The notes under the pieces: model-generated
Databases searched by the model: none
Told to the model about the DNA's origin: nothing
What the model saw: the letters and a program-made list of their open reading frames with translations, nothing else
Shown: positions 1 to 52,523 of the stretch, in pieces
Position numbering within the stretch: position 1 is the first letter of the stretch
How the letters are laid out: every line of letters starts with the position of its first letter
IMG/VR virus record: IMGVR_UViG_2537561965_000009
Source: a virus
Lineage: Duplodnaviria; Heunggongvirae; Uroviricota; Caudoviricetes
Strand: one strand, 5' to 3'
DNA length: 52,523 bases
Program-made: the position numbers and the translations under genes

Positions 1-1131
1 TCAAATGACCAGTTTTTTCCATTCCTTACCGCGTGCGTCGTTGTAAATATCGGTCATTTTTTGATTCGAATGGCCTAGCAAAATTTTGGTATCAACCCCC
101 TGCTCTCTGAACAATCGCTCTGATAAAGATCTCTGCTCATGGAAAGAGGGTGGGGTGCCATTAGCACGCCAGTTGTAATCCACAGAATCCCGGGCTTTTT
201 TAAATGCAACGGTTAATGTTGCTGGCTTAACCATCCCGCCGCGCTTAGCTGTCCCTTTCGCGTGATGGTGGTGCAATAGCCACGGACTAAGAACGCAATC
301 GCGGCAGGATGACACTACATCATCCAGGGTGAGATTTAATTTATCGCAACGCAGAGCCAGAGGGATGGCAATCCGGGTTCCTGTTTTTTGCTGTTCGACA
401 TGAAGATAACCATCCCGGATATCCGAAAATTGCATTTTGCAAATATCTGAAAGGCGCTGGCCTGTCATCAGTGCCAGCAGCATACCGCGCTGTAAAAAGT
501 AACCATCCTTTTCCGCTGCGTTATAAATCATCATCCACTCATCAAAAGTCAGTCGCTGTCTTGATATCCGCACCTGCGGTTTTTTTGCCGATTCTGCAGG
601 GTTAAAGCCTGGCGGGACATCGCCCGTTTGCTGAGCTTCCCGGAAAACATCGATCAGTACTTTCCTGAAAATTTGTCCCATTCTGTTATGTCCTCTGGCC
701 TTGTACTCTTCCAGTACTGATACCACATCTTTTACGGTTATGGCATCTAACGGTCTGGTGCCAAAACGTTCATCAAATACCCTGAGAGGGGCCGCTTTCT
801 GTTTCAGCGTGTTGAGTTTGATCTCGCCGTTTTCATATCTTTCCTGTTGAATTTTTCTGTAATTATTCAGAAAAATGGTAACGGTTGATGAACCGCCGGT
901 ATCACTAATAATTTTCTCCTGCAGACTGAGCATTTGTTCCATTTGCTGCCGGGCAAGACGGCTGTTCGCTTCTGCTGCAATAGTTTCTGCCAGTTTCTGG
1001 TCAATACTGCCGAGACCGTGATTTTTGCCTGTTATGGGATGCCTGTAACGCCAGTAAACTTTGTTATTTCTTTTGTCAAAATACGGAGATAATCCCGGAA
1101 CATCGGTTTTATATTTTCGCGGGCGCGCCAT
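1..1131 (-). CDS. int: phage integrase (tyrosine recombinase)
   Basis: 376-aa ORF with ATG at 1131 and stop at 1-3; leftmost prophage gene; its 5' end is overlapped by a small excisionase-like ORF. Confidence 0.85.
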   Translation of the reverse strand: MARPRKYKTDVPGLSPYFDKRNNKVYWRYRHPITGKNHGLGSIDQKLAETIAAEANSRLARQQMEQMLSLQEKIISDTGGSSTVTIFLNNYRKIQQERYENGEIKLNTLKQKAAPLRVFDERFGTRPLDAITVKDVVSVLEEYKARGHNRMGQIFRKVLIDVFREAQQTGDVPPGFNPAESAKKPQVRISRQRLTFDEWMMIYNAAEKDGYFLQRGMLLALMTGQRLSDICKMQFSDIRDGYLHVEQQKTGTRIAIPLALRCDKLNLTLDDVVSSCRDCVLSPWLLHHHHAKGTAKRGGMVKPATLTVAFKKARDSVDYNWRANGTPPSFHEQRSLSERLFREQGVDTKILLGHSNQKMTDIYNDARGKEWKKLVI

Positions 1132-1357
1132 CTTCCAGTATCCTCTTCAAAGCAGGGTGATCTGTGGCGATCACCTCCGGCTTGTTTACCATTCCGACAA
1201 AGCGAGCTTGCGGATCCACTCGCCAGCGTCTCCCAACTTTTTTGGGGAGAGGAAATATCATTCCGGCTTTAGCGTATTTACTTAACGTACTCGGAGTAGG
1301 GACCGGTTCACTGAATTCCTCTTTTGCCCACTCAGTGAGCAGAATAAGTCTTGCCAT
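1109..1357 (-). CDS. xis: excisionase-like DNA-binding protein
   Basis: 82-aa basic ORF directly upstream of and overlapping int (ATG at 1357); contains a KKVGRRWRV-type motif typical of small Xis/AlpA-like proteins. Confidence 0.7.
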   Translation of the reverse strand: MARLILLTEWAKEEFSEPVPTPSTLSKYAKAGMIFPLPKKVGRRWRVDPQARFVGMVNKPEVIATDHPALKRILEDGAPAKI

Positions 1358-1421
1358 GAGCGTCGTTCGCTAATCATGGTCGCCGCCACTATAGCTGGTG
1401 GGCAACGACCGGGGTTGAACA

Positions 1422-3893
1422 TTAAAAATCAGCCTGATTCGGGATCAGTTTTTGCCAGATAACTGAAACGTATTTTGCCTGGTAACGGGCGTCATCAAGT
1501 GCATTATGGCGCTCACCTTCGAATGGAATAGCCGTTCTGGCATCGAAGTCTATGGCTTTCCCCAGCTCAACGATTGTGCGTACATCGCGATCGTTGTAGT
1601 AACGCCATGGGCAGGGGATCCCCTGCCGTTCGTATGAACGGCGCAAAATCGTGTTGTCGAAGTTGGCTCCATTTCCCCAGACCTGAACAAAAAATTCGCC
1701 GGAGTTTTCGTCGATAAATTCCCGCAATTGCAGCAGTGCATCATCTAACGGGATTTCATCGGTCAGAATGGCAGATTGCGCCTCCCGTGATTGCTTAAGC
1801 CACCATTTAATGGTGCCACGATCAATGACTCCGCCAGCAGTATCCATATCGATGGTCTTACTAAATTCCGGCCCCATATCTCCGGTTTGCGGATCGAAAA
1901 ATATTGCACCTATTGAGATAAGCGGGGCATCGGGATTTTTTCCCATGGTTTCAAGGTTGATCATCATGTGGTGCCACATTCTGCTGGTGGATGTGATAAC
2001 GTGATGACCGTTCATCGCAATTAAGGGATCTGCCGTCTCGCCAGTTTCACTATCGCTGGCGTGATCCTGAGCGCTACCAGCATTCTCCTTGTGTGGATGT
2101 TCAGCGCCTTCCATTTCCTTCGGATCATTTTCCTGAACTTCAACCTGATTCTCTTCATCGAATGTTTCCTGGTATGTTGCGTCGCCCATTACCGCGCCAC
2201 AATCAGGGCAGTTGCCACCACCGCTTTGACCGCAGGCGGTGCAGACTTTTTCCGGTTCCTGTTGCGCTACTGGCTCAGGTTGTTTCGTTTCTGGCTCGTT
2301 TTGTAACGCATTTGGGCTGTTTTGTTCCGCTTTCTGGCCGTTCTGTTCCGTTTCTTGTTGGTTCTGATTCACTGAATCGCGGGTTTCAATCCCCTTCACC
2401 CATTTCGGATCATTCGGGTCGCTAATCCCTGCAACAAATTCACCACGTGATACAGCAAGCAACTTATTGGCGTCAGGCTGGCTGATATTGGCTGCCTGCA
2501 TAATTTTGTTTACTTCGTCAGCGGTAACTTTTACCGGCTCTGGTTGTGCGATCGTGTCAGATGCACCAGTATTTTGTTGTGAACCTGAGTATGTACTGTT
2601 TTTGCGGGCGAAATATTCTTCTTTCGTGATTTCAGTAGCCCCGGCAGCCAGCGCCTTATCCAGACCAGAAAGTTTGTTTGCGCGACCGTATTTTTCGCCA
2701 TCCTTGTCGGTGAAGAGGAAGTAGAACGGCCCTTCACGCTCTACAGATGGTTCGACTTCCACTTTGCATTCGGTTTTTTCGTTGTCCGGAATTGCCGTTT
2801 CCACTGCATCAGTTTCTGGTACTGGCGACGAGAGAGTATCAGTTGCGCTCTGATTTCTTCCTTCATCTTCAAACACGCCCTTTGTAGTCAGGTATTCAGT
2901 AATGTATTTGTTCAGTGCCACAGGGTCTTTGTGAATGTCGATCGGACGTTCACGGACAAGGCCAAAAATAGTCTGGCGGTCGTAGCGAAGGGCATCAGGC
3001 TGTTTGCGCATTGATGCCGAGATACGCTTCCAGTCTTCGCGGTCGTTGTCGATAACTTCATTTTTTGCCCAGCGATGGATGCTGCCGTCAATGTTTCCGG
3101 CATCCACATCACCAGGCCAGAGAGCGTAGGCCAGTTCGTCATCCAGTGTTTTCCATGTCTGCTTGTATTCGCGATGAATGGCAGCAATGACCGGGCTGAT
3201 TTTTCCTGTTGAATTTTCACTGTGCTGTTGATTGGTTCTGGCGCGGGCGAGATCAACAACAGACGTGTATTTTCCGGTTTCCTTGCGTTCACCTTCGCGA
3301 CGTTTTTTCCAGATGCGCATCTCTGCCTGAATTTCGGGCCATTTGGCACCAGGCTTACATTTATGCTTAACCCACCCGATGGCATGCAGCTTAAGCTCCG
3401 GATACATGGCGTTAACTTCTGGCATTTTCATCAACGCTTCAACGATATGTCCGTCGAATGTTGCCATGTCTTCCTGCAACAATTCCTGTGCGCTAATAAC
3501 CATATCAACGGTGATGTTTTCACATGTGTCGAACTTAACCATGACAGCGTTCTGTACTTCAGGGGACAGCTTGTCAAAATTGACGTTCATCGGATCGGAT
3601 TCTGGTTCGACCGGAATAAAGGAAGCGGATTCCTCATCCCAGCGGTTTTCCTGCATATATTCAGCATCCCAGGAATCGAGGGCAGGGCGGGGTATACCGG
3701 GTTTATCCTCGCAGACAAGAAATTTATAAGCGCAGTCCTGAGCAGCCGGATAATGTTCCAGGAATTGCCAGTGAAATTTTGCGCGGGCGCGACGTTCATC
3801 ACCGGCTTCAATGGCAGTGGCTACAGCGACGGCACCTTCTTCCTTTATTGCCTGTTCGTCCGGAATGGCGGCGCAAATAAAGACTTTACTCAT
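1422..3893 (-). CDS. large prophage exonuclease (often annotated exodeoxyribonuclease VIII-like); C-terminal DnaQ-like 3'-5' exonuclease motifs
   Basis: 823-aa ORF, GAGG Shine-Dalgarno before ATG 3893; C-terminal domain has Exo II-like GNGANFDNTIL and Exo III-like HNALDDARYQA motifs; central Cys4 cluster CTACGQSGGGNCPDCG; acidic linker. Confidence 0.6.
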   Translation of the reverse strand: MSKVFICAAIPDEQAIKEEGAVAVATAIEAGDERRARAKFHWQFLEHYPAAQDCAYKFLVCEDKPGIPRPALDSWDAEYMQENRWDEESASFIPVEPESDPMNVNFDKLSPEVQNAVMVKFDTCENITVDMVISAQELLQEDMATFDGHIVEALMKMPEVNAMYPELKLHAIGWVKHKCKPGAKWPEIQAEMRIWKKRREGERKETGKYTSVVDLARARTNQQHSENSTGKISPVIAAIHREYKQTWKTLDDELAYALWPGDVDAGNIDGSIHRWAKNEVIDNDREDWKRISASMRKQPDALRYDRQTIFGLVRERPIDIHKDPVALNKYITEYLTTKGVFEDEGRNQSATDTLSSPVPETDAVETAIPDNEKTECKVEVEPSVEREGPFYFLFTDKDGEKYGRANKLSGLDKALAAGATEITKEEYFARKNSTYSGSQQNTGASDTIAQPEPVKVTADEVNKIMQAANISQPDANKLLAVSRGEFVAGISDPNDPKWVKGIETRDSVNQNQQETEQNGQKAEQNSPNALQNEPETKQPEPVAQQEPEKVCTACGQSGGGNCPDCGAVMGDATYQETFDEENQVEVQENDPKEMEGAEHPHKENAGSAQDHASDSETGETADPLIAMNGHHVITSTSRMWHHMMINLETMGKNPDAPLISIGAIFFDPQTGDMGPEFSKTIDMDTAGGVIDRGTIKWWLKQSREAQSAILTDEIPLDDALLQLREFIDENSGEFFVQVWGNGANFDNTILRRSYERQGIPCPWRYYNDRDVRTIVELGKAIDFDARTAIPFEGERHNALDDARYQAKYVSVIWQKLIPNQADF

Positions 3894-3988
3894 TTTGTTT
3901 TAACCTCATTACAGATTTCAGGGTGAACGAATCCCTGCCATTGCTGGCATTTTTAATCCGTTGGTATGGCGTTAATATGGCTGGCGGG

Positions 3989-4177
3989 TTATCCAGCCGG
4001 TATTTCGTTATTCAGGTTCAGCGATACTTTTTTTAACGGGAGGCATTCACCGGGGATTTTTTGTTCGTCCCTTACCTGAATGCAGGATGACTTACTGTCA
4101 TAAATTCCGGTAATCACATTTTGTGGCTCACCCGTTATAAGAAAAACGGTCATCACCAGTGCAAATGCTGAAGTCAC
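3989..4177 (-). CDS. ydfD: small YdfD-like prophage protein
   Basis: 62-aa ORF (GTG start overlapping dicB stop as GTGA); hydrophobic N-terminus; same position and size as ydfD downstream of dicB in Qin-type prophages. Confidence 0.5.
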   Translation of the reverse strand: MTSAFALVMTVFLITGEPQNVITGIYDSKSSCIQVRDEQKIPGECLPLKKVSLNLNNEIPAG

Positions 4178-4362
4178 TGCTGTTCTCCGATAATACCAAG
4201 TTCAAGAAGGGCAATTCTGGAAAGTATGGAATTATCATTGAGAAGATAAGGTTCATATTTTCTCATCTTAATGGCATCTTCCGTAAACTCCCGGTTACTG
4301 AGCAGAACACCAATATCAAAACAACCTTCAGACGTATTAACGTTTGGTAATAACGTTTCCAT
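4174..4362 (-). CDS. dicB: cell-division inhibitor DicB-like protein
   Basis: 62-aa product METLLPNVNTSEGCFDIGV... recognised as DicB-like from memory; GAGG SD before ATG 4362; lies downstream of the DicF sRNA sequence. Confidence 0.65.
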   Translation of the reverse strand: METLLPNVNTSEGCFDIGVLLSNREFTEDAIKMRKYEPYLLNDNSILSRIALLELGIIGEQQ

Positions 4363-4521
4363 TATCGCGTCCTCAACAATGAATTTTGTGATGCGGTGCC
4401 TGGTGCCTCCAGGTGACGTTAACCAGTTAACAATTAACGCCGGATACAGAGAATCCACCCATAACACTGTTTTTGGTTTTAACTGTTCCGCGTGCGCTCA
4501 GCCGCATTCACCACATCACAA

Positions 4522-4579
4522 AATTCACTTTAAAAAGGGCGGCAGAGCAGTCACGGAGTAAAACTGATACCGCCAAACG
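4522..4579 (-). ncRNA. dicF: DicF small regulatory RNA
   Basis: Minus-strand sequence UUUCUGGUGACGUUUGGCGGUAUCAGUUUUACUCCGUGACUGCUCUGCCGCCC followed by a U-run matches the DicF sRNA as I recall it; located between ydfC-like and dicB-like genes as in Qin. Confidence 0.6.
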
Positions 4580-4927
4580 TCACCAGAAAATTGATAACAG
4601 AGGGCGTTGCAGCGGAGTTGTCACTTAAGCGTATGGTCAACCTGACAACCCGGTGTCCTCAACGGAGGAAGGAATAACCCCGCCATACTTACCGCCGCGC
4701 CATTTCGCGGAGTGCCACAACCGGAAGCGCACGGTCGAACTAAATTTAACGACACCGTACAGAGAGACCAATTTCGCCGTGCGCTTTCGCTTTATGCCCT
4801 GACTTTTCAGGGACATATCCTTTCAGTAAACTGTCAGTGCCGGATGTTCACCCGTGTCCGGCGCACGCACTCCACCTGACCCGTGGAGAACTCCTTAATT
4901 ACCAACCTTAGCTTCGTTGGTTAGCTA

Positions 4928-5146
4928 TTAACGCGGGTATGTAACCATTCTGGCAATGCTTAATGCCGCTGCTTTTTCCAGCCTGGTGATATCCTGCTCC
5001 AGAGCGGACAGATTTTCAGCCTGCTTAGTCCTGGCTTCATTGGCCCATTTCAGATCCTGCGCTGCATTAATTTTCTGGCGCATCCACTCATAAAGTTCAT
5101 CATCGGTATAGTCTGGCGCGATGATGACGGGTTCTCGTTTCTGCAT
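4928..5146 (-). CDS. ydfC: YdfC-like small prophage protein
   Basis: 72-aa ORF, same size and operon position as ydfC in the Qin dicB operon. Confidence 0.5.
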   Translation of the reverse strand: MQKREPVIIAPDYTDDELYEWMRQKINAAQDLKWANEARTKQAENLSALEQDITRLEKAAALSIARMVTYPR

Positions 5147-5175
5147 ACTGATTCCTCGCGGTGCTGCTTCGCTTA

Positions 5176-5304
5176 TCAGCCGTTAGATTTTGCCGAGCTG
5201 GAAAGCGCCTGTTTAAACTCACTGAAGCTGAGAGCTTCTTCGCCTTCGGCAAGGCCTTCGAAGTATTCTTCGTAAGCCTTTTCCATGATTGTGTCGAAAT
5301 CCAT
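5176..5304 (-). CDS. ydfB: YdfB-like small acidic protein
   Basis: 42-aa ORF MDFDTIMEKAYEEYFEGLAEGEEALSFSEFKQALSSSAKSNG found by manual translation (below the 60-aa cutoff of the ORF track); size and position match ydfB. Confidence 0.45.
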   Translation of the reverse strand: MDFDTIMEKAYEEYFEGLAEGEEALSFSEFKQALSSSAKSNG

Positions 5305-5305
5305 A

Positions 5306-5461
5306 TCACTCACCTGAGTTTCTTTCCAGCCAGCGACGGGCACCATTTTCGGTTTTAAACGTTTTGCTTTTGGTATACGTCATTGCGGTGAACGTGCCGT
5401 CCTGGTTGGGGAACACGCCACATACCAGAGATTCGCTGTTGCCAAGATCGATAGTATCCAT
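5306..5461 (-). CDS. ydfA: YdfA-like (DUF1391-type) small protein
   Basis: 51-aa ORF MDTIDLGNSESLVCGVFPNQDGTFTAMTYTKSKTF... with GAGG SD; first gene of the leftward early operon. Confidence 0.5.
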   Translation of the reverse strand: MDTIDLGNSESLVCGVFPNQDGTFTAMTYTKSKTFKTENGARRWLERNSGE

Positions 5462-5627
5462 GCTGACCTCATTTCCCCTTAACGCCGGGGGAGCGGAACA
5501 AAAACCTGCTGCATAGTTATTAAAGTTGAACCCTGCCGTCATGTTCTTACGCCTCGGGCTGGCTACTTAACCCCTGACCACTGCCTGGTAACTCGAGGTA
5601 TTGCCCTGTATTGTGTGGGACGGGATG

Positions 5628-5635
5628 GGTTGGTA
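5628..5635. repeat. target-site duplication GGTTGGTA (left copy)
   Basis: 8-bp direct repeat identical to 8335-8342, immediately flanking the IS66-family element. Confidence 0.8.
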
Positions 5636-5688
5636 GTAACCGGCTCATTTAAACCGTCTGGTCTGTTTCCTCCGGCTCTACAAAAATA

Positions 5689-6366
5689 ATGTCCATCATT
5701 TTTAATGGACACTATCGTATGAAACACCGGACCTGGATCACTGAAGCTTTACGTCTTCACTTTGAAGAACATTTACCCCGGGTTGTGGCCGGGCGTCGCC
5801 TGGGTGTACCAAAATCAACAGTTTGTAGTATGTTCGTGCGCTTTCGGAGAGCTGGCCTTTCGTGGCCTTTGCCCGCAGGCATGTCGGAGCAGGAACTTGA
5901 TGCCTGCCTTTACGGACAATTTTCCACGGTACCAGTCGTACGTCCTGAAAGCACCGTTATATCCGAAGCCCCCGTGGTAAAAAAACGTCCCCGGCGGCCC
6001 AACTTCCCTTATGAGTTTAAAATCGCCTTAGTGGAGCAGTCACTGCAGCCCGGAGCCTGTGTGGCGCAGATCGCCCGGGAAAACGGAATCAACGATAACC
6101 TGCTCTTCAACTGGCGCCATCAATACCGGAAAGGTGGCCTGCTGCCTTCCGGAAAAAATATGCCGGCACTGCTTCCCGTGACGTTAACGCCGGAGCCGGA
6201 TAATAAAATCCCGGCCCCCGCACAGGAACCAGAGCAGATAAATACACCGTCCGACAGTCTGTGTTGTGAGCTGGTTCTGCCGGCCGGAACTCTCAGGCTT
6301 AAAGGTAAACTGACGCCGGCGTTATTACAGACACTTATCCGCGAAATAAAAGGGAGCAGCCACTGA
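5689..6366 (+). CDS. IS66-family accessory protein TnpA (HTH)
   Basis: 225-aa ORF with IS3/IS66 orfA-like HTH segment FKIALVEQSLQPGACVAQIARENGINDNLLFNWRHQYRKGG; stop overlaps start of tnpB. Confidence 0.7.
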   Translation: MSIIFNGHYRMKHRTWITEALRLHFEEHLPRVVAGRRLGVPKSTVCSMFVRFRRAGLSWPLPAGMSEQELDACLYGQFSTVPVVRPESTVISEAPVVKKRPRRPNFPYEFKIALVEQSLQPGACVAQIARENGINDNLLFNWRHQYRKGGLLPSGKNMPALLPVTLTPEPDNKIPAPAQEPEQINTPSDSLCCELVLPAGTLRLKGKLTPALLQTLIREIKGSSH

Positions 6367-6713
6367 TGATATCTCTCCCTGCAGGTTCGCGTATCTGGCT
6401 GGTTGCAGGTATCACCGATATGCGAAATGGCTTTAACGGCCTGGCATCAAAAGTTCAGAACGTCCTGAAGGATGACCCGTTCTCCGGACACCTGTTCATC
6501 TTCCGCGGACGCCGGGGTGACCAGATAAAAGTGTTGTGGGCTGACAGTGACGGACTGTGCCTCTTCACCAAACGCCTGGAGCGGGGCCGCTTCGTCTGGC
6601 CAGTCACCCGTGACGGCAAGGTGCACCTTACTCCGGCTCAGTTATCCATGCTTCTTGAAGGTATCAACTGGAAGCACCCGAAACGAACGGAACGCGCTGG
6701 AATCCGCATATAA
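6366..6713 (+). CDS. IS66-family TnpB
   Basis: 115-aa ORF MISLPAGSRIWLVAGITDMRNGFNGL... characteristic of IS66 orfB. Confidence 0.8.
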   Translation: MISLPAGSRIWLVAGITDMRNGFNGLASKVQNVLKDDPFSGHLFIFRGRRGDQIKVLWADSDGLCLFTKRLERGRFVWPVTRDGKVHLTPAQLSMLLEGINWKHPKRTERAGIRI

Positions 6714-6732
6714 CCCGTTGTAAAGTGAGGAT

Positions 6733-8304
6733 ATGGACACCTCACTTGCTCATGAGAACGCCCGCCTGCGGGCACTGTTGCAGACGCAACAGGACACCAT
6801 CCGCCAGATGGCCGAATATAACCGCCTGCTCTCACTGCGGGTGGCGGCTTATGCTTCCGAAATCAACCGGCTGAAGGCGCTGGTTGCGAAACTGCAACGT
6901 ATGCAGTTCGGTAAAAGCTCAGAAAAACTTCGTGCAAAAACCGAACGGCAGATACAGGAAGCACAGGAGCGAATCAGCGCACTTCAGGAAGAAATGGCGG
7001 AAACGCTGGGTGAGCAATATGACCCGGTACTGCCATCCGCCCTGCGCCAGTCTTCAGCCCGTAAACCGTTACCGGCCTCACTTCCCCGTGAAACCCGGGT
7101 TATCCGGCCGGAAGAGGAATGCTGTCCTGCCTGTGGTGGTGAACTCAGTTCTCTGGGATGTGATGTGTCAGAGCAACTGGAGCTTATCAGCAGCGCCTTT
7201 AAGGTTATCGAAACACAACGTCCGAAACAGGCCTGTTGCCGGTGCGACCATATCGTGCAGGCACCAGTACCTTCAAAACCCATTGCACGCAGTTATGCCG
7301 GAGCGGGGCTTCTGGCCCATGTTGTCACCGGGAAATATGCAGACCATCTGCCGTTATACCGCCAGTCAGAAATATACCGTCGTCAGGGAGTGGAGCTGAG
7401 CCGTGCCACACTGGGGCGCTGGACAGGTGCTGTTGCTGAACTGCTGGAGCCGCTGTATGACGTCCTGCGCCAGTATGTGCTGATGCCCGGTAAAGTCCAT
7501 GCTGATGATATCCCCGTCCCGGTCCAGGAGCCGGGCAGCGGTAAAACCCGGACAGCCCGGCTGTGGGTCTACGTCCGTGATGACCGTAACGCCGGTTCAC
7601 AGATGCCCCCGGCGGTCTGGTTCGCGTACAGTCCGGACCGGAAAGGTATCCATCCACAAAATCACCTGGCCGGTTACAGCGGTGTGCTTCAGGCCGATGC
7701 TTACGGTGGTTACCGGGCGTTATACGAATCCGGCAGAATAACGGAAGCCGCGTGTATGGCTCATGCCCGGAGAAAAATCCACGATGTGCATGCAAGAGCG
7801 CCCACCTACATCACCACGGAAGCCCTGCAGCGTATCGGTGAACTGTATGCCATCGAGGCAGAGGTCCGGGGCTGTTCAGCAGAACAGCGTCTGGCGGCAA
7901 GAAAAGCCAGAGCCGCGCCACTGATGCAGTCACTGTATGACTGGATACAGCAACAGATGAAAACACTGTCGCGTCACTCAGATACGGCAAAAGCGTTCGC
8001 ATACCTGCTGAAACAGTGGGATGCACTGAACGTGTACTGCAGTAATGGCTGGGTGGAAATCGACAACAACATCGCAGAGAACGCCTTACGGGGAGTGGCC
8101 GTAGGCCGGAAAAACTGGATGTTCGCGGGTTCCGACAGCGGTGGTGAACATGCGGCGGTGTTGTACTCGCTGATCGGCACATGCCGTCTGAACAATGTGG
8201 AGCCAGAAAAGTGGCTGCGTTACGTCATTGAACATATCCAGGACTGGCCGGCAAACCGGGTACGCGATCTGTTGCCCTGGAAAGTTGATCTGAGCTCTCA
8301 GTAA
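6733..8304 (+). CDS. IS66-family transposase TnpC
   Basis: 523-aa ORF with N-terminal coiled-coil and Cys-rich CPACG...CCRC region typical of IS66 transposases. Confidence 0.85.
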
Positions 8305-8334
8305 ATATCAATACGGTTCTGACGAGTCGCTTAC

Positions 8335-8342
8335 GGTTGGTA
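8335..8342. repeat. target-site duplication GGTTGGTA (right copy)
   Basis: Identical to 5628-5635. Confidence 0.8.
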
Positions 8343-8349
8343 TGGGAAA

Positions 8350-8378
8350 ACTATAGGAAATGCCTAATTACTTGTCAA
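8350..8378 (-). promoter_or_regulatory. candidate leftward early promoter (PL-like)
   Basis: On the minus strand TTGACA (8378-8373), 17-bp spacer, TATAGT (8355-8350); overlaps operator-like palindromes; predicted start about 8343, right at the IS66 insertion point. Confidence 0.5.
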
Positions 8379-8395
8379 TAGGCTATGCCTAATAA
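8358..8395. promoter_or_regulatory. operator-like palindromes (OL-like)
   Basis: ATAGGCTATGCCTAAT and TGCCTAAT half-sites; the 22-bp TTGTCAATAGGCTATGCCTAAT is the exact reverse complement of 9016-9037 on the other side of the repressor gene. Confidence 0.55.
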
Positions 8396-8486
8396 TTTGG
8401 GCGCGACCTAATAGGTGATGGTTTGTGGGAGAGGTAGTAGGAGTTAACTAACGGGAACTAGGAATTTCCCGTCGGACCATATAAGT

Positions 8487-8963
8487 TTAAGTTCCTGTCT
8501 TGGTGATGTTCTGGCTTTTCCGTTTTGATTCTTGATTTTTCAGATAGTTAGCTACCTTCATTTCCATTGCGGCAATGTAGGCGCGAACGTCATGATCAAC
8601 CCAACTAGGCTCCGTAGCATTTCCAGATAAGAGGAAAGCCACAATTGCTCTTTTTTCATCAGAGGCGGCTTGATAAAGGCTGTTTATGTCTAAAAGTTCA
8701 CTTTTTGTATCTGAAGTGGATGGGGTTGGTATGGGGTATTCGTTAAGCCCCCAATGCTCTGGACCAACCACATCAGAAAAGAAACGCCATAGTTCTGGAA
8801 GTTTGTCTTTACTTATCGAACCTTTCTTAATCCAGTCATGGATTGATGGTGGTTGGACTTTGAAATGACGTGCGATTTCCGCCTTTGATTTGACGGCTCC
8901 TGATGCAATTTTTTTGTTAATGGCCTGCTCAATCGCTCGGCCTAAGTCTTTACCACTAAGCAT
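8487..8963 (-). CDS. prophage repressor, short HTH protein without LexA-like peptidase domain (RacR-like)
   Basis: 158-aa ORF with N-terminal HTH-like segment (AEIARHFKVQPPSIHDWIKKG); AGGAG SD; divergent from a cro-like gene and flanked by two operator sets. Confidence 0.65.
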   Translation of the reverse strand: MLSGKDLGRAIEQAINKKIASGAVKSKAEIARHFKVQPPSIHDWIKKGSISKDKLPELWRFFSDVVGPEHWGLNEYPIPTPSTSDTKSELLDINSLYQAASDEKRAIVAFLLSGNATEPSWVDHDVRAYIAAMEMKVANYLKNQESKRKSQNITKTGT

Positions 8964-9015
8964 TGCTTAATAGTCTCCTATGCGCATCGCGTTAGGCAAT
9001 CCCTACTCTCGATGT

Positions 9016-9060
9016 ATTAGGCATAGCCTATTGACAATTGCATTAGGCTAAGCCTAATAT
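9016..9060 (+). promoter_or_regulatory. OR-like operators with rightward promoter (PR-like)
   Basis: Palindromes ATTAGGCATAGCCTAT and the perfect 17-bp ATTAGGCTAAGCCTAAT; TTGACA at 9031-9036 and TAATAT at 9055-9060 (18-bp spacer) upstream of the cro-like gene. Confidence 0.55.
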
Positions 9061-9087
9061 TGTTGCGTGTTTTTTGGAGTTCATTCG

Positions 9088-9411
9088 ATGAAAAAAGATA
9101 ACTATTCATTCAAACGAGCTTGTGCTGTTGTCGGTGGGCAATCAGCAATGGCTAGGCTTTTAGGTGTATCTCCTCCAAGCGTAAATCAATGGATCAAAGG
9201 TGTACGTCAGTTGCCTGCTGAGAGATGTCCTGCGATTGAACGAGCAACAAAAGGTGGTGTCCTGTGTGAAGAACTTCGTCCTGATGTTGATTGGACATAC
9301 TTACGACGCTCGTCATGTTATTCGCAGAATATGTCGATGAAGCAACCAAATGACGAAAACGATCATACCCGAAGCATCAAGAGGCAAATGATTCATGAAA
9401 ATCAAACATGA
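9088..9411 (+). CDS. ydaS: Cro-like HTH regulator (YdaS-like)
   Basis: 107 aa from ATG 9088 with GGAG SD; MKKDNYSFKRACAVVGGQSAMARLLGVSPPSVNQWIKGVRQLPAERCPAIE recognised as YdaS-like. Confidence 0.65.
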   Translation: MKKDNYSFKRACAVVGGQSAMARLLGVSPPSVNQWIKGVRQLPAERCPAIERATKGGVLCEELRPDVDWTYLRRSSCYSQNMSMKQPNDENDHTRSIKRQMIHENQT

Positions 9412-9820
9412 GCACATCCGCATGGCGATGAATGCTTGGGCATACCCTGATGGTGAGAAAGTTCCTGCAGCTGAAATAGCCCGGACTTATTTCGAACTGG
9501 GGATGACGTTCCCTGAACTGTACGACGACAGCCATCCGGAAGCCCTGGCCCGTAATACACAGAAAATTTTCCGTTGGCTGGATAAAGACACCCCTGATGC
9601 TGTTGAAAAAATTCAGGCTCTGTTACCGGCGATCGAAAAGGCAATGCCGCCTCTGCTGGTGGCCCGTATGCGCAGTCACAGCTCTGAGTATTACCGGGAG
9701 ATTGTCGAACGGCGGGATCGGCTGGTGAAGGATGTCGACGATTTTGTTGCGTCAGCGGTTGTTTTGTATGACCAGATGAATCGCGGCGGCCCGGCAGGGA
9801 ATGCTGTGGTGATGCACTAA
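9395..9820 (+). CDS. ydaT: YdaT-like protein
   Basis: 141-aa ORF overlapping the end of the ydaS-like gene; size and position match ydaT of Rac-type immunity regions. Confidence 0.5.
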   Translation: MKIKHEHIRMAMNAWAYPDGEKVPAAEIARTYFELGMTFPELYDDSHPEALARNTQKIFRWLDKDTPDAVEKIQALLPAIEKAMPPLLVARMRSHSSEYYREIVERRDRLVKDVDDFVASAVVLYDQMNRGGPAGNAVVMH

Positions 9821-9842
9821 AAGCACGGTGTTCGGGGGTTTT

Positions 9843-10805
9843 ATGAGCAGCAAGCTTCATGGTCTTGTCTGGGAAGGGTGCGCCTTCACCGGCATGATCT
9901 TATCCAGGGTGGCGGTTATGGCCCGTCTTGCAGACTACAGCAATGACGAGGGCGTGTCATGGCCTGCCATTGAAACTATCCGGCGTCAGATCGGTGCAAG
10001 AAGTGAATCCACAGTGAAATCGGCTATTGCAGAACTGGCGAAAGAGGGCTGGCTGACGAAGGAAGAGCGTAAGGTCGGTGGGCGTAATGTAAGCAATATC
10101 TATCGACTTAATGTGGAAAAACTCGAAGCAGCTGCGGCGGCGGCGCGTGAGTCATATAAACCGAAAAGAAAAATTAGCCCGGCAAAAAATGACCCGTTAA
10201 CAGTTGACCCGTCAAATATTGACCCCTCAACGGTTGACCCGTCAAATTTTGATGGATCAACTGTTGATAAAAAACTGCCGATTAGGGGGGCGATGATTGA
10301 CCCCGATCCGTCAGTATTAAAACCTGATCCGTCAGATAAAAGATCTTCTTGTCCGGACGCTTCGCAACCGGACCCGCAGACGGCTGAACAGGATTTTTTA
10401 ACCCGACACCCTGACGCGGTTGTGTTCAGTGCGAAAAAACGCCAGTGGGGAAGTCAGGAAGATTTGGTGTGCGCACAGTGGATCTGGGGACGAATCGTGA
10501 GTCTTTACGAGCAGGCGGCCAGCTATGATGGCGAGATCACTAGACCGAAAGAACCCAACTGGACAGCATGGGCCAATGACGTTCGCACAATGCGGATGCT
10601 GGATGGCAGAACTCACAGACAAATTTGTGAAATGTTTGGGCGTCTCCAGCGGGATTCGTTCTGGGTAAAAAACATCATGAGTCCGGCAAAACTCCGGGAA
10701 AAATGGGATGAACTGGTTATCCGCCTGGGGCGTTCGCCTGCGCAGCGTTGCGTGAATCACATTTCTGAACCGGACACTGAAATTCCGCCGGGCTTCAGGG
10801 GGTAA
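9843..10805 (+). CDS. replication initiation protein (O-like; gene contains the iterons)
   Basis: 320 aa from ATG 9843 (GGGGG SD); N-terminal winged-helix-like region; central repetitive DP(S/L)TVD peptide encoded by the iteron array; downstream of the immunity region as expected for replication genes. Confidence 0.55.
   Translation: MSSKLHGLVWEGCAFTGMILSRVAVMARLADYSNDEGVSWPAIETIRRQIGARSESTVKSAIAELAKEGWLTKEERKVGGRNVSNIYRLNVEKLEAAAAAARESYKPKRKISPAKNDPLTVDPSNIDPSTVDPSNFDGSTVDKKLPIRGAMIDPDPSVLKPDPSDKRSSCPDASQPDPQTAEQDFLTRHPDAVVFSAKKRQWGSQEDLVCAQWIWGRIVSLYEQAASYDGEITRPKEPNWTAWANDVRTMRMLDGRTHRQICEMFGRLQRDSFWVKNIMSPAKLREKWDELVIRLGRSPAQRCVNHISEPDTEIPPGFRG
10189..10330. repeat. iteron array, candidate origin of replication inside the replication gene
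   Basis: About six copies of a roughly 15-bp unit with core TGACCCGTCAA (for example TTGACCCGTCAAATAT, TTGACCCCTCAACGG, TTGACCCGTCAAATTT) followed by A-rich sequence; analogous to ori-lambda inside gene O. Confidence 0.5.
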
Positions 10806-10845
10806 GTGTTAATTTCTGGTCATGAGGTAATTTTCAGGAGGGCTT

Positions 10846-11268
10846 GTGGCAAAAGTTTTTACACAAGAAGAGCGGGAAAAAATTAAAGGGCAGGTTGTTG
10901 AACTCGTACGCCAGAGTGGGCGCGAGACGTTACGACAACTGGAAACTAAAACTGGGGCAACAAGATATCTGATGAGCGTTCTGGCCAGAGAGCTGGTTGC
11001 CAGCGGCGATGTATACAACTCCGGCTACGGGTTATTCCCCTCTGAACAGGCGCGTAAGGACTGGCAAAACGCCCGCAAAAAACTCTCGAGGGCAAAGGTG
11101 AAGAAACCTGCTGTGGTTGATCCGGACCTTATCTGGTCATCACCTGACGGAGAAATACGTCGCTACGACAGTCGCCTAAACATAATCTGTCGCGAGTGCC
11201 GGAAGAGTGAAGCTATGCAGCGTGTACTGGCTTTCTATCAGGGTAATTTTCAGGAGGCGGTACTGTGA
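10846..11268 (+). CDS. hypothetical phage protein
   Basis: 140-aa ORF, GTG start with AGGAGGG SD; no family recognised. Confidence 0.45.
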   Translation: MAKVFTQEEREKIKGQVVELVRQSGRETLRQLETKTGATRYLMSVLARELVASGDVYNSGYGLFPSEQARKDWQNARKKLSRAKVKKPAVVDPDLIWSSPDGEIRRYDSRLNIICRECRKSEAMQRVLAFYQGNFQEAVL

Positions 11269-11325
11269 GTGAAATTAGCTATCAGGCTTCAATTACCGCT
11301 GGCATTCGCATCAAAGGAGAGGAGC

Positions 11326-11682
11326 ATGGAAATAAAACCAGAGGATGAGTTAAGCAATATCGTTTTATTTCCGGTAAAAGAGGATGACCCTCGTAATCAG
11401 GTTAATTTTCTTTATGAGCCATCGGAAAGACCATATTGTCATCACGCCTCTGTCCGGGTTGACGAAAAAGAGCGTCAGGTCCGCTGTAAAATCTGCGGTG
11501 CAGTTGTGGAGCCATTTGACTGGATGCTCTCTGTGGCGAAAAGAGAAACCAGACTGGCAGATGATGTAAGGCTCTTGCGTCAAGAGGAGCGGGAAAGGCG
11601 AAAAAATATAGAAAAGCTAATTCAGATTGAGCGTAACGCGAAAGCGCGGATACGCAGGGCGACAAAATCCAGAACTGAATAA
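11326..11682 (+). CDS. hypothetical protein with CxHH...CKIC metal-binding-like motif
   Basis: 118 aa from ATG 11326 preceded by AAGGAGAGGAG; the ORF-track N-terminal extension is an alternative-start artefact. Confidence 0.5.
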   Translation: MEIKPEDELSNIVLFPVKEDDPRNQVNFLYEPSERPYCHHASVRVDEKERQVRCKICGAVVEPFDWMLSVAKRETRLADDVRLLRQEERERRKNIEKLIQIERNAKARIRRATKSRTE

Positions 11683-11775
11683 TTAAATTTAGCTCTGTTA
11701 AAAATTTAATCCTTAACCGGAGGGATTTCTGCACCCTCAGAACATCAGGAGGCCGCCCGAAAGGGCGGTAGTTAA

Positions 11776-11958
11776 ATGCGAAAGTTTAAAATAATTATTG
11801 AAACGGGAATAGCCGGTGGAGATTTCGAGGATGAATTCGAAGTGGATGATGATGCGACGCCTGATGAAATACATGACGAAGCAAAAGATATTTTCTTTAA
11901 CTACTGCAATTACTCATATCACGAAATAAAAGACGAAGAGGAAGAACAAAATGGCTGA
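11776..11958 (+). CDS. small acidic hypothetical protein
   Basis: 60-aa ORF with ATG start. Confidence 0.4.
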   Translation: MRKFKIIIETGIAGGDFEDEFEVDDDATPDEIHDEAKDIFFNYCNYSYHEIKDEEEEQNG

Positions 11959-12127
11959 TTTTGGTTCAACTAAATACAACGTCAGTTTTGAAGAATGGCA
12001 TGAACTGTTAATGGACTATGCAGAGTTACGTGGTGGCAGTGCTGCTGATGCTGAAGCATGGCGTGATGATTATGAAGCAGGAAAAACTCCGGTCGAAGCA
12101 TATTGTGATGAGTGGGGCGATGAATGA
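11951..12127 (+). CDS. small hypothetical protein
   Basis: 58-aa ORF MADFGSTKYNVSFEEWHELLMDYAELRGG... found manually; overlaps neighbours by a few nucleotides. Confidence 0.4.
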   Translation: MADFGSTKYNVSFEEWHELLMDYAELRGGSAADAEAWRDDYEAGKTPVEAYCDEWGDE

Positions 12128-12440
12128 GCGAGGTTAATTATCAGGAAGGGCATGAAACGGCGGGGCAAGCAAAAACAGTGGCATGGCGATATCGCTACGT
12201 GAAAAAAAAGGCGTTACGGACTTTCAGGGGAAGTAGTGGTCTGGTGACTGGAAATATGTACCGAAAAAAGAGGATTGTAACGACAGGCCGAACTATGAAA
12301 TTCAGGCCTTATTCACTGCCCCGCCAGTCCCGGTTACATCAGAAGAACTGGTTAAAGCTGTGCACTTTTATGAACAACTAAAACGCGAAAATCCACCAGC
12401 ATCCGGAAACCTGATTACAGATTCCCAGATAAGGCAATGA
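12124..12440 (+). pseudogene. probable disrupted gene (frame change at an A8 tract plus in-frame amber codon)
   Basis: ATG 12124 opens a protein-like N-terminus up to the A8 run at 12202-12209; the protein-like C-terminal segment WSGDWKYVPKKEDCNDRPNYEIQALFTAPPVPVTSEELVKAVHFYEQLKRENPPASGNLITDSQIRQ lies in another frame, has no start codon and follows a TAG at 12234-12236. Confidence 0.35.
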
Positions 12441-12610
12441 GCTACCTGGCGCAGAACGGGCTGATAAGTATGGGGAATGTTTTACGATGAATATTTAGAC
12501 TAAAGAGTTTGTAACGCTATGTAAGTGATTTTTTCTGGTTTAGATATTTATATATCCGGCCAAATTGAGGTGTGTTTAAATGTAATTGCACATTGATTGT
12601 AGGAGGAATA

Positions 12611-12790
12611 ATGAAAAACGCATTGCAGTTTTTGTTTGTTGCGTTCTGGTTGTTCGTATCATGTATGCCCATCATCTTCACAGCAAGGTATATGGAAAAA
12701 GTTGATGTTTTGATATTAATATTTGGATATATAAATGCCCTTTTTTTAGGGGTGTTCATGGCGGTCATGTGCATTGAATACTGGCGGTAA
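12611..12790 (+). CDS. small two-helix membrane protein (moron candidate)
   Basis: 59-aa hydrophobic product MKNALQFLFVAFWLFVSCMPIIF... with strong AGGAGG SD at ideal spacing; lies in an AT-rich islet. Confidence 0.45.
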   Translation: MKNALQFLFVAFWLFVSCMPIIFTARYMEKVDVLILIFGYINALFLGVFMAVMCIEYWR

Positions 12791-12935
12791 ATACAGCGAA
12801 CGCCATTGGTTTAGTTGGATATTTACTGTGCCGGACAAAAACGGTTTGCGGGGAAATCTTAGTTAAGTAGAATGACTGCGGGTGCTTGAGGCTATCTGTC
12901 TCAGGCATGAACACCAAAAGGCAGATAGAGAAAAG

Positions 12936-13000
12936 CCCCAGTTAACATTACGCGTCCTGCAAGACGCTTAACATTAATCTGAGGCCATATCTATGCTCTA
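12936..13000 (-). ncRNA. sok: candidate Sok antisense RNA
   Basis: Minus-strand promoter-like TTGCCT (rc of 13031-13036) and TAACCT (rc of 13007-13012) with 17-bp spacer, positioned like the sok promoter of hok/sok loci; extent is an estimate. Confidence 0.35.
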
Positions 13001-13205
13001 CACACGTAGGTTAGCCTCTTACGTGCCGAAAGGCAAGGAGAAGCAGGCTATGAAGCAGCAAAAGGCGATGCTAATCGCCCTGATCGTCATCTGTTTAACC
13101 GTCATAGTGACGGCACTGGTAACGAGGAAAGACCTCTGCGAGGTACGAATCCGAACCGGCCAGACGGAGGTCGCTGTCTTCACAGCTTACGAACCTGAGG
13201 AGTAA
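12993..13205 (+). CDS. mok: mok-like leader reading frame of the hok locus
   Basis: ORF starting upstream of hok and running to the same stop (here in frame with hok); the 5' leader matches the conserved hok mRNA pattern GCTTGAGGC...AGCCTCTTAC...AAGGAGAAG. Confidence 0.4.
   Translation: MLYTRRLASYVPKGKEKQAMKQQKAMLIALIVICLTVIVTALVTRKDLCEVRIRTGQTEVAVFTAYEPEE
13050..13205 (+). CDS. hok: Hok/Gef-family type I toxin
   Basis: 51-aa product MKQQKAMLIALIVICLTVIVTALVTRKDLCEVRIRTGQTEVAVFTAYEPEE has the Hok signature; AGGAG SD at 13036-13040. Confidence 0.85.
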   Translation: MKQQKAMLIALIVICLTVIVTALVTRKDLCEVRIRTGQTEVAVFTAYEPEE

Positions 13206-13273
13206 GAGACCAGGCGGGGGAGAATCCCTCGCCACCTCTGATGTGTCAGGCATCCTCAACGCACCCGCACTTA

Positions 13274-13299
13274 ACCCGCTTCGGCGGGTTTTGTTTTTT
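13274..13299 (+). terminator. rho-independent terminator of the hok transcript
   Basis: ACCCGC-TTCG-GCGGGT hairpin followed by a T-rich run; an upstream 3' element CCTCAACGCACCC is complementary to the 5' GGGTGCTTGAGG (fold-back pairing). Confidence 0.6.
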
Positions 13300-13371
13300 C
13301 CTGGCATTCTGGTTTACAATTCGCACGTCAGCCTGAACACCTGACACCTGCTGCGCCAGCAGAGAAAACAG

Positions 13372-13644
13372 ATGGCGCACAAAACCAAATTTCACAATTC
13401 TGATACCGACCTTGCCATCCGGCATGAGCGGCGTTCACACGCATTTAAAACCGACTGGTACCAACACCCACCATGTACTGAAGAACAGGCCGAATGGCTG
13501 ATTCATAACTACCGCAGACGTGGATATGAGTTTAGGAAAGCCCTCACCCTCGATTATCGTCACTGGATAATCTACGTCAGACTCCCTTATTCCGAACGCC
13601 CACCGCGTCCGTCCCGCACATTCCAGCAACGGATCTGGAGGTAA
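13372..13644 (+). CDS. hypothetical phage protein
   Basis: 90-aa ORF with ATG start. Confidence 0.4.
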   Translation: MAHKTKFHNSDTDLAIRHERRSHAFKTDWYQHPPCTEEQAEWLIHNYRRRGYEFRKALTLDYRHWIIYVRLPYSERPPRPSRTFQQRIWR

Positions 13645-13645
13645 C

Positions 13646-14704
13646 GTGCGGGTATTACTTCGATCTGTTCCGGTACCGGAACTTGGGCTGGTGGTCCTTA
13701 AGCCTGGTCGTGAATCCATGCAGGTATTCCGCAGCGGTCGTGTACTGGTGGAGCCGGAACCGAAAAGCATGCGCGGTCTGCCGTCCGGAGTCGTTCCTGC
13801 CGTTCGCCAGCCATTGGCGGAGGATAAATCACTACTGCCATTTTTCAGCGATGAGCGGGTGATTCGTGCTGCTGGCGGTGCTGGTGCGCTGTCTGACTGG
13901 CTGTTACGCCACGTTAAATCCTGCCAGTGGCCTCATGGTGACTATCATCACAGTGAAATCGTCATACATCGTTACGGTACCGGCGCGATGGTGTTGTGCT
14001 GGCACTGCGACAACCAGCTGCGTGACCAGACCTCCGAATCACTCGGGCAACTTGCTCATCAAAACCTGTCAGCATGGATGATTGACGTCATACGCCATGC
14101 AGTGAATGGCACGCAGGAGCGGGAATTATCGCTGGCTGAATTGTGCTGCTGGGCTTCTGTAAATGATGTAGTGGATGCCATGACCGAAAATATGGCGCGT
14201 CGAATCCTGAAGCTTCCGGGTGAAAAAATCCGCTCAGTATACCGCGAGAGCGACATCGTACCGGGAGAGCAGACCGCCATCAGCATACTGAAGCAGCGCA
14301 CAAAAAATATTGCGCCGTTGCCTCACGCCCACCAGCAACAGAATCCACCACAGGAAAAGACGGTGGTCAGCATTGCCGTTGATCCGGAGTCACCGGCTCA
14401 GTATCTCCAGCGCCAGAAACCACAACGGGAAGAGATGCCTGTATACACGCGCTGGGTAAAAACGCAGAAATGCATGACGTGTGGCAATCAGGCAGATGAT
14501 CCGCATCACATCATTGGTCATGGACTGGGAGGGATGGGAACAAAGGCTGATGATTTGTTTGTTATTCCGCTGTGCCGTAAATGCCATAGCGAACTACACG
14601 CCGGGGTAAAAGATTTTGAAGAAAAACACGGCAGCCAGCTGTTGTTGCTGATTCGTTTTTTAATGCACGCGAGAAATTCGGGTGTCCTGAAGTGGAAAGC
14701 ATGA
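13646..14704 (+). CDS. DUF968-like (YdfU-type) phage protein with C-terminal HNH-like Cys/His motif
   Basis: 352-aa ORF; C-terminal CMTCGNQADDPHHIIGHGLGG...CRKCHSELH resembles an HNH/zinc-finger nuclease motif; directly upstream of rusA. Confidence 0.5.
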   Translation: MRVLLRSVPVPELGLVVLKPGRESMQVFRSGRVLVEPEPKSMRGLPSGVVPAVRQPLAEDKSLLPFFSDERVIRAAGGAGALSDWLLRHVKSCQWPHGDYHHSEIVIHRYGTGAMVLCWHCDNQLRDQTSESLGQLAHQNLSAWMIDVIRHAVNGTQERELSLAELCCWASVNDVVDAMTENMARRILKLPGEKIRSVYRESDIVPGEQTAISILKQRTKNIAPLPHAHQQQNPPQEKTVVSIAVDPESPAQYLQRQKPQREEMPVYTRWVKTQKCMTCGNQADDPHHIIGHGLGGMGTKADDLFVIPLCRKCHSELHAGVKDFEEKHGSQLLLLIRFLMHARNSGVLKWKA

Positions 14705-15070
14705 ATGACTGAACGCATAGAATTTGTTTTGCCTTACCCGCCAACGGTGAACACTTACTGGCGACGTCGTGGCAGCACATATTTTGTATCAAAAGCCGGT
14801 GAGCGTTATCGCCGTGATGTGGCGCTTATTGTTCGCCAGCAGCGGCTGAAATTAAACCTGTCCGGAAGGCTGGCGATAAAGATTATTGCAGAGCCACCGG
14901 ATAAACGTCGTCGTGACCTGGACAATATCCTGAAAGCACCACTGGATGCGCTGACGCATGCCGGACTTCTCATAGACGACGAGCAGTTTGATGAAATCAA
15001 TATTGTGCGCGGTCAGCGCGTTCCTGGGGGGCGGCTGGGCGTGAAGATTTACAAAATTGAGAGTGAGTGA
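14705..15070 (+). CDS. rusA: Holliday junction resolvase RusA
   Basis: 121-aa ORF MTERIEFVLPYPPTVNTYWRRRG... with the RusA signature; overlaps the upstream stop. Confidence 0.85.
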   Translation: MTERIEFVLPYPPTVNTYWRRRGSTYFVSKAGERYRRDVALIVRQQRLKLNLSGRLAIKIIAEPPDKRRRDLDNILKAPLDALTHAGLLIDDEQFDEINIVRGQRVPGGRLGVKIYKIESE

Positions 15071-15624
15071 TCGTAAATATGATATATCCGGAAATTACAG
15101 GCAAAAGCGGCGAGCATTTACGTCTAAAAACGCTGGAAGCCGTCTGGATCCAGGGGAAATTACGGATGTGGGGGCGTTGGTCGTACATAGGTGGTGGCAA
15201 ACCAGGAAATATGTTCAATCAGTTGCTGGCATCCAAAACACTTACAAAAACTGCGATCAATGAAGCTCTGCGCAGAATAAAAAAATCAGGGATTGATAAA
15301 ACTGAGCTGGAAGCGTTTTTGCGTGAGATGATCAACAGCAAGCAAAAGAGCGGGCTGGCTTATTGTACTGATGCCGAGGCGTTATGTATCGATCGGGTAA
15401 TTAGTAAAGTGTTGGCAGAGCATCCGGGATTGATTTGTATCCTCCGACAAAGATATGAAGGGCTGGGAATGAGCAAGCTGAAAATGGCAGAACAGTTAAA
15501 AAAGAATCACCCTGACTGGAGCCTGAAAACTTGTAGAAATCGCATTGATGTTTGGTTGGCGATGGCTGAAACCATGCTTTTCCTTCCAATGTGCGTGGCA
15601 CTTCGGTGCTTTTCTGATAACTGA
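15067..15624 (+). CDS. late-gene antiterminator Q-like protein
   Basis: 185-aa ORF (GTG 15067 or ATG 15079) directly after rusA and before the late/lysis region; contains an RMWGRWS motif reminiscent of Q-type antiterminators; the call is mainly positional. Confidence 0.5.
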   Translation: MIVNMIYPEITGKSGEHLRLKTLEAVWIQGKLRMWGRWSYIGGGKPGNMFNQLLASKTLTKTAINEALRRIKKSGIDKTELEAFLREMINSKQKSGLAYCTDAEALCIDRVISKVLAEHPGLICILRQRYEGLGMSKLKMAEQLKKNHPDWSLKTCRNRIDVWLAMAETMLFLPMCVALRCFSDN

Positions 15625-15713
15625 TGATAGAAGTGCATCAGCTATCAATCTTGTTGACGTTCATCAAGGTCTGGACAATACTTACGTTAAGTTCCAACAT
15701 ATGGAAGATAAGA

Positions 15714-16904
15714 ATGATATTTACACGATTGAGATTTATCAATTTGTACGCTTTTGAGGATGCAGAGCTTAACCTGTCCTATCCAAGGAAACCTGTAAAC
15801 ATGCCTCTTGATGGGGAGTTTTTGGCTGGACGGCCTAAATTTTACTATAAAAAAGTCTGTATCATAACGGGGGGAAATGCTTCAGGCAAGACGTCACTAG
15901 GGCGAATTCTTTGTGGAATTCAGGTGTTTCTAAGAACCAAAGAGTTGCGGAGTAATCTGCGAGTGAATAATAAAAATAATGATGCTTCGTTTGAAGTAGA
16001 CTTTGCTACGGAGGAACATTTTCATCATCGTTTGTATGTACGCTTTGCTACCAGTGAAGGCGGAGCGCACATAATCAAAGAAATTAAATATGGTTTTGTT
16101 CAAATAGCATTAAATGATTCTTGCTATAAAACCACAGAAAAACTGAATCAACTCTTTTCTGGAAGGGCCCCAGGAGATACAGAATATTTTTTTCAGGAAC
16201 TAGCTACTGATAGCGAACCAGTTGTATTGGAGTTTTTCAAGCAACTTAAGTTTTTTGGTGGATGGTACTATTTGTTGTCTGAAACTAAAGAAAGTACCAC
16301 TGCAATTTCAGGAATGAATAAAAATATTCTTGAAAGGATAATTCGCACTTTCGATTCAAGTATTATAGGAGTTACCGAGATGCTGGAGTCTGAAAGTGAC
16401 GGGGATGAAAATAAATCATCTGCGGTTTATCTGATTAAATTTAAAAACTCTGATTCTCTTGTCGTTACCAGTAAAGGTGAAATAATTAACTCAGACCGTC
16501 TTTCTCGAGGAACATACGAGGCAGTGACGGTAGCGCATTTTATAAGCGCTATTATCTCTGATTGTGAAAGACTAGGTAAGCAATCTCTAATACCATCAAT
16601 GACTTATTTTCTTGACGAGAAATTGGCTTATACACATTCAGAGTTAGAGCGTATGATTGTGGCGCTGATTATATCTAATTTGAAAGAAAATACTCAGTTT
16701 TTCTATACAACGCATAACATGGATATTTTTGAGTTGGATCTGCCTGTTCACTCGTTCATTTTTATTAAAAAAACGAAAGACTATTCGGAGTTTGTTGAAG
16801 CAAATTCAGTTGTTAAAAAAAATGACCGTAGCATGCGAAACGCTGTTGAGAGAGATGTCTTTGGTGTCTTACCTGACACATCATTAGTATCGGAGCTACT
16901 CTGA
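15714..16904 (+). CDS. ABC-type (AAA_21/SMC-like) ATPase, first gene of a candidate two-gene defence module
   Basis: 396 aa from ATG 15714; N-terminus MIFTRLRFINLYAFEDAELNL; Walker A ITGGNASGKTS; signature-like LSRGTYEAV; Walker B YFLDE; H-loop-like TTHN; strongly AT-rich codon usage unlike flanking phage genes; stop overlaps next start (TGATG). Confidence 0.7.
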   Translation: MIFTRLRFINLYAFEDAELNLSYPRKPVNMPLDGEFLAGRPKFYYKKVCIITGGNASGKTSLGRILCGIQVFLRTKELRSNLRVNNKNNDASFEVDFATEEHFHHRLYVRFATSEGGAHIIKEIKYGFVQIALNDSCYKTTEKLNQLFSGRAPGDTEYFFQELATDSEPVVLEFFKQLKFFGGWYYLLSETKESTTAISGMNKNILERIIRTFDSSIIGVTEMLESESDGDENKSSAVYLIKFKNSDSLVVTSKGEIINSDRLSRGTYEAVTVAHFISAIISDCERLGKQSLIPSMTYFLDEKLAYTHSELERMIVALIISNLKENTQFFYTTHNMDIFELDLPVHSFIFIKKTKDYSEFVEANSVVKKNDRSMRNAVERDVFGVLPDTSLVSELL

Positions 16905-17437
16905 TGGCGGGGTTGTCTAAAATAAGAATAATTTTTGTCGAAGGTGAAACAGAAAACTCTCTTTTTCAGAAGATGAAACAACAGAGAGTTATTGATGCCA
17001 AATCAATTGTAAAAAGAAACTTTTGGCAAGAGAGCATAAGAAATTATGCGATTACTATTCCGAAGGGAAGTGATATACTAATTGTCTTTGATAGTGATGA
17101 AGTGGAGCAATCTGCAAGATTCATTGAAAATGTAAAGTTCCTTAAAAACAGAGGGCATAAAGTTTATCTTTTGCAGCAGAAAAGAAATTTTGAGGAGGAG
17201 TTGGCCTGGTGTTGCGGAATTCCTGTAAAAAAACTAATTGCTGGGTTCTGTGCAAAAAAAACATCGGGTATAAATGATTTCAAGAGAGATTTTATTGCTT
17301 GTAACAATCAACTTTCAAAGTTACTGAAAATGGGCATGCAGGAAACTAAGTGGTTTACAAGAGATTTACATACTGTATTGGAGCCTGTTGCAAGTTTTAA
17401 GTCATCTTTTTCTAAACATTTCAGGTTAACAAGATGA
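16904..17437 (+). CDS. small TOPRIM-like protein (RloB/OLD/DUF4435-like), second gene of the candidate module
   Basis: 177-aa ORF; N-terminal IRIIFVEGETE and downstream ILIVFDSDEV give the Glu ... DxD arrangement of TOPRIM-type nuclease domains; translationally coupled to the ATPase gene. Confidence 0.6.
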   Translation: MAGLSKIRIIFVEGETENSLFQKMKQQRVIDAKSIVKRNFWQESIRNYAITIPKGSDILIVFDSDEVEQSARFIENVKFLKNRGHKVYLLQQKRNFEEELAWCCGIPVKKLIAGFCAKKTSGINDFKRDFIACNNQLSKLLKMGMQETKWFTRDLHTVLEPVASFKSSFSKHFRLTR

Positions 17438-17572
17438 TTTATTTTCTTTTTTGTTCAGTTGATTGTTTTTGTTTGTAAAATGTCTTGATTTTTTGCCAAT
17501 AAACTGTTTCAATCCAGCTACGCTTCGCAAAGCTATACCGCGAGGCGAATAGCAGACATGGACACCTGAAAG

Positions 17573-17597
17573 AACCCGCTTTATGCGGGTTTTTTTA
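17573..17597 (+). terminator. rho-independent terminator after the ATPase/TOPRIM operon
   Basis: AACCCGC-TTTAT-GCGGGTT hairpin followed by TTTTTT. Confidence 0.7.
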
Positions 17598-17719
17598 TGC
17601 CTGAAAAACGGCACAGAACATTAAACGCGCTGGTAGTTGTGAATACTGGTCTTTCAGCTTGCTGGCTTTTTCGACAAGAGGTATTGGTATGTCACGTTAA
17701 CCGGAAAAGGGAAAAAGGC

Positions 17720-17917
17720 ATGCTAAAACAGCAGGATATGACCGAAACCGCCAGAGTGGTGTTTAATGAATTAAGCGTCACCGAACCGGCGACCGTCGGG
17801 GAAATTGCGCAGAATACTTACCTTTCACGCGAACGCTGCCAGTTAATACTGACTCAGCTTGTTATGGCGGGTCTGGCAGATTATCAGTTCGGTTGTTACA
17901 GACGCCTTCCGCAGTGA
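17720..17917 (+). CDS. small hypothetical protein (possible HTH)
   Basis: 65-aa ORF MLKQQDMTETARVVFNELSVTEPATVGEIAQNTYLSRERCQLILTQLVMAGLADY... upstream of the methyltransferase. Confidence 0.4.
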   Translation: MLKQQDMTETARVVFNELSVTEPATVGEIAQNTYLSRERCQLILTQLVMAGLADYQFGCYRRLPQ

Positions 17918-18067
17918 AGGCTTTTTAATTTGTGGTAATGGGCGGCTGGTGGGTGTTAGCGGCACCTGCCAGCCATCTGCTCATGCGTTGGGGTCACAAG
18001 CAAACCTCAGGCCCATCTGCTTTGCGCAAAAGCGGTATGAGCCTATCAGAGAAGTGCTTATTGATCT

Positions 18068-19117
18068 ATGGCTAATACTGTAAAAATATCCAGTTGTGAG
18101 TTAATCAACGCTGATTGCCTGGAATTTATCCAGACCTTACCGGAAAACTCTGTCGATCTTATAGTCACAGACCCGCCATACTTTAAAGTGAAACCCGAGG
18201 GCTGGGATAACCAGTGGAAGGGCGACGATGATTACCTGAAGTGGCTGGACCAGTGTCTGGCGCAGTTCTGGCGGGTGCTGAAACCTGTCGGAAGTCTTTA
18301 CCTGTTCTGTGGTCATCGCCTGGCATCTGATATCGAAATCATGATGCGTGAACGCTTCAGTGTGCTGAACCATATTATCTGGGCGAAGCCGTCCGGACGC
18401 TGGAACGGATGCAACAAGGAAAGCCTGCGGGCGTATTTCCCCGCCACAGAGCGCATTCTGTTCGCGGAACATTATCAGGGGCCGTATCGTCCGAAAGATG
18501 CCGGGTATGCGGCGAAGGGCAGTGCACTGAAACAGCATGTGATGGCCCCGCTGATTTCTTACTTTCGTGATGCGCGCGCGGCCCTGGGGATAACGGCAAA
18601 ACAGATTGCAGATGCCACAGGAAAGAAAAACATGGTGTCGCACTGGTTCAGTGCCAGTCAGTGGCAGCTACCGAACGAAAGCGATTATCTGAAATTACAG
18701 TCGCTGTTTGCCCGGGTGGCAGAAGAGAAACATCAGCGCGGTGAACTGGAAAAGCCCCACCACCAGCTGGTGGATACGTATACGTCACTGAACCGGCAGT
18801 ATGTGGAGCTGCAGAGTGAATATAAGCATCTGCGGCGGTATTTTGGTGTGACGGCGCAGGTGCCGTACACGGATGTGTGGACACATAAACCGGTGCAGTT
18901 CTATCCCGGGAAACATCCGTGCGAAAAACCGGCAGAAATGCTGCAGCAGATAATCAGCGCAAGCAGTCGTCCGGGAGACCTGGTTGCAGATTTTTTTATG
19001 GGCTCAGGTTCAACGGTAAAAGCTGCACTGGCGCTCGGGCGTCGTGCGATTGGCGTTGAACTGGAGACCGGACGTTTTGAGCAGACAGTCAGGGAAGTTC
19101 AGGATTTAATCGTTTGA
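18068..19117 (+). CDS. DNA methyltransferase (N6-adenine/N4-cytosine, beta class), apparently orphan
   Basis: 349-aa ORF with motif IV DPPY near the N-terminus and motif I FFMGSGST near the C-terminus; no adjacent restriction endonuclease gene seen. Confidence 0.8.
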   Translation: MANTVKISSCELINADCLEFIQTLPENSVDLIVTDPPYFKVKPEGWDNQWKGDDDYLKWLDQCLAQFWRVLKPVGSLYLFCGHRLASDIEIMMRERFSVLNHIIWAKPSGRWNGCNKESLRAYFPATERILFAEHYQGPYRPKDAGYAAKGSALKQHVMAPLISYFRDARAALGITAKQIADATGKKNMVSHWFSASQWQLPNESDYLKLQSLFARVAEEKHQRGELEKPHHQLVDTYTSLNRQYVELQSEYKHLRRYFGVTAQVPYTDVWTHKPVQFYPGKHPCEKPAEMLQQIISASSRPGDLVADFFMGSGSTVKAALALGRRAIGVELETGRFEQTVREVQDLIV

Positions 19118-19166
19118 AACGGATGAGATTGCAGAATTAATTACGCACCATTATTATTCTGCTCCC

Positions 19167-19242
19167 GGCCCTTTAGCTCAGTGGTGAGAGCGAGCGACTC
19201 ATAATCGCCAGGTCGCTGGTTCAAATCCAGCAAGGGCCACCA
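19167..19242 (+). tRNA. ileZ: tRNA with CAU anticodon, ileX-like (tRNA-Ile2)
   Basis: 76-nt cloverleaf GGCCCTT...AAGGGCCACCA with anticodon loop CUCAUAA; closely resembles E. coli ileX as recalled; same position as ileZ in Stx-type phages. Confidence 0.8.
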
Positions 19243-19249
19243 TCACATA

Positions 19250-19326
19250 CCGCCATTAGCTCATCAGGAAAGAGCGCCAGCCTTCGAAGCTGGTTGCGCG
19301 GGGTTCAAGTCCCCGATGGCGGTCCA
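19250..19326 (+). tRNA. argN: tRNA-Arg (anticodon UCG)
   Basis: 77-nt cloverleaf with acceptor CCGCCAT/ATGGCGG, anticodon loop CUUCGAA, T-arm CGGGGTTCAAGTCCCCG and encoded CCA. Confidence 0.75.
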
Positions 19327-19339
19327 TTATCTGCATCAT

Positions 19340-19416
19340 GCGTTGTTAGCTCAGCCGGACAGAGCAATTGCCTTCTAAGCAATCGGTCACTGGTTCGAAT
19401 CCAGTACAACGCGCCA
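19340..19416 (+). tRNA. argO: tRNA-Arg (anticodon UCU)
   Basis: 77-nt cloverleaf GCGTTGT...ACAACGCGCCA with anticodon loop CUUCUAA. Confidence 0.8.
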
Positions 19417-19707
19417 CACTTATTTTCCCTGGCTCGCTTTTGTGGGCCTTTTTTTTAAATGTCTCACAATTTAGGCGGTTGACTGTTGTCTGGTTTGCGG
19501 GGAGTTTGTTAAAAGAAACTGGCATGGTGAATCCCCCTGTGCGGAGGGGCAATCAGCGAGTAGGTATATGGGATAATCGCGGATTCAGGTGCTGGTACTG
19601 AATTCACCGGGAGGCACCCGGCACCATGCAATGGCACATAGCGCCACTCTCCAGCCCCTCTCCGGAGGGGCTGTTTATATTGATTTTGTCAGATGTGAGT
19701 AAACTGC

Positions 19708-20043
19708 TTATGGACTTTGTTGTTTTAGCCCATAAGGACATATTTGCAGAGTGCAACGGTTATTAAAGCATTCATTCAATACGTTATCTGTATTTGTAGG
19801 GCATTCCTGGCTGTTTTTGATTAAATTCCAGAATGTTTTATTGAATGGTACTACGTTGTAAATGGTTACAGGTAGCACTTTGTTATTGAGCATGATGCCT
19901 GTGTGAGTCAGTGTAAATATACTTTCAGGAGGTAAGAAAGCATCCGATTGATACCAGATTATTAATTTTATTTTACTCCATATGACTGAAAAAGATATTC
20001 CGCATGATGGCTGGATAACTGTATCAATCACAATCCACTTCAT
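19708..20043 (-). CDS. orphan hypothetical protein at the stx-equivalent position
   Basis: 111-aa ORF in a very AT-rich segment between the tRNA genes and the esterase gene, opposite in orientation to the late operon; AAGGA-like SD; no family recognised. Confidence 0.35.
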
Positions 20044-20303
20044 TTAGTTTCCTTGTTTATGCCTTGCTGGTGATGTTCTGAAAAGTATAAATGATATTTT
20101 TGATTGTAAACCATAGAGCAGAATTATTTTTCTGATGTTGTTTATTGTTTATTTAAATGCAGGGTGGTTTATATCTCGTCTTGTAGTTTATCCATGCATA
20201 TCTGCTTGATGATGAGGTTTTTATTTAAGGTATGGTTTTGTGTTTTTTCTGTATTACATGTCAGGTATTTTAAAGAATCATTTTTCAGATGGTGGAAAGA
20301 ACC

Positions 20304-22157
20304 ATGGCATTTAAACACTATGATGTTGTCAGGGCGGCGTCGCCGTCAGATCTTGCGGAAAAGCTGACACATAAACTGAAAGAGGGCTGGCAGCCGTTTG
20401 GTAGTCCGGTGGCCATAACCCCTTATACCCTGATGCAGGCGATTGCAGCAGAAGGTGATGTGGTCGTCAGTGGTGCAACTGAGCCGGAGTGGTACTACGT
20501 CATCGTACTGGCCGGGCAATCCAATGCCATGGCTTACGGTGAAGGGCTTCCGCTTCCGGATTCTTACGATGCGCCCCACCCACGCATTAAGCAACTGGCC
20601 CGTCGCAACACAGTGACTCCCGGTGGTAAAGCATGCGCATTTAACGACATCATTCCGGCAGACCACTGCCTGCATGATGTTCAGGATATGAGCGCACTGA
20701 ATCATCCGAAGGCAGACCTGAGCAAAGGGCAGTACGGCTGTGTCGGCCAGGGCTTACATATTGCCAAAAAACTGCTTCCGTATATCCCGAATAACGCGGG
20801 GATCCTGCTGGTACCATGCTGTCGTGGTGGTTCGGCATTCACCCAGGGCGCGGAGGGGACATTCAGTGCGGACACGGGGGCCAGCCAGGATTCGGCACGC
20901 TGGGGTGTGGGTAAACCGTTATATCAGGACCTGATCGCACGCACCAAAGCGGCATTACAGAAGAACCCGAAAAATGTGTTGCTGGCGGTGTGCTGGATGC
21001 AGGGCGAATTTGACATGAGCGCTGCCACCTACGCACAGCAACCGGACCTGTTCACGGCCATGCTGAAGCAGTTCCGTACTGACCTTTCCGGATTTAACGC
21101 GCAGTGCCATGGCGGCAGTGCTGCAGTTGTACCGTGGATTTGTGGCGACACGACGTATTACTGGAAAAACACATACGGCACACAGTATGACTCCGTCTAC
21201 GGCGCATACAAAAACAGGGAGAGCGACAACGTTTTCTTTGTGCCGTTCATGACCGACGGTAACGGCAACAACACGCCCACCAACTTACCGGCAGAAGACC
21301 CGGATATTGCTGATGCAGGTTATTACGGCGCGCAATCCCGTAGTAATGGTAATTGGGTATCGTCAAACCGCCCGACACATTTCAGTTCATGGGCGCGCAG
21401 GAGCATTATTCCGGATCGTATGGCAACCGCTATTCTGAACGCAGCCGGGCGCACCTCAGCCTTCATCAGTGGTAAGGCACCGGAAATCAAACCCTCGCCC
21501 GGCGTCGACACGCCATCGGGGCCGTCTGAAGATGCATCCGTACGCACAATCTCCCTGTTGCCGACAGCCGGAGAGGCTGCTGCGCAGGGCTGGACCATTA
21601 AGGACGGCGGAATTCAGTTGTCGGGTGGTGTATTTAAGATCACCAAGCAGAGCAATAAAACTTGGTCCCTGATGCATCCGGTGGATGACGCAGTCTCCCT
21701 GCTGACACGGGGTGGCAGACTGAGCTGTAAGTTTCGACTGTCAGGCGCACTGACCAACAACCAGTTCGGTCTGGGAATTTATCTGTATACCGATGTAGCG
21801 TTACCTGACGTCGTGGCGATGACCGGGACTGGTAACCCGTTCCTGATGTCGTTCTTCACCCAGACCACAGACGGCAAACTGAATCTGATGCATCACAGGA
21901 AAGCAGGAAACACAAAGTTGGGCGAGTTCGGGAATTACAGTAACGACTGGCAGACGCTGGAGCTGGTGTTCACCGCCGGCAGTGCCACGGTTACTCCGAA
22001 ACTGAATGGAGTGGCTGGCCCGGCATTCCAGGTCATAAAAGACAGTCTGACACTGGGGCTGAATGCGCTGACGCTGACGGATATTACCAAAAATGCAGCG
22101 TATGGCGTTGAGATAGAAAGTCTGGTGCTGGAGATAAATGCACCAGCATCATCATAA
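20304..22157 (+). CDS. prophage sialate O-acetylesterase (NanS-p-like; DUF1737 N-terminus plus SGNH/SASA esterase domain)
   Basis: 617 aa from ATG 20304 (alternative ATG 20289); N-terminal MAFKHYDVVRAASPSDLAEKL...; esterase motif VLAGQSNAMAYGEG; C-terminal beta-rich probable carbohydrate-binding region; same position as nanS-p downstream of stx in Stx phages. Confidence 0.75.
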   Translation: MAFKHYDVVRAASPSDLAEKLTHKLKEGWQPFGSPVAITPYTLMQAIAAEGDVVVSGATEPEWYYVIVLAGQSNAMAYGEGLPLPDSYDAPHPRIKQLARRNTVTPGGKACAFNDIIPADHCLHDVQDMSALNHPKADLSKGQYGCVGQGLHIAKKLLPYIPNNAGILLVPCCRGGSAFTQGAEGTFSADTGASQDSARWGVGKPLYQDLIARTKAALQKNPKNVLLAVCWMQGEFDMSAATYAQQPDLFTAMLKQFRTDLSGFNAQCHGGSAAVVPWICGDTTYYWKNTYGTQYDSVYGAYKNRESDNVFFVPFMTDGNGNNTPTNLPAEDPDIADAGYYGAQSRSNGNWVSSNRPTHFSSWARRSIIPDRMATAILNAAGRTSAFISGKAPEIKPSPGVDTPSGPSEDASVRTISLLPTAGEAAAQGWTIKDGGIQLSGGVFKITKQSNKTWSLMHPVDDAVSLLTRGGRLSCKFRLSGALTNNQFGLGIYLYTDVALPDVVAMTGTGNPFLMSFFTQTTDGKLNLMHHRKAGNTKLGEFGNYSNDWQTLELVFTAGSATVTPKLNGVAGPAFQVIKDSLTLGLNALTLTDITKNAAYGVEIESLVLEINAPASS

Positions 22158-22307
22158 AAAGTGAGCCAGTCAAATGGAAGGTATCGTTAAACTCACCGGT
22201 AGTGTCAGTGGGTCGTCTGAGATGCCTGCATGAGTTATCAGAGCCATCAGTACTTAACTGGTGGCTTTTTTTATTGTTGTCAGCTTCCGGATAACGGGAG
22301 ACGGGGT

Positions 22308-22523
22308 ATGTACCAGATGGAAAAAATCACAACAGGTGTGTCATACACCACGTCAGCGGTGGGAACGGGCTACTGGTTCCTGCAGTTGCTGGACAGGGTT
22401 TCCCCGTCTCAGTGGGCGGCAATAGGCGTGCTGGGGAGTCTGCTGTTTGGGCTGCTGACATATCTGACTAACCTGTATTTCAAAATCAGAGAGGACCGTC
22501 GTAAGGCTGCACGGGGAGAGTAA
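22308..22523 (+). CDS. S: class II holin (phage 21 S-type pinholin) with dual-start motif
   Basis: 71-aa product [28 protein letters not shown]...[15 protein letters not shown] closely resembles the S21 pinholin as recalled; two in-frame starts at 22308 and 22317. Confidence 0.8.
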
Positions 22524-22527
22524 TTCA

Positions 22528-22872
22528 ATGACTCAAAACTATGAACTGATTGTGAAAGGGATCCGCAATTTTGAGAATAAAGTTACGGTAACTTTAGCGT
22601 TACGGGACAAAAAACGCTTTGACGGTGAAATTTTTGACCTGGACATCTCGCTGGACCGTGTTGAAGGTGCCGCGCTGGAGTTTTATGAGGCAGCAGCCAG
22701 AAGGAGCATCAGACAGGTCTTCCTGGATGTTGCTGCCGGGTTATGTGAAGGGGATGAGCTGTCGCCGGAAAAGCGCCCCATAATTTTAGAGGCGCAGAAT
22801 GTGTGGATAACCTACAAAGGAAAGCTACCGGGAAGAATTACTGGTTCTCTGAAGACTCCGCCGAAATGGTAA
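22528..22872 (+). CDS. hypothetical protein inserted between holin and endolysin
   Basis: 114-aa ORF with ATG start and GGAGAG SD; its 3' end overlaps a convergent ORF. Confidence 0.45.
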   Translation: MTQNYELIVKGIRNFENKVTVTLALRDKKRFDGEIFDLDISLDRVEGAALEFYEAAARRSIRQVFLDVAAGLCEGDELSPEKRPIILEAQNVWITYKGKLPGRITGSLKTPPKW

Positions 22873-23110
22873 TTTCACCAGCATATTTTTCTTCCAGTAA
22901 TACCGCCAGCCACTTGAAAGAATTTTGTTGTTGCTGGGACCATTTGGGGTTGAGTGATTCAAGCTGGAGCGATGCCAGTGTTGGTTGCATTTGTTCCTTG
23001 GGAATTGAGAATGCCAGATATGAAAATGCGACAGTAAGGGCATTTACATCATCCCGAAGCCTGGAAATGCAGTCGAGCAACTCCTGTAGAGAAATGGTGC
23101 TATTGTCCAT
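22838..23110 (-). CDS. hypothetical protein, convergent and overlapping with 22528-22872
   Basis: 90 aa from ATG 23110 with GAGAGG SD; protein-like composition (MDNSTISLQELLDCISRLRDDVNALTVAF...). Confidence 0.4.
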   Translation of the reverse strand: MDNSTISLQELLDCISRLRDDVNALTVAFSYLAFSIPKEQMQPTLASLQLESLNPKWSQQQQNSFKWLAVLLEEKYAGEITISAESSENQ

Positions 23111-23215
23111 AAACAATCCTCTCTATTGTATTTAACTATTCCTTGCCTGATTCAACAGGCCGGGACAGATAAACATATCCAGGGTTCAGAAACCGATAAA
23201 TCCTGATAAATATCC

Positions 23216-23749
23216 ATGAACGCAAAAATCAGATACGGCCTGTCGGCTGCCGTTCTGGCACTGATTGCCGTCGGTGCGCCTGCGCCTGATATTCTCGACC
23301 AGTTTCTGGATGAAAAAGAAGGTAACCACACAACGGCATACCGCGATGGTTCCGGCATCTGGACCATCTGTCGGGGTGCCACGGTGGTGGATGGAAAACC
23401 CGTTTTTCCCGGTATGAAACTGTCGAAGGAAAAATGCGACCAGGTTAACGCCATTGAACGGGATAAGGCGCTGGCATGGGTGGAGCGCAATATTAAAGTG
23501 CCACTGACCGAACCACAGAAAGCGGGTATCGCGTCATTTTGTCCCTATAACATTGGCCCCGGTAAGTGTTTCCCGTCGACGTTTTATAAGCGGCTGAATG
23601 CCGGTGATCGTAAAGGTGCATGCGAGGCGATTCGCTGGTGGATAAAAGATGGTGGGCGCGATTGCCGCATACGTTCAAATAACTGCTATGGACAGGTTAT
23701 TCGTCGTGACCAGGAAAGCGCATTAGCCTGTTGGGGGATAGATCAGTGA
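23216..23749 (+). CDS. R: SAR endolysin (lysozyme, phage 21 R-type)
   Basis: 177-aa ORF; N-terminal signal-anchor-release segment [17 protein letters not shown]; catalytic E-x8-D-x5-T pattern [16 protein letters not shown]; C-terminal region resembles R21. Confidence 0.8.
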
Positions 23750-24204
23750 GCAGAGTCGCCGCGATTATTTATGCTCTGGTTATCTGCATCATCGTCTGCC
23801 TGTCATGGGCTGTTAATCATTACCGTGATAACGCAATCGCCTACAAAGAGCAGCGCGATAACAAGGCCAGTGAACTGGAGAAGGCGAACGCCACCATCGC
23901 TGACATGCGGAAGCGTCAACGTGATGTAGCAGAACTCGACGCAAGATACACAAAGGAGCTTGCTGATGCTAACGCGACTATCGAAAGTCTCCGTGTTGAT
24001 GTTTCTGCTGGGCGTAAGCGCCTGCAAGTCGCCGCCACCTGTGCAAAGTCAACGACCGGAGCCAGCGGCATGGGCGATGGAGAAAGCCCAAGACTTACAG
24101 CAGATGCTGAACTCAATTATTACCGTCTCCGAAGTGGAATCGACAAGATAACCGCGCAGGTTAACTACCTGCAGGAATACATCAGGACGCAATGCCTGAA
24201 ATAA
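23746..24204 (+). CDS. Rz: i-spanin Rz
   Basis: GTG start overlapping the R stop; product [38 protein letters not shown]... is close to lambda Rz. Confidence 0.85.
23966..24151 (+). CDS. Rz1: o-spanin Rz1 (lipoprotein) embedded in the +1 frame of Rz
   Basis: 61-aa ORF with AAAGGAG SD; lipobox LLGVSAC and proline-rich mature part. Confidence 0.75.
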
Positions 24205-24236
24205 TTTTTTTGCAAATCACAAAGTCCATTTAATGA

Positions 24237-24259
24237 GCCTCGCGATGCGGGGCTTTTTT
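24237..24259 (+). terminator. rho-independent terminator after the lysis cassette
   Basis: GCCTCGC-GAT-GCGGGGC hairpin followed by TTTTTT. Confidence 0.6.
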
Positions 24260-24408
24260 GCAATAAATGCGTACCGCAACGCATGTTTTTTTTACACCGA
24301 ACCTGCCCCTTTGGAATGGGCCTTTGAGGATACCAGTTAGTGCTGGCGAGCCTCGGTGGGCTGGTTTCCTGTGCGGCAAAGGTTCATTTCAAATGGTAGG
24401 TAAACGTT

Positions 24409-24930
24409 ATGAATATCGTGCCACTTAATTACAAAGGTGAAATTGTCAGTTTCAACACTGATGGTTGGATCAACGTCACAGGTGTTGCTGAGAGATTTGG
24501 GAAACGCATTGATAACTGGATGCGTTTGGCAGAAACGCTTGAATACGTTCGTGCTTTAGACGAAGCGTTGACCGGGAAAGAATCTCAAATTTTACATCCC
24601 TCACAATCGAGGTATGTAAAAACCAGCAAGGCACGAAAGGACAGGGGTGGTGGTACGTGGCTACATCCAAAACTTTCAGTTGCATTTGCCCGTTGGTGTG
24701 ATGCTCGTTTTGCTGTGTGGTGCGACCTGCACATTGATAGTCTGCTTCGCGGTGAACTGACTGAGCAGCAGAAATATGAGCAAGCATGTCGCATTCGCGA
24801 TGACCGGAAATCAAAAGCCAGCAATGGGGCAAGAGAGATGGCTCGCTGGCGATGGGATAAGCCGGTTATTGAAGCAAATGTTGAGTACTGGCGCGAGCAA
24901 CTGCAGTTGACTCTCGATATCGCGTGCTGA
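24409..24930 (+). CDS. KilA-N domain protein
   Basis: 173-aa ORF; N-terminal region ...GWINVTGVAERFGKRIDNWMRL...GGGTWLHPKLSVAFARWCDARFAVW matches the KilA-N DNA-binding domain pattern. Confidence 0.7.
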   Translation: MNIVPLNYKGEIVSFNTDGWINVTGVAERFGKRIDNWMRLAETLEYVRALDEALTGKESQILHPSQSRYVKTSKARKDRGGGTWLHPKLSVAFARWCDARFAVWCDLHIDSLLRGELTEQQKYEQACRIRDDRKSKASNGAREMARWRWDKPVIEANVEYWREQLQLTLDIAC

Positions 24931-25639
24931 TGGCAAACGCAAAACTGCGTTATCGAAAAAATCAAAGCATTACTAGAACTGAGCAACGGCTATCCATTAC
25001 AAAGCCCATCTACGGGTGGGCTTGATAATGAAACCGTGATTTACATCCCCACAATCCGGGTATGTAAAAGATAGTTCAGGCGAGAACGGATTTAACTAAA
25101 TCTGTGCGCCACCAGTTAACGGCAGTACCACGAAACAACCCAAGCCAGTAAGTGGGGAAATAACACCGGCAGCCACTGAAAGATGAACCTCCTGCCTTAT
25201 GGCAAAAAGGATTCTTTGTGGTGGCGGACTGATGGAAAGACATCCTAATTTCAGCCAAACATTGAAGGAGTTGTTATGTCAGCAGAAGGTTTCAATAACC
25301 CATCAAAATTCCGGGATGAGTGGGATAGCAGCGTAAAGAGTAAGTGATGCCATCACAAAAGCCATTCCCTACAGAGTGGCTTTGATAATGGCTTATACCC
25401 TACACGGGATAACTTAACTGATATCCCTTTTAAAGGATAAAGGTATTCAAGCCTGACACATCATGCGCTGTATCGTCGCCGTATTCCCGTATTAACAGAG
25501 ACCGTAGCCCGACGGGGAACTCCTTCTGCGCGAGTGTGCGGGAATAATCAAAAACGATGCACACCGGGGTTACCGGGTACACATATTTCATCATGCCAGC
25601 GAGTCCGGTTCTGGCACGGAAGAAACCGGACGTTATGAT

Positions 25640-26050
25640 TTAGTGCGGAAATATTTGTGTAGTGTTCTGAATGTTCTCAGTAAAGAGTAATGAATTATCA
25701 AAGGTATAGTAATACCTTTTGTTTTCGTGGATATTTGTAATCCATCTGAAAACCCCTGCTGTAGCAAGATTTTTCCTGTATTCGTAAAATGATAACTCTC
25801 CTGATTTGAATCCTTTTAATGTGGCTTCTATAAGGCATTTATTTTTTGAAAATCTTACATTTACAACCTTACCCTGTCCTTTTATTAAAACCGTATTATC
25901 GTTTTCAAGAACAAGATGAATATTCTCTGTGGCTAAATAGTAAATGTAATGTGAGACATTGTGACGTTTTAGTTCAGAATAAAACCAGTGATAGTTTAAA
26001 TTATTTCGCACTTTATCGAATATTTGTTTAAAAATGGCAACCTGAGCCAT
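25640..26050 (-). CDS. AT-rich hypothetical protein (moron candidate)
   Basis: 136 aa from ATG 26050 with GGAAGG SD; low-GC gene unlike its neighbours; no family recognised. Confidence 0.45.
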
Positions 26051-26107
26051 TGTAGTACCTTCCATGTGATATGAAGGTACCTAGTCTGCACGATTATCTA
26101 AATTGCT

Positions 26108-26341
26108 TCAATCTGGTCTGACCTGCTTTCTGAGCAATTCAGTAATGTCACTCTTTTCTTTGTTTGCTTCAGGCGAAACTCTTTTTTCTGAGCACAGTCT
26201 TCGGCGGCAGGCTTCAATGACCCAGGCTGAGAAATTCCCAGACCCTTTTTGATCAAGAGCGATGTTAATTTGTTCAATCATTTGGTTAGGAAAGCGGATG
26301 TTGCGGGTTGTTGTTCTGCGGGTTCTGTTCTTCGTTGACAT
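26108..26341 (-). CDS. small ribbon-helix-helix-like DNA-binding protein
   Basis: 77-aa ORF; segment RFPNQMIEQINIALDQKGSGNFSAWVIEACRRRL resembles RHH (Arc/CopG-like) folds; sits just left of cos. Confidence 0.5.
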   Translation of the reverse strand: MSTKNRTRRTTTRNIRFPNQMIEQINIALDQKGSGNFSAWVIEACRRRLCSEKRVSPEANKEKSDITELLRKQVRPD

Positions 26342-26540
26342 GAGGTTGCCCTGTATTCAGTGTCGCTGATTTGTATTGTCTGAAGTTGTTTTTACGTTAA
26401 GTTGATGCAGATCAATTAATATGATACCTGCGTCATAATTGATTATTTGACGTGGTTTGATGGCGTAGATGCACGTTGTGACATGCAGATGATAATTATT
26501 ATCATTTTGCGGGTCATTTCCGGCGATCCGACAGGTTACG

Positions 26541-26552
26541 GGGCGGCGACCT
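26541..26552 (+). other. cosN, the 12-nt cohesive-end site (lambda type)
   Basis: Exact GGGCGGCGACCT followed by the lambda-like cosB region up to the Nu1 start at 26730. Confidence 0.85.
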
Positions 26553-26729
26553 CGCGGGTTTTCGCTATTTATGAAAATTTTCCGGTTTAAGGCGTTTCCG
26601 TTCTTCTTCGTCATAACTTAATGTTTTTATTTAAAATACCCTCTGAAAAGAAAGGAAGCGACAGGTGCTGAAAGCGAGCTTTTTGGCCTCTGTCGTTTCC
26701 TTTCTCTGTTTTTGTCCGTGGAATGAACA

Positions 26730-27249
26730 ATGGAAGTCAACAAAAAGCAGCTGGCTGACATTTTCGGTGCGAGTATCCGTACCATTCAGAACTGGCAGGA
26801 ACAGGGAATGCCCGTTCTGCGAGGCGGTGGCAAGGGTAATGAGGTGCTTTATGACTCTGCCGCCGTCATAAAATGGTATGCCGAAAGGGATGCTGAAATT
26901 GAGAACGAAAAGCTGCGCCGGGAGGTTGAAGAACTGCGGCAGGCCAGCGAGGCAGATCTCCAGCCAGGGACTATTGAGTACGAACGCCATCGACTTACGC
27001 GTGCGCAGGCCGACGCACAGGAACTGAAGAATGCCAGAGACTCCGCTGAAGTGGTGGAAACCGCATTCTGTACTTTCGTGTTGTCGCGGATCGCAGGTGA
27101 AATTGCCAGTATTCTCGACGGGCTCCCCCTGTCGGTGCAGCGGCGTTTTCCGGAACTGGAAAACCGACATGTTGATTTCCTGAAACGGGATATTATCAAA
27201 GCCATGAACAAAGCAGCCGCGCTGGATGAACTGATACCGGGGTTGCTGA

Positions 27250-27275
<26 letters not shown>
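26730..27275 (+). CDS. Nu1: terminase small subunit Nu1
   Basis: 181-aa product MEVNKKQLADIFGASIRTIQNWQEQGMPVLRGGGKGNEVLYD... matches lambda Nu1 as recalled. Confidence 0.95.
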
Positions 27276-30956
<3,681 letters not shown>

Positions 30957-30976
<20 letters not shown>

Positions 30977-32276
30977 TCTCCCGCATATTGCCAGCATGGC
31001 TTTTAATGAGCCGCTGATGCTTGAACCCGCCTATGCGCGGGTTTTCTTTTGTGCGCTTGCAGGCCAGCTTGGGATCAGTCGCCTGACGGATGCAGTATCC
31101 GGCGACAGCCTGACTGCCGGAGAGGCACCCGCGGCGCTGGCGTTATCCGGTGATGATGACGGACCACGACAGGCCCGCAGTTATCAGGTCATGAACGGCA
31201 TCGCCGTGCTGCCGGTGTCCGGTACGCTGGTCAGCCGGACGCGGGCGCTGCAGCCGTATTCGGGAATGACCGGTTACAACGGCATTATCGCTCGTCTGCA
31301 ACAGGCTGCCAGCGATCCGATGGTGGACGGCATTCTGCTCGATATGGACACACCGGGCGGGATGGTGGCGGGAGCATTTGACTGTGCTGACATCATCGCC
31401 CGTGTGCGTGACATAAAGCCGGTATGGGCGCTGGCCAACGACATGAACTGCAGTGCAGGTCAGCTGCTTGCCAGCGCCGCCTCCCGGCGTCTGGTCACGC
31501 AGACCGCCCGGACAGGCTCCATCGGCGTCATGATGGCTCACAGTAATTACGGCGCTGCGCTGGAGAAACAGGGCGTGGAAATCACGCTGATTTACAGCGG
31601 CAGCCATAAGGTGGATGGCAACCCCTACAGCCATCTACCGGGTGATGTCCGGGAGACACTGCAGTCCCGGATGGATGCAACCCGCCGGATGTTTGCGCAG
31701 AAGGTGTCGGCATATACCGGCCTGTCCGTGCAGGCTGTGCTGGATACCGAGGCTGCAGTGTACAGCGGTCAGGAGGCCATTGATGCCGGACTGGCTGATG
31801 AACTTGTCAACAGCACCGATGCGATCACCGTTATGCGTGATGCACTGGATGCACGTAAATCCCGTCTCTCAGGAGGGCGAATGACCAAAGAGACTCAATC
31901 AACAACTGTTTCAGCCACTGCTTCGCAGGCTGACGTTACTGACGTGGTGCAAGCGACGGAGGGCGAAAACGCCAGCGCGGCGCAGCCGGACGTGAACGCG
32001 CAGATCACCGCTGCGGTTGCGGCAGAAAACAGCCGCATTATGGGGATCCTCAACTGTGAGGAAGCTCACGGACGCGAAGAACAGGCCCGCGTGCTGGCAG
32101 AAACCCCCGGTATGACCGTGGAAACGGCCCGCCGCATTCTGGCAGCTGCACCACAGAGTGCACAGGCGCGCAGTGACACTGCGCTGGATCGTCTGATGCA
32201 GGGGGCACCGGCACCACTGGCTGCAGGTAACCCGGCATCTGATGCCGTTAACGATTTGCTGAACACACCAGTGTAA
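30957..32276 (+). CDS. C: head maturation protease C
   Basis: 439 aa from GTG 30957 with AGGAGGAG SD; the ORF-track extension to 30822 is an alternative-start artefact. Confidence 0.9.
31671..32276 (+). CDS. Nu3: scaffolding protein Nu3 (internal in-frame start within C)
   Basis: In-frame ATG at 31671 (MDATRRMFAQKVSAY...) sharing the C stop, as in lambda. Confidence 0.7.
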   Translation: MDATRRMFAQKVSAYTGLSVQAVLDTEAAVYSGQEAIDAGLADELVNSTDAITVMRDALDARKSRLSGGRMTKETQSTTVSATASQADVTDVVQATEGENASAAQPDVNAQITAAVAAENSRIMGILNCEEAHGREEQARVLAETPGMTVETARRILAAAPQSAQARSDTALDRLMQGAPAPLAAGNPASDAVNDLLNTPV

Positions 32277-32285
32277 GGGATGTTT

Positions 32286-32618
32286 ATGACGAGCAAAGAA
32301 ACCTTTACCCATTACCAGCCGCTGGGCAACAGTGACCCGGCACATACGGCAACCGCGCCCGGCGGATTGAGTGCGAAAGCGCCTGCAATGACCCCGCTGA
32401 TGCTGGACACCTCCACCCGTAAGCTGGTTGCGTGGGATGGCACCACCGACGGTACTGCCGTTGGCATTCTGGCGGTTGATGCTGACCAGACCAGCACCAC
32501 GCTGACGTTCTACAAGTCCGGCACGTTCCGTTATGAGGATGTGCTCTGGCCGGAGGCTGCCAGCGACGAGACGAAAAAACGGACCGCGTTTGCCGGAACG
32601 GCAATCAGCATCGTTTAA
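32286..32618 (+). CDS. D: head decoration protein D
   Basis: 110 aa from ATG 32286 ([20 protein letters not shown]...). Confidence 0.9.
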
Positions 32619-32639
32619 CCTTACCCTTCATCACTAAAG

Positions 32640-32660
32640 GCCGCCTGTGCGGCTTTTTTT
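32640..32660 (+). terminator. hairpin plus T-run between D and E
   Basis: GCCGC-CTGT-GCGGC followed by TTTTTTT. Confidence 0.5.
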
Positions 32661-32673
32661 ACGGGATTTTTTT

Positions 32674-33699
32674 ATGTCGATGTACACAACCGCCCAGCTG
32701 CTGGCGGCAAATGAGCAGAAATTTAAGTTTGATCCGCTGTTTCTGCGTCTCTTTTTCCGTGAGAGCTATCCCTTCACCACGGAGAAAGTCTATCTCTCAC
32801 AAATTCCGGGACTGGTAAACATGGCGCTGTACGTTTCGCCGATTGTTTCCGGTGAGGTTATCCGTTCCCGTGGCGGCTCCACCTCTGAATTTACGCCGGG
32901 ATATGTCAAACCCAAGCATGAGGTGAATCCGCAGATGACCCTGCGTCGCCTGCCGGATGAAGATCCGCAGAATCTGGCGGACCCGGCTTACCGCCGCCGT
33001 CGCATCATCATGCAGAACATGCGAGACGAAGAGCTGGCCATTGCTCAGGTCGAAGAGATGCAGGCAGTTTCTGCTGTGCTTAAGGGCAAATACACCATGA
33101 CCGGTGAAGCCTTCGATCCGGTTGAGGTGGATATGGGCCGCAGTGCGGCGAACAACATCACACAGTCCGGTGGTACGGAGTGGAGCAAGCGTGACAAGTC
33201 CACGTATGACCCGACCGACGATATCGAAGCCTATGCGCTGAACGCCAGCGGCGTGGTGAATATCATCGTGTTTGATCCGAAAGGCTGGGCGCTGTTCCGT
33301 TCCTTCAAAGCCGTCAGGGAGAAGCTGGATACCCGTCGCGGCTCTCATTCCGAACTGGAGACAGCGGTAAAAGACCTGGGCAAAGCGGTGTCTTATAAGG
33401 GAATGTATGGCGATGTGGCCATCGTCGTGTATTCCGGACAGTACGTGGAAAACGGCGTCAAAAAGAACTTCCTGCCGGACAACACGATGGTGCTGGGTAA
33501 CACTCATGCACGCGGTCTGCGCACCTATGGCTGTATTCAGGATGCGGATGCATTGAGTGAGGGTATTAATGCGTCTCCCCGTTATCCGAAAAACTGGAAG
33601 ACATCCGGCGATCCGGCGCGAGAGTTCACCATGATTCAGTCAGCACCGCTGATGCTGCTGGCTGATCCTGATGAGTTCGTGTCCGTTCAACTGGCGTAA
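32674..33699 (+). CDS. E: major capsid protein E
   Basis: 341 aa from ATG 32674 (MSMYTTAQLLAANEQKFKF...). Confidence 0.95.
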   Translation: MSMYTTAQLLAANEQKFKFDPLFLRLFFRESYPFTTEKVYLSQIPGLVNMALYVSPIVSGEVIRSRGGSTSEFTPGYVKPKHEVNPQMTLRRLPDEDPQNLADPAYRRRRIIMQNMRDEELAIAQVEEMQAVSAVLKGKYTMTGEAFDPVEVDMGRSAANNITQSGGTEWSKRDKSTYDPTDDIEAYALNASGVVNIIVFDPKGWALFRSFKAVREKLDTRRGSHSELETAVKDLGKAVSYKGMYGDVAIVVYSGQYVENGVKKNFLPDNTMVLGNTHARGLRTYGCIQDADALSEGINASPRYPKNWKTSGDPAREFTMIQSAPLMLLADPDEFVSVQLA

Positions 33700-33740
33700 T
33701 CATGGCCCTTCGGGGCCATTTTCTCTCTGTGGAGGAGTCC

Positions 33741-34136
33741 ATGACGAAAGATGAACTGATTGCCCGTCTCCGTTCGCTGGGTGAGCAACTGAACCGTGAT
33801 GTCAGCCTGACGGGGACGAAAGAAGAACTGGCGCTCCGTGTGGCAGAGCTGGAAGAGGAGCTTGATGACACGGATGACGCAGCCGGTCAGGACACGTCTG
33901 TCAGCCCGGAAAATGTGCTGACCGTGCATGAAAATGAGGTTGTATCAGCGCAGCCGGATACCGTGACTGATACGGCTGATCTGGTCACGGTTGTGGCACT
34001 GGTGACGCTGCATACTGATGCACTTCACGCCACGCGGGATGAGGCTGTGGCATTTGTGCTGCCGGGAACGGCGTTTCGTGTCTCTGCCGGTGTGGCAGCT
34101 GAAATGACAGAGCGCGGCCTGGCCAGAATGCAATAA
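33741..34136 (+). CDS. FI: DNA packaging protein FI
   Basis: 131 aa from ATG 33741 (MTKDELIARLRSLGEQLNRD...). Confidence 0.85.
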   Translation: MTKDELIARLRSLGEQLNRDVSLTGTKEELALRVAELEEELDDTDDAAGQDTSVSPENVLTVHENEVVSAQPDTVTDTADLVTVVALVTLHTDALHATRDEAVAFVLPGTAFRVSAGVAAEMTERGLARMQ

Positions 34137-34147
34137 CGGGAGGCGCT

Positions 34148-34501
34148 GTGGCTGATTTCGATAACCTGTTCGATGCTGCCATTGCCTGCGCCGATGAAAC
34201 GATACGCGGGTACATGGGAACGTCAGCCACCATGACATCCGGTGAGCAGTCCGGTGCTGTGATACGTGGTGTTTTTGATGACCCTGAAAATATCAGCTAT
34301 GCCGGACAGGGCGTGCGCGTTGAAGGCTCCAGCCCGTCCCTGTTTGTCCGGACTGATGATGTGCGGCAGCTGCGGCGCGGCGACACGCTGACCATCGGTG
34401 AGGAAAACTTCTGGATAGACCGGATTTCGCCGGATGATGGCGGAAGCTGTCATCTCTGGCTTGGGCGTGGCGTGCCGCCTGCCGTTAACCGTCGCCGCTG
34501 A
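34148..34501 (+). CDS. FII: head-tail connector FII
   Basis: 117-aa ORF, GTG start with GGGAGG SD. Confidence 0.9.
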   Translation: MADFDNLFDAAIACADETIRGYMGTSATMTSGEQSGAVIRGVFDDPENISYAGQGVRVEGSSPSLFVRTDDVRQLRRGDTLTIGEENFWIDRISPDDGGSCHLWLGRGVPPAVNRRR

Positions 34502-34512
34502 AAGGGGGATGT

Positions 34513-35091
34513 ATGGCCATAAAAGGTCTTGAGCAGGCCGTTGAAAACCTCAGCCGTATCAGCAGAACGGCGGTGCCTGGTGCCGCCGCAATGGCCATTA
34601 ACCGCGTTGCGTCATCCGCGATATCGCAGTCGGTGGCACAGGTTGCCCGTGAGACAAAGGTACGCCGGAAACTGGTAAAGGAAAGGGCCAGGCTGAAAAG
34701 GGCCACGGTCAAAAATCCGCAGGCCAGAATCAGGGTTAACCGGGGGGATTTGCCCGTAATCAAGCTGGGTAACGCGCGGGTTGTCCTTTCCCGCCGCAGA
34801 CGTCGTAAAAAGGGGCAGCGTTCATCCCTGAAAGGTGGCGGCAGCGTGCTTGTGGTGGGAAACCGTCGTATTCCCGGCGCGTTTATTCAGCAACTGAAAA
34901 ATGGCCGGTGGCATGTCATGCAGCGTGTGGCCGGGAAAAACCGTTACCCCATTGATGTGGTGAAAATCCCGATGGCGGTGCCGCTTACCACGGCGTTTAA
35001 ACAGAATATTGAACGGATACGGCGTGAACGTCTTCCGAAAGAGCTGGGCTATGCGCTGCAGCATCAACTGAGAATGGTAATAAAGCGATGA
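34513..35091 (+). CDS. Z: tail completion protein Z
   Basis: 192-aa ORF; lambda Z-like. Confidence 0.9.
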   Translation: MAIKGLEQAVENLSRISRTAVPGAAAMAINRVASSAISQSVAQVARETKVRRKLVKERARLKRATVKNPQARIRVNRGDLPVIKLGNARVVLSRRRRRKKGQRSSLKGGGSVLVVGNRRIPGAFIQQLKNGRWHVMQRVAGKNRYPIDVVKIPMAVPLTTAFKQNIERIRRERLPKELGYALQHQLRMVIKR

Positions 35092-35483
35092 AACATACTG
35101 AACTCCGTGCAGCCGTACTGGATGCACTGGAGAAGCATGACACCGGGGCGACGCTTTTTGATGGTCGCCCCGCTGTTTTTGATGAGGCGGATTTTCCGGC
35201 AGTTGCCGTTTATCTCACCGGCGCTGAATACACGGGCGAAGAGCTGGACAGCGATACCTGGCAGGCGGAGCTGCATATCGAAGTTTTCCTGCCTGCTCAG
35301 GTGCCGGATTCAGAGCTGGATGCGTGGATGGAGTCCCGGATTTATCCGGTGATGAGCGATATCCCGGCACTGTCAGATTTGATCACCAGTATGGTGGCCA
35401 GCGGCTATGACTACCGGCGCGACGATGATGCGGGCCTGTGGAGTTCAGCCGATCTGACTTATGTCATTACCTATGAAATGTGA
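35088..35483 (+). CDS. U: tail terminator protein U
   Basis: 131-aa ORF; lambda U-like. Confidence 0.9.
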
Positions 35484-35490
35484 GGACGAT

Positions 35491-36231
35491 ATGCCAACAC
35501 CAAATCCTCTGGCACCGGTGAAAGGGGCCGGGACCACCCTGTGGGTTTATAACGGGAGCGGCGACCCTTATGCAAACCCGCTTTCAGACAATGACTGGTC
35601 GCGTCTGGCAAAGGTTAAAGACCTGACGCCCGGCGAACTGACCGCTGAGTCCTATGACGACAGTTATCTCGATGATGAAGATGCAGACTGGACCGCGACC
35701 GGACAGGGGCAGAAATCCGCCGGAGATACCAGCTTCACGCTGGCGTGGATGCCCGGAGAGCAGGGGCAGCAGGCGCTGCTGGCGTGGTTTAATGAAGGTG
35801 ATACCCGTGCCTATAAAATCCGCTTCCCGAACGGCACGGTCGATGTGTTCCGCGGCTGGGTCAGCAGTATCGGTAAGGCGGTGACGGCGAAGGAAGTGAT
35901 CACCCGCACGGTGAAAGTCACCAATGTGGGACGTCCGTCGATGGCAGAAGATCGCAGCACGGTAACAGCGGTAACCGGTATGACCGTGACGCCAGCCAGC
36001 GCTTCCGTAGTGAAAGGGAAGAGCACCACGCTGACCGTGGCATTCCAGCCGGAAGGCGCAACCGACAAGAGCTTCCGTGCGGTGTCAGCGGATAAAACAA
36101 AAGCCACCGTGTCGGTCAGTGGTATGACCATCACCGTGAATGGCGTTGCTGCAGGCAAGGTCAACATTCCGATTGTATCCGGTAATGGTGAGTTTGCTGC
36201 GGTTGCAGAAATCACCGTCACCGCCAGTTAA
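35491..36231 (+). CDS. V: major tail protein V (with C-terminal Ig-like domain)
   Basis: 246 aa from ATG 35491 ([20 protein letters not shown]...). Confidence 0.9.
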
Positions 36232-36246
36232 TCCGGAGAGTCAGAG

Positions 36247-36669
36247 ATGTTCCTGAAAACCGAATCATTTGAACATAACGGTGTGACCGTCACGCTTTCT
36301 GAACTGTCAGCCCTGCAGCGTATTGAGCATCTCGCCCTGATGAAACGGCAGGCAGAACAGGCGGAGTCAGACAGCAACCGGAAGTTTACTGTGGAAGACG
36401 CCATCAGAACCGGCGCGTTTCTGGTGGCGATGTCCCTGTGGCATAACCATCCGCAGAAGACAAAGCAGCCTTCCATGAATGAAGCCGTTAAACAGATTGA
36501 GCAGGAAGTGCTTACCACCTGGCCCACAGAGGCAATTTCTCATGCTGAAAACGTGGTGTACCGGCTGTCTGGTATGTATGAGTTTGTGGTGAATAATGCC
36601 CCTGAACAGGCAGAGGACGCCGGGCCCGCAGAGCCTGTTTCTGCGGGAAAGTGTTCGACGGTGAGCTGA
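36247..36669 (+). CDS. G: tail assembly chaperone G
   Basis: 140-aa ORF; lambda G-like. Confidence 0.9.
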   Translation: MFLKTESFEHNGVTVTLSELSALQRIEHLALMKRQAEQAESDSNRKFTVEDAIRTGAFLVAMSLWHNHPQKTKQPSMNEAVKQIEQEVLTTWPTEAISHAENVVYRLSGMYEFVVNNAPEQAEDAGPAEPVSAGKCSTVS

Positions 36670-37085
36670 GTTTTGCCCTGAAACTGGCGCGTGAGATGGG
36701 GCGACCCGACTGGCGTGCCATGCTTGCCGGGATGTCATCCACGGAGTATGCCGACTGGCACCGCTTTTACAGTACCCATTATTTTCATGATGTTCTGCTG
36801 GATATGCACTTTTCCGGGCTGACGTACACCGTGCTCAGCCTGTTTTTCAGCGATCCGGATATGCATCCGCTGGATTTCAGTCTGCTGAACCGGCGCGAGG
36901 CTGACGAAGAGCCTGAAGATGATGTGCTGATGCAGAAAGCGGCAGGGCTTGCCGGAGGTGTCCGCTTTGGCCCGGACGGGAATGAAGTTATCCCCGCTTC
37001 CCCGGATGTGGCGGACATGACGGAGGATGACGTAATGCTGATGACAGTATCAGAAGGGATCGCAGGAGGAGTCCGGTATGGCTGA
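36247..37085 (+). CDS. T: tail assembly chaperone G-T fusion via programmed -1 ribosomal frameshift
   Basis: Slippery heptamer G GGA AAG at 36645-36651 near the end of G; the -1 frame continues as VFDGELSFALKLAREMGRPDW... (lambda T) to the stop at 37085. Confidence 0.8.
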
Positions 37086-39639
37086 ACCGGTAGGCGATCT
37101 GGTCGTTGATTTGAGTCTGGATGCGGCCAGATTTGACGAGCAGATGGCCAGAGTCAGGCGTCATTTTTCCGGTACGGAAAGTGATGCGAAAAGAACAGCG
37201 GCAGTCGTTGAACAGTCGCTGAGCCGACAGGCGCTGGCTGCACAGAAAGCGGGGATTTCCGTCGGGCAGTATAAAGCCGCCATGCGTATGCTGCCTGCAC
37301 AGTTCACCGACGTGGCCACGCAGCTTGCAGGCGGGCAAAGTCCGTGGCTGATCCTGCTGCAACAGGGGGGGCAGGTGAAGGACTCCTTCGGCGGGATGAT
37401 CCCCATGTTCAGGGGGCTTGCCGGTGCGATCACCCTGCCGATGGTGGGGGCCACCTCGCTGGCGGTGGCGACCGGTGCGCTGGCGTATGCCTGGTATCAG
37501 GGCAACTCAACCCTGTCCGATTTCAACAAAACGCTGGTCCTTTCCGGCAATCAGGCCGGGCTGACGGCAGATCGTATGCTGGTCCTGTCCAGAGCCGGGC
37601 AGGCGGCAGGGCTGACGTTTAACCAGACCAGCGAGTCACTCAGCGCACTGGTTAAGGCGGGGGTAAGCGGTGAGGCTCAGATTGCGTCCATCAGCCAGAG
37701 TGTGGCGCGTTTCTCCTCTGCATCCGGCGTGGAGGTGGACAAGGTCGCTGAAGCCTTCGGGAAGCTGACCACTGACCCGACGTCGGGGCTGACGGCGATG
37801 GCACGCCAGTTCCATAACGTGACGGCGGAGCAGATTGCGTATGTTGCTCAGTTGCAGCGTTCCGGCGATGAAGCCGGGGCATTGCAGGCGGCGAACGAGG
37901 CCGCAACGAAAGGGTTTGATGACCAGACCCGCCGCCTGAAAGAGAACATGGGCACGCTGGAGACCTGGGCAGACAGGACTGCGCGGGCATTCAAATCCAT
38001 GTGGGATGCGGTGCTGGATATTGATCGTCCTGATACCGCGCAGGAGATGCTGATTAAGGCAGAGGCTGCGTTTAAGAAAGCAGACGACATCTGGAATCTG
38101 CGCAAGGATGATTATTTTGTTAACGATGAAGCGCGGGCGCGTTACTGGGATGATCGTGAAAAGGCCCGTCTTGCGCTTGAAGCCGCCCGAAAGAAGGCTG
38201 AGCAGCAGACTCAACAGGACAAAAATGCGCAGCAGCAGAGCGATACCGAAGCGTCACGGCTGAAATATACCGAAGAGGCGCAGAAGGTTTACGAACGGCT
38301 GCAGACACCGCTGGAGAAATATACCGCCCGTCAGGAAGAACTGAACAAGGCACTGAAAGACGGGAAAATCCTGCAGGCAGATTACAACACGCTGATGGCG
38401 GCGGCGAAAAAGGATTATGAAGCGACGCTGAAAAAGCCGAAACAGTCCGGCGTGAAGGTGTCTGCGGGCGATCGTCAGGAAGACAGTGCTCATGCTGCCC
38501 TGCTGACGCTTCAGGCTGAACTCCGGACGCTGGAGAAGCATGCCGGAGCAAATGAGAAAATCAGCCAGCAGCGCCGGGATTTGTGGAAGGCGGAGAGTCA
38601 GTTCGCGGTACTGGAGGAGGCGGCGCAACGTCGCCAGCTGTCTGCACAGGAGAAATCCCTGCTGGCGCATAAAGATGAGACGCTGGAGTACAAACGCCAG
38701 CTGGCTGCACTTGGCGACAAGGTTACGTATCAGGAGCGCCTGAACGCGCTGGCGCAGCAGGCGGATAAATTCGCACAGCAGCAACGGGCAAAACGGGCCG
38801 CCATTGATGCGAAAAGCCGGGGGCTGACTGACCGGCAGGCAGAACGGGAAGCCACGGAACAGCGCCTGAAGGAACAGTATGGCGATAATCCGCTGGCGCT
38901 GAATAACGTCATGTCAGAGCAGAAAAAGACCTGGGCGGCTGAAGACCAGCTTCGCGGGAGCTGGATGGCAGGCCTGAAGTCCGGCTGGAGTGAGTGGGAA
39001 GAGAGCGCCACGGACAGTATGTCGCAGGTTAAAAGTGCAGCCACGCAGACCTTTGATGGTATTGCACAGAATATGGCGGCGATGCTGACCGGCAGTGAGC
39101 AGAACTGGCGCAGCTTTACCCGTTCCGTGCTGTCCATGATGACAGAAATTCTGCTTAAGCAGGCAATGGTGGGGATTGTCGGGAGTATCGGCAGCGCCAT
39201 TGGCGGGGCTGTTGGTGGCGGCGCATCCGCGTCAGGCGGTACAGCCATTCAGGCAGCTGCGGCGAAATTCCATTTTGCGACCGGGGGATTTACGGGAACC
39301 GGCGGCAAATATGAGCCAGCGGGGATTGTTCACCGTGGTGAATTTGTCTTCACGAAGGAGGCAACCAGCCGGATTGGCGTGGGGAATCTCTACCGGCTGA
39401 TGCGCGGCTATGCCACCGGTGGTTATGTCGGTGGCACCGGAAGTCCGGCGCAAATGCGGCGTTCAGAGGGTATCAGGTTTGAGCAGAACAACAACATGGT
39501 GATTCAGAACGACGGTACGAATGGTCTGCCAGGTCCACAGATGATGAAAGCAGTGTATGACATGGCCCGCAAGGGTGCCCGTGATGAAATTCAGACACAG
39601 ATGCGTGATGGTGGCCTGTTCTCCGGAGGTGGACGATGA
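37078..39639 (+). CDS. H: tape measure protein H
   Basis: 853-aa ORF; lambda H-like. Confidence 0.95.
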   Translation: MAEPVGDLVVDLSLDAARFDEQMARVRRHFSGTESDAKRTAAVVEQSLSRQALAAQKAGISVGQYKAAMRMLPAQFTDVATQLAGGQSPWLILLQQGGQVKDSFGGMIPMFRGLAGAITLPMVGATSLAVATGALAYAWYQGNSTLSDFNKTLVLSGNQAGLTADRMLVLSRAGQAAGLTFNQTSESLSALVKAGVSGEAQIASISQSVARFSSASGVEVDKVAEAFGKLTTDPTSGLTAMARQFHNVTAEQIAYVAQLQRSGDEAGALQAANEAATKGFDDQTRRLKENMGTLETWADRTARAFKSMWDAVLDIDRPDTAQEMLIKAEAAFKKADDIWNLRKDDYFVNDEARARYWDDREKARLALEAARKKAEQQTQQDKNAQQQSDTEASRLKYTEEAQKVYERLQTPLEKYTARQEELNKALKDGKILQADYNTLMAAAKKDYEATLKKPKQSGVKVSAGDRQEDSAHAALLTLQAELRTLEKHAGANEKISQQRRDLWKAESQFAVLEEAAQRRQLSAQEKSLLAHKDETLEYKRQLAALGDKVTYQERLNALAQQADKFAQQQRAKRAAIDAKSRGLTDRQAEREATEQRLKEQYGDNPLALNNVMSEQKKTWAAEDQLRGSWMAGLKSGWSEWEESATDSMSQVKSAATQTFDGIAQNMAAMLTGSEQNWRSFTRSVLSMMTEILLKQAMVGIVGSIGSAIGGAVGGGASASGGTAIQAAAAKFHFATGGFTGTGGKYEPAGIVHRGEFVFTKEATSRIGVGNLYRLMRGYATGGYVGGTGSPAQMRRSEGIRFEQNNNMVIQNDGTNGLPGPQMMKAVYDMARKGARDEIQTQMRDGGLFSGGGR

Positions 39640-39965
39640 AAACCTTCCGCTGGAAAGTGAAACCCGGTATGGATGTGGCTTCGGCCCCTTCTGTAAGAAA
39701 GGTGCGCTTTGGTGATGGCTATTCCCAGCGAGCGCCTGCCGGGCTGAATGCCAACCTGAAAACGTACAGCGTGACGCTTTCTGTCCCCCGTGAGGAGGCC
39801 ACGGTACTGGAGTCGTTTCTGGAAGAGCACGGGGGCTGGAAATCCTTTCTGTGGACGCCGCCTTATGAGTGGCGGCAGATAAAGGTGACCTGCGCAAAAT
39901 GGTCGTCGCGGGTCAGTATGCTGCGTGTTGAGTTCAGCGCAGAGTTTGAACAGGTGGTGAACTGA
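39636..39965 (+). CDS. M: tail tip protein M
   Basis: 109-aa ORF; lambda M-like. Confidence 0.9.
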   Translation: MKTFRWKVKPGMDVASAPSVRKVRFGDGYSQRAPAGLNANLKTYSVTLSVPREEATVLESFLEEHGGWKSFLWTPPYEWRQIKVTCAKWSSRVSMLRVEFSAEFEQVVN

Positions 39966-40663
39966 TGCAGGATATCCGGCAGGAAACACTGAATGAATGC
40001 ACCCGTGCGGAGCAGTCGGCCAGCGTGGTGCTATGGGAAATCGACCTGACAGAGGTCGGTGGAGAACGTTATTTTTTCTGTAATGAGCAGAACGAAAAAG
40101 GTGAGCCGGTCACCTGGCAGGGGCGACAGTATCAGGCGTATCCCATTCAGGGGAGTGGTTTCGAACTGAATGGCAAAGGCACCAGTACGCGCCCCACGCT
40201 GACGGTTTCTAACCTGTACGGTATGGTCACCGGGATGGCGGAAGATATGCAGAGTCTGGTCGGCGGAACGGTGGTCCGGCGTAAGGTTTACGCCCGTTTT
40301 CTGGATGCGGTGAACTTCGTCAACGGAAACAGTTACGCCGATCCGGAGCAGGAGGTGATCAGCCGCTGGCGCATTGAGCAGTGCAGCGAACTGAGCGCGG
40401 TGAGTGCCTCCTTTGTACTGTCCACGCCGACGGAAACGGATGGCGCTGTTTTTCCGGGACGTATCATGCTGGCCAACACCTGCACCTGGACCTATCGCGG
40501 TGACGAGTGCGGTTATAGCGGTCCGGCTGTCGCGGATGAATATGACCAGCCAACGTCCGATATCACGAAGGATAAATGCAGCAAATGCCTGAGCGGTTGT
40601 AAGTTCCGCAATAACGTCGGCAACTTTGGCGGCTTCCTTTCCATTAACAAACTTTCGCAGTAA
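39965..40663 (+). CDS. L: tail tip protein L
   Basis: 232-aa ORF; lambda L-like. Confidence 0.9.
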   Translation: MQDIRQETLNECTRAEQSASVVLWEIDLTEVGGERYFFCNEQNEKGEPVTWQGRQYQAYPIQGSGFELNGKGTSTRPTLTVSNLYGMVTGMAEDMQSLVGGTVVRRKVYARFLDAVNFVNGNSYADPEQEVISRWRIEQCSELSAVSASFVLSTPTETDGAVFPGRIMLANTCTWTYRGDECGYSGPAVADEYDQPTSDITKDKCSKCLSGCKFRNNVGNFGGFLSINKLSQ

Positions 40664-40668
40664 ATCCC

Positions 40669-41412
40669 ATGACACAGACAGAATCAGCGATTCTGGCGCA
40701 CGCCCGGCGATGTGCGCCAGCGGAGTCGTGCGGCTTCGTGGTAAGCACGCCGGAGGGGGAAAGATATTTTCCCTGCGTGAATATCTCCGGTGAGCCGGAG
40801 GCGTATTTCCGTATGTCGCCGGAAGACTGGCTGCAGGCAGAAATGCAGGGTGAGATTGTGGCGCTGGTCCACAGCCACCCCGGTGGTCTGCCCTGGCTGA
40901 GTGAGGCCGACCGGCGGCTGCAGGTGCAGAGTGATTTGCCGTGGTGGCTGGTCTGCCGGGGGACGATTCATAAGTTCCGCTGTGTGCCGCATCTCACCGG
41001 GCGGCGCTTTGAGCACGGTGTGACGGACTGTTACACACTGTTCCGGGATGCTTATCATCTGGCGGGGATTGAGATGCCGGACTTTTATCGTGAGGATGAC
41101 TGGTGGCGTAACGGCCAGAATCTCTATCTGGATAATCTGGAGGCGACGGGGCTGTATCAGGTGCCGTTGTCAGCGGCACAGCCGGGCGATGTGCTGCTGT
41201 GCTGTTTTGGTTCATCAGTGCCGAATCACGCCGCAATTTACTGCGGCGACGGCGAGCTGCTGCACCATATTCCTGAACAACTGAGCAAACGAGAGAGGTA
41301 CACCGACAAATGGCAGCGACGCACACACTCCCTCTGGCGTCACCGGGCATGGCGCGCATCTGCCTTTACGGGGATTTACAACGATTTGGTCGCCGCATCG
41401 ACCTTCGTGTGA
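40669..41412 (+). CDS. K: tail tip assembly protein K (JAMM/MPN plus NlpC/P60-like domains)
   Basis: 247-aa ORF; JAMM motif EIVALVHSHPGGLPWLSEAD; C-terminal Cys/His peptidase-like region. Confidence 0.85.
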   Translation: MTQTESAILAHARRCAPAESCGFVVSTPEGERYFPCVNISGEPEAYFRMSPEDWLQAEMQGEIVALVHSHPGGLPWLSEADRRLQVQSDLPWWLVCRGTIHKFRCVPHLTGRRFEHGVTDCYTLFRDAYHLAGIEMPDFYREDDWWRNGQNLYLDNLEATGLYQVPLSAAQPGDVLLCCFGSSVPNHAAIYCGDGELLHHIPEQLSKRERYTDKWQRRTHSLWRHRAWRASAFTGIYNDLVAASTFV

Positions 41413-41981
41413 AAACGGGGGCTGAAGCCATCCGGGCACTGGCCACACAGCTCCCGGCGTTTCGTCAGAAACTGAGCGACGGCTGGTATCAGGTACGGAT
41501 TGCCGGGCGGGACGTCAGCACGTCCGGGTTAACGGCGCAGTTACATGAGACTCTGCCTGATGGCGCTGTGATTCATATTGTTCCCAGAGTCGCCGGGGCC
41601 AAGTCAGGTGGCGTATTCCAGATTGTCCTGGGGGCTGCCGCCATTGCCGGATCATTCTTTACCGCCGGAGCCACCCTTGCAGCATGGGGGGCAGCCATTG
41701 GGACCGGTGGTATGACCGGCATCCTGTTTTCTCTCGGTGCCAGTATGGTGCTCGGTGGTGTGGCGCAGATGCTGGCACCGAAAGCCAGAACTCCCCGTAC
41801 ACAGACAACGGATAACGGTAAGCAGAACACCTATTTCTCCTCACTGGATAACATGGTTGCCCAGGGCAATGTTCTGCCTGTTCTGTACGGGGAAATGCGC
41901 GTGGGGTCTCGCGTGGTTTCTCAGGAGATCAGCACGGCAGACGAAGGGGACGGTGGTCAGGTTGTGGTGATTGGTCGCTGA
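41310..41981 (+). CDS. I: tail tip assembly protein I
   Basis: 223-aa ORF overlapping the end of K. Confidence 0.9.
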   Translation: MAATHTLPLASPGMARICLYGDLQRFGRRIDLRVKTGAEAIRALATQLPAFRQKLSDGWYQVRIAGRDVSTSGLTAQLHETLPDGAVIHIVPRVAGAKSGGVFQIVLGAAAIAGSFFTAGATLAAWGAAIGTGGMTGILFSLGASMVLGGVAQMLAPKARTPRTQTTDNGKQNTYFSSLDNMVAQGNVLPVLYGEMRVGSRVVSQEISTADEGDGGQVVVIGR

Positions 41982-42041
41982 TGCAAAATGTTTTATGTGA
42001 AACCGCCTGCGGGCGGTTTTGTCATTTATGGAGCGTGAGGA

Positions 42042-45000
42042 ATGGGTAAAGGCAGCAGTAAGGGGCATACCCCGCGCGAAGCGAAGGACAACCTGAAGTC
42101 CACGCAGCTGCTGAGTGTGATCGATGCCATCAGCGAAGGGCCGGTTGAAGGTCCGGTGGATGGATTAAAAAGCGTGCTGCTGAACAGTACGCCAGTGCTG
42201 GACACTGAGGGGAATACCAACATCTCCGGTGTCACGGTGGTGTTCCGTGCCGGTGAGCAGGAGCAGACACCGCCGGAGGGGTTTGAATCCTCCGGCTCCG
42301 AGACGGTGCTGGGTACGGAAGTGAAATATGACACGCCGATCACCCGCACCATTACGTCTGCAAACATCGACCGACTGCGCTTTACCTTCGGTGTGCAGGC
42401 ACTGGTGGAAACCACCTCAAAGGGGGACCGGAATCCGTCGGAAGTTCGCCTGCTGGTTCAGATACAGCGTAATGGTGGCTGGGTGACGGAAAAAGACATC
42501 ACCATTAAGGGCAAAACCACCTCGCAGTATCTGGCCTCGGTGGTGGTGGATAATCTGCCGCCGCGCCCGTTCAACATCCGGATGCGCAGGATGACGCCGG
42601 ACAGCACCACAGACCAGCTGCAGAACAAAACGCTCTGGTCGTCATACACCGAAATCATCGATGTGAAACAGTGCTACCCGAACACGGCACTGGTCGGCGT
42701 ACAGGTGGATTCGGAGCAGTTCGGCAGCCAGCAGGTGAGCCGTAATTATCATCTTCGCGGGCGTATTCTGCAGGTGCCGTCGAACTATAACCCGCAGACG
42801 CGGCAATACAGCGGTATCTGGGACGGAACGTTTAAGCCAGCATACAGCAACAACATGGCCTGGTGTCTGTGGGATATGCTGACCCACCCGCGCTACGGCA
42901 TGGGTAAACGTCTTGGTGCGGCAGATGTGGATAAATGGGCGCTGTATGTCATCGGCCAGTGTTGCGACCAGTCGGTGCCGGACGGTTTTGGCGGCACGGA
43001 GCCGCGCATCACCTGTAATGCGTACCTGACCACACAGCGTAAGGCGTGGGATGTTCTCAGTGATTTCTGCTCGGCGATGCGCTGTATGCCGGTATGGAAC
43101 GGGCAGACGCTGACGTTCGTGCAGGACCGACCATCAGATAAGGTGTGGACCTATAACCGCAGTAATGTGGTGATGCCGGATGATGGCGCGCCGTTCCGCT
43201 ACAGCTTCAGCGCCCTGAAGGACCGCCATAATGCCGTTGAGGTGAGCTGGATTGACCCGAACAACGGCTGGGAGACGGCGACAGAGCTTGTTGAAGATAC
43301 GCAGGCCATTGCCCGTTACGGTCGTAATGTCACGAAGATGGATGCCTTTGGCTGTACCAGCCGGGGGCAGGCACACCGCGCCGGGCTGTGGCTGATTAAA
43401 ACGGAACTGCTGGAGACGCAGACCGTGGATTTCAGCGTGGGTGCTGAAGGGCTTCGCCATGTACCGGGCGATGTCATTGAAATCTGCGATGATGACTATG
43501 CCGGTATCAGCACCGGTGGTCGCGTGCTGGCGGTAAACAGCCAGACCCGGACGTTGACGCTCGACCGTGAAATCACGCTGCCATCCTCCGGTACCACGCT
43601 GATAAGCCTGGTTGACGGAAGTGGTAATCCGGTCAGCGTGGAGGTTCAGTCCGTCACCGACGGCGTGAAGGTGAAAGTGAACCGGGTTCCTGACGGCGTT
43701 GCAGAATACAGCGTGTGGGGGCTGAAGTTGCCGACGTTGCGTCAGCGCCTGTTCCGCTGTGTGAGTATCCGTGAGAACGATGACGGCACGTATGCCATCA
43801 CTGCCGTGCAGCATGTACCGGAAAAAGAAGCCATCGTGGATAACGGGGCGCACTTTGACGGCGACCAGAGCGGCACGGTGAATGGTGTCACGCCGCCAGC
43901 GGTGCAGCACCTGACCGCCGAAGTCACCGCAGACAGTGGGGAATATCAGGTGCTGGCCCGCTGGGACACGCCGAAGGTGGTGAAGGGCGTGAGCTTCCTG
44001 CTTCGCCTGACCGTGGCAGCGGATGACGGCAGTGAGCGGCTGGTCAGCACGGCCCGGACGACGGAAACCACATACCGCTTCACGCAACTGGCGCTGGGGC
44101 GTTACATGCTGACGGTCCGGGCGGTAAATGCGTGGGAGCTGCAGGGCGATCCGGCATCGGTATCGTTCCGGATTGCCGCACCGGCAGCGCCGTCTCGGAT
44201 TGAGCTGACACCGGGCTATTTTCAGATAACCGCCACGCCACATCTTGCGGTTTATGACCCGACGGTACAGTTTGAGTTCTGGTTCTCGGAAAAACGGATT
44301 GCGGATATCAGGCAGGTTGAAACCACAGCCCGCTATCTTGGTACGGCGCTGTACTGGATAGCCGCCAGTATCAATATCAAACCGGGCCATGATTATTACT
44401 TTTATATCCGCAGTGTGAACACCGTTGGCAAATCGGCATTCGTGGAGGCCGTCGGTCGGGCGAGCGATGATGCGGAAGGTTACCTGGATTTTTTCAAAGG
44501 CAAGATAACCGAATCCCATCTTGGTAAAGAGCTGCTGGAAAAAGTCGACCTGACGGAGGATAACGCCAGCAAACTGGAGCAGTTTTCGAAAGAGTGGAAG
44601 GATGCTAACGATAAGTGGAATGCCATGTGGGGCGTCAAAATTGAGCAGACCAAAGACGGTAAACATTATGTCGCGGGTATTGGCCTCAGCATGGAGGACA
44701 CGGAGGAAGGCAAACTGAGCCAGTTTCTGGTTGCCGCCAATCGTATCGCGTTTATTGACCCGGCAAACGGGAATGAAACGCCGATGTTTGTGGCGCAGGG
44801 CAACCAGATATTCATGAACGACGTGTTCCTGAAGCGCCTGACGGCCCCCACCATTACCAGCGGTGGAAATCCACCGGCATTTTCCCTGACACCGGACGGA
44901 AAGCTGACCGCTAAAAATGCGGATATCAGTGGCAGTGTGAATGCGAACGCCGGGACGCTCAACAATGTCACGGTAAATGAAAACTGTACGATTAAGGGCA

Positions 45001-45455
45001 TGCTGGAGGCGACTCAGGTCAGAGGTGACTTCGTTAAAGCTGTATCCAAATCATTCCCGAAACAGGCTGGTACGTGGGGTAATACGGAAACACCAAACGG
45101 GACGGTTACAGTCACCATCAGCGATGATCATAACTTTGACCGTCAAATCATTATTCCGCCCATTATCTTTAACGGAATAGCGTATAGCGATCCGGGAAGT
45201 GGTAATAACCCGGGAGGTACAAGATACACGGGTTATGGTTTTGAAGTTCGCAAAAACGGTGTATTAATCGCATCCAGAGAAACTAAAGGGGCCATTCCCG
45301 GTAGCTACAGTGCGGTTATTGATATGCCGAGTGGCAGGGGAAGCGTCACTCTGGAGTTTAAGGTTTTCCATAAAGGCAATCAGCGGGCAGGTAATATCAC
45401 CGACTGTACGGTGATTGTGACCAAAAAAGCGGCTTCAGGCATCAGTATTCGTTGA
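42042..45455 (+). CDS. J: central tail fibre / host specificity protein J
   Basis: 1137-aa ORF; lambda J-like over most of its length, with the last roughly 150 residues divergent from lambda J as I recall it. Confidence 0.9.
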
Positions 45456-45477
45456 AATATTTATAACCCCAATAAAT

Positions 45478-45501
45478 GGCGTCAGGAATGACGCCTTTTT
45501 T
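45478..45501 (+). terminator. rho-independent terminator after J
   Basis: GGCGTCA-GGAA-TGACGCC hairpin followed by TTTTTT. Confidence 0.65.
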
Positions 45502-45525
45502 ATTGCAGAAAAGCGAGAGGTAATT

Positions 45526-46125
45526 ATGCGTAAAGTTTGTGCAGCCATTTTGTCCGCAGCCATTTGTCTGGCCGTATCCGGTGCGCCTGCATGGGCGTCT
45601 GAACATCAGTCCACGCTGAGCGCGGGGTATCTTCATGCCCGGACCAACGTTCCCGGCAGTGATGATCTGAACGGGATTAACGTGAAATACCGTTATGAGT
45701 TTACGGATACGCTGGGGCTGGTGACGTCATTCAGCTATGCAGGAGACAAGAATCGCCAGCTGACCCATTACAGCGATACCCGCTGGCATGAAGATTCCGT
45801 TCGTAACCGCTGGTTCAGCGTAATGGCGGGGCCGTCTGTGCGCGTGAATGAATGGTTCAGCGCGTATGCGATGGCGGGTGTGGCTTACAGCCGTGTGTCG
45901 ACTTTCTCCGGGGATTATCTCCGCGTAACTGACAACAAGGGGAAAACGCACGACGTGCTGACCGGAAGTGATGACGGTCGCCACAGCAACACGTCTCTGG
46001 CGTGGGGAGCTGGCGTGCAGTTTAACCCGACCGAATCCGTGGCCATTGATATTGCTTATGAAGGCTCCGGCAGTGGCGACTGGCGCACTGACGGTTTCAT
46101 CGTGGGTGTCGGTTATAAGTTCTGA
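45526..46125 (+). CDS. lom: Lom-family outer-membrane beta-barrel protein (Ail/Lom/PagC-like)
   Basis: 199-aa ORF with signal peptide and a C-terminal ...DIAYEGSGSGDWRTDGFIVGVGYKF beta-barrel ending in Phe; GAGAGG SD. Confidence 0.85.
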   Translation: MRKVCAAILSAAICLAVSGAPAWASEHQSTLSAGYLHARTNVPGSDDLNGINVKYRYEFTDTLGLVTSFSYAGDKNRQLTHYSDTRWHEDSVRNRWFSVMAGPSVRVNEWFSAYAMAGVAYSRVSTFSGDYLRVTDNKGKTHDVLTGSDDGRHSNTSLAWGAGVQFNPTESVAIDIAYEGSGSGDWRTDGFIVGVGYKF

Positions 46126-46153
46126 TTAGCCAGGTAACACAGTGTTATGACAG

Positions 46154-46178
46154 CCCGCCGGTTCAGGCGGGCTTTTTT
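46154..46178 (+). terminator. rho-independent terminator after lom
   Basis: GCCCGCC-GTTCA-GGCGGGC hairpin followed by TTTTTT. Confidence 0.7.
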
Positions 46179-46189
46179 GTGGGGTGAAT

Positions 46190-49100
46190 ATGGCAGTAAA
46201 GATTTCAGGTGTACTGAAAGACGGCACAGGAAAACCGGTACAGAACTGCACAATCCAGCTGAAAGCAAAACGTAACAGCACCACGGTGGTGGTGAACACG
46301 CTGGCCTCAGAAAATCCGGATGAAGCCGGGCGTTACAGCATGGACGTTGAGTACGGTCAGTACAGCGTTATTCTGTTGGTGGAAGGATTCCCGCCGTCAC
46401 ATGCCGGGACCATCACCGTGTATGAAGATTCCCGACCCGGTACGCTGAATGATTTTCTCGGTGCCATGACGGAGGATGATGCCCGTCCTGAGGCACTGCG
46501 CCGTTTTGAACTGATGGTGGAAGAGGTGGCGCGTAACGCGTCCGCGGTGGCACAGAACACGGCAGCCGCGAAGAAGTCAGCCAGCGATGCCGGCACATCA
46601 GCCCGTGAGGCGGCAACCCATGCGACTGATGCTGCAGGCTCAGCACGCGCAGCCAGCACGTCAGCCGGACAGGCTGCTTCGTCGGCTCAGTCAGCGTCTT
46701 CCAGCGCAGGAACGGCATCAACAAAGGCCACTGAAGCATTAAAAAGTGCTGCCGCTGCAGAGTCCTCAAAAAGCGCGGCGGCTACCAGTGCCGGTGCGGC
46801 GAAAACGTCAGAAACGAATGCGGCAGCGTCACAACAATCAGCAGCCACTTCTGCATCCACCGCGACTACGAAAGCGTCAGAAGCAGCCACTTCAGCACGG
46901 GATGCGTCGGCTTCAAAAGAGGCGGCAAAATCATCAGAAACGAACGCAGCCTCGAGCGCCAGCAGCGCAGCTTCCTCGGCAACGGCGGCAGCAAATTCTG
47001 CGAAGGCGGCAAAAACGTCTGAGACAAACGCCAGGTCTTCTGAAACGGCAGCGGAACAGAGTGCCTCAGCTGCGGCAGGCTCAAAAACAGCGGCTGCGTC
47101 GTCTGCCAGTGCAGCGTCAACAAGTGCCGGGCAGGCCTCAGCCAGTGCCACCGCCGCCGGAAAATCGGCAGAAAGCGCCGCATCGTCTGCTTCAACAGCC
47201 ACAACGAAGGCTGGCGAAGCCACTGAACAGGCCAGCGCAGCAGCGAGGTCTGCTTCCGCAGCGAAGACATCCGAAACGAACGCGAAAGCGTCGGAAACCA
47301 GCGCAGAATCCTCAAAAACGGCTGCCGCATCGTCCGCCAGTTCGGCGGCGTCATCGGCATCATCTGCGTCTGCTTCAAAAGATGAGGCGACCAGACAAGC
47401 GTCAGCAGCGAAGAGCAGCGCCACGACGGCATCCACGAAGGCAACAGAGGCGGCAGGCAGTGCGACGGCAGCATCTCAGAGCAAAACTACTGCTGAATCC
47501 GCTGCGACCCGTGCGGAAGCTGCTGCTGATCGTGCTGAAGAGATTGCCGGTGCAGTTGCGATGGAAGACGCAAGCCTTACAACTAAAGGTGTTGTGAAAC
47601 TTAGCAGTGCTGTTGATAGCACCAGTGAATCGCTGGCCGCAACGCCAAAAGCAGTTAAAGCAGCCAATGACAATGCGAATAGCAGGGTGCCATCTAACCG
47701 AAAAGTTAACGGAAAAGCACTGACTGCGGATATAACATTAACGCCGAAAGATATTGGTACTTTAAATTCAGTAACGATGTCTTTCTCTGGCGGGGCTGGG
47801 TGGTTCAAACTGGCTACGGTTACCATGCCACAAGCGAGTTCCATCGTTTACATCGCATTGATTGGTGGCGCTGGTTACAACGTCGGTTCCCCACATCAGG
47901 CAGGCATTTCAGAACTGGTTCTACGAGCAGGCAATGGAAACCCCAAAGGAATTACCGGGGCTTTGTGGAAGCGTACAGCCGTCGGATTAACGAATTTCGC
48001 CTGGATCAACACATCCGGCGATACATATGATATTTACGTTGAGATTGGCAATTATGCGACGAGTGTAAATATCCATTGGGATTGTACTGCAAATGCGTCA
48101 GTTTCTGTTTATACCTCGCCAACATATTCAGCGAGTAAGCCTTCCAGCGTTACCTATGGTGTTGTTTATACGATGTATAGCTCACATCAGAAACCTACAC
48201 CATCAGATATTGGAGCACTGCCAACAACCGGAGGAACAGTTTCAGGTCCGTTGTCTGTTACAGGTGGATTAACTGGTTCATTGAATGGTAATGCAAGTAC
48301 AGCCACGAAATTGCAGACGGCAAGATCTATCGGTGGAGTTGTTTTCGACGGTTCTGCAAATATTAACCTTCCAGGTGTAAACACTACGGGTAATCAGAAC
48401 ACCACTGGTAATGCTGCAACTGCTACAAAACTTCAGACTGCAAGAAAAATATCCGGTGTTCCATTTGATGGTTCTACTGATATCACTTTAACCGCCGCGC
48501 ATGTGGCTGCTTTTGCCAGAAGGGCAACGGATACATATGCCGATGCGGATGGTGGCGTTCCCTGGAATGCCGAATCAGGCGCTTACAATGTCACCCGCTC
48601 TGGCTACACCTATATTCTGGTTAACTTCTATACCGGAGTCGGAAGTTGCCGGACCCTGCAGATGAAGGCGCATTACAGAAATGGAGGTCTGTTCTACCGT
48701 TCCTCAAGAGATGGCTATGGTTTTGAGGAAGGCTGGGCAGAAGTTTATACCTCGAAAAATCTTCCACCAGAAAGCTACCCAGTTGGCGCACCAATCCCGT
48801 GGCCATCAGATACCGTTCCGTCTGGTTATGCCCTGATGCAGGGGCAGACTTTTGACAAATCTGCTTACCCGAAACTTGCAGCGGCTTATCCGTCAGGCGT
48901 GATCCCTGATATGCGTGGCTGGACGATTAAGGGCAAGCCCGCCAGTGGTCGTGCCGTATTGTCTCAGGAACAGGATGGCATTAAATCGCATACCCACAGC
49001 GCCAGCGCATCCAGTACGGATTTGGGGACGAAAACCACATCGTCGTTTGATTACGGCACTAAATCCACGAATAACACCGGGGCGCATACCCATAGTATTA

Positions 49101-49468
49101 GCGGGACCGCAAATAGTGCCGGTGCGCACCAACACAAGAGTTCCGGTGCATTTGGTGGCACGAACACGAGCATTTTCCCTAATGGTTATACCGCGATTTC
49201 AAATCCAAGCGCGGGGATTATGAGCACAACAAGCGGTAGTGGCCAGACTCGTAATGCAGGGAAGACATCATCAGATGGTGCTCATACCCACTCGCTGTCC
49301 GGCACAGCAGCATCTGCAGGTGCACATGCACATACTGTCGGTATTGGTGCGCATACGCACTCGGTTGCGATTGGTTCACATGGACACACCATCACCGTTA
49401 ACGCTGCTGGTAACGCGGAAAACACCGTCAAAAACATCGCATTTAACTATATTGTGAGGCTTGCATAA
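46190..49468 (+). CDS. stf: side tail fibre protein Stf (long form with Ala/Ser-rich repeat array and His-rich distal tip)
   Basis: About 1092 aa from ATG 46190; N-terminus [26 protein letters not shown] (lambda Stf-like); long A/S/T-rich repeats containing KTSETNA units; C-terminal HxH-rich segment [20 protein letters not shown]...[18 protein letters not shown] typical of fibre tips. Confidence 0.85.
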
Positions 49469-50049
49469 TGGCATTCAGAATGAGTGAACAACCACGGACC
49501 ATAAAAATTTATAATCTGCTGTCCGGAACTAATGAATTTATTGGTGAAGGTGATGCATATATTCCGCCTCATACAGGTCTGCCAGCAAACAGTACCGACA
49601 TTGCACCGCCAGATATTCCAGCTGGCTTCGTGGCTGTTTTCAACAGTGATGAGTCATCGTGGCATCTCGTTGAAGATCATCGGGGTAAAACGGTTTATGA
49701 CGTGGCTTCCGGCGACGCGTTATTTATTTCTGAACTCGGCTCATTACCGGAAAATGTCACCTGGTTATCCCCGGAAGGGGAGTTTCAGAAGTGGAACGGC
49801 ACAGCCTGGGTGAAAGATGCAGAAGCAGAAAAACTATTCCGGATCCGGGAGGCGGAAGAAACAAAAAACAGCCTGATGCAGGCAGCGAATGAGCATATTG
49901 CGCCACTTCAGGATGCTGTAGATCTGGAGATCGCAACGGAGGAAGAAACTTCGTTGCTGGAAGTCTGGAAAAAGTATCGGGTGTTGCTGAACCGTGTTAA
50001 TACAACAACTGCTCCGGATATTGAATGGCCAGTAGCACCTATAGGGTAA
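49468..50049 (+). CDS. tfa: tail fibre assembly protein Tfa
   Basis: 193-aa ORF, ATG overlapping the stf stop. Confidence 0.85.
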
Positions 50050-50908
50050 ATTCGTAATGATTACCTAAATACGTTATTCTTTTGTTCAAAAAGTGATTTT
50101 GCTATAGGTAGGGAGTATGTTCTTGGATTAAGAATAAAAAATCGCCATGAAAGAGCTTCATGGCGAGTACATAAACGTACAAAATGTGATGAAAGTAGAG
50201 TGGCGTAAGCCACTATATTAAGATGTGACAATAGCGAACAAAAGTAAATAATATTTTATGGACGTTTAATTGTTAATTATAAAAACTAGAGTGCCCGATA
50301 TTGTTTATCTTGCTTTAAAATAATGTACTCAAACCAAATTTTTGAGCTAAAAGCTCAAATAATATAAATGCAATGATAATGTTTAATAAGACAATTAGCT
50401 TGCTTTGTATTTTCATTTCGGAATACTGTTAAGTAACTTTGATGACCCTAACAATAGATCGGAATTTTCTTAGAGTCAATGGTCACTGTTTTTGTTTGCA
50501 AAGCAAATGTTTTGGTGGTTATAAGTTGTCTTAATATAGTCACGCATGCAACTTGCTCCATGCGGAGATTAAAGATTGGAATATAACGCGAAGATGGAAT
50601 TAAATTACATTTGCAATAATCAATTTATTATTACTCAATAATTACCGATATTATTATTGTAAATTAATCATTAGAGTGCAAAAAGAAATGTAACGGCAAA
50701 ATAAGAGGACGATAGCTGAGAAAAAAGCGTGCTTTCCCAATCTGGGGCAAATCACGTCTGAATGACACCTGAAAACAGGTAGTAGCCTCAAGAAGGCTTG
50801 GAATATTCTTCTTTAATGTTATGTAATTCATTGATTTTTCGTGTACGATTTTAAGACATTTATTCCAAGAAAAATTTTTAACTCTTTGATTTTTCGACTC
50901 TGTATCAT

Positions 50909-50970
50909 CGGTCTCGAAAACCGGAGTAGGGGCAACTCTACCGGGGGTTCAAATCCCCCTCTCTCCGCCA
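50909..50970 (+). other. 3' fragment of a tRNA-Ser gene (serU-like), putative attR core of the prophage
   Basis: CGGTCTCGAAAACCGGAGTAGGGGCAACTCTACCGGGGGTTCAAATCCCCCTCTCTCCGCCA matches the anticodon arm through 3' CCA end of a seryl tRNA with a long variable arm as recalled; the 5' half is absent. Confidence 0.65.
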
Positions 50971-51552
50971 CTTTATCAATGACTTATCTCCCGACTTCCC
51001 GCCTTGCTTTTCCTAAACAGAACAATCGTAGAATATTCTTGAAGGGTTAGATCGTCACTGTTTTCTGTTCGATACTGTGACATTCAGCACTTGATTCGCT
51101 ATGGATCTGACAGGAAGGTTTTGAGCGAAAATTTGCAGTTATTCAGTCGTTTTCTTATCGGTCACCATTATTCTTTTAGACATTGATCCTACAAAGCTGC
51201 CGCAAAGTTGGTGGTAGGAACTGAAGTTGCGTAGAGAAGGGGTCAATACCCGGAGGCAAACATGGGCTGGCAAAAGTGTAGCGGTATTAGGCGCAGCTAT
51301 TTAGCCTAGTTATGTTTTATGAAAACTTGATATCATATAAGTGTCTTACTTATTGGCTGTAAATAAGTTTTTCCTAAGGAATTGTTTCTTGAGTATCATT
51401 TGTAACTGTAACGGAATTTATAATCCTTTGCTTTATTGTTACGGTATTTTTTATCACACCCTATTTTTAGTGGTTTTTTATACTGAAGTTTGGCAAAGTG
51501 AACTTTATATACATATACTTCATCCTGGTTTCAGTTAAATTGGGTGGATGAT

Positions 51553-52296
51553 ATGGCAACTACATGTTCAGTTATATTGATTTTGGAGTCCTTTGATGTT
51601 TATTTCGGAAAAGAGAGTGTGTTTCTGGAGAGAGGTTCATCTGTACTTGTCGACTCTAGCTCTAGAGATTTTTTCCTGACATATCCTGAAAGAGTGATAG
51701 TGGCGGATTTTGGCGCTGAGTTTATTAGTCGCTATTTGAAAGCTAATAACTTAAGGGATATTTCTGATTGTAGGGAATATCCATCTTATTTAAAAATAAA
51801 CTTTGCTGACTTCAGTTTAATTAAAGGATTAATTAGTTGGGCTAATCACTGTGCTGAATACATAGAAATTTTTGATGAGTCTATTGCTTTTACATGTCTC
51901 TCTGCATTTTCTTCTGAAAAACAATTTGGAGTATTTCTGTTTGAATGTTTGAAAAGCACAGGGGCTAAAGTTAAAACGATTATTCATACGGATTTATCTG
52001 CACCATGGCGTCTTAAGGATATATCATCAAGATTATATCTCAGCGAAAGTTTACTAAAGAGGAAATTGAAAGAAGAGGGGGTATCATTCAGTAAGATCAT
52101 ACTTGATGAGAGGATGCAAATGGCTGAATATTTACTCTGCACTCGTTGTTATCCTATTAGTAAAGTAGCTAAGGTCTGTGGTTATGCCAGTGTCTCATAC
52201 TTTACTTATGTATTTAGACGTTATTTTGGTGTTTCTCCAAGTCAATACTCTCAGAGGAGTTCAGAAAGTAAAATTCTTACTCACCAGGGAATCTGA
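51553..52296 (+). CDS. AraC-family transcriptional regulator (AT-rich, outside the prophage)
   Basis: 247 aa from ATG 51553; C-terminal double-HTH region ...ISKVAKVCGYASVSYFTYVFRRYFGVSPSQY typical of AraC/XylS proteins; low-GC codon usage. Confidence 0.7.
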   Translation: MATTCSVILILESFDVYFGKESVFLERGSSVLVDSSSRDFFLTYPERVIVADFGAEFISRYLKANNLRDISDCREYPSYLKINFADFSLIKGLISWANHCAEYIEIFDESIAFTCLSAFSSEKQFGVFLFECLKSTGAKVKTIIHTDLSAPWRLKDISSRLYLSESLLKRKLKEEGVSFSKIILDERMQMAEYLLCTRCYPISKVAKVCGYASVSYFTYVFRRYFGVSPSQYSQRSSESKILTHQGI

Positions 52297-52337
52297 TCAT
52301 TGTTCTTGCCCCCTTATTTCCAGACAGGGGGTGTATC

Positions 52338-52523
52338 TTAAGTTAACGTTACCCGCTGACGTCGATATTCTCGCGGAGAGCGATAACCCAACGCACTGTG
52401 CGGATGGTTTTCATTGTAATGTTCGATCGCCACTGCAAGATTATGCAATGCCGTTCTTACATTCGGTTTCGGCATGAACGCGATGTAGTCTTCCTTCATC
52501 GTTTTCACGAACCTTTCTGCCAT
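52338..52523 (-). CDS. IS3-family (IS2-like) transposase, C-terminal end, truncated by the window edge
   Basis: Product ...[52 protein letters not shown] resembles the C-terminus of IS2/IS3-type transposases; the element continues beyond position 52523. Confidence 0.6.

Follow-up and report, generated by a model that had tools for sequence, protein, structure and literature searches.

Organization of the locus

The stem-loops described here lie in a mosaic part of a lambdoid E. coli prophage, with lysis genes on one side and packaging genes on the other. The window, by which we mean the whole stretch of DNA that was analysed, is 52,523 nucleotides long. Five or six stem-loops can be counted at the locus (A1, A2, B1, B2 and C, plus D). 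All imperfect palindromic repeats that a first-pass annotation had listed in and after the KilA-N gene are present in the sequence, and a repeat search of the window recovered the inverted repeats I12, I11 and I3 together with the direct repeats D5 and D9. Two coordinates needed slight correction: A2 had been placed 1 nt too low (it occupies 25040-25068), and B2, given as 25362-25390, had been drawn too short (it spans 25349-25392). The intervening DNA contains, as had been said, short ORFs only according to the ORF list. The features are as follows.

24214-24237, + strand: possible B relic, 5' arm and loop (AATCACAAAGTCCATTTAATGAG), joined to the intrinsic terminator that follows Rz (24235-24259); repeat family D2
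24409-24930, + strand: KilA-N domain gene, 173 aa, accessory, inserted after the lysis cassette and containing A1 (ORF list, Pfam)
24590-24621, + strand: hairpin A1, TTTTACATCCCTC/ACAATC/GAGGTATGTAAAA (inverted repeat I12)
24995-25030, + strand: hairpin B1, basal CAUUA/UAAUG, internal loop CA/GA, upper stem AAGCCCAUC/GGUGGGCUU (inverted repeat I11)
25031-25390, no strand assigned: 360-bp cassette between B1 and B2 (BLAST breakpoints, alignment)
25040-25068, + strand: hairpin A2, TTTACATCCCC/ACAATCC/GGGTATGTAAA, the intergenic copy of A (fold -9.7 kcal/mol)
25044-25104, no strand assigned: 61-bp segment including A2, missing from HK544 and most relatives
25087-25106, + strand: hairpin D, ACGGAUUU/AAAUCUGU (fold -6.3 kcal/mol, z = -5.1)
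25110-25244, + strand: conserved non-coding segment (93 unique variants, 92-99% identity, 1-nt indels in A runs)
25276-25347, + strand: mini-ORF of 23 codons, translation MSAEGFNNPSKFRDEWDSSVKSK
25349-25392, + strand: hairpin B2 (core 25351-25390), upper stem AAAGCCAUUC/GAGUGGCUUU, loop CCUACA (inverted repeat I3)
25393-25412, + strand: hairpin C, UUAUACCC/GGGAUAA with a bulged A (fold -4.4 kcal/mol)

Compared with shuffled sequences, the folds reach z scores of -6.3 (A1), -3.6 (A2), -5.8 (B1), -5.2 (B2) and -3.4 (C), and for each of the five none of 200 shuffles was equally stable. Hairpin D was missing from the first-pass list; HK544-type relatives carry a homologous small hairpin, CCGGAAUUUAUUCUGG, at the corresponding place. 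Further copies of A or B were sought across the window and none was found. Two weak matches to the covariance model of B were treated as chance, since one (14881-14930) falls within an ORF of 121 aa (14705-15070) and the other (25690-25745, - strand) within the DUF1398 gene. A tRNA scan of the window returned three tRNAs only, at 19167-19416.

In P22, the segment corresponding to 25110 onward starts at the stop codon of rha (ORF201). Variation within 25110-25244 is too low for covariation to yield a consensus structure, and a long-range stem (25100-25114 with 25219-25233) is not kept in P22. The mini-ORF at 25276-25347 is preceded by a strong Shine-Dalgarno sequence (AAGGAG, 25265-25270) and its stop codon lies 3 nt ahead of B2. 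All three substitutions seen among loci are synonymous, and we regard this mini-ORF as probably a real gene. In Sf6 the corresponding slot, just before B2, is filled by gene 66. The half-B after Rz is conserved in more than 60 loci, the B2 of P22 has an identical CCATTTAATGAG, and the terminator after Rz is annotated in HK544.

Hairpin A and its KilA-N gene

The product of the KilA-N gene matches Pfam domain PF04383 over residues 7-114 (E = 8.2e-22). Records of a near-identical E. coli genome and of phages HK544 and ev099 also call the gene KilA-N, and its homologues include gp73 of HK97 and orf11 of D3. Hairpin A1 lies within the reading frame, where it encodes the peptide ILHPSQSRYVK. It has a 13-bp stem with one C.U mismatch, closed by the loop ACAATC, and folds at -12.4 kcal/mol. 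Its intergenic counterpart A2, located 10 nt 3' of B1, is 90% identical to A1 over 31 nt, and the chance expectation of the A palindrome pattern in the window is 0.02.

In an unbiased sample, A1 was found in all 42 unique KilA-N alleles. The outer arms TTTACAT/ATGTAAA of A are invariant, and third-codon-position diversity in the arms of A1 is close to 0, against a gene mean of 0.36. Between types I and II of A1, two pairs have changed by compensatory double substitutions, with an effect on the amino acids: the stem CCUC/GAGG turns into CCCG/CGGG and the peptide HPSQSR into HTRDSG. The covariation score of A (0.070 versus 0.042 in shuffles) comes from few variants and two pairs, and it does not tell the strand. 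The hairpin was not found in the distant homologues HK97 gp73 and D3 orf11, in which the 5' arm is missing and the linker length varies.

The intergenic copy has a different distribution. A2 is carried by 59 IMG/VR loci, and in phages without this KilA-N it lies behind at least 8 different upstream genes; at the same position its stem reads CCC/GGG in the window and CCU/AGG in Sf6. Only 2 of 80 KilA-N loci contain A2. In Sf6 and HK106, A2 is present at a locus that does not include this KilA-N gene; the one KilA-N relative of HK620 is distant, sharing about 26% identity, and contains no A1. The 61-bp segment that includes A2 is flanked by an imperfect direct repeat, AAC(C)G-GATTTA; of 205 phage records, only 14 showed a query coverage of 80% or more.

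The first-pass proposal that the repeats are duplicated gene remnants is partly tenable for A2, which shares 27-30 of 31 nt with the hairpin of KilA-N genes. The flank adds little, as the 3' flank of A2 (GCGAGAACGGAT) resembles one KilA-N allele only (GCGAGAAAGGAT; p about 0.005-0.05, uncorrected, in 18 comparisons) and this likeness is lost after correction; we thus rejected A2 as a clear fragment of a KilA-N gene. A promoter within the palindromes was also rejected: the TTTACA of A2 has no usable -10 hexamer at 16-19 bp and a promoter scan was negative there.

A is a hairpin distinct from B, with A1 fixed in this KilA-N family and A2 a portable intergenic copy. In our reading, nucleotide-level selection maintains A in the linker of this gene family, and a copy of 30-55 nt was carried, in a minority of phages, to the intergenic linker beside B1. 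The joint presence of A1 and A2 in one genome would then be a rare outcome of mosaic assembly and not a functional pair. A could act as an RNA structure controlling KilA-N expression or as a palindromic protein site.

B hairpins and their family

The two B hairpins of the window share one architecture. B1, with a U.G pair in the upper stem and the loop UACG, folds at -20.6 kcal/mol and scores 61.4 bits with the covariance model; the values for B2 are -21.1 kcal/mol and 51.7 bits, and its - strand fold is slightly more stable than that of the + strand (-24.0 vs -21.1 kcal/mol). Because the differences between B1 and B2 are compensatory stem changes, the two are not products of a recent duplication. 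The B1 hairpin also occurs after unrelated genes in HK620, Sf6, HK106, Stx2 phage 1717, mEp043, Oslo and a Klebsiella phage, and at the B2 site P22, HK620 and HK106 have GAGGCC/GG(U/C)CUC. Only those phages whose linker is shared as far as 25441 have hairpin C behind B2 (in P22, CCA/UGG replaces CCC/GGG), and C is no general partner of B, which has 183 different downstream flanks.

Members of the B family are hairpins of about 40 nt with a 5-bp base CAUYA/URAUG, a 2x2 internal loop CA/GA and an upper stem of 9-10 bp. The middle of the upper stem covaries freely, the apex is CAUY...RGUG with a conserved U.G, and the loop varies from 3 to 8 nt. G+C content is 40-49% and the feet are AU-rich. Among the 69 unique variants of the covariance-model set, 96.8% of stem positions are paired and 11 of 14 pairs are changed on both sides; none of 500 shuffles was as good, and slid registers gave 30-47% pairing. 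A second pairing test used a search pattern that left five stem pairs unspecified. In the 92 unique IMG/VR variants so obtained, the 460 pairs comprised 386 Watson-Crick, 61 G.U, 8 A.C and 5 others; species-representative genomes contributed 41 variants, with 166, 28, 4 and 7 pairs of these kinds. Pairing at the unconstrained stem positions of B is about 97%. The feet CAUYACA and GAURAUG were seen in 66 of 69 variants and in all pattern-derived ones, a conservation that is partly ascertainment, since the samples came from the covariance model or from patterns fixing base and apex.

The structure of B is under selection, and the hairpin is strand-specific. In 104 of 114 and in 62 of 69 variants, folding is more favourable on the + strand. 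G.U greatly exceeds A.C (112:17 in one count, 89:12 over both pattern sets), which indicates the + (mRNA-sense) strand. Since G.T is tolerated in folded ssDNA, strand asymmetry alone cannot separate RNA from ssDNA, and the orientation of B is confounded with transcription direction in these phages. The conservation of base, internal loop and apex exceeds what an exonuclease barrier needs, and hints at a specific binding partner.

Genomic context of B

Phages and prophages of Enterobacterales supplied about 190 distinct contexts of B. The hairpin occupies a short gap between cistrons and is oriented like its neighbouring genes: more coding sequence lies on the same strand in 202 of 213 contexts, and in the remaining 11 the B strand likewise carries adjacent genes. 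A stop codon is situated 0-3 nt upstream of B in 106 of 177 contexts (about 60%), or 0-4 nt upstream in 138 of 187, and the next co-directional gene starts 15-75 nt past B in most of them. In 10% of contexts a separate intrinsic terminator directly precedes B. The neighbours fall into 64 upstream and 83 downstream protein clusters, among them DUF2560, Acb2/Tad1, T5orf172, Rha and colicin-immunity families. Similarity is sharply bounded, with information content at about 0 at position +1 and by -5. All three stop codons occur before B and, every type being used, a SECIS or stop-codon read-through role was ruled out. The invariant AUG at the 3' foot was rejected as a start codon, as ORFs of 50 aa or more begin there in 16 of 171 contexts, about the chance rate of some 9% that we estimate as (61/64)^50.

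Two B copies are present in the window and two in the whole HK620 genome, and there is no B hairpin in the right arm of phage lambda, which may be why B has gone unnoticed so far. It carries no annotation in the HK620, Sf6, P22 and HK97 records. At the gathering threshold, Rfam 15 gave nothing relevant in the window or in 16 B-carrying loci, and HK544, ev099, HK620, Sf6 and HK106 yielded no Rfam match. With E <= 10, the region 24100-25800 returned chance microRNA-type matches and a partial Proteo-phage-1 match (E = 1.2); the latter (25139-25174) was discarded, covering just the unpaired flanks of the model, and the family name was not met in a full-text literature search. Such a search with the hairpin sequences and related descriptions found nothing specific, and a Pas-sRNA preprint was set aside, as it deals with other prophage loci. 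B is apparently a widespread hairpin that has not been described.

Exchange of cassettes at B

B is where cassettes are gained, lost and recombined. In ev099 the 360-bp cassette is missing and a single B is joined directly to C. In other loci arrays of two to three B copies occur, every copy following a small ORF. Hybrid B hairpins with mismatched arms (L110/L164 and L063) place the crossover in the loop or apex.

A close parallel comes from the promoter-early stem-loop (PeSL) cassettes of T4-type phages (Arbiol et al. 2010, PMC2839356). PeSL and B are both short conserved intergenic stem-loop motifs placed between the stop codon of a small accessory ORF and the next start. Both are concentrated in plastic genome regions, where a copy stands on either side of an inserted or deleted single ORF and crossovers map to the loop or its vicinity, and both are proposed linkers for modular shuffling. 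For B, such indels and crossovers are represented by the ev099 loss, the ORF-plus-hairpin arrays and the above hybrids. The two sequences are dissimilar. PeSLs hold a strong sigma-70 early promoter and terminator stem-loops, whereas B belongs to the late operon of temperate lambdoid phages and combines a fixed architecture, in which internal loop and apex are conserved, with extensive covariation. A promoter scan of 24100-26500 gave one promoter-like site (25611-25639), not at a hairpin, the shuffled expectation being 5.1.

Short conserved sequences at module junctions of lambdoid phages, possible guides of homologous exchange like B, are reportedly known from Susskind and Botstein and, as "bsq" features, from Clark et al. 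2001. Those boundary sequences are defined by sequence identity, lie mostly within or at the ends of genes and have no covarying structure, in all of which B differs. The Sf6 record annotates one such feature, bsq7; B is not among the annotated boundary sequences in the stretch of Sf6 examined, and the regulatory annotation of HK620 has no feature at its two B copies.

With REP/BIME elements and the RNase III sites between T7 genes, intercistronic hairpins by which operon mRNAs are stabilised or processed, B shares a different set of properties. All are imperfect sense-strand hairpins of about 35-45 nt between co-transcribed genes, placed just past the upstream stop codon with transcription passing through. 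REPs differ in being GC-rich, chromosomal and linked to the RAYT transposase, and their sequence is unrelated. REP/BIME elements are GC-rich imperfect palindromes of about 35 nt with a conserved GTAG-type head, dispersed between chromosomal genes; B, with its lower G+C content and AU-rich feet, does not fit this description and occurs only in the late region of prophages. Within the stem, the T7 RNase III sites have an internal loop. The stem of B (14-15 pairs plus the 2x2 loop, 16-17 positions) has an RNase III-compatible shape, shorter than classical substrates with their roughly two helical turns, and its base, internal loop and apex are conserved far beyond RNase III needs.

Possible roles of the repeats

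On one view, the repeats would be decaying, functionless remnants of duplicated genes; duplicated gene remnants were the first option of the first-pass annotation. The close match of A2 to the coding hairpin, with a flank weakly like one allele, fits this, as does the patchwork of short relics at the locus (for example the rha stop of P22 at 25110 or the half-B after Rz). Decay would be even along the sequence, yet the hairpins are 90-97% identical amid unrelated flanks, and compensatory changes preserve their pairing. B1 and B2 are not mutual copies, each having orthologues among variants of wide distribution, and B follows at least 64 unrelated gene families. For B1, B2 and C, which belong with a large covarying hairpin family behind dozens of unrelated genes, the suggestion fails; for B it is largely refuted, and as an account of the repeats we find it very improbable. 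Nor are the repeats a feature unique to this locus and explained by tandem duplication of the 3' end of the gene; they are widespread in phages and prophages of Enterobacterales. Another view is that the hairpins terminate transcription of morons, on the + strand or bidirectionally for convergent minus-strand genes (DUF1398, YlcI). Morons classically bring their own terminator, B comes after the stop codons of accessory genes, and in the window the - strand folds are stable and followed by U-rich stretches after B1 (UUUGUAAU) and B2 (UUUUGUGAU). The + strand has no U tract (B1 runs into AAACCG, B2 into GCUUAU) and the 183 distinct downstream flanks no conserved U run. A terminator scan lists 24182, 24267, 24349 and 26301 (+ strand) and nothing at A, B or C, for B on either strand. 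The co-directional gene downstream must in most contexts be transcribed, and the canonical terminator immediately upstream in 10% of them marks B as a separate element. Across the family, about 90% of variants fold less stably on the - strand, and P22-like phages have no minus-strand genes here. Termination is distinctly unlikely.

The palindromes might instead be double-stranded sites of a dimeric regulator, with KilA-N itself binding A in autoregulation and a phage or host protein binding B. KilA-N is a DNA-binding domain, with a Pfam match here; the outer arms of A are invariant, and B has conserved base and apex sequences. The idea of regulator binding sites, also raised by the first-pass annotation, is conceivable for A but unsupported with KilA-N as the binder: the co-occurrence expected of a KilA-N operator was not found, as A2 accompanies the gene in only 2 of 80 loci, stands behind at least 8 other genes, and is present without it in Sf6 and HK106. 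In A, about 22 bp separate the two half-sites, an uncommon spacing for a simple dimer, and in B the mid-stem covariation, the tolerance of G.U and not A.C and the loops of 3-8 nt suit a folded strand, not a duplex operator. The operator consensus sequences of TyrR, Fur, LexA, CRP, IHF and DnaA have half-sites of unsuited order or spacing and were rejected informally. On balance, duplex regulator sites seem unlikely. As a folded single strand, B could also be a structure-specific recombination site, attC-like or of the HUH/IS200 type, at which site-specific exchange of cassettes builds the accessory arrays. Like an integron attC, B sits right after an ORF at the 3' end of a cassette, is strand-biased, forms ORF-plus-hairpin arrays and is imperfect, with a conserved paired base, a conserved unpaired internal loop and a variable top; moreover, similarity stops exactly at the hairpin foot on both sides and a cassette is present or absent between two B copies. 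The attC core sites RYYYAAC/GTTRRRY are missing at the feet of B, with no GTTRRRY at all. No dedicated recombinase or IntI-type integrase was met among the neighbours of B, the sole one annotated as transposase (Oslo gp75) being a putative metallopeptidase. B always follows transcription direction, and hybrids that cross over in loop or apex agree better with ordinary homologous recombination than with cleavage at a fixed position. We hold such a single-stranded site to be highly unlikely, and give still less credence to the idea of an integron-like cassette system of temperate phages, in which B would be recognised by shape on the folded strand during replication or packaging. In such a system, accessory and anti-defence genes (for instance those for Acb2/Tad1, for immunity proteins or for nucleases) would move as units of ORF and hairpin, being taken up, cut out and rearranged at precise places.

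Our preferred reading, to which we would give about even chances, is that the repeats are conserved + strand stem-loops, with B a putative mRNA element and recombination linker and A separate from it. Our guess for B is a role in mRNA stability or processing, together with one as a recombination linker. The + strand of the stem-loops would be the sense strand of the phage late transcript. In this mRNA, B would form a 3'-end barrier or a processing site, so that the upstream cistron is stabilised or insulated while transcription continues. It may at the same time serve phage recombinases as the short homology for exchanging accessory genes, because it is the sole sequence common to otherwise unrelated cassettes; such exchange would account for the 360-bp cassette between two B copies in the window. 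Mosaics produced by Rad52-like phage recombinases do arise at short, diverged homologies (PMC3945230).

Implications

How single accessory genes can be swapped in temperate phages with their operons left intact has long been debated between an early view of homologous recombination at short linkers between modules and the later one of "moron accretion" through random illegitimate joins. For lambdoid phages, B is a concrete candidate for such a linker: sharply bounded, about 40 nt long, conserved in structure and found after at least 64 unrelated accessory families. A, for its part, is a clean case of nucleic-acid structure overriding protein sequence within a gene. With its hundreds of variants and strong covariation, B would be a well-supported addition to the structured RNA motifs of Rfam. 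If B also controls mRNA stability or processing, then newly acquired genes, those against host defences among them, bring along a portable expression signal, and B would be a practical marker for discovering such genes.

Hairpins around the KilA-N gene

The first-pass annotation reported palindromic repeats in and after the KilA-N gene of this E. coli lambdoid prophage. Every element it listed is found in the window sequence, with A2 placed 1 nt too low and B2 drawn too short. E. coli S1-CAM-01-C is 99.9% identical to the window over 1.5 kb around the hairpin region. Hairpin A is of the TTTACAT type, B is a family marked by GATAATG, and C and D are small neighbours.

Features of the hairpin region, in window coordinates
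23216-23749, lysozyme, first in the local gene order
23731-24204, Rz, followed by two intrinsic terminators
24409-24930, KilA-N gene, 3' of the two terminators
24590-24621, hairpin A1, inside the KilA-N coding sequence
about 710 bp of unannotated DNA between the KilA-N gene and DUF1398
24995-25030, hairpin B1
25040-25068, hairpin A2, intergenic
25087-25106, hairpin D, small, additional to the first-pass list
25349-25392, hairpin B2
25393-25412, hairpin C
25640-26065, minus strand, DUF1398, convergent
26108-26341, minus strand, YlcI/DUF3950, convergent
from 26730, packaging genes

The six hairpins have folding z-scores of -3.4 to -6.3, with 0 of 200 shuffles equally stable, and taken whole, the region 24985-25445 has unusually strong structure on each strand (z = -4.6 and -4.1). 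A search found no further A or B copies elsewhere in the 52.5-kb window. One weak covariance-model match in the 3' end of the DUF1398 gene, 25690-25745(-) (10.7 bits, E = 1.9), has an unrelated 8-bp hairpin between the B-type feet AUUACAAA...UUGAUAAU; it probably arose by chance. The hairpins have no match in Rfam. Elsewhere in the prophage, Rfam matches at the gathering threshold lie at 4537-4588(-), 12880-13055, 19167-19416, 19493-19682 and 49811-50009, and comprise DicF, sok antitoxin RNA, three tRNAs (Met, Arg, Arg), STnc100 and IS009.

Structure and strand of hairpin B

A covariance model built from nine copies of B found 69 distinct variants among the loci collected. Standard pairs fill 96.8% of their stem cells and both-sided changes occur at 11 of the 14 pairs, values reached by 0 of 500 column shuffles; in a slid register, pairing falls to 30-47%. 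Because this sample was fitted to the model, a separate pattern scan of IMG/VR was run with the feet and apex fixed and five stem pairs free. Among the matches listed, 92 unique variants supplied 460 free pairs, namely 386 Watson-Crick, 61 G.U, 8 A.C and 5 other, from stems as varied as AGGCG/CGCCU, GCAGG/CCUGU, GGUGG/CCAUC and GAGAC/GUCUC. The pattern further turns up in 70 species-representative genomes from throughout Enterobacterales (Serratia, Yersinia, Pectobacterium, Erwinia, Pantoea, Klebsiella and Citrobacter among them), where 194 of 205 pairs are formed and G.U exceeds A.C by 28 to 4. B is a conserved, structure-selected hairpin.

Its architecture consists of a CAUYA/URAUG foot, a 2x2 internal loop (5'-CA/5'-GA in 66/69 variants), an upper stem of 9-10 bp in which a U.G pair two positions short of the loop is conserved (63/69), and a loop of 3-8 nt, UACG in B1. 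That the foot, the CA/GA loop and the apex are conserved hints at a specific partner.

Transitions that give G.U on the + strand outnumber those that give it on the - strand by 112 to 17, 61 to 8 (among the matches listed) and 28 to 4. In 104 of 114 and 62 of 69 variants the + strand also gives the more stable fold, with a mean margin of about 4 kcal/mol, the window's B2 being an exception. Since G.U is tolerated on the + strand and not on the - strand, and the + strand fold is the stabler, the comparison points to B acting as a folded + strand. This is the sense strand of the late transcript; that B folds as single-stranded DNA rather than RNA is formally possible.

Genomic context of hairpin B

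B is co-oriented with its flanking genes in 202 of about 213-217 distinct contexts, and in the 11 others the adjacent real genes likewise lie on the hairpin's strand. The upstream stop codon ends 0-3 nt short of the foot in 106 of 177 cases, and of 187 de-duplicated contexts 138 have a stop at a distance of 0-4 nt. The next gene downstream usually begins 15-75 nt beyond B. Sequence information is zero at the first base 3' of B and is gone within five bases on its 5' side, the residual upstream signal being the stop codon. The neighbours form 64 upstream and 83 downstream protein clusters, including DUF2560, Acb2/Tad1-type, T5orf172/GIY-YIG nucleases, Rha-ORF11CD3 regulators, colicin-immunity-like and DUF551 families. 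B is strand-specific and sharply bounded, and sits between co-transcribed genes right after stop codons. No U tract follows it and a terminator scan makes no call at B; on its 5' side the foot directly adjoins the end of a canonical terminator in about 10% of contexts, which marks B as a separate element.

In complete or near-complete phages B is confined to accessory slots of the late region, and arrays of two or three copies with one small ORF before each are common. HK620 has two copies, each located 3' of the lysis genes. The stretches searched of P22 and HK97 contain one and two copies, respectively, and that of the lambda right arm none. In several IMG/VR loci B directly follows anti-defence or immunity-type genes: Acb2/Tad1 hairpin-domain genes (L218, L240), colicin/pyocin immunity-like genes (L403, L345) and GIY-YIG/T5orf172 nuclease genes (T5orf172 in L339). 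Copies also occupy another late accessory slot, between Q and the holin gene (L034 8750-8791(-), L113 7821-7862(-), L104 264-305), directly 3' of a candidate HNH-type nuclease gene, assigned from sequence alone, or of a 65-aa ORF; there AU can replace GA on the 3' side of the internal loop.

Hairpins at the joints of a mosaic region

The hairpins occupy the joints of a mosaic region. For example, ev099 is identical to the window as far as the 3' end of B1 and passes directly into the DNA that follows B2, so that it has a single B hairpin and lacks exactly the 360 bp separating B1 and B2. HK544 keeps both B copies and lacks 61 bp (25044-25104) holding A2. B1, A2 and the next 180 bp recur at about 95% identity in HK620, Sf6 and HK106, each time behind another gene (hkbL, gene 65 and a GIY-YIG nuclease, respectively). 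After the last post-lysis gene of Stx2 phage 1717, mEp043, Oslo and a Klebsiella phage, B1 stands with unrelated DNA on both sides.

Sf6 gene 66 (Pfam Phage_gp49_66) fills the slot of the window's 23-codon mini-ORF, 25276-25347 (MSAEGFNNPSKFRDEWDSSVKSK), and is likewise followed by B2. The mini-ORF has a Shine-Dalgarno AAGGAG 5 nt upstream and its stop codon 3 nt before B2, and is unannotated in HK544 and in a near-identical E. coli genome. It may encode a real micro-protein, since its three substitutions among related loci are all synonymous. Homology to P22 starts at 25110, which corresponds to the rha stop codon of that phage. From there to 25244 runs a 135-bp non-coding segment, 92-99% conserved across P22-like, HK97-like and lambda-like phages (93 unique variants), with 1-nt indels within A runs and variation too small for a structure test. 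Within it, 25139-25174 partially and weakly matches Rfam Proteo-phage-1 (RF03044; 19.8 bits, E = 1.2); the alignment covers just the model's unpaired ends (CCCAAG ... GAAAUAACACCGGCAGCC), and both model hairpins are missing.

Hybrid B hairpins (loci L110/L164 and L063) join the 5' arm of one variant to the 3' arm of another, with A.C mismatches, which indicates a crossover in the conserved apex or loop. Further, the sequence at 24214-24237 (AATCACAAAGTCCATTTAATGAG) agrees with a B-type hairpin in its 5' arm and loop, the P22 copy sharing CCATTTAATGAG. This half-B is fused to the intrinsic terminator after Rz (24235-24259) and kept in the window and more than 60 other loci, whose sequences differ from the end of the terminator's T run onward; a crossover within a B loop may have left it as a relic. 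Comparison of these genomes shows B to be a site of cassette gain, loss and exchange.

Hairpin A

A KilA-N search seeded on conserved peptide motifs outside the hairpin yielded 80 loci with 42 unique alleles (83-100% amino acid identity), all of which retain hairpin A. Third-codon-position diversity is 0.00-0.10 in eight A1 arm codons vs a gene mean of 0.36, and codons 61-71 rank 2nd lowest of 163 windows. A second minimum of synonymous diversity lies in the C-terminal part, at about 24829-24861 (codons ~141-151; mean third-position 0.14). Two main A types exist, set apart by CCUC/GAGG versus CCCG/CGGG and by whether the C.U mismatch is repaired. The switch between types alters the peptide from HPSQSR to HTRDSG, so the pairing is kept at the protein's expense. 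Hairpin A sits in a variable-length linker that HK97 gp73 and D3 orf11 lack. Formal covariation is modest because variants are few (2 pairs with double changes; score 0.070 vs 0.042 in shuffles).

A2 is identical to A1-type sequences at 27-30 of 31 nt, its stem reading CCC/GGG in the window where Sf6 has CCU/AGG. It is found at a constant 10 nt 3' of B1, downstream of at least eight different genes, and occurs together with a KilA-N gene of the window's family in only 2 of 80 loci; its 3' flank weakly resembles KilA-N coding sequence, in one allele only. We conclude that hairpin A is selected at the nucleotide level with the KilA-N gene as its home, that A2 is a short copy carried into the linker, and that the presence of both in the window is a by-product of mosaic assembly.

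Possible roles of hairpin B

We suggest that B in the late (or moron) mRNA would form a barrier or processing site giving the upstream cistron a stable 3' end; alternatively, it might insulate neighbouring cistrons, in either case with transcription not being terminated. Phage recombinases that act on short diverged homologies (PMC3945230) could use B as a linker, because it is the only homology common to unrelated cassettes.

A full-text search found none of the hairpin sequences in the papers covered. The detailed annotation of HK620 has no feature at either B hairpin, and in the Sf6 stretch examined the only annotated boundary sequence is bsq7, inside Rz. Among described systems, the PeSL cassette of T4-type phages comes closest. 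It resembles B in position, association with accessory ORFs and recombination behaviour, but has a strong promoter and works as a terminator, features absent from B (PMC2839356). For the proposed mRNA role, functional analogues are REP elements and T7 RNase III sites; for the cassette role, integron attC sites offer a structural parallel, although B lacks their defining core sites.

Taken together, the repeats are real, and more interesting than the duplicated gene remnants or regulator sites first suggested. B is a widespread family of phage hairpins, apparently undescribed so far, associated with accessory-gene cassettes. The locus also reveals, in hairpin A, a structure embedded in coding sequence, and B could mark the slots of accessory and anti-defence genes in lambdoid phages.

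Follow-up and report, generated by a model that had tools for sequence, protein, structure and literature searches.

A phage 434-type receptor-binding module at the end of gene J in a lambda-related prophage points to OmpC, rather than LamB, as the probable receptor

Work dating back to the 1970s established that the C-terminus of the tail protein J is exchangeable, with the 434 (OmpC) and lambda (LamB) host-range alleles as the contrasting types. OmpC serves as the receptor of phage 434, and replacing J of lambda with the 434 gene switches binding from LamB to OmpC (PMC3509688, PMC11101478, PMC12502783). In lambda itself, the receptor-binding domain (RBD) is trimeric and Ig-like and sends four distal loops into the extracellular lumen of the porin; the base widens, the change runs up the fibre, and the tail tip opens (PMC11101478). 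Natural variants swapped in from lambda residue 964 re-target lambda particles from LamB to OmpC (PMC11338833). Here, we analyzed the J gene of a 52,523-nucleotide stretch of viral DNA assigned to the Caudoviricetes (IMG/VR record IMGVR_UViG_2537561965_000009), the whole of which is referred to below as the window. A sequence-only reading had described its J protein as lambda-like along most of its length, with roughly 150 divergent C-terminal residues that keep the fold and probably select a receptor other than that of lambda.

The J translation, which ends in ...[21 protein letters not shown], contains six gpJ Pfam domains in canonical order (FNIII-A_GpJ, Phage-tail_3, Ig_J, Ig_J_second, Phage_Tail_Tip and Ig_GpJ_C), all above their curated cut-offs, and it matches the lambda J chains 8iyk and 9e7m over its full length. 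The gene is located in a tail gene cluster (Table 1), where the ORFs on its 5' side match lambda L, K and I by size and those on its 3' side were identified as lom, stf and tfa by Pfam. A terminator is annotated in the 434 record at the relative position equivalent to that of the hairpin after J, and another terminator-like hairpin is found after lom. The side tail fibre gene product is mosaic, with phages ev099 and mEp332 giving the best phage matches at ~94% identity over 81% of the query. We considered whether J might be a relic in a defective prophage, without current adsorption function. The IS66-family element in the early region lends this some weight, since such an insertion could leave this prophage copy without any tail expression, as does strain FAM21845, in which 100% identical RBD DNA is found in the frameshifted J of a different prophage. 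We nevertheless judge a relic to be highly improbable, given that the window J runs uninterrupted for 1137 codons and is gap-free against 434 J, and that the complete set of head, tail, stf and tfa genes is present as apparently intact ORFs. In addition, the objection concerns expression and leaves the identity of the module at the end of J unaffected.

Table 1. Features of gene J and its surroundings, with positions counted from the first letter of the window
Feature	Position	Strand	Basis and remarks
IS66-family element, prophage early region	5689-8304		
Gene J (tip attachment / central tail fibre protein)	42042..45455	+	Intact single ORF, 1137 aa; ORF list and translation
J hub, FNIII/Ig, helical shaft and beta-prism fibre part (aa 1-969)	42042..44948	+	Common to lambda and 434; Pfam Phage-tail_3, FNIII-A_GpJ, Ig_J, Ig_J_second, Phage_Tail_Tip
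Conserved junction box, encodes [18 protein letters not shown]	44894..44948	+	55 nt identical in window, lambda and 434; directly 5' of the divergence
434-type receptor-binding module of J (aa 970-1137)	44949..45452	+	Sequence identity to 434 J, Pfam, model
Ig-like RBD proper (aa 1001-1136)	45042-45449	+	Pfam Ig_GpJ_C
Intrinsic-terminator-like hairpin 3' of J	45478..45502	+	7-bp stem with 5 G-C pairs, then T run
lom-like outer-membrane protein gene (Ail/Lom family), 434-type	45526..46125	+	Pfam Ail_Lom, E 2e-123
Side tail fibre (Stf), 1094 aa, second host-range determinant	46184..49468	+	Pfam phage_tail_N and Collar
Tail fibre assembly chaperone (Tfa)	49468..50049	+	Pfam Caudo_TAP, E 2.5e-43

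When J was aligned with lambda J (J02459), residues 1-969 were found to be 97.6% identical to lambda, bearing out the description of the protein as lambda-like over most of its length, and the same residues are 97.9% identical to 434. Counted in bins of 50 residues, 45-50 of 50 positions agree with lambda through residue 950, followed by 38/50, 21/50, 15/50 and 13/43, and at the DNA level the identity of 91-100% per 100 nt drops to about 55%. Residues 970-1137 are only 39.1% identical to lambda, with three indels, and a three-way alignment of lambda, 434 and the window places the DNA break at ~44949-44962. The pairwise alignment proposed in the sequence-only reading therefore finds C-termini that are not identical, and the divergent end is real, but it extends over ~168 residues rather than ~150 and begins ~30 nt upstream of position 44980, where its start had been placed. 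Because the switch from ~98% to ~39% identity is abrupt, we regard it as a mosaic junction and not as the product of drift, chance or gradual divergence. The motif encoded by the junction box is nearly invariant in all RBD types compared, and the box lies at the point (lambda aa 964) where working gpJ chimeras were joined (PMC11338833). As judged from these alignments, the box is likely a recombination site between the fibre shaft and an exchangeable receptor-binding module.

The module is of the same type as that of phage 434, for which we used the records OL657226 (wild type) and OL657227. Over residues 970-1137, 159 of 168 positions are identical to wild-type 434 J (OL657226; 94-95%) with zero gaps, and the full-length proteins, both of 1137 aa, align gap-free at 97.3% identity. 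The downstream Lom is likewise 96% identical to 434 Lom as opposed to 45% to lambda Lom, so lom belongs to the exchanged block, which starts at J codon ~970. A matrix of pairwise module identities gives the window 94% with 434, 39% with lambda and 43-49% with three further lineages. The nine differences from wild-type 434 (positions 970, 978, 980, 1004, 1008, 1009, 1019, 1049 and 1099) all fall at sites where 22 representative 434-type sequences also vary among themselves, which identifies the window RBD as an ordinary natural haplotype of the 434-type family. Other polymorphic sites in the family are 1050, 1108, 1110 and 1115, two of which also distinguish 434B and lambda h434, both laboratory derivatives, from wild-type 434 (D1050N and R1115W). 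By sequence identity, the divergent end of J is thus the phage 434 ('h434') host-range module, a classical, characterized and already known allele with identical sequences in public phage and genome records. Two other possible assignments of the module were rejected. The OmpC-binding A8 and 1A2 modules of Brodel et al. (A8 taken from PDB 9wca and 1A2 from the PMC11338833 supplement) belong to separate lineages of the matrix, at 46% for P0050, an A8-like sequence in which the A8 PDB fragment occurs unchanged, and at 44% for the 1A2-like P0112. The RBD of phi330, an EHEC siphophage that depends on OmpC, shares just 35-40% identity with the 434 RBD and so represents another lineage.

At residues 1001-1136, Pfam Ig_GpJ_C (PF12421) scores 90.4 bits against a gathering threshold of 26.2. 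This family is described in Pfam as 'Tip attachment protein J, C-terminal receptor binding domain'. An AlphaFold2 model of the RBD, built from a 22-sequence alignment, is all-beta with a mean pLDDT of 79.5, and represents a monomer, from which specificity cannot be read. Searched with Foldseek, the model gave 9wcb, 8xck, 9wca and 8xcj as its top PDB matches (E 4e-16 to 3e-15, TM ~0.66-0.72), which are, respectively, A8 gpJ with OmpC, lambda in the closed state, A8 in the closed state and lambda with LamB. Both the assignment of the divergent C-terminus as the receptor-binding domain and the retention of its fold, as put forward in the sequence-only reading, agree with the Pfam hit and with the gpJ RBDs matched by the model. 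At the level of the predicted structure, this confirms that the Ig-like beta-sandwich of the gpJ RBD is conserved despite the sequence divergence.

We consider it very probable that the 3' end of J and lom together form a 434-type cassette joined at the junction box to a J body common to lambda and 434, and that the porin recognized is OmpC. For the haplotype of the window, homology to 434 and the published genetics make OmpC, not LamB, the most likely receptor, so that the earlier suggestion of a non-lambda receptor is supported by the gap-free, 95% identical 434-type module together with the reported OmpC use of 434 and is now specified, by homology, to OmpC. In J of the sequenced hybrid lambda h434 imm21, we found all diagnostic residues up to 681 to be of lambda type and those from 752 onward to be of 434 type, so that with a crossover between these points the h434 host range maps to the C-terminal third of J and the downstream DNA. 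Within this third, lambda and 434 are nearly identical to residue 969, with wholesale difference only in the last 168 residues. Since lom and stf of the hybrid are of 434 origin as well, classical genetics alone do not isolate these 168 residues. That the divergent module might still bind LamB, as the lambda module does, is very hard to credit, even though fold and domain family are shared with the LamB-binding lambda RBD and the trimeric porins LamB, OmpC and OmpF are approached in one common way (PMC11101478). The module shares just 39% of its residues with the lambda RBD and has three changes in loop length, it lacks the identity with the loops of lambda J residues 970-1132 that would mark a LamB-binding RBD of lambda type, and its 95% identical relative, 434, is the textbook OmpC-dependent lambdoid phage. 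No solved structure of a 434 RBD with OmpC was found in the PDB (2026 copy) or in the searched literature, the only OmpC complex being that of A8 (9wcb), with a 46% identical RBD. A 2026 receptor-prediction preprint explicitly excluded the lambda-type RBD from its GpJ alignments.

The variation within the 434-type family raises the question of whether the sub-allele in the window uses another porin, an extra co-receptor (e.g. OmpF, PhoE or OmpX) or certain OmpC variants only, and so has a host range materially unlike that of 434. The nine substitutions relative to wild-type 434 lie at recurrently polymorphic positions (1004, 1008, 1009, 1019, 1049, 1099 and others), the laboratory 434 derivatives vary at the further positions 1050 and 1115, and there are precedents for altered specificity: the OmpC-binding variants A8 and 1A2 distinguish one OmpC allele from another (PMC11338833), Gifsy-1 J binds OmpC, OmpX and BtuB (PMC12312913), and single J substitutions can widen the receptor use of lambda (PMC11101478). 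Since a single substitution can have this effect, nine could shift the preference among OmpC alleles. We still find a materially different host range quite improbable. There are zero indels relative to 434, and phi458, in which the last 152 J residues are 100% identical to those of the window, forms plaques on E. coli K-12 MC1061 (PMC9701743), while Ayreon, 99% identical to the window in module DNA, was isolated on a K-12 derivative. Growth of both on K-12, the same host background as that of 434, argues that the basic specificity is the same as that of 434. For the same-allele phages Ayreon, PhiR49_1, mEp332, phi458 and IdasGreatGrand and for the LF82 prophages, one of which has a 99% match to the module, we found no receptor tests in the searched literature. 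The papers found on these phages are genome announcements and phenotype studies, and for the GenBank PV3405xx accessions nothing relevant was found. It is also conceivable, although we think it unlikely, that the polymorphic sites of the family as a whole (1004, 1008, 1009, 1019, 1049 and 1099, with 1050, 1108, 1110 and 1115) mark receptor-contact loops that are being re-tuned to other OmpC alleles or to another porin. If this were true, the 434-type family, present in ~39% of E. coli genomes, would comprise several functionally separate specificities, not one, engaged in an arms race with variable ompC.

With OmpC as the probable receptor, the J product of the window would be expected to work as lambda J does. 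A trimer of the Ig-like domain at the tip of the central tail fibre would insert its distal loops into the trimeric outer-membrane porin, and porin binding would lead to opening of the tail tip and DNA ejection. This triggering mechanism is proposed by analogy with the lambda gpJ-LamB and A8 gpJ-OmpC structures, and entries for both states, closed and open, also exist in the PDB for A8 gpJ with OmpC.

To place the allele among natural E. coli, we counted the 434-type module (516 nt) in complete genomes at a threshold of at least 80% coverage and roughly at least 90% identity, and found it in 2092 of 5426, with up to seven copies per genome. The lambda-type module is present in 96 of the 5426, mostly laboratory lysogens, and the examples listed were DE3 lysogens and other laboratory strains. 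In natural E. coli, the lambda RBD thus appears as the rare allele and the 434 type as the common one. Of 50,697 phage records searched by tblastn with the final 152 residues, 74 gave matches at 90% identity or more, including phage 434, with all other hits below 60%. The phage records with the allele include Stx2c-, Stx1a-, Stx2a- and Stx2d-converting phages, a Cdt-I phage, Ayreon, mEp332 and several ECOR-derived phages. The allele types have long been known and the sequences are already public, so these results have little value as discovery. What is gained is a receptor annotation, by which entry via OmpC is predicted for this prophage and its many relatives, Stx1a-, Stx2c- and Cdt-converting phages among them, and the allele frequencies are relevant both to predicting the spread of toxin-converting phages and to choosing gpJ modules for engineered delivery particles.

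Among described systems, phage 434 J is a close counterpart of the J of the window, having the same length, a gap-free alignment (97.3% overall and 95% over residues 970-1137) and a 434-type lom downstream, and by homology OmpC specificity is expected to be common to both. The two differ by the nine RBD substitutions and in stf, which encodes 437 aa in 434 and 1094 aa in the window, and the remainder of the prophage is not that of 434. Lambda J (P03749; 8iyk, 8xcj and 8xck) shares residues 1-969 (~98%), the domain architecture, the RBD fold and presumably receptor-triggered opening, but it binds LamB through an RBD that is 39% identical to that of the window, with three loop indels. The natural A8 and 1A2 gpJ modules (PMC11338833; 9wca/9wcb) have the same junction at lambda aa 964, OmpC dependence and the shared fold, with 9wcb the best structural match, whereas RBD identities of 46% and 44% make them separate lineages. 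In phi458, Ayreon, the cdtI phage, PhiR49_1 and the O157:H7 Stx2c- and Stx1a-converting phages, the RBD is 99-100% identical in DNA or protein, indicating that they carry the same circulating allele; a search of the available papers found no published receptor assignment for any of them. The lambda-like J of Salmonella phage Gifsy-1 is similar by description, in that its C-terminal domain binds OmpC irreversibly and triggers ejection with a side fibre alongside, but its C-terminal region is 18% identical to that of lambda and also binds OmpX and BtuB (PMC12312913). The sole Salmonella J in our tblastn list, that of Fels-1, is 45% identical to the window RBD.

The J proteins of two laboratory derivatives that carry a 434-type end, phage 434B and the hybrid lambda h434 imm21, have N1050 and W1115 in the C-terminal receptor-binding domain (RBD), where wild-type 434 has D1050 and R1115; the window J agrees with wild-type 434 at both residues. 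These substitutions may represent host-range adaptation during laboratory passage, and both residues are among the sites that are naturally polymorphic in the 434-type RBD. We found RBD DNA 100% identical to that of the window in E. coli FAM21845 (NZ_CP017220, 17104-20516). The prophage that holds it there is not the same one, and its flanking genes are ynfN/gnsB/ydfO and pinQ/ydfK/ydfJ. As the J gene there is annotated as frameshifted, this shows that the 434-type RBD module also survives in decaying prophages.

The window prophage may itself be defective, because a complete IS66-family element is inserted in its early region. Both of its ends look complete, with a lambda-type integrase gene at the left, where an 823-aa ORF with a Rv2179c-like 3'-5' exoribonuclease domain is also found, and an AraC-family regulator gene at the right (see table).

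Coordinates of features in the window prophage
Feature	Position	Strand	Evidence or remark
Lambda-type integrase	1-1131	minus	left end
Left end with 823-aa ORF	1-3893
IS66-family element, complete	5689-8304		HTH transposase ORF, TnpB_IS66, DDE_Tnp_IS66
AbiLi-like ORF, 426 aa	15624-16904		PADLOC AbiLi model, E 9.6e-26
ORF, 177 aa	16904-17437
DNA methyltransferase, 349 aa	18068-19117		Pfam N6_N4_Mtase; PADLOC type II MTase, E 4e-166
tRNA genes and AT-rich interval	19167-20288
Small ORF in AT-rich interval	19708-20043	minus
SASA/DUF1737 esterase (nanS-p-like), 622 aa	20289-22157		next gene after tRNA/AT-rich interval
Side tail fibre region	46184-50049
AraC-family regulator	51544-52296		right end

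Two consecutive ORFs between a DUF968 gene and the methylase and tRNA genes may together form an AbiL-like abortive-infection moron. Its first member, the AbiLi-like ORF, also has a sub-threshold match to Pfam AAA_15, and the 177-aa ORF directly after it gave no match. The methyltransferase is probably an orphan phage methylase, since no adjoining restriction gene was noticed. Immediately downstream of it are three tRNA genes (Met-CAT, Arg-TCG and Arg-TCT), followed by approximately 870 bp of AT-rich DNA in which the small minus-strand ORF is the only one; this is the position of stx in Stx phages. No stxA-sized ORF is present between these tRNA genes and the esterase gene.

The side tail fibre of the window prophage is 1094 aa long, compared to 437 aa in phage 434, and is mosaic, with the best phage matches (ev099 and mEp332) at about 94% identity covering only 81% of it. 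Given this difference in length and the mosaic make-up, the predicted side-fibre specificity is unlike that of both 434 and lambda.

Follow-up and report, generated by a model that had tools for sequence, protein, structure and literature searches.

The gene analysed here, which lies in a 52,523-nt window of viral DNA, is a common, catalogued lambda-type side tail fibre gene (stf) of a lambdoid E. coli prophage. The Ala/Ser-rich region of its product reads as a coiled-coil shaft with strict heptad register, not as a slippage-prone repeat, and sequence comparison indicates that this region is the constant part of the fibre among close relatives, with the variation sitting distal to it. We hold with roughly 90% confidence that the product is a trimeric side tail fibre of the StfR/lambda type and that its array represents 49 heptads of a rigid proximal coiled-coil shaft. 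Both the protein and its family were already known: an identical protein is public in NCBI (P0001), the family is well studied, and the structure of the homologous lambda fibre was resolved in 2025.

The stf gene and its neighbours

An intact open reading frame runs on the plus strand from 46184 (GTG) or 46190 (ATG) to 49468. Translation from the ATG, which is preceded by a GGGG Shine-Dalgarno-like run, gives a protein of 1092 aa (MAVKISG...) with the same start as lambda Stf and PDB 9e7m, in agreement with the length of about 1092 aa in the original prediction. The GTG is an unlikely start, as it sits directly past the T-run of the lom terminator. That prediction had placed the fibre at 46560-49468; the end was correct, whereas it is the repeat region, not the gene, that begins at 46560. 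At least 80% of the stf gene was carried by 370 of 5426 complete E. coli genomes. The coordinates of the features are collected in Table 1.

The proposed identity as a side tail fibre was confirmed by domain matches and by synteny. Stf residues 1-94 were near-identical to the lambda Stf collar (E=1.7e-51), and the PF08400 match (E=1.5e-71) reached ~aa 134. In lambda, residues 1-91 of gpStfN form a 12-copy collar at the gpV/gpM junction (PMC12617516). The gene order J (42042-45455), lom (45526-46125), stf and tfa is that of lambda, with a matching Pfam family for each gene, and the ATG of tfa shares one base with the TAA stop of stf (TAATG). No invertase or invertible alternative tip was found 3' of tfa, where 50049-51544 contains no ORF of at least 80 aa, and ARAGORN found no tRNA at the right end. 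An Rfam scan of the right end returned weak, sub-threshold matches only.

Table 1. Features of the stf region, with positions in the window.
Feature	Residues	Nucleotides	Strand	Basis
stf, side tail fibre gene	1-1092	46190..49468	+	1092 aa + TAA stop; ORF, Pfam, PDB and NCBI matches
N-terminal tail-attachment (collar) domain	1-94	46190..46471	+	PDB 9e7m_Ta, PF08400
Ala/Ser heptad array	112-457	46523..47560	+	periodicity, register, AF2 helix, colinearity with lambda Stf
105-aa block (15 heptads)	308-412	47111..47425	+	present here and in StfR-type fibres, absent from Ur-lambda Stf
Conserved post-array motif	454-505	47549..47704	+	common to phage Mu tail fibre gpS
Mid/distal shaft modules	506-860	47705..48769	+	mosaic; differs among relatives
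T4 gp37-type receptor-binding needle, including Collar domain PF07484	861-1092	48770..49465	+	2XGF, PF07484
Seven HxH motifs	934-1066	48989..49387	+	first His at aa 934, 966, 980, 1032, 1046, 1055, 1064
Hypervariable tip subdomain between third and fourth HxH (49 residues)	983-1031	49136..49282	+	alignment of relatives
tfa, tail fibre assembly chaperone	193 aa	49468..50049	+	PF02413, E=2.5e-43

The Ala/Ser-rich region as a coiled-coil shaft

The repeat array that had been noted in the protein was found at the level of heptads. It follows the consensus x-x-A-x-x-S-A for 49.4 heptads (49 of them whole), with zero register breaks across 346 aa, and its identity autocorrelation, judged by 500 shuffles, reached z = 8.4-11.1 at all lags divisible by 7 up to 56. 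Ala occupied column 3 in 47 of 49 heptads, Ser column 6 in 37 of 49 and Ala column 7 in 34 of 49, and the heptads KTSETNA and ASSASSA each occurred three times. Ala and Ser at core positions are unusual for a canonical coiled coil; our a/d assignment is putative.

An AF2 model of aa 91-510 was helical at 381 of 420 residues, covering aa 98-498. This was a single-chain run without an alignment (mean pLDDT 70, range 44-88; pTM 0.27) in which the helix turns back on itself at two breaks of low confidence to give a bundle, and it was used for secondary structure only. For Ur-lambda, the AF3 prediction of a folded full-length fibre disagreed with the authors' own cryo-ET (PMC12617516). The array is colinear with the lambda Stf segment (residues 102-393) assigned as a trimeric proximal coiled coil by cryo-EM/ET and AF3, of which cryo-EM shows the proximal part as a trimeric bundle (PMC12617516). 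Periodicity, predicted helix and colinearity with lambda together indicate that the array makes up the core of the proximal shaft, an alpha-helical coiled coil, and the lambda homologue suggests that the shaft is trimeric. The post-array motif matched phage Mu gpS (8ju3_A and 5yvq_A residues 105-156, E about 4e-8) and aligned with lambda Stf ~aa 349-400, where the proximal coiled coil ends and the hinge begins.

A region of this composition could also be a disordered low-complexity linker, or a non-helical spacer of beta or collagen-like structure. The compositional bias is extreme (Ala 38%, Ser 23%, Thr 12%; 73% together), aromatic or large hydrophobic core residues are missing, and the single-chain pLDDT is just 44-88, as such a linker would lead one to expect. 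However, the 7-residue register is strict along the entire array with no indel in 11 relatives, the length of the indel relative to lambda is divisible by 7, there is no Pro, and Gly makes up only 3%. Given also the predicted helicity and the trimeric bundle seen in the homologous lambda segment, we consider a linker or non-helical spacer highly improbable and favour the coiled-coil shaft.

The array DNA itself had been described as tandemly repetitive, and the tandem-repeat analysis contradicted this. TRF (minimum score 30, 45000-51000) found no array, only three two-copy rows of 19-23 nt, and a further repeat search (find_repeats) returned only dispersed matches of 14-37 nt at 60-94% identity. 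The longest exact direct repeat was 12 nt, within the range of 10-16 nt obtained by synonymous-codon shuffling. Nucleotide identity at lags of 21k was 0.442, compared with 0.439 +/- 0.003 in the same null, showing that the 21-nt periodicity is fully accounted for by the protein sequence. The 21-nt units had a mean pairwise identity of 44%, so that the near-identical tandem units of a contingency-type repeat locus are not present in the array. Similarity between heptads at the DNA level was neither above nor below the synonymous-codon shuffle and gave no sign of a recent duplication, of concerted evolution or of selection to limit repetition. The array is old and diverged in its DNA, and hence genetically stable.

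As originally predicted, the array is covered by many spurious ORFs in other frames, 100-283 aa long. The longer ones, at 46746-47597 (+, 283 aa), 46687-47436 (-, 249 aa) and 46866-47474 (-, 202 aa), have a length that might suggest a real overlapping gene, but they owe their existence to a shortage of stop codons. Three other frames contain just 1-3 in the array, compared with 12-21 in the following 1038 nt, and this depletion follows from the GCN/TCN/AGC/ACN/AAA/GAA codon use of the array. Of the substitutions relative to 11 relatives, 75% (600/805) fell at the third codon position of stf, as is typical of DNA that codes in one frame only, and codon differences were synonymous to nonsynonymous at 527:196. 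The products would moreover be low-complexity strings rich in R/Q/P or A/D/F. The chance that any of these ORFs is a gene is negligible, and they should stay unannotated.

Array length and the location of variation

We asked how the length of the array behaves among relatives, because repeat-number variation had been put forward as a source of variation in fibre length or host range. In 11 of 11 Stf proteins from E. coli prophages (942-1176 aa), the array occupied aa 112-457 with 0 gaps, at a nucleotide identity of 87-96%. At least 80% of the 1038-nt array was present in 3591 of 5426 E. coli genomes, and the sampled high-coverage genome matches were each a single ungapped piece of the same span, bar one 1-nt difference. 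This invariance was seen in the 11 full sequences and in a 60-row spread sample out of 4248 matching records. The comparison of copy number that had been named as the way to refute the idea thus gave an invariant, ungapped array, and copy-number polymorphism among closely related alleles, as at a contingency-type locus, was not observed among the 11 relatives or the sampled matches.

The differences among close relatives in length and specificity mapped instead distal to aa 457, to swapped mid-fibre modules and the tip loop. Identity over aa 506-860 ranged from 0 to 100%, with large gaps. In this part a ~29-aa motif with FDGS occurs twice (aa 699-727 and 739-767; nt 48284-48490), and aa 773-866 form a domain resembling Mu gpS (8ju3_A residues 323-415, E=1.1e-18). 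One and the same 346-aa array was joined to at least five distinct distal module sets, which indicates that specificity tracks the distal part. In engineered lambda Stf chimeras, host range was altered by swapping everything past R393 or S528, that is, after the coiled coil (PMC11338833), and lambda stf recombines with the stf/tfa genes of Rac and Qin by relaxed homologous recombination (PMC3945230).

Over larger distances the length of the array does change. In Ur-lambda Stf the array is 75-83% identical where it aligns, and a single in-frame block of 105 aa, or exactly 15 heptads (query aa 308-412), is missing; the junction falls within short SSA(S/T) heptad homology. An origin of this block by recent internal duplication was rejected, its best in-register neighbour identity of 55% lying within the array background. 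Two further fibres, one from the 108-kb phage Cyrano and one encoded on plasmid pRM13322 (annotation: P1 S homologue), share 304 aa of this array and the mid-fibre after it (94% nucleotide identity to query nt 560-2263 for Cyrano), joined to an unrelated N-terminal attachment domain (MWYREGTITF...) and a different C-terminal part. They lack 6 heptads at the proximal end of the array, and the different N-terminus on the same array shows that junctions can fall inside it. Across representatives of the wider PF08400 family, array lengths of 0-346 aa indicate that shaft length is evolvable over longer timescales.

These junctions and length differences are what a copy-number-variable tandem repeat would predict, in which slippage or unequal recombination tunes fibre length or host range in close prophages. 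Yet the array DNA holds no tandem repeat, its length is fixed in the relatives and sampled genomes, and the shorter lambda-type junction is rare, with no more than 97 genomes carrying it, all but one at >=99% identity. The pairing of one array with several distal module sets also speaks against it. For close relatives the copy-number hypothesis is largely refuted, and we regard it as very unlikely. Similarly, the description of the array as expanded holds relative to lambda only, by 15 heptads, and does not hold for the E. coli relatives, where the long form prevails. On the coiled-coil reading, diversity among close relatives would arise from exchange of modules distal to the array and of the tip loop rather than from changes in repeat number.

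A more speculative reading, to which we give rather low odds, is that the length of the proximal shaft is a selected ruler and that the fibre of lambda, 15 heptads shorter, is a derived oddity of its lineage. Lambdoid prophages of E. coli are nearly fixed for the form of 49 heptads, whatever their distal receptor-binding modules; arrays in the wider family have very different lengths, as described above, and the sole exactly mapped indel, that relative to lambda, consists of whole heptads. If this were so, selection would act on how far the fibre extends compared with the central J fibre, or with the thickness of O-antigen or capsule.

The fibre tip and comparison with known fibres

The multiple HxH motifs predicted in the C-terminal tip were found to be seven, and all align with the seven motifs of the T4 gp37 needle (2xgf_A; E=1.8e-83 for aa 861-1092; PF07484 E=6.2e-12). 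They were kept in 12 of 12 relatives. Since the T4 needle contains seven coordinated iron atoms (PMC6957217), the His-rich tip is probably metal-binding as well, as the original prediction had suggested. The subdomain between the third and fourth HxH varies in sequence and length among relatives, with near-invariant flanks, and takes the place of residues 932-959 in T4 gp37, which bear the LPS/OmpC contact residues (PMC6957217); it is likely to be the receptor-contact surface. An identical loop was found only in phage ev099, with 98.9% identity in mEp332 and at most 56% in all others. The literature on mEp332, on lambdoid and ECOR side fibres and on StfR yielded no receptor data for this tip allele. 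Host-range determinants of the fibre are thus to be sought in the modules past aa 457, and most clearly in this loop.

By analogy with the homologues, aa 1-94 would dock the fibre onto the tail tip and be followed by a short linker. The heptad array with its flanking helix (~aa 98-498) would act as a spacer that keeps the distal part away from the tail. Counted at 0.148 nm per residue, the array of 346 aa would span ~51 nm, ~15.5 nm more than that of lambda with its 15 heptads fewer. A hinge, beta-structured shaft modules and the gp37-type needle would follow in this order. Seven metal ions (iron in T4), each held by the HxH of all three chains, may stabilise the needle, whose small hypervariable subdomain would touch the receptor reversibly. 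Tfa, the product of the overlapping downstream gene, presumably chaperones folding of the tip.

The closest known group comprises StfR of the Rac prophage of E. coli K-12 and many E. coli alleles annotated as 'prophage tail fiber N-terminal domain-containing protein'. StfR (1120 aa) has an N-terminal domain that is 99% identical and an array of the same 346-aa length (94-100% identity to aa 412, 86% over aa 413-457), and shares the gp37-type tip with 7 HxH and the lom-stf-tfa context. Its mid-fibre module (aa 521-700), in contrast, is only 24% identical, and its hypervariable tip loop has another sequence and length.

Ur-lambda Stf (774 aa; PDB 9e7m/9mgh; PMC12617516) has the same collar, linker, heptad coiled coil, post-array motif, gp37-like tip and Tfa, and forms a homotrimer with four fibres per virion (PMC12617516). 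Besides the 15-heptad block, it lacks most of the mid-fibre modules (query aa 521-860), and there are 8 HxH and an additional SFDYGTK unit in its needle. The tip loop of lambda also differs from the one found here; lambda binds OmpC.

The likeness to T4 gp37 is confined to the collar and needle, the remaining fibre being unrelated, and the chaperone is Tfa where T4 has gp38/gp57A. The C-terminal 30 residues of gp37 are nearly identical to the tip described here. The segment between the third and fourth HxH, by contrast, is ~16 residues longer than in T4 (alignment gaps) and unrelated in sequence, so that the T4 receptor-contact residues (I933, N937, G938, G940-G943, K945, S947, Y949, I951, Y953) are not conserved. 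Their absence bears on receptor specificity and not on membership of the fold. A conserved scaffold with a variable tip is the layout already used in chimeric lambda fibres for DNA delivery.

A heptad-repeat shaft encoded without DNA tandem repeats

The original prediction placed an Ala/Ser-rich repeat in Stf, and this protein repeat is genuine, with a signal far beyond chance. The array (aa 112-457, nt 46523-47560) consists of 38% Ala, 23% Ser and 12% Thr, lacks Cys, Phe, Met, Pro, Trp and Tyr, and contains KTSETNA and ASSASSA three times each. Identity autocorrelation, performed on a segment wider than the array (aa 105-462 in ORF numbering from the GTG), showed peaks at each multiple of 7 and at no other lag (z 8.4-11.1 against 500 shuffles). 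A Viterbi parse that allowed register shifts returned a single 346-aa segment of 49.4 heptads with zero shifts. In this register the consensus is x-x-A-x-x-S-A, with Ala in column 3 in 47/49 heptads, Ser in column 6 in 37/49 and Ala in column 7 in 34/49. Heptad periodicity of this kind is a hallmark of alpha-helical coiled coils. AF2 modeling of aa 91-510 as a single chain gave 381/420 helical residues, and the chain folded back at two low-confidence breaks, which we treated as a monomer artefact.

In Ur-lambda Stf, residues 1-91 form the collar domain, present in twelve copies round the gpV/gpM junction, followed by a linker (residues 92-101), the proximal coiled coil of the trimeric fibre (residues 102-393), a hinge (residues 394-422), and then the distal domains and the OmpC-binding tip (PMC12617516). 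The array is colinear with this coiled coil in the alignment, and therefore the Ala/Ser array is the proximal shaft, with an expected length of ~51 nm at 0.148 nm per residue.

The DNA was also thought to be itself tandemly repetitive, which did not hold. TRF reported no tandem array over the region at a minimum score of 30, a repeat search returned only 14-37-nt matches (60-94% identity), mostly spaced by multiples of 21 nt, and the 21-nt units shared a mean pairwise identity of 44%. Exact direct repeats within the 1038-nt array reached at most 12 nt, compared with a maximum of 10-16 nt in synonymous-codon shuffles that kept the protein, and nucleotide identity at 21k lags was 0.442, compared with 0.439 +/- 0.003 in the shuffles. 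Since this null matches the observed identity, the protein periodicity accounts for all of the nucleotide periodicity. A substrate for slippage is absent from the array DNA. The G+C content of the array DNA (46500-47550) was 58-63%, compared with 43-50% in the remaining stf, with an AT skew of +0.24 to +0.42, and both are explained by the Ala/Ser/Thr/Lys/Glu codon set.

The many spurious alternative-frame ORFs expected over the array were indeed present. They arise because stops are scarce, with only 1-3 in each of three alternative frames compared with 12-21 in the following 1038 nt. Against 11 relatives, third codon positions of the stf frame took 600/805 differences, and synonymous and nonsynonymous codon changes stood at 527:196; across the array, coding constraint acts on the stf frame only.

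Array length among relatives

Repeat-number variation had been proposed as a source of fibre-length or host-range diversity. For comparison we took Ur-lambda and 11 E. coli prophage stf genes sampled along the similarity ranking. The Stf proteins of these 11 relatives measured 942-1176 aa in total, and all length differences were distal to aa 457; the array lay at aa 112-457 in 11/11 with zero gaps, at 87-96% nucleotide identity. Searched alone against 5426 complete E. coli genomes, the 1038-nt array matched 4115, and its coverage was ≥80% in 3591. Among 60 rows spread from top to bottom of the ranking, all high-coverage matches were single pieces whose span equaled the query span, with one exception (NZ_CP027454.1 2029134-2030112, E. 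coli 2014C-4423; 979 instead of 980 nt). This 1-nt indel would frameshift the stf copy, like the well-known stf frameshift carried by laboratory lambda. Thus, array length appears not to be polymorphic among close relatives, and the proposed diversity is unsupported there; the defining features of a copy-number-variable repeat locus were not found. Constant repeat number with gap-free alignment, the outcome named beforehand as refuting the proposal, is what close relatives show.

The array is 'expanded' relative to lambda only, the long form otherwise being the norm. Ur-lambda lacks one contiguous 105-aa block of exactly 15 heptads (window Stf aa 308-412), and the lambda-type junction lies within short SSA(S/T) homology. 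It occurred in only 97 genomes, 96/97 at ≥99% identity, which we took to be lambda itself. A recent duplication of the block was rejected on comparison with the rest of the array.

Among 50%-identity representatives with the N-terminal domain, array length ranged from 0 to 346 aa, 346 being the longest seen, and the arrays were joined to Collar/gp37-type, Phage_fiber_2 or S74 chaperone distal modules. The fibre of the 108-kb phage Cyrano (L014 1957-5982) combines an unrelated N-terminus with 304 aa of the array and the mid-fibre (query nt 560-2263, 94% nucleotide identity), as does that of plasmid pRM13322 (L015 2297-6454); both are annotated as P1 S homologues. Lambdoid prophages share the shaft module with large phage- or plasmid-borne elements, and its length is thus evolvable via rare in-register recombination. 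In E. coli strain 204 (L013 3168-6947), the PGAP annotation has two features, an stf pseudogene marked as truncated (3168-4145) and a 'pyocin knob domain-containing S74 family peptidase' gene (4197-6947). Both features are in one frame, and translation is stop-free over 3168-4300; this is probably one continuous gene with an Stf N-terminus, at least 215 aa of heptads and an S74-chaperone fibre.

Gene identity and surroundings

The side tail fibre assignment was confirmed by PF08400, by the match of aa 1-94 to the lambda side-fibre collar domain (cryo-EM structure 9e7m, E=1.7e-51) and by the J-lom-stf-tfa neighbours; all defining features tested for a lambda-type Stf were found. The lambda-type integrase at the window start indicates a lambdoid prophage.

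Features of the window
Feature	Coordinates	Strand	Basis or remarks
Integrase, lambda-type	1-1131	-	Arm-DNA-binding and Phage_integrase domains; left end
823-aa protein	1422-3893	-	C-terminal Rv2179c-like 3'-5' exoribonuclease domain; adjoins integrase
J	42042-45455		Seven J-specific Pfam families
lom	45526-46125		Between J and stf
stf	46190-49468	+	PF08400 N-terminal domain, Collar domain
tfa	49468-50049		PF02413
AraC-family regulator, 250 aa	51544-52296	+	HTH_AraC, HTH_18; right end, past AT-rich stretch

The stf ORF opens at 46184, and translation probably begins with the ATG at 46190 (MAVKISG...), yielding the ~1092 aa originally predicted. A GGGG run lies upstream of this ATG, and the same N-terminal residues are found in lambda Stf and in PDB chain 9e7m_Ta. 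The alternative GTG (46184) lies directly 3' of the T-run of a terminator-like hairpin after lom, which argues for the ATG. Position 46560, given as the start of the feature, marks that of the repeat region, as the ORF and the PF08400 domain begin upstream. The stf stop overlaps the tfa start (TAATG). Terminator-like GC hairpins with T-runs flank lom on both sides (45478-45495, after J; 46152-46173, before stf), which makes lom resemble a self-contained insert, or 'moron'.

Downstream of tfa, G+C falls to 29-33% (50100-50850; no ORF above 69 aa), and ARAGORN found no complete tRNA. Weak sub-threshold Rfam matches occur at 50916-50967 (-) and 50942-50959 (+), the latter to the tmRNA 3' end. These matches resemble part of a tRNA- or tmRNA-like 3' end, possibly the prophage attachment-site boundary; the AraC-family regulator gene may belong to the host or be cargo of the prophage.

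Distal modules and comparison with known fibres

Both stf and its product are already known: NCBI lists an identical protein on 28 contigs (P0001), and at least 80% of the gene occurs in 370 complete genomes. Judged by sequence, it is a mosaic sibling of StfR of the Rac prophage. Across aa 458-860, segment identities to the relatives range from 0 to 100%, and gaps reach 160 residues, which shows module swapping. Lambda stf is known to recombine with Rac and Qin (PMC3945230), and engineered fibres carry new receptor-binding parts attached after R393 or S528 of lambda Stf (PMC11338833); the swapping fits both.

The predicted metal-binding tip with multiple HxH motifs is supported by homology. 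Residues 861-1092 match the T4 gp37 needle (2XGF, E=1.8e-83), and all defining features tested for a gp37-type needle were found. Seven HxH motifs (first His at aa 934, 966, 980, 1032, 1046, 1055 and 1064; nt 48989-49387) pair one-to-one with those of T4 and are kept in all relatives; in the T4 needle, His of three chains coordinate seven iron atoms (PMC6957217). Between motifs 3 and 4, a 49-residue loop (aa 983-1031, nt 49136-49282) varies in sequence and length among relatives, and its flanks are almost invariant. It is 100% identical in phage ev099 and 98.9% in mEp332, with other phage records at ≤56%. The loop corresponds in position to residues 932-959 of T4 gp37, the tip subdomain with the LPS and OmpC contact residues; none of these contact residues is conserved in the loop, so the receptor is not transferable from T4 or lambda. 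The Ur-lambda needle has 8 HxH motifs, compared with 7 here, and one extra SFDYGTKTTG unit in its preceding, N-terminal part. Thus, repeat number does differ within this fibre family, but the difference lies in the iron-binding needle and not in the Ala/Ser array.
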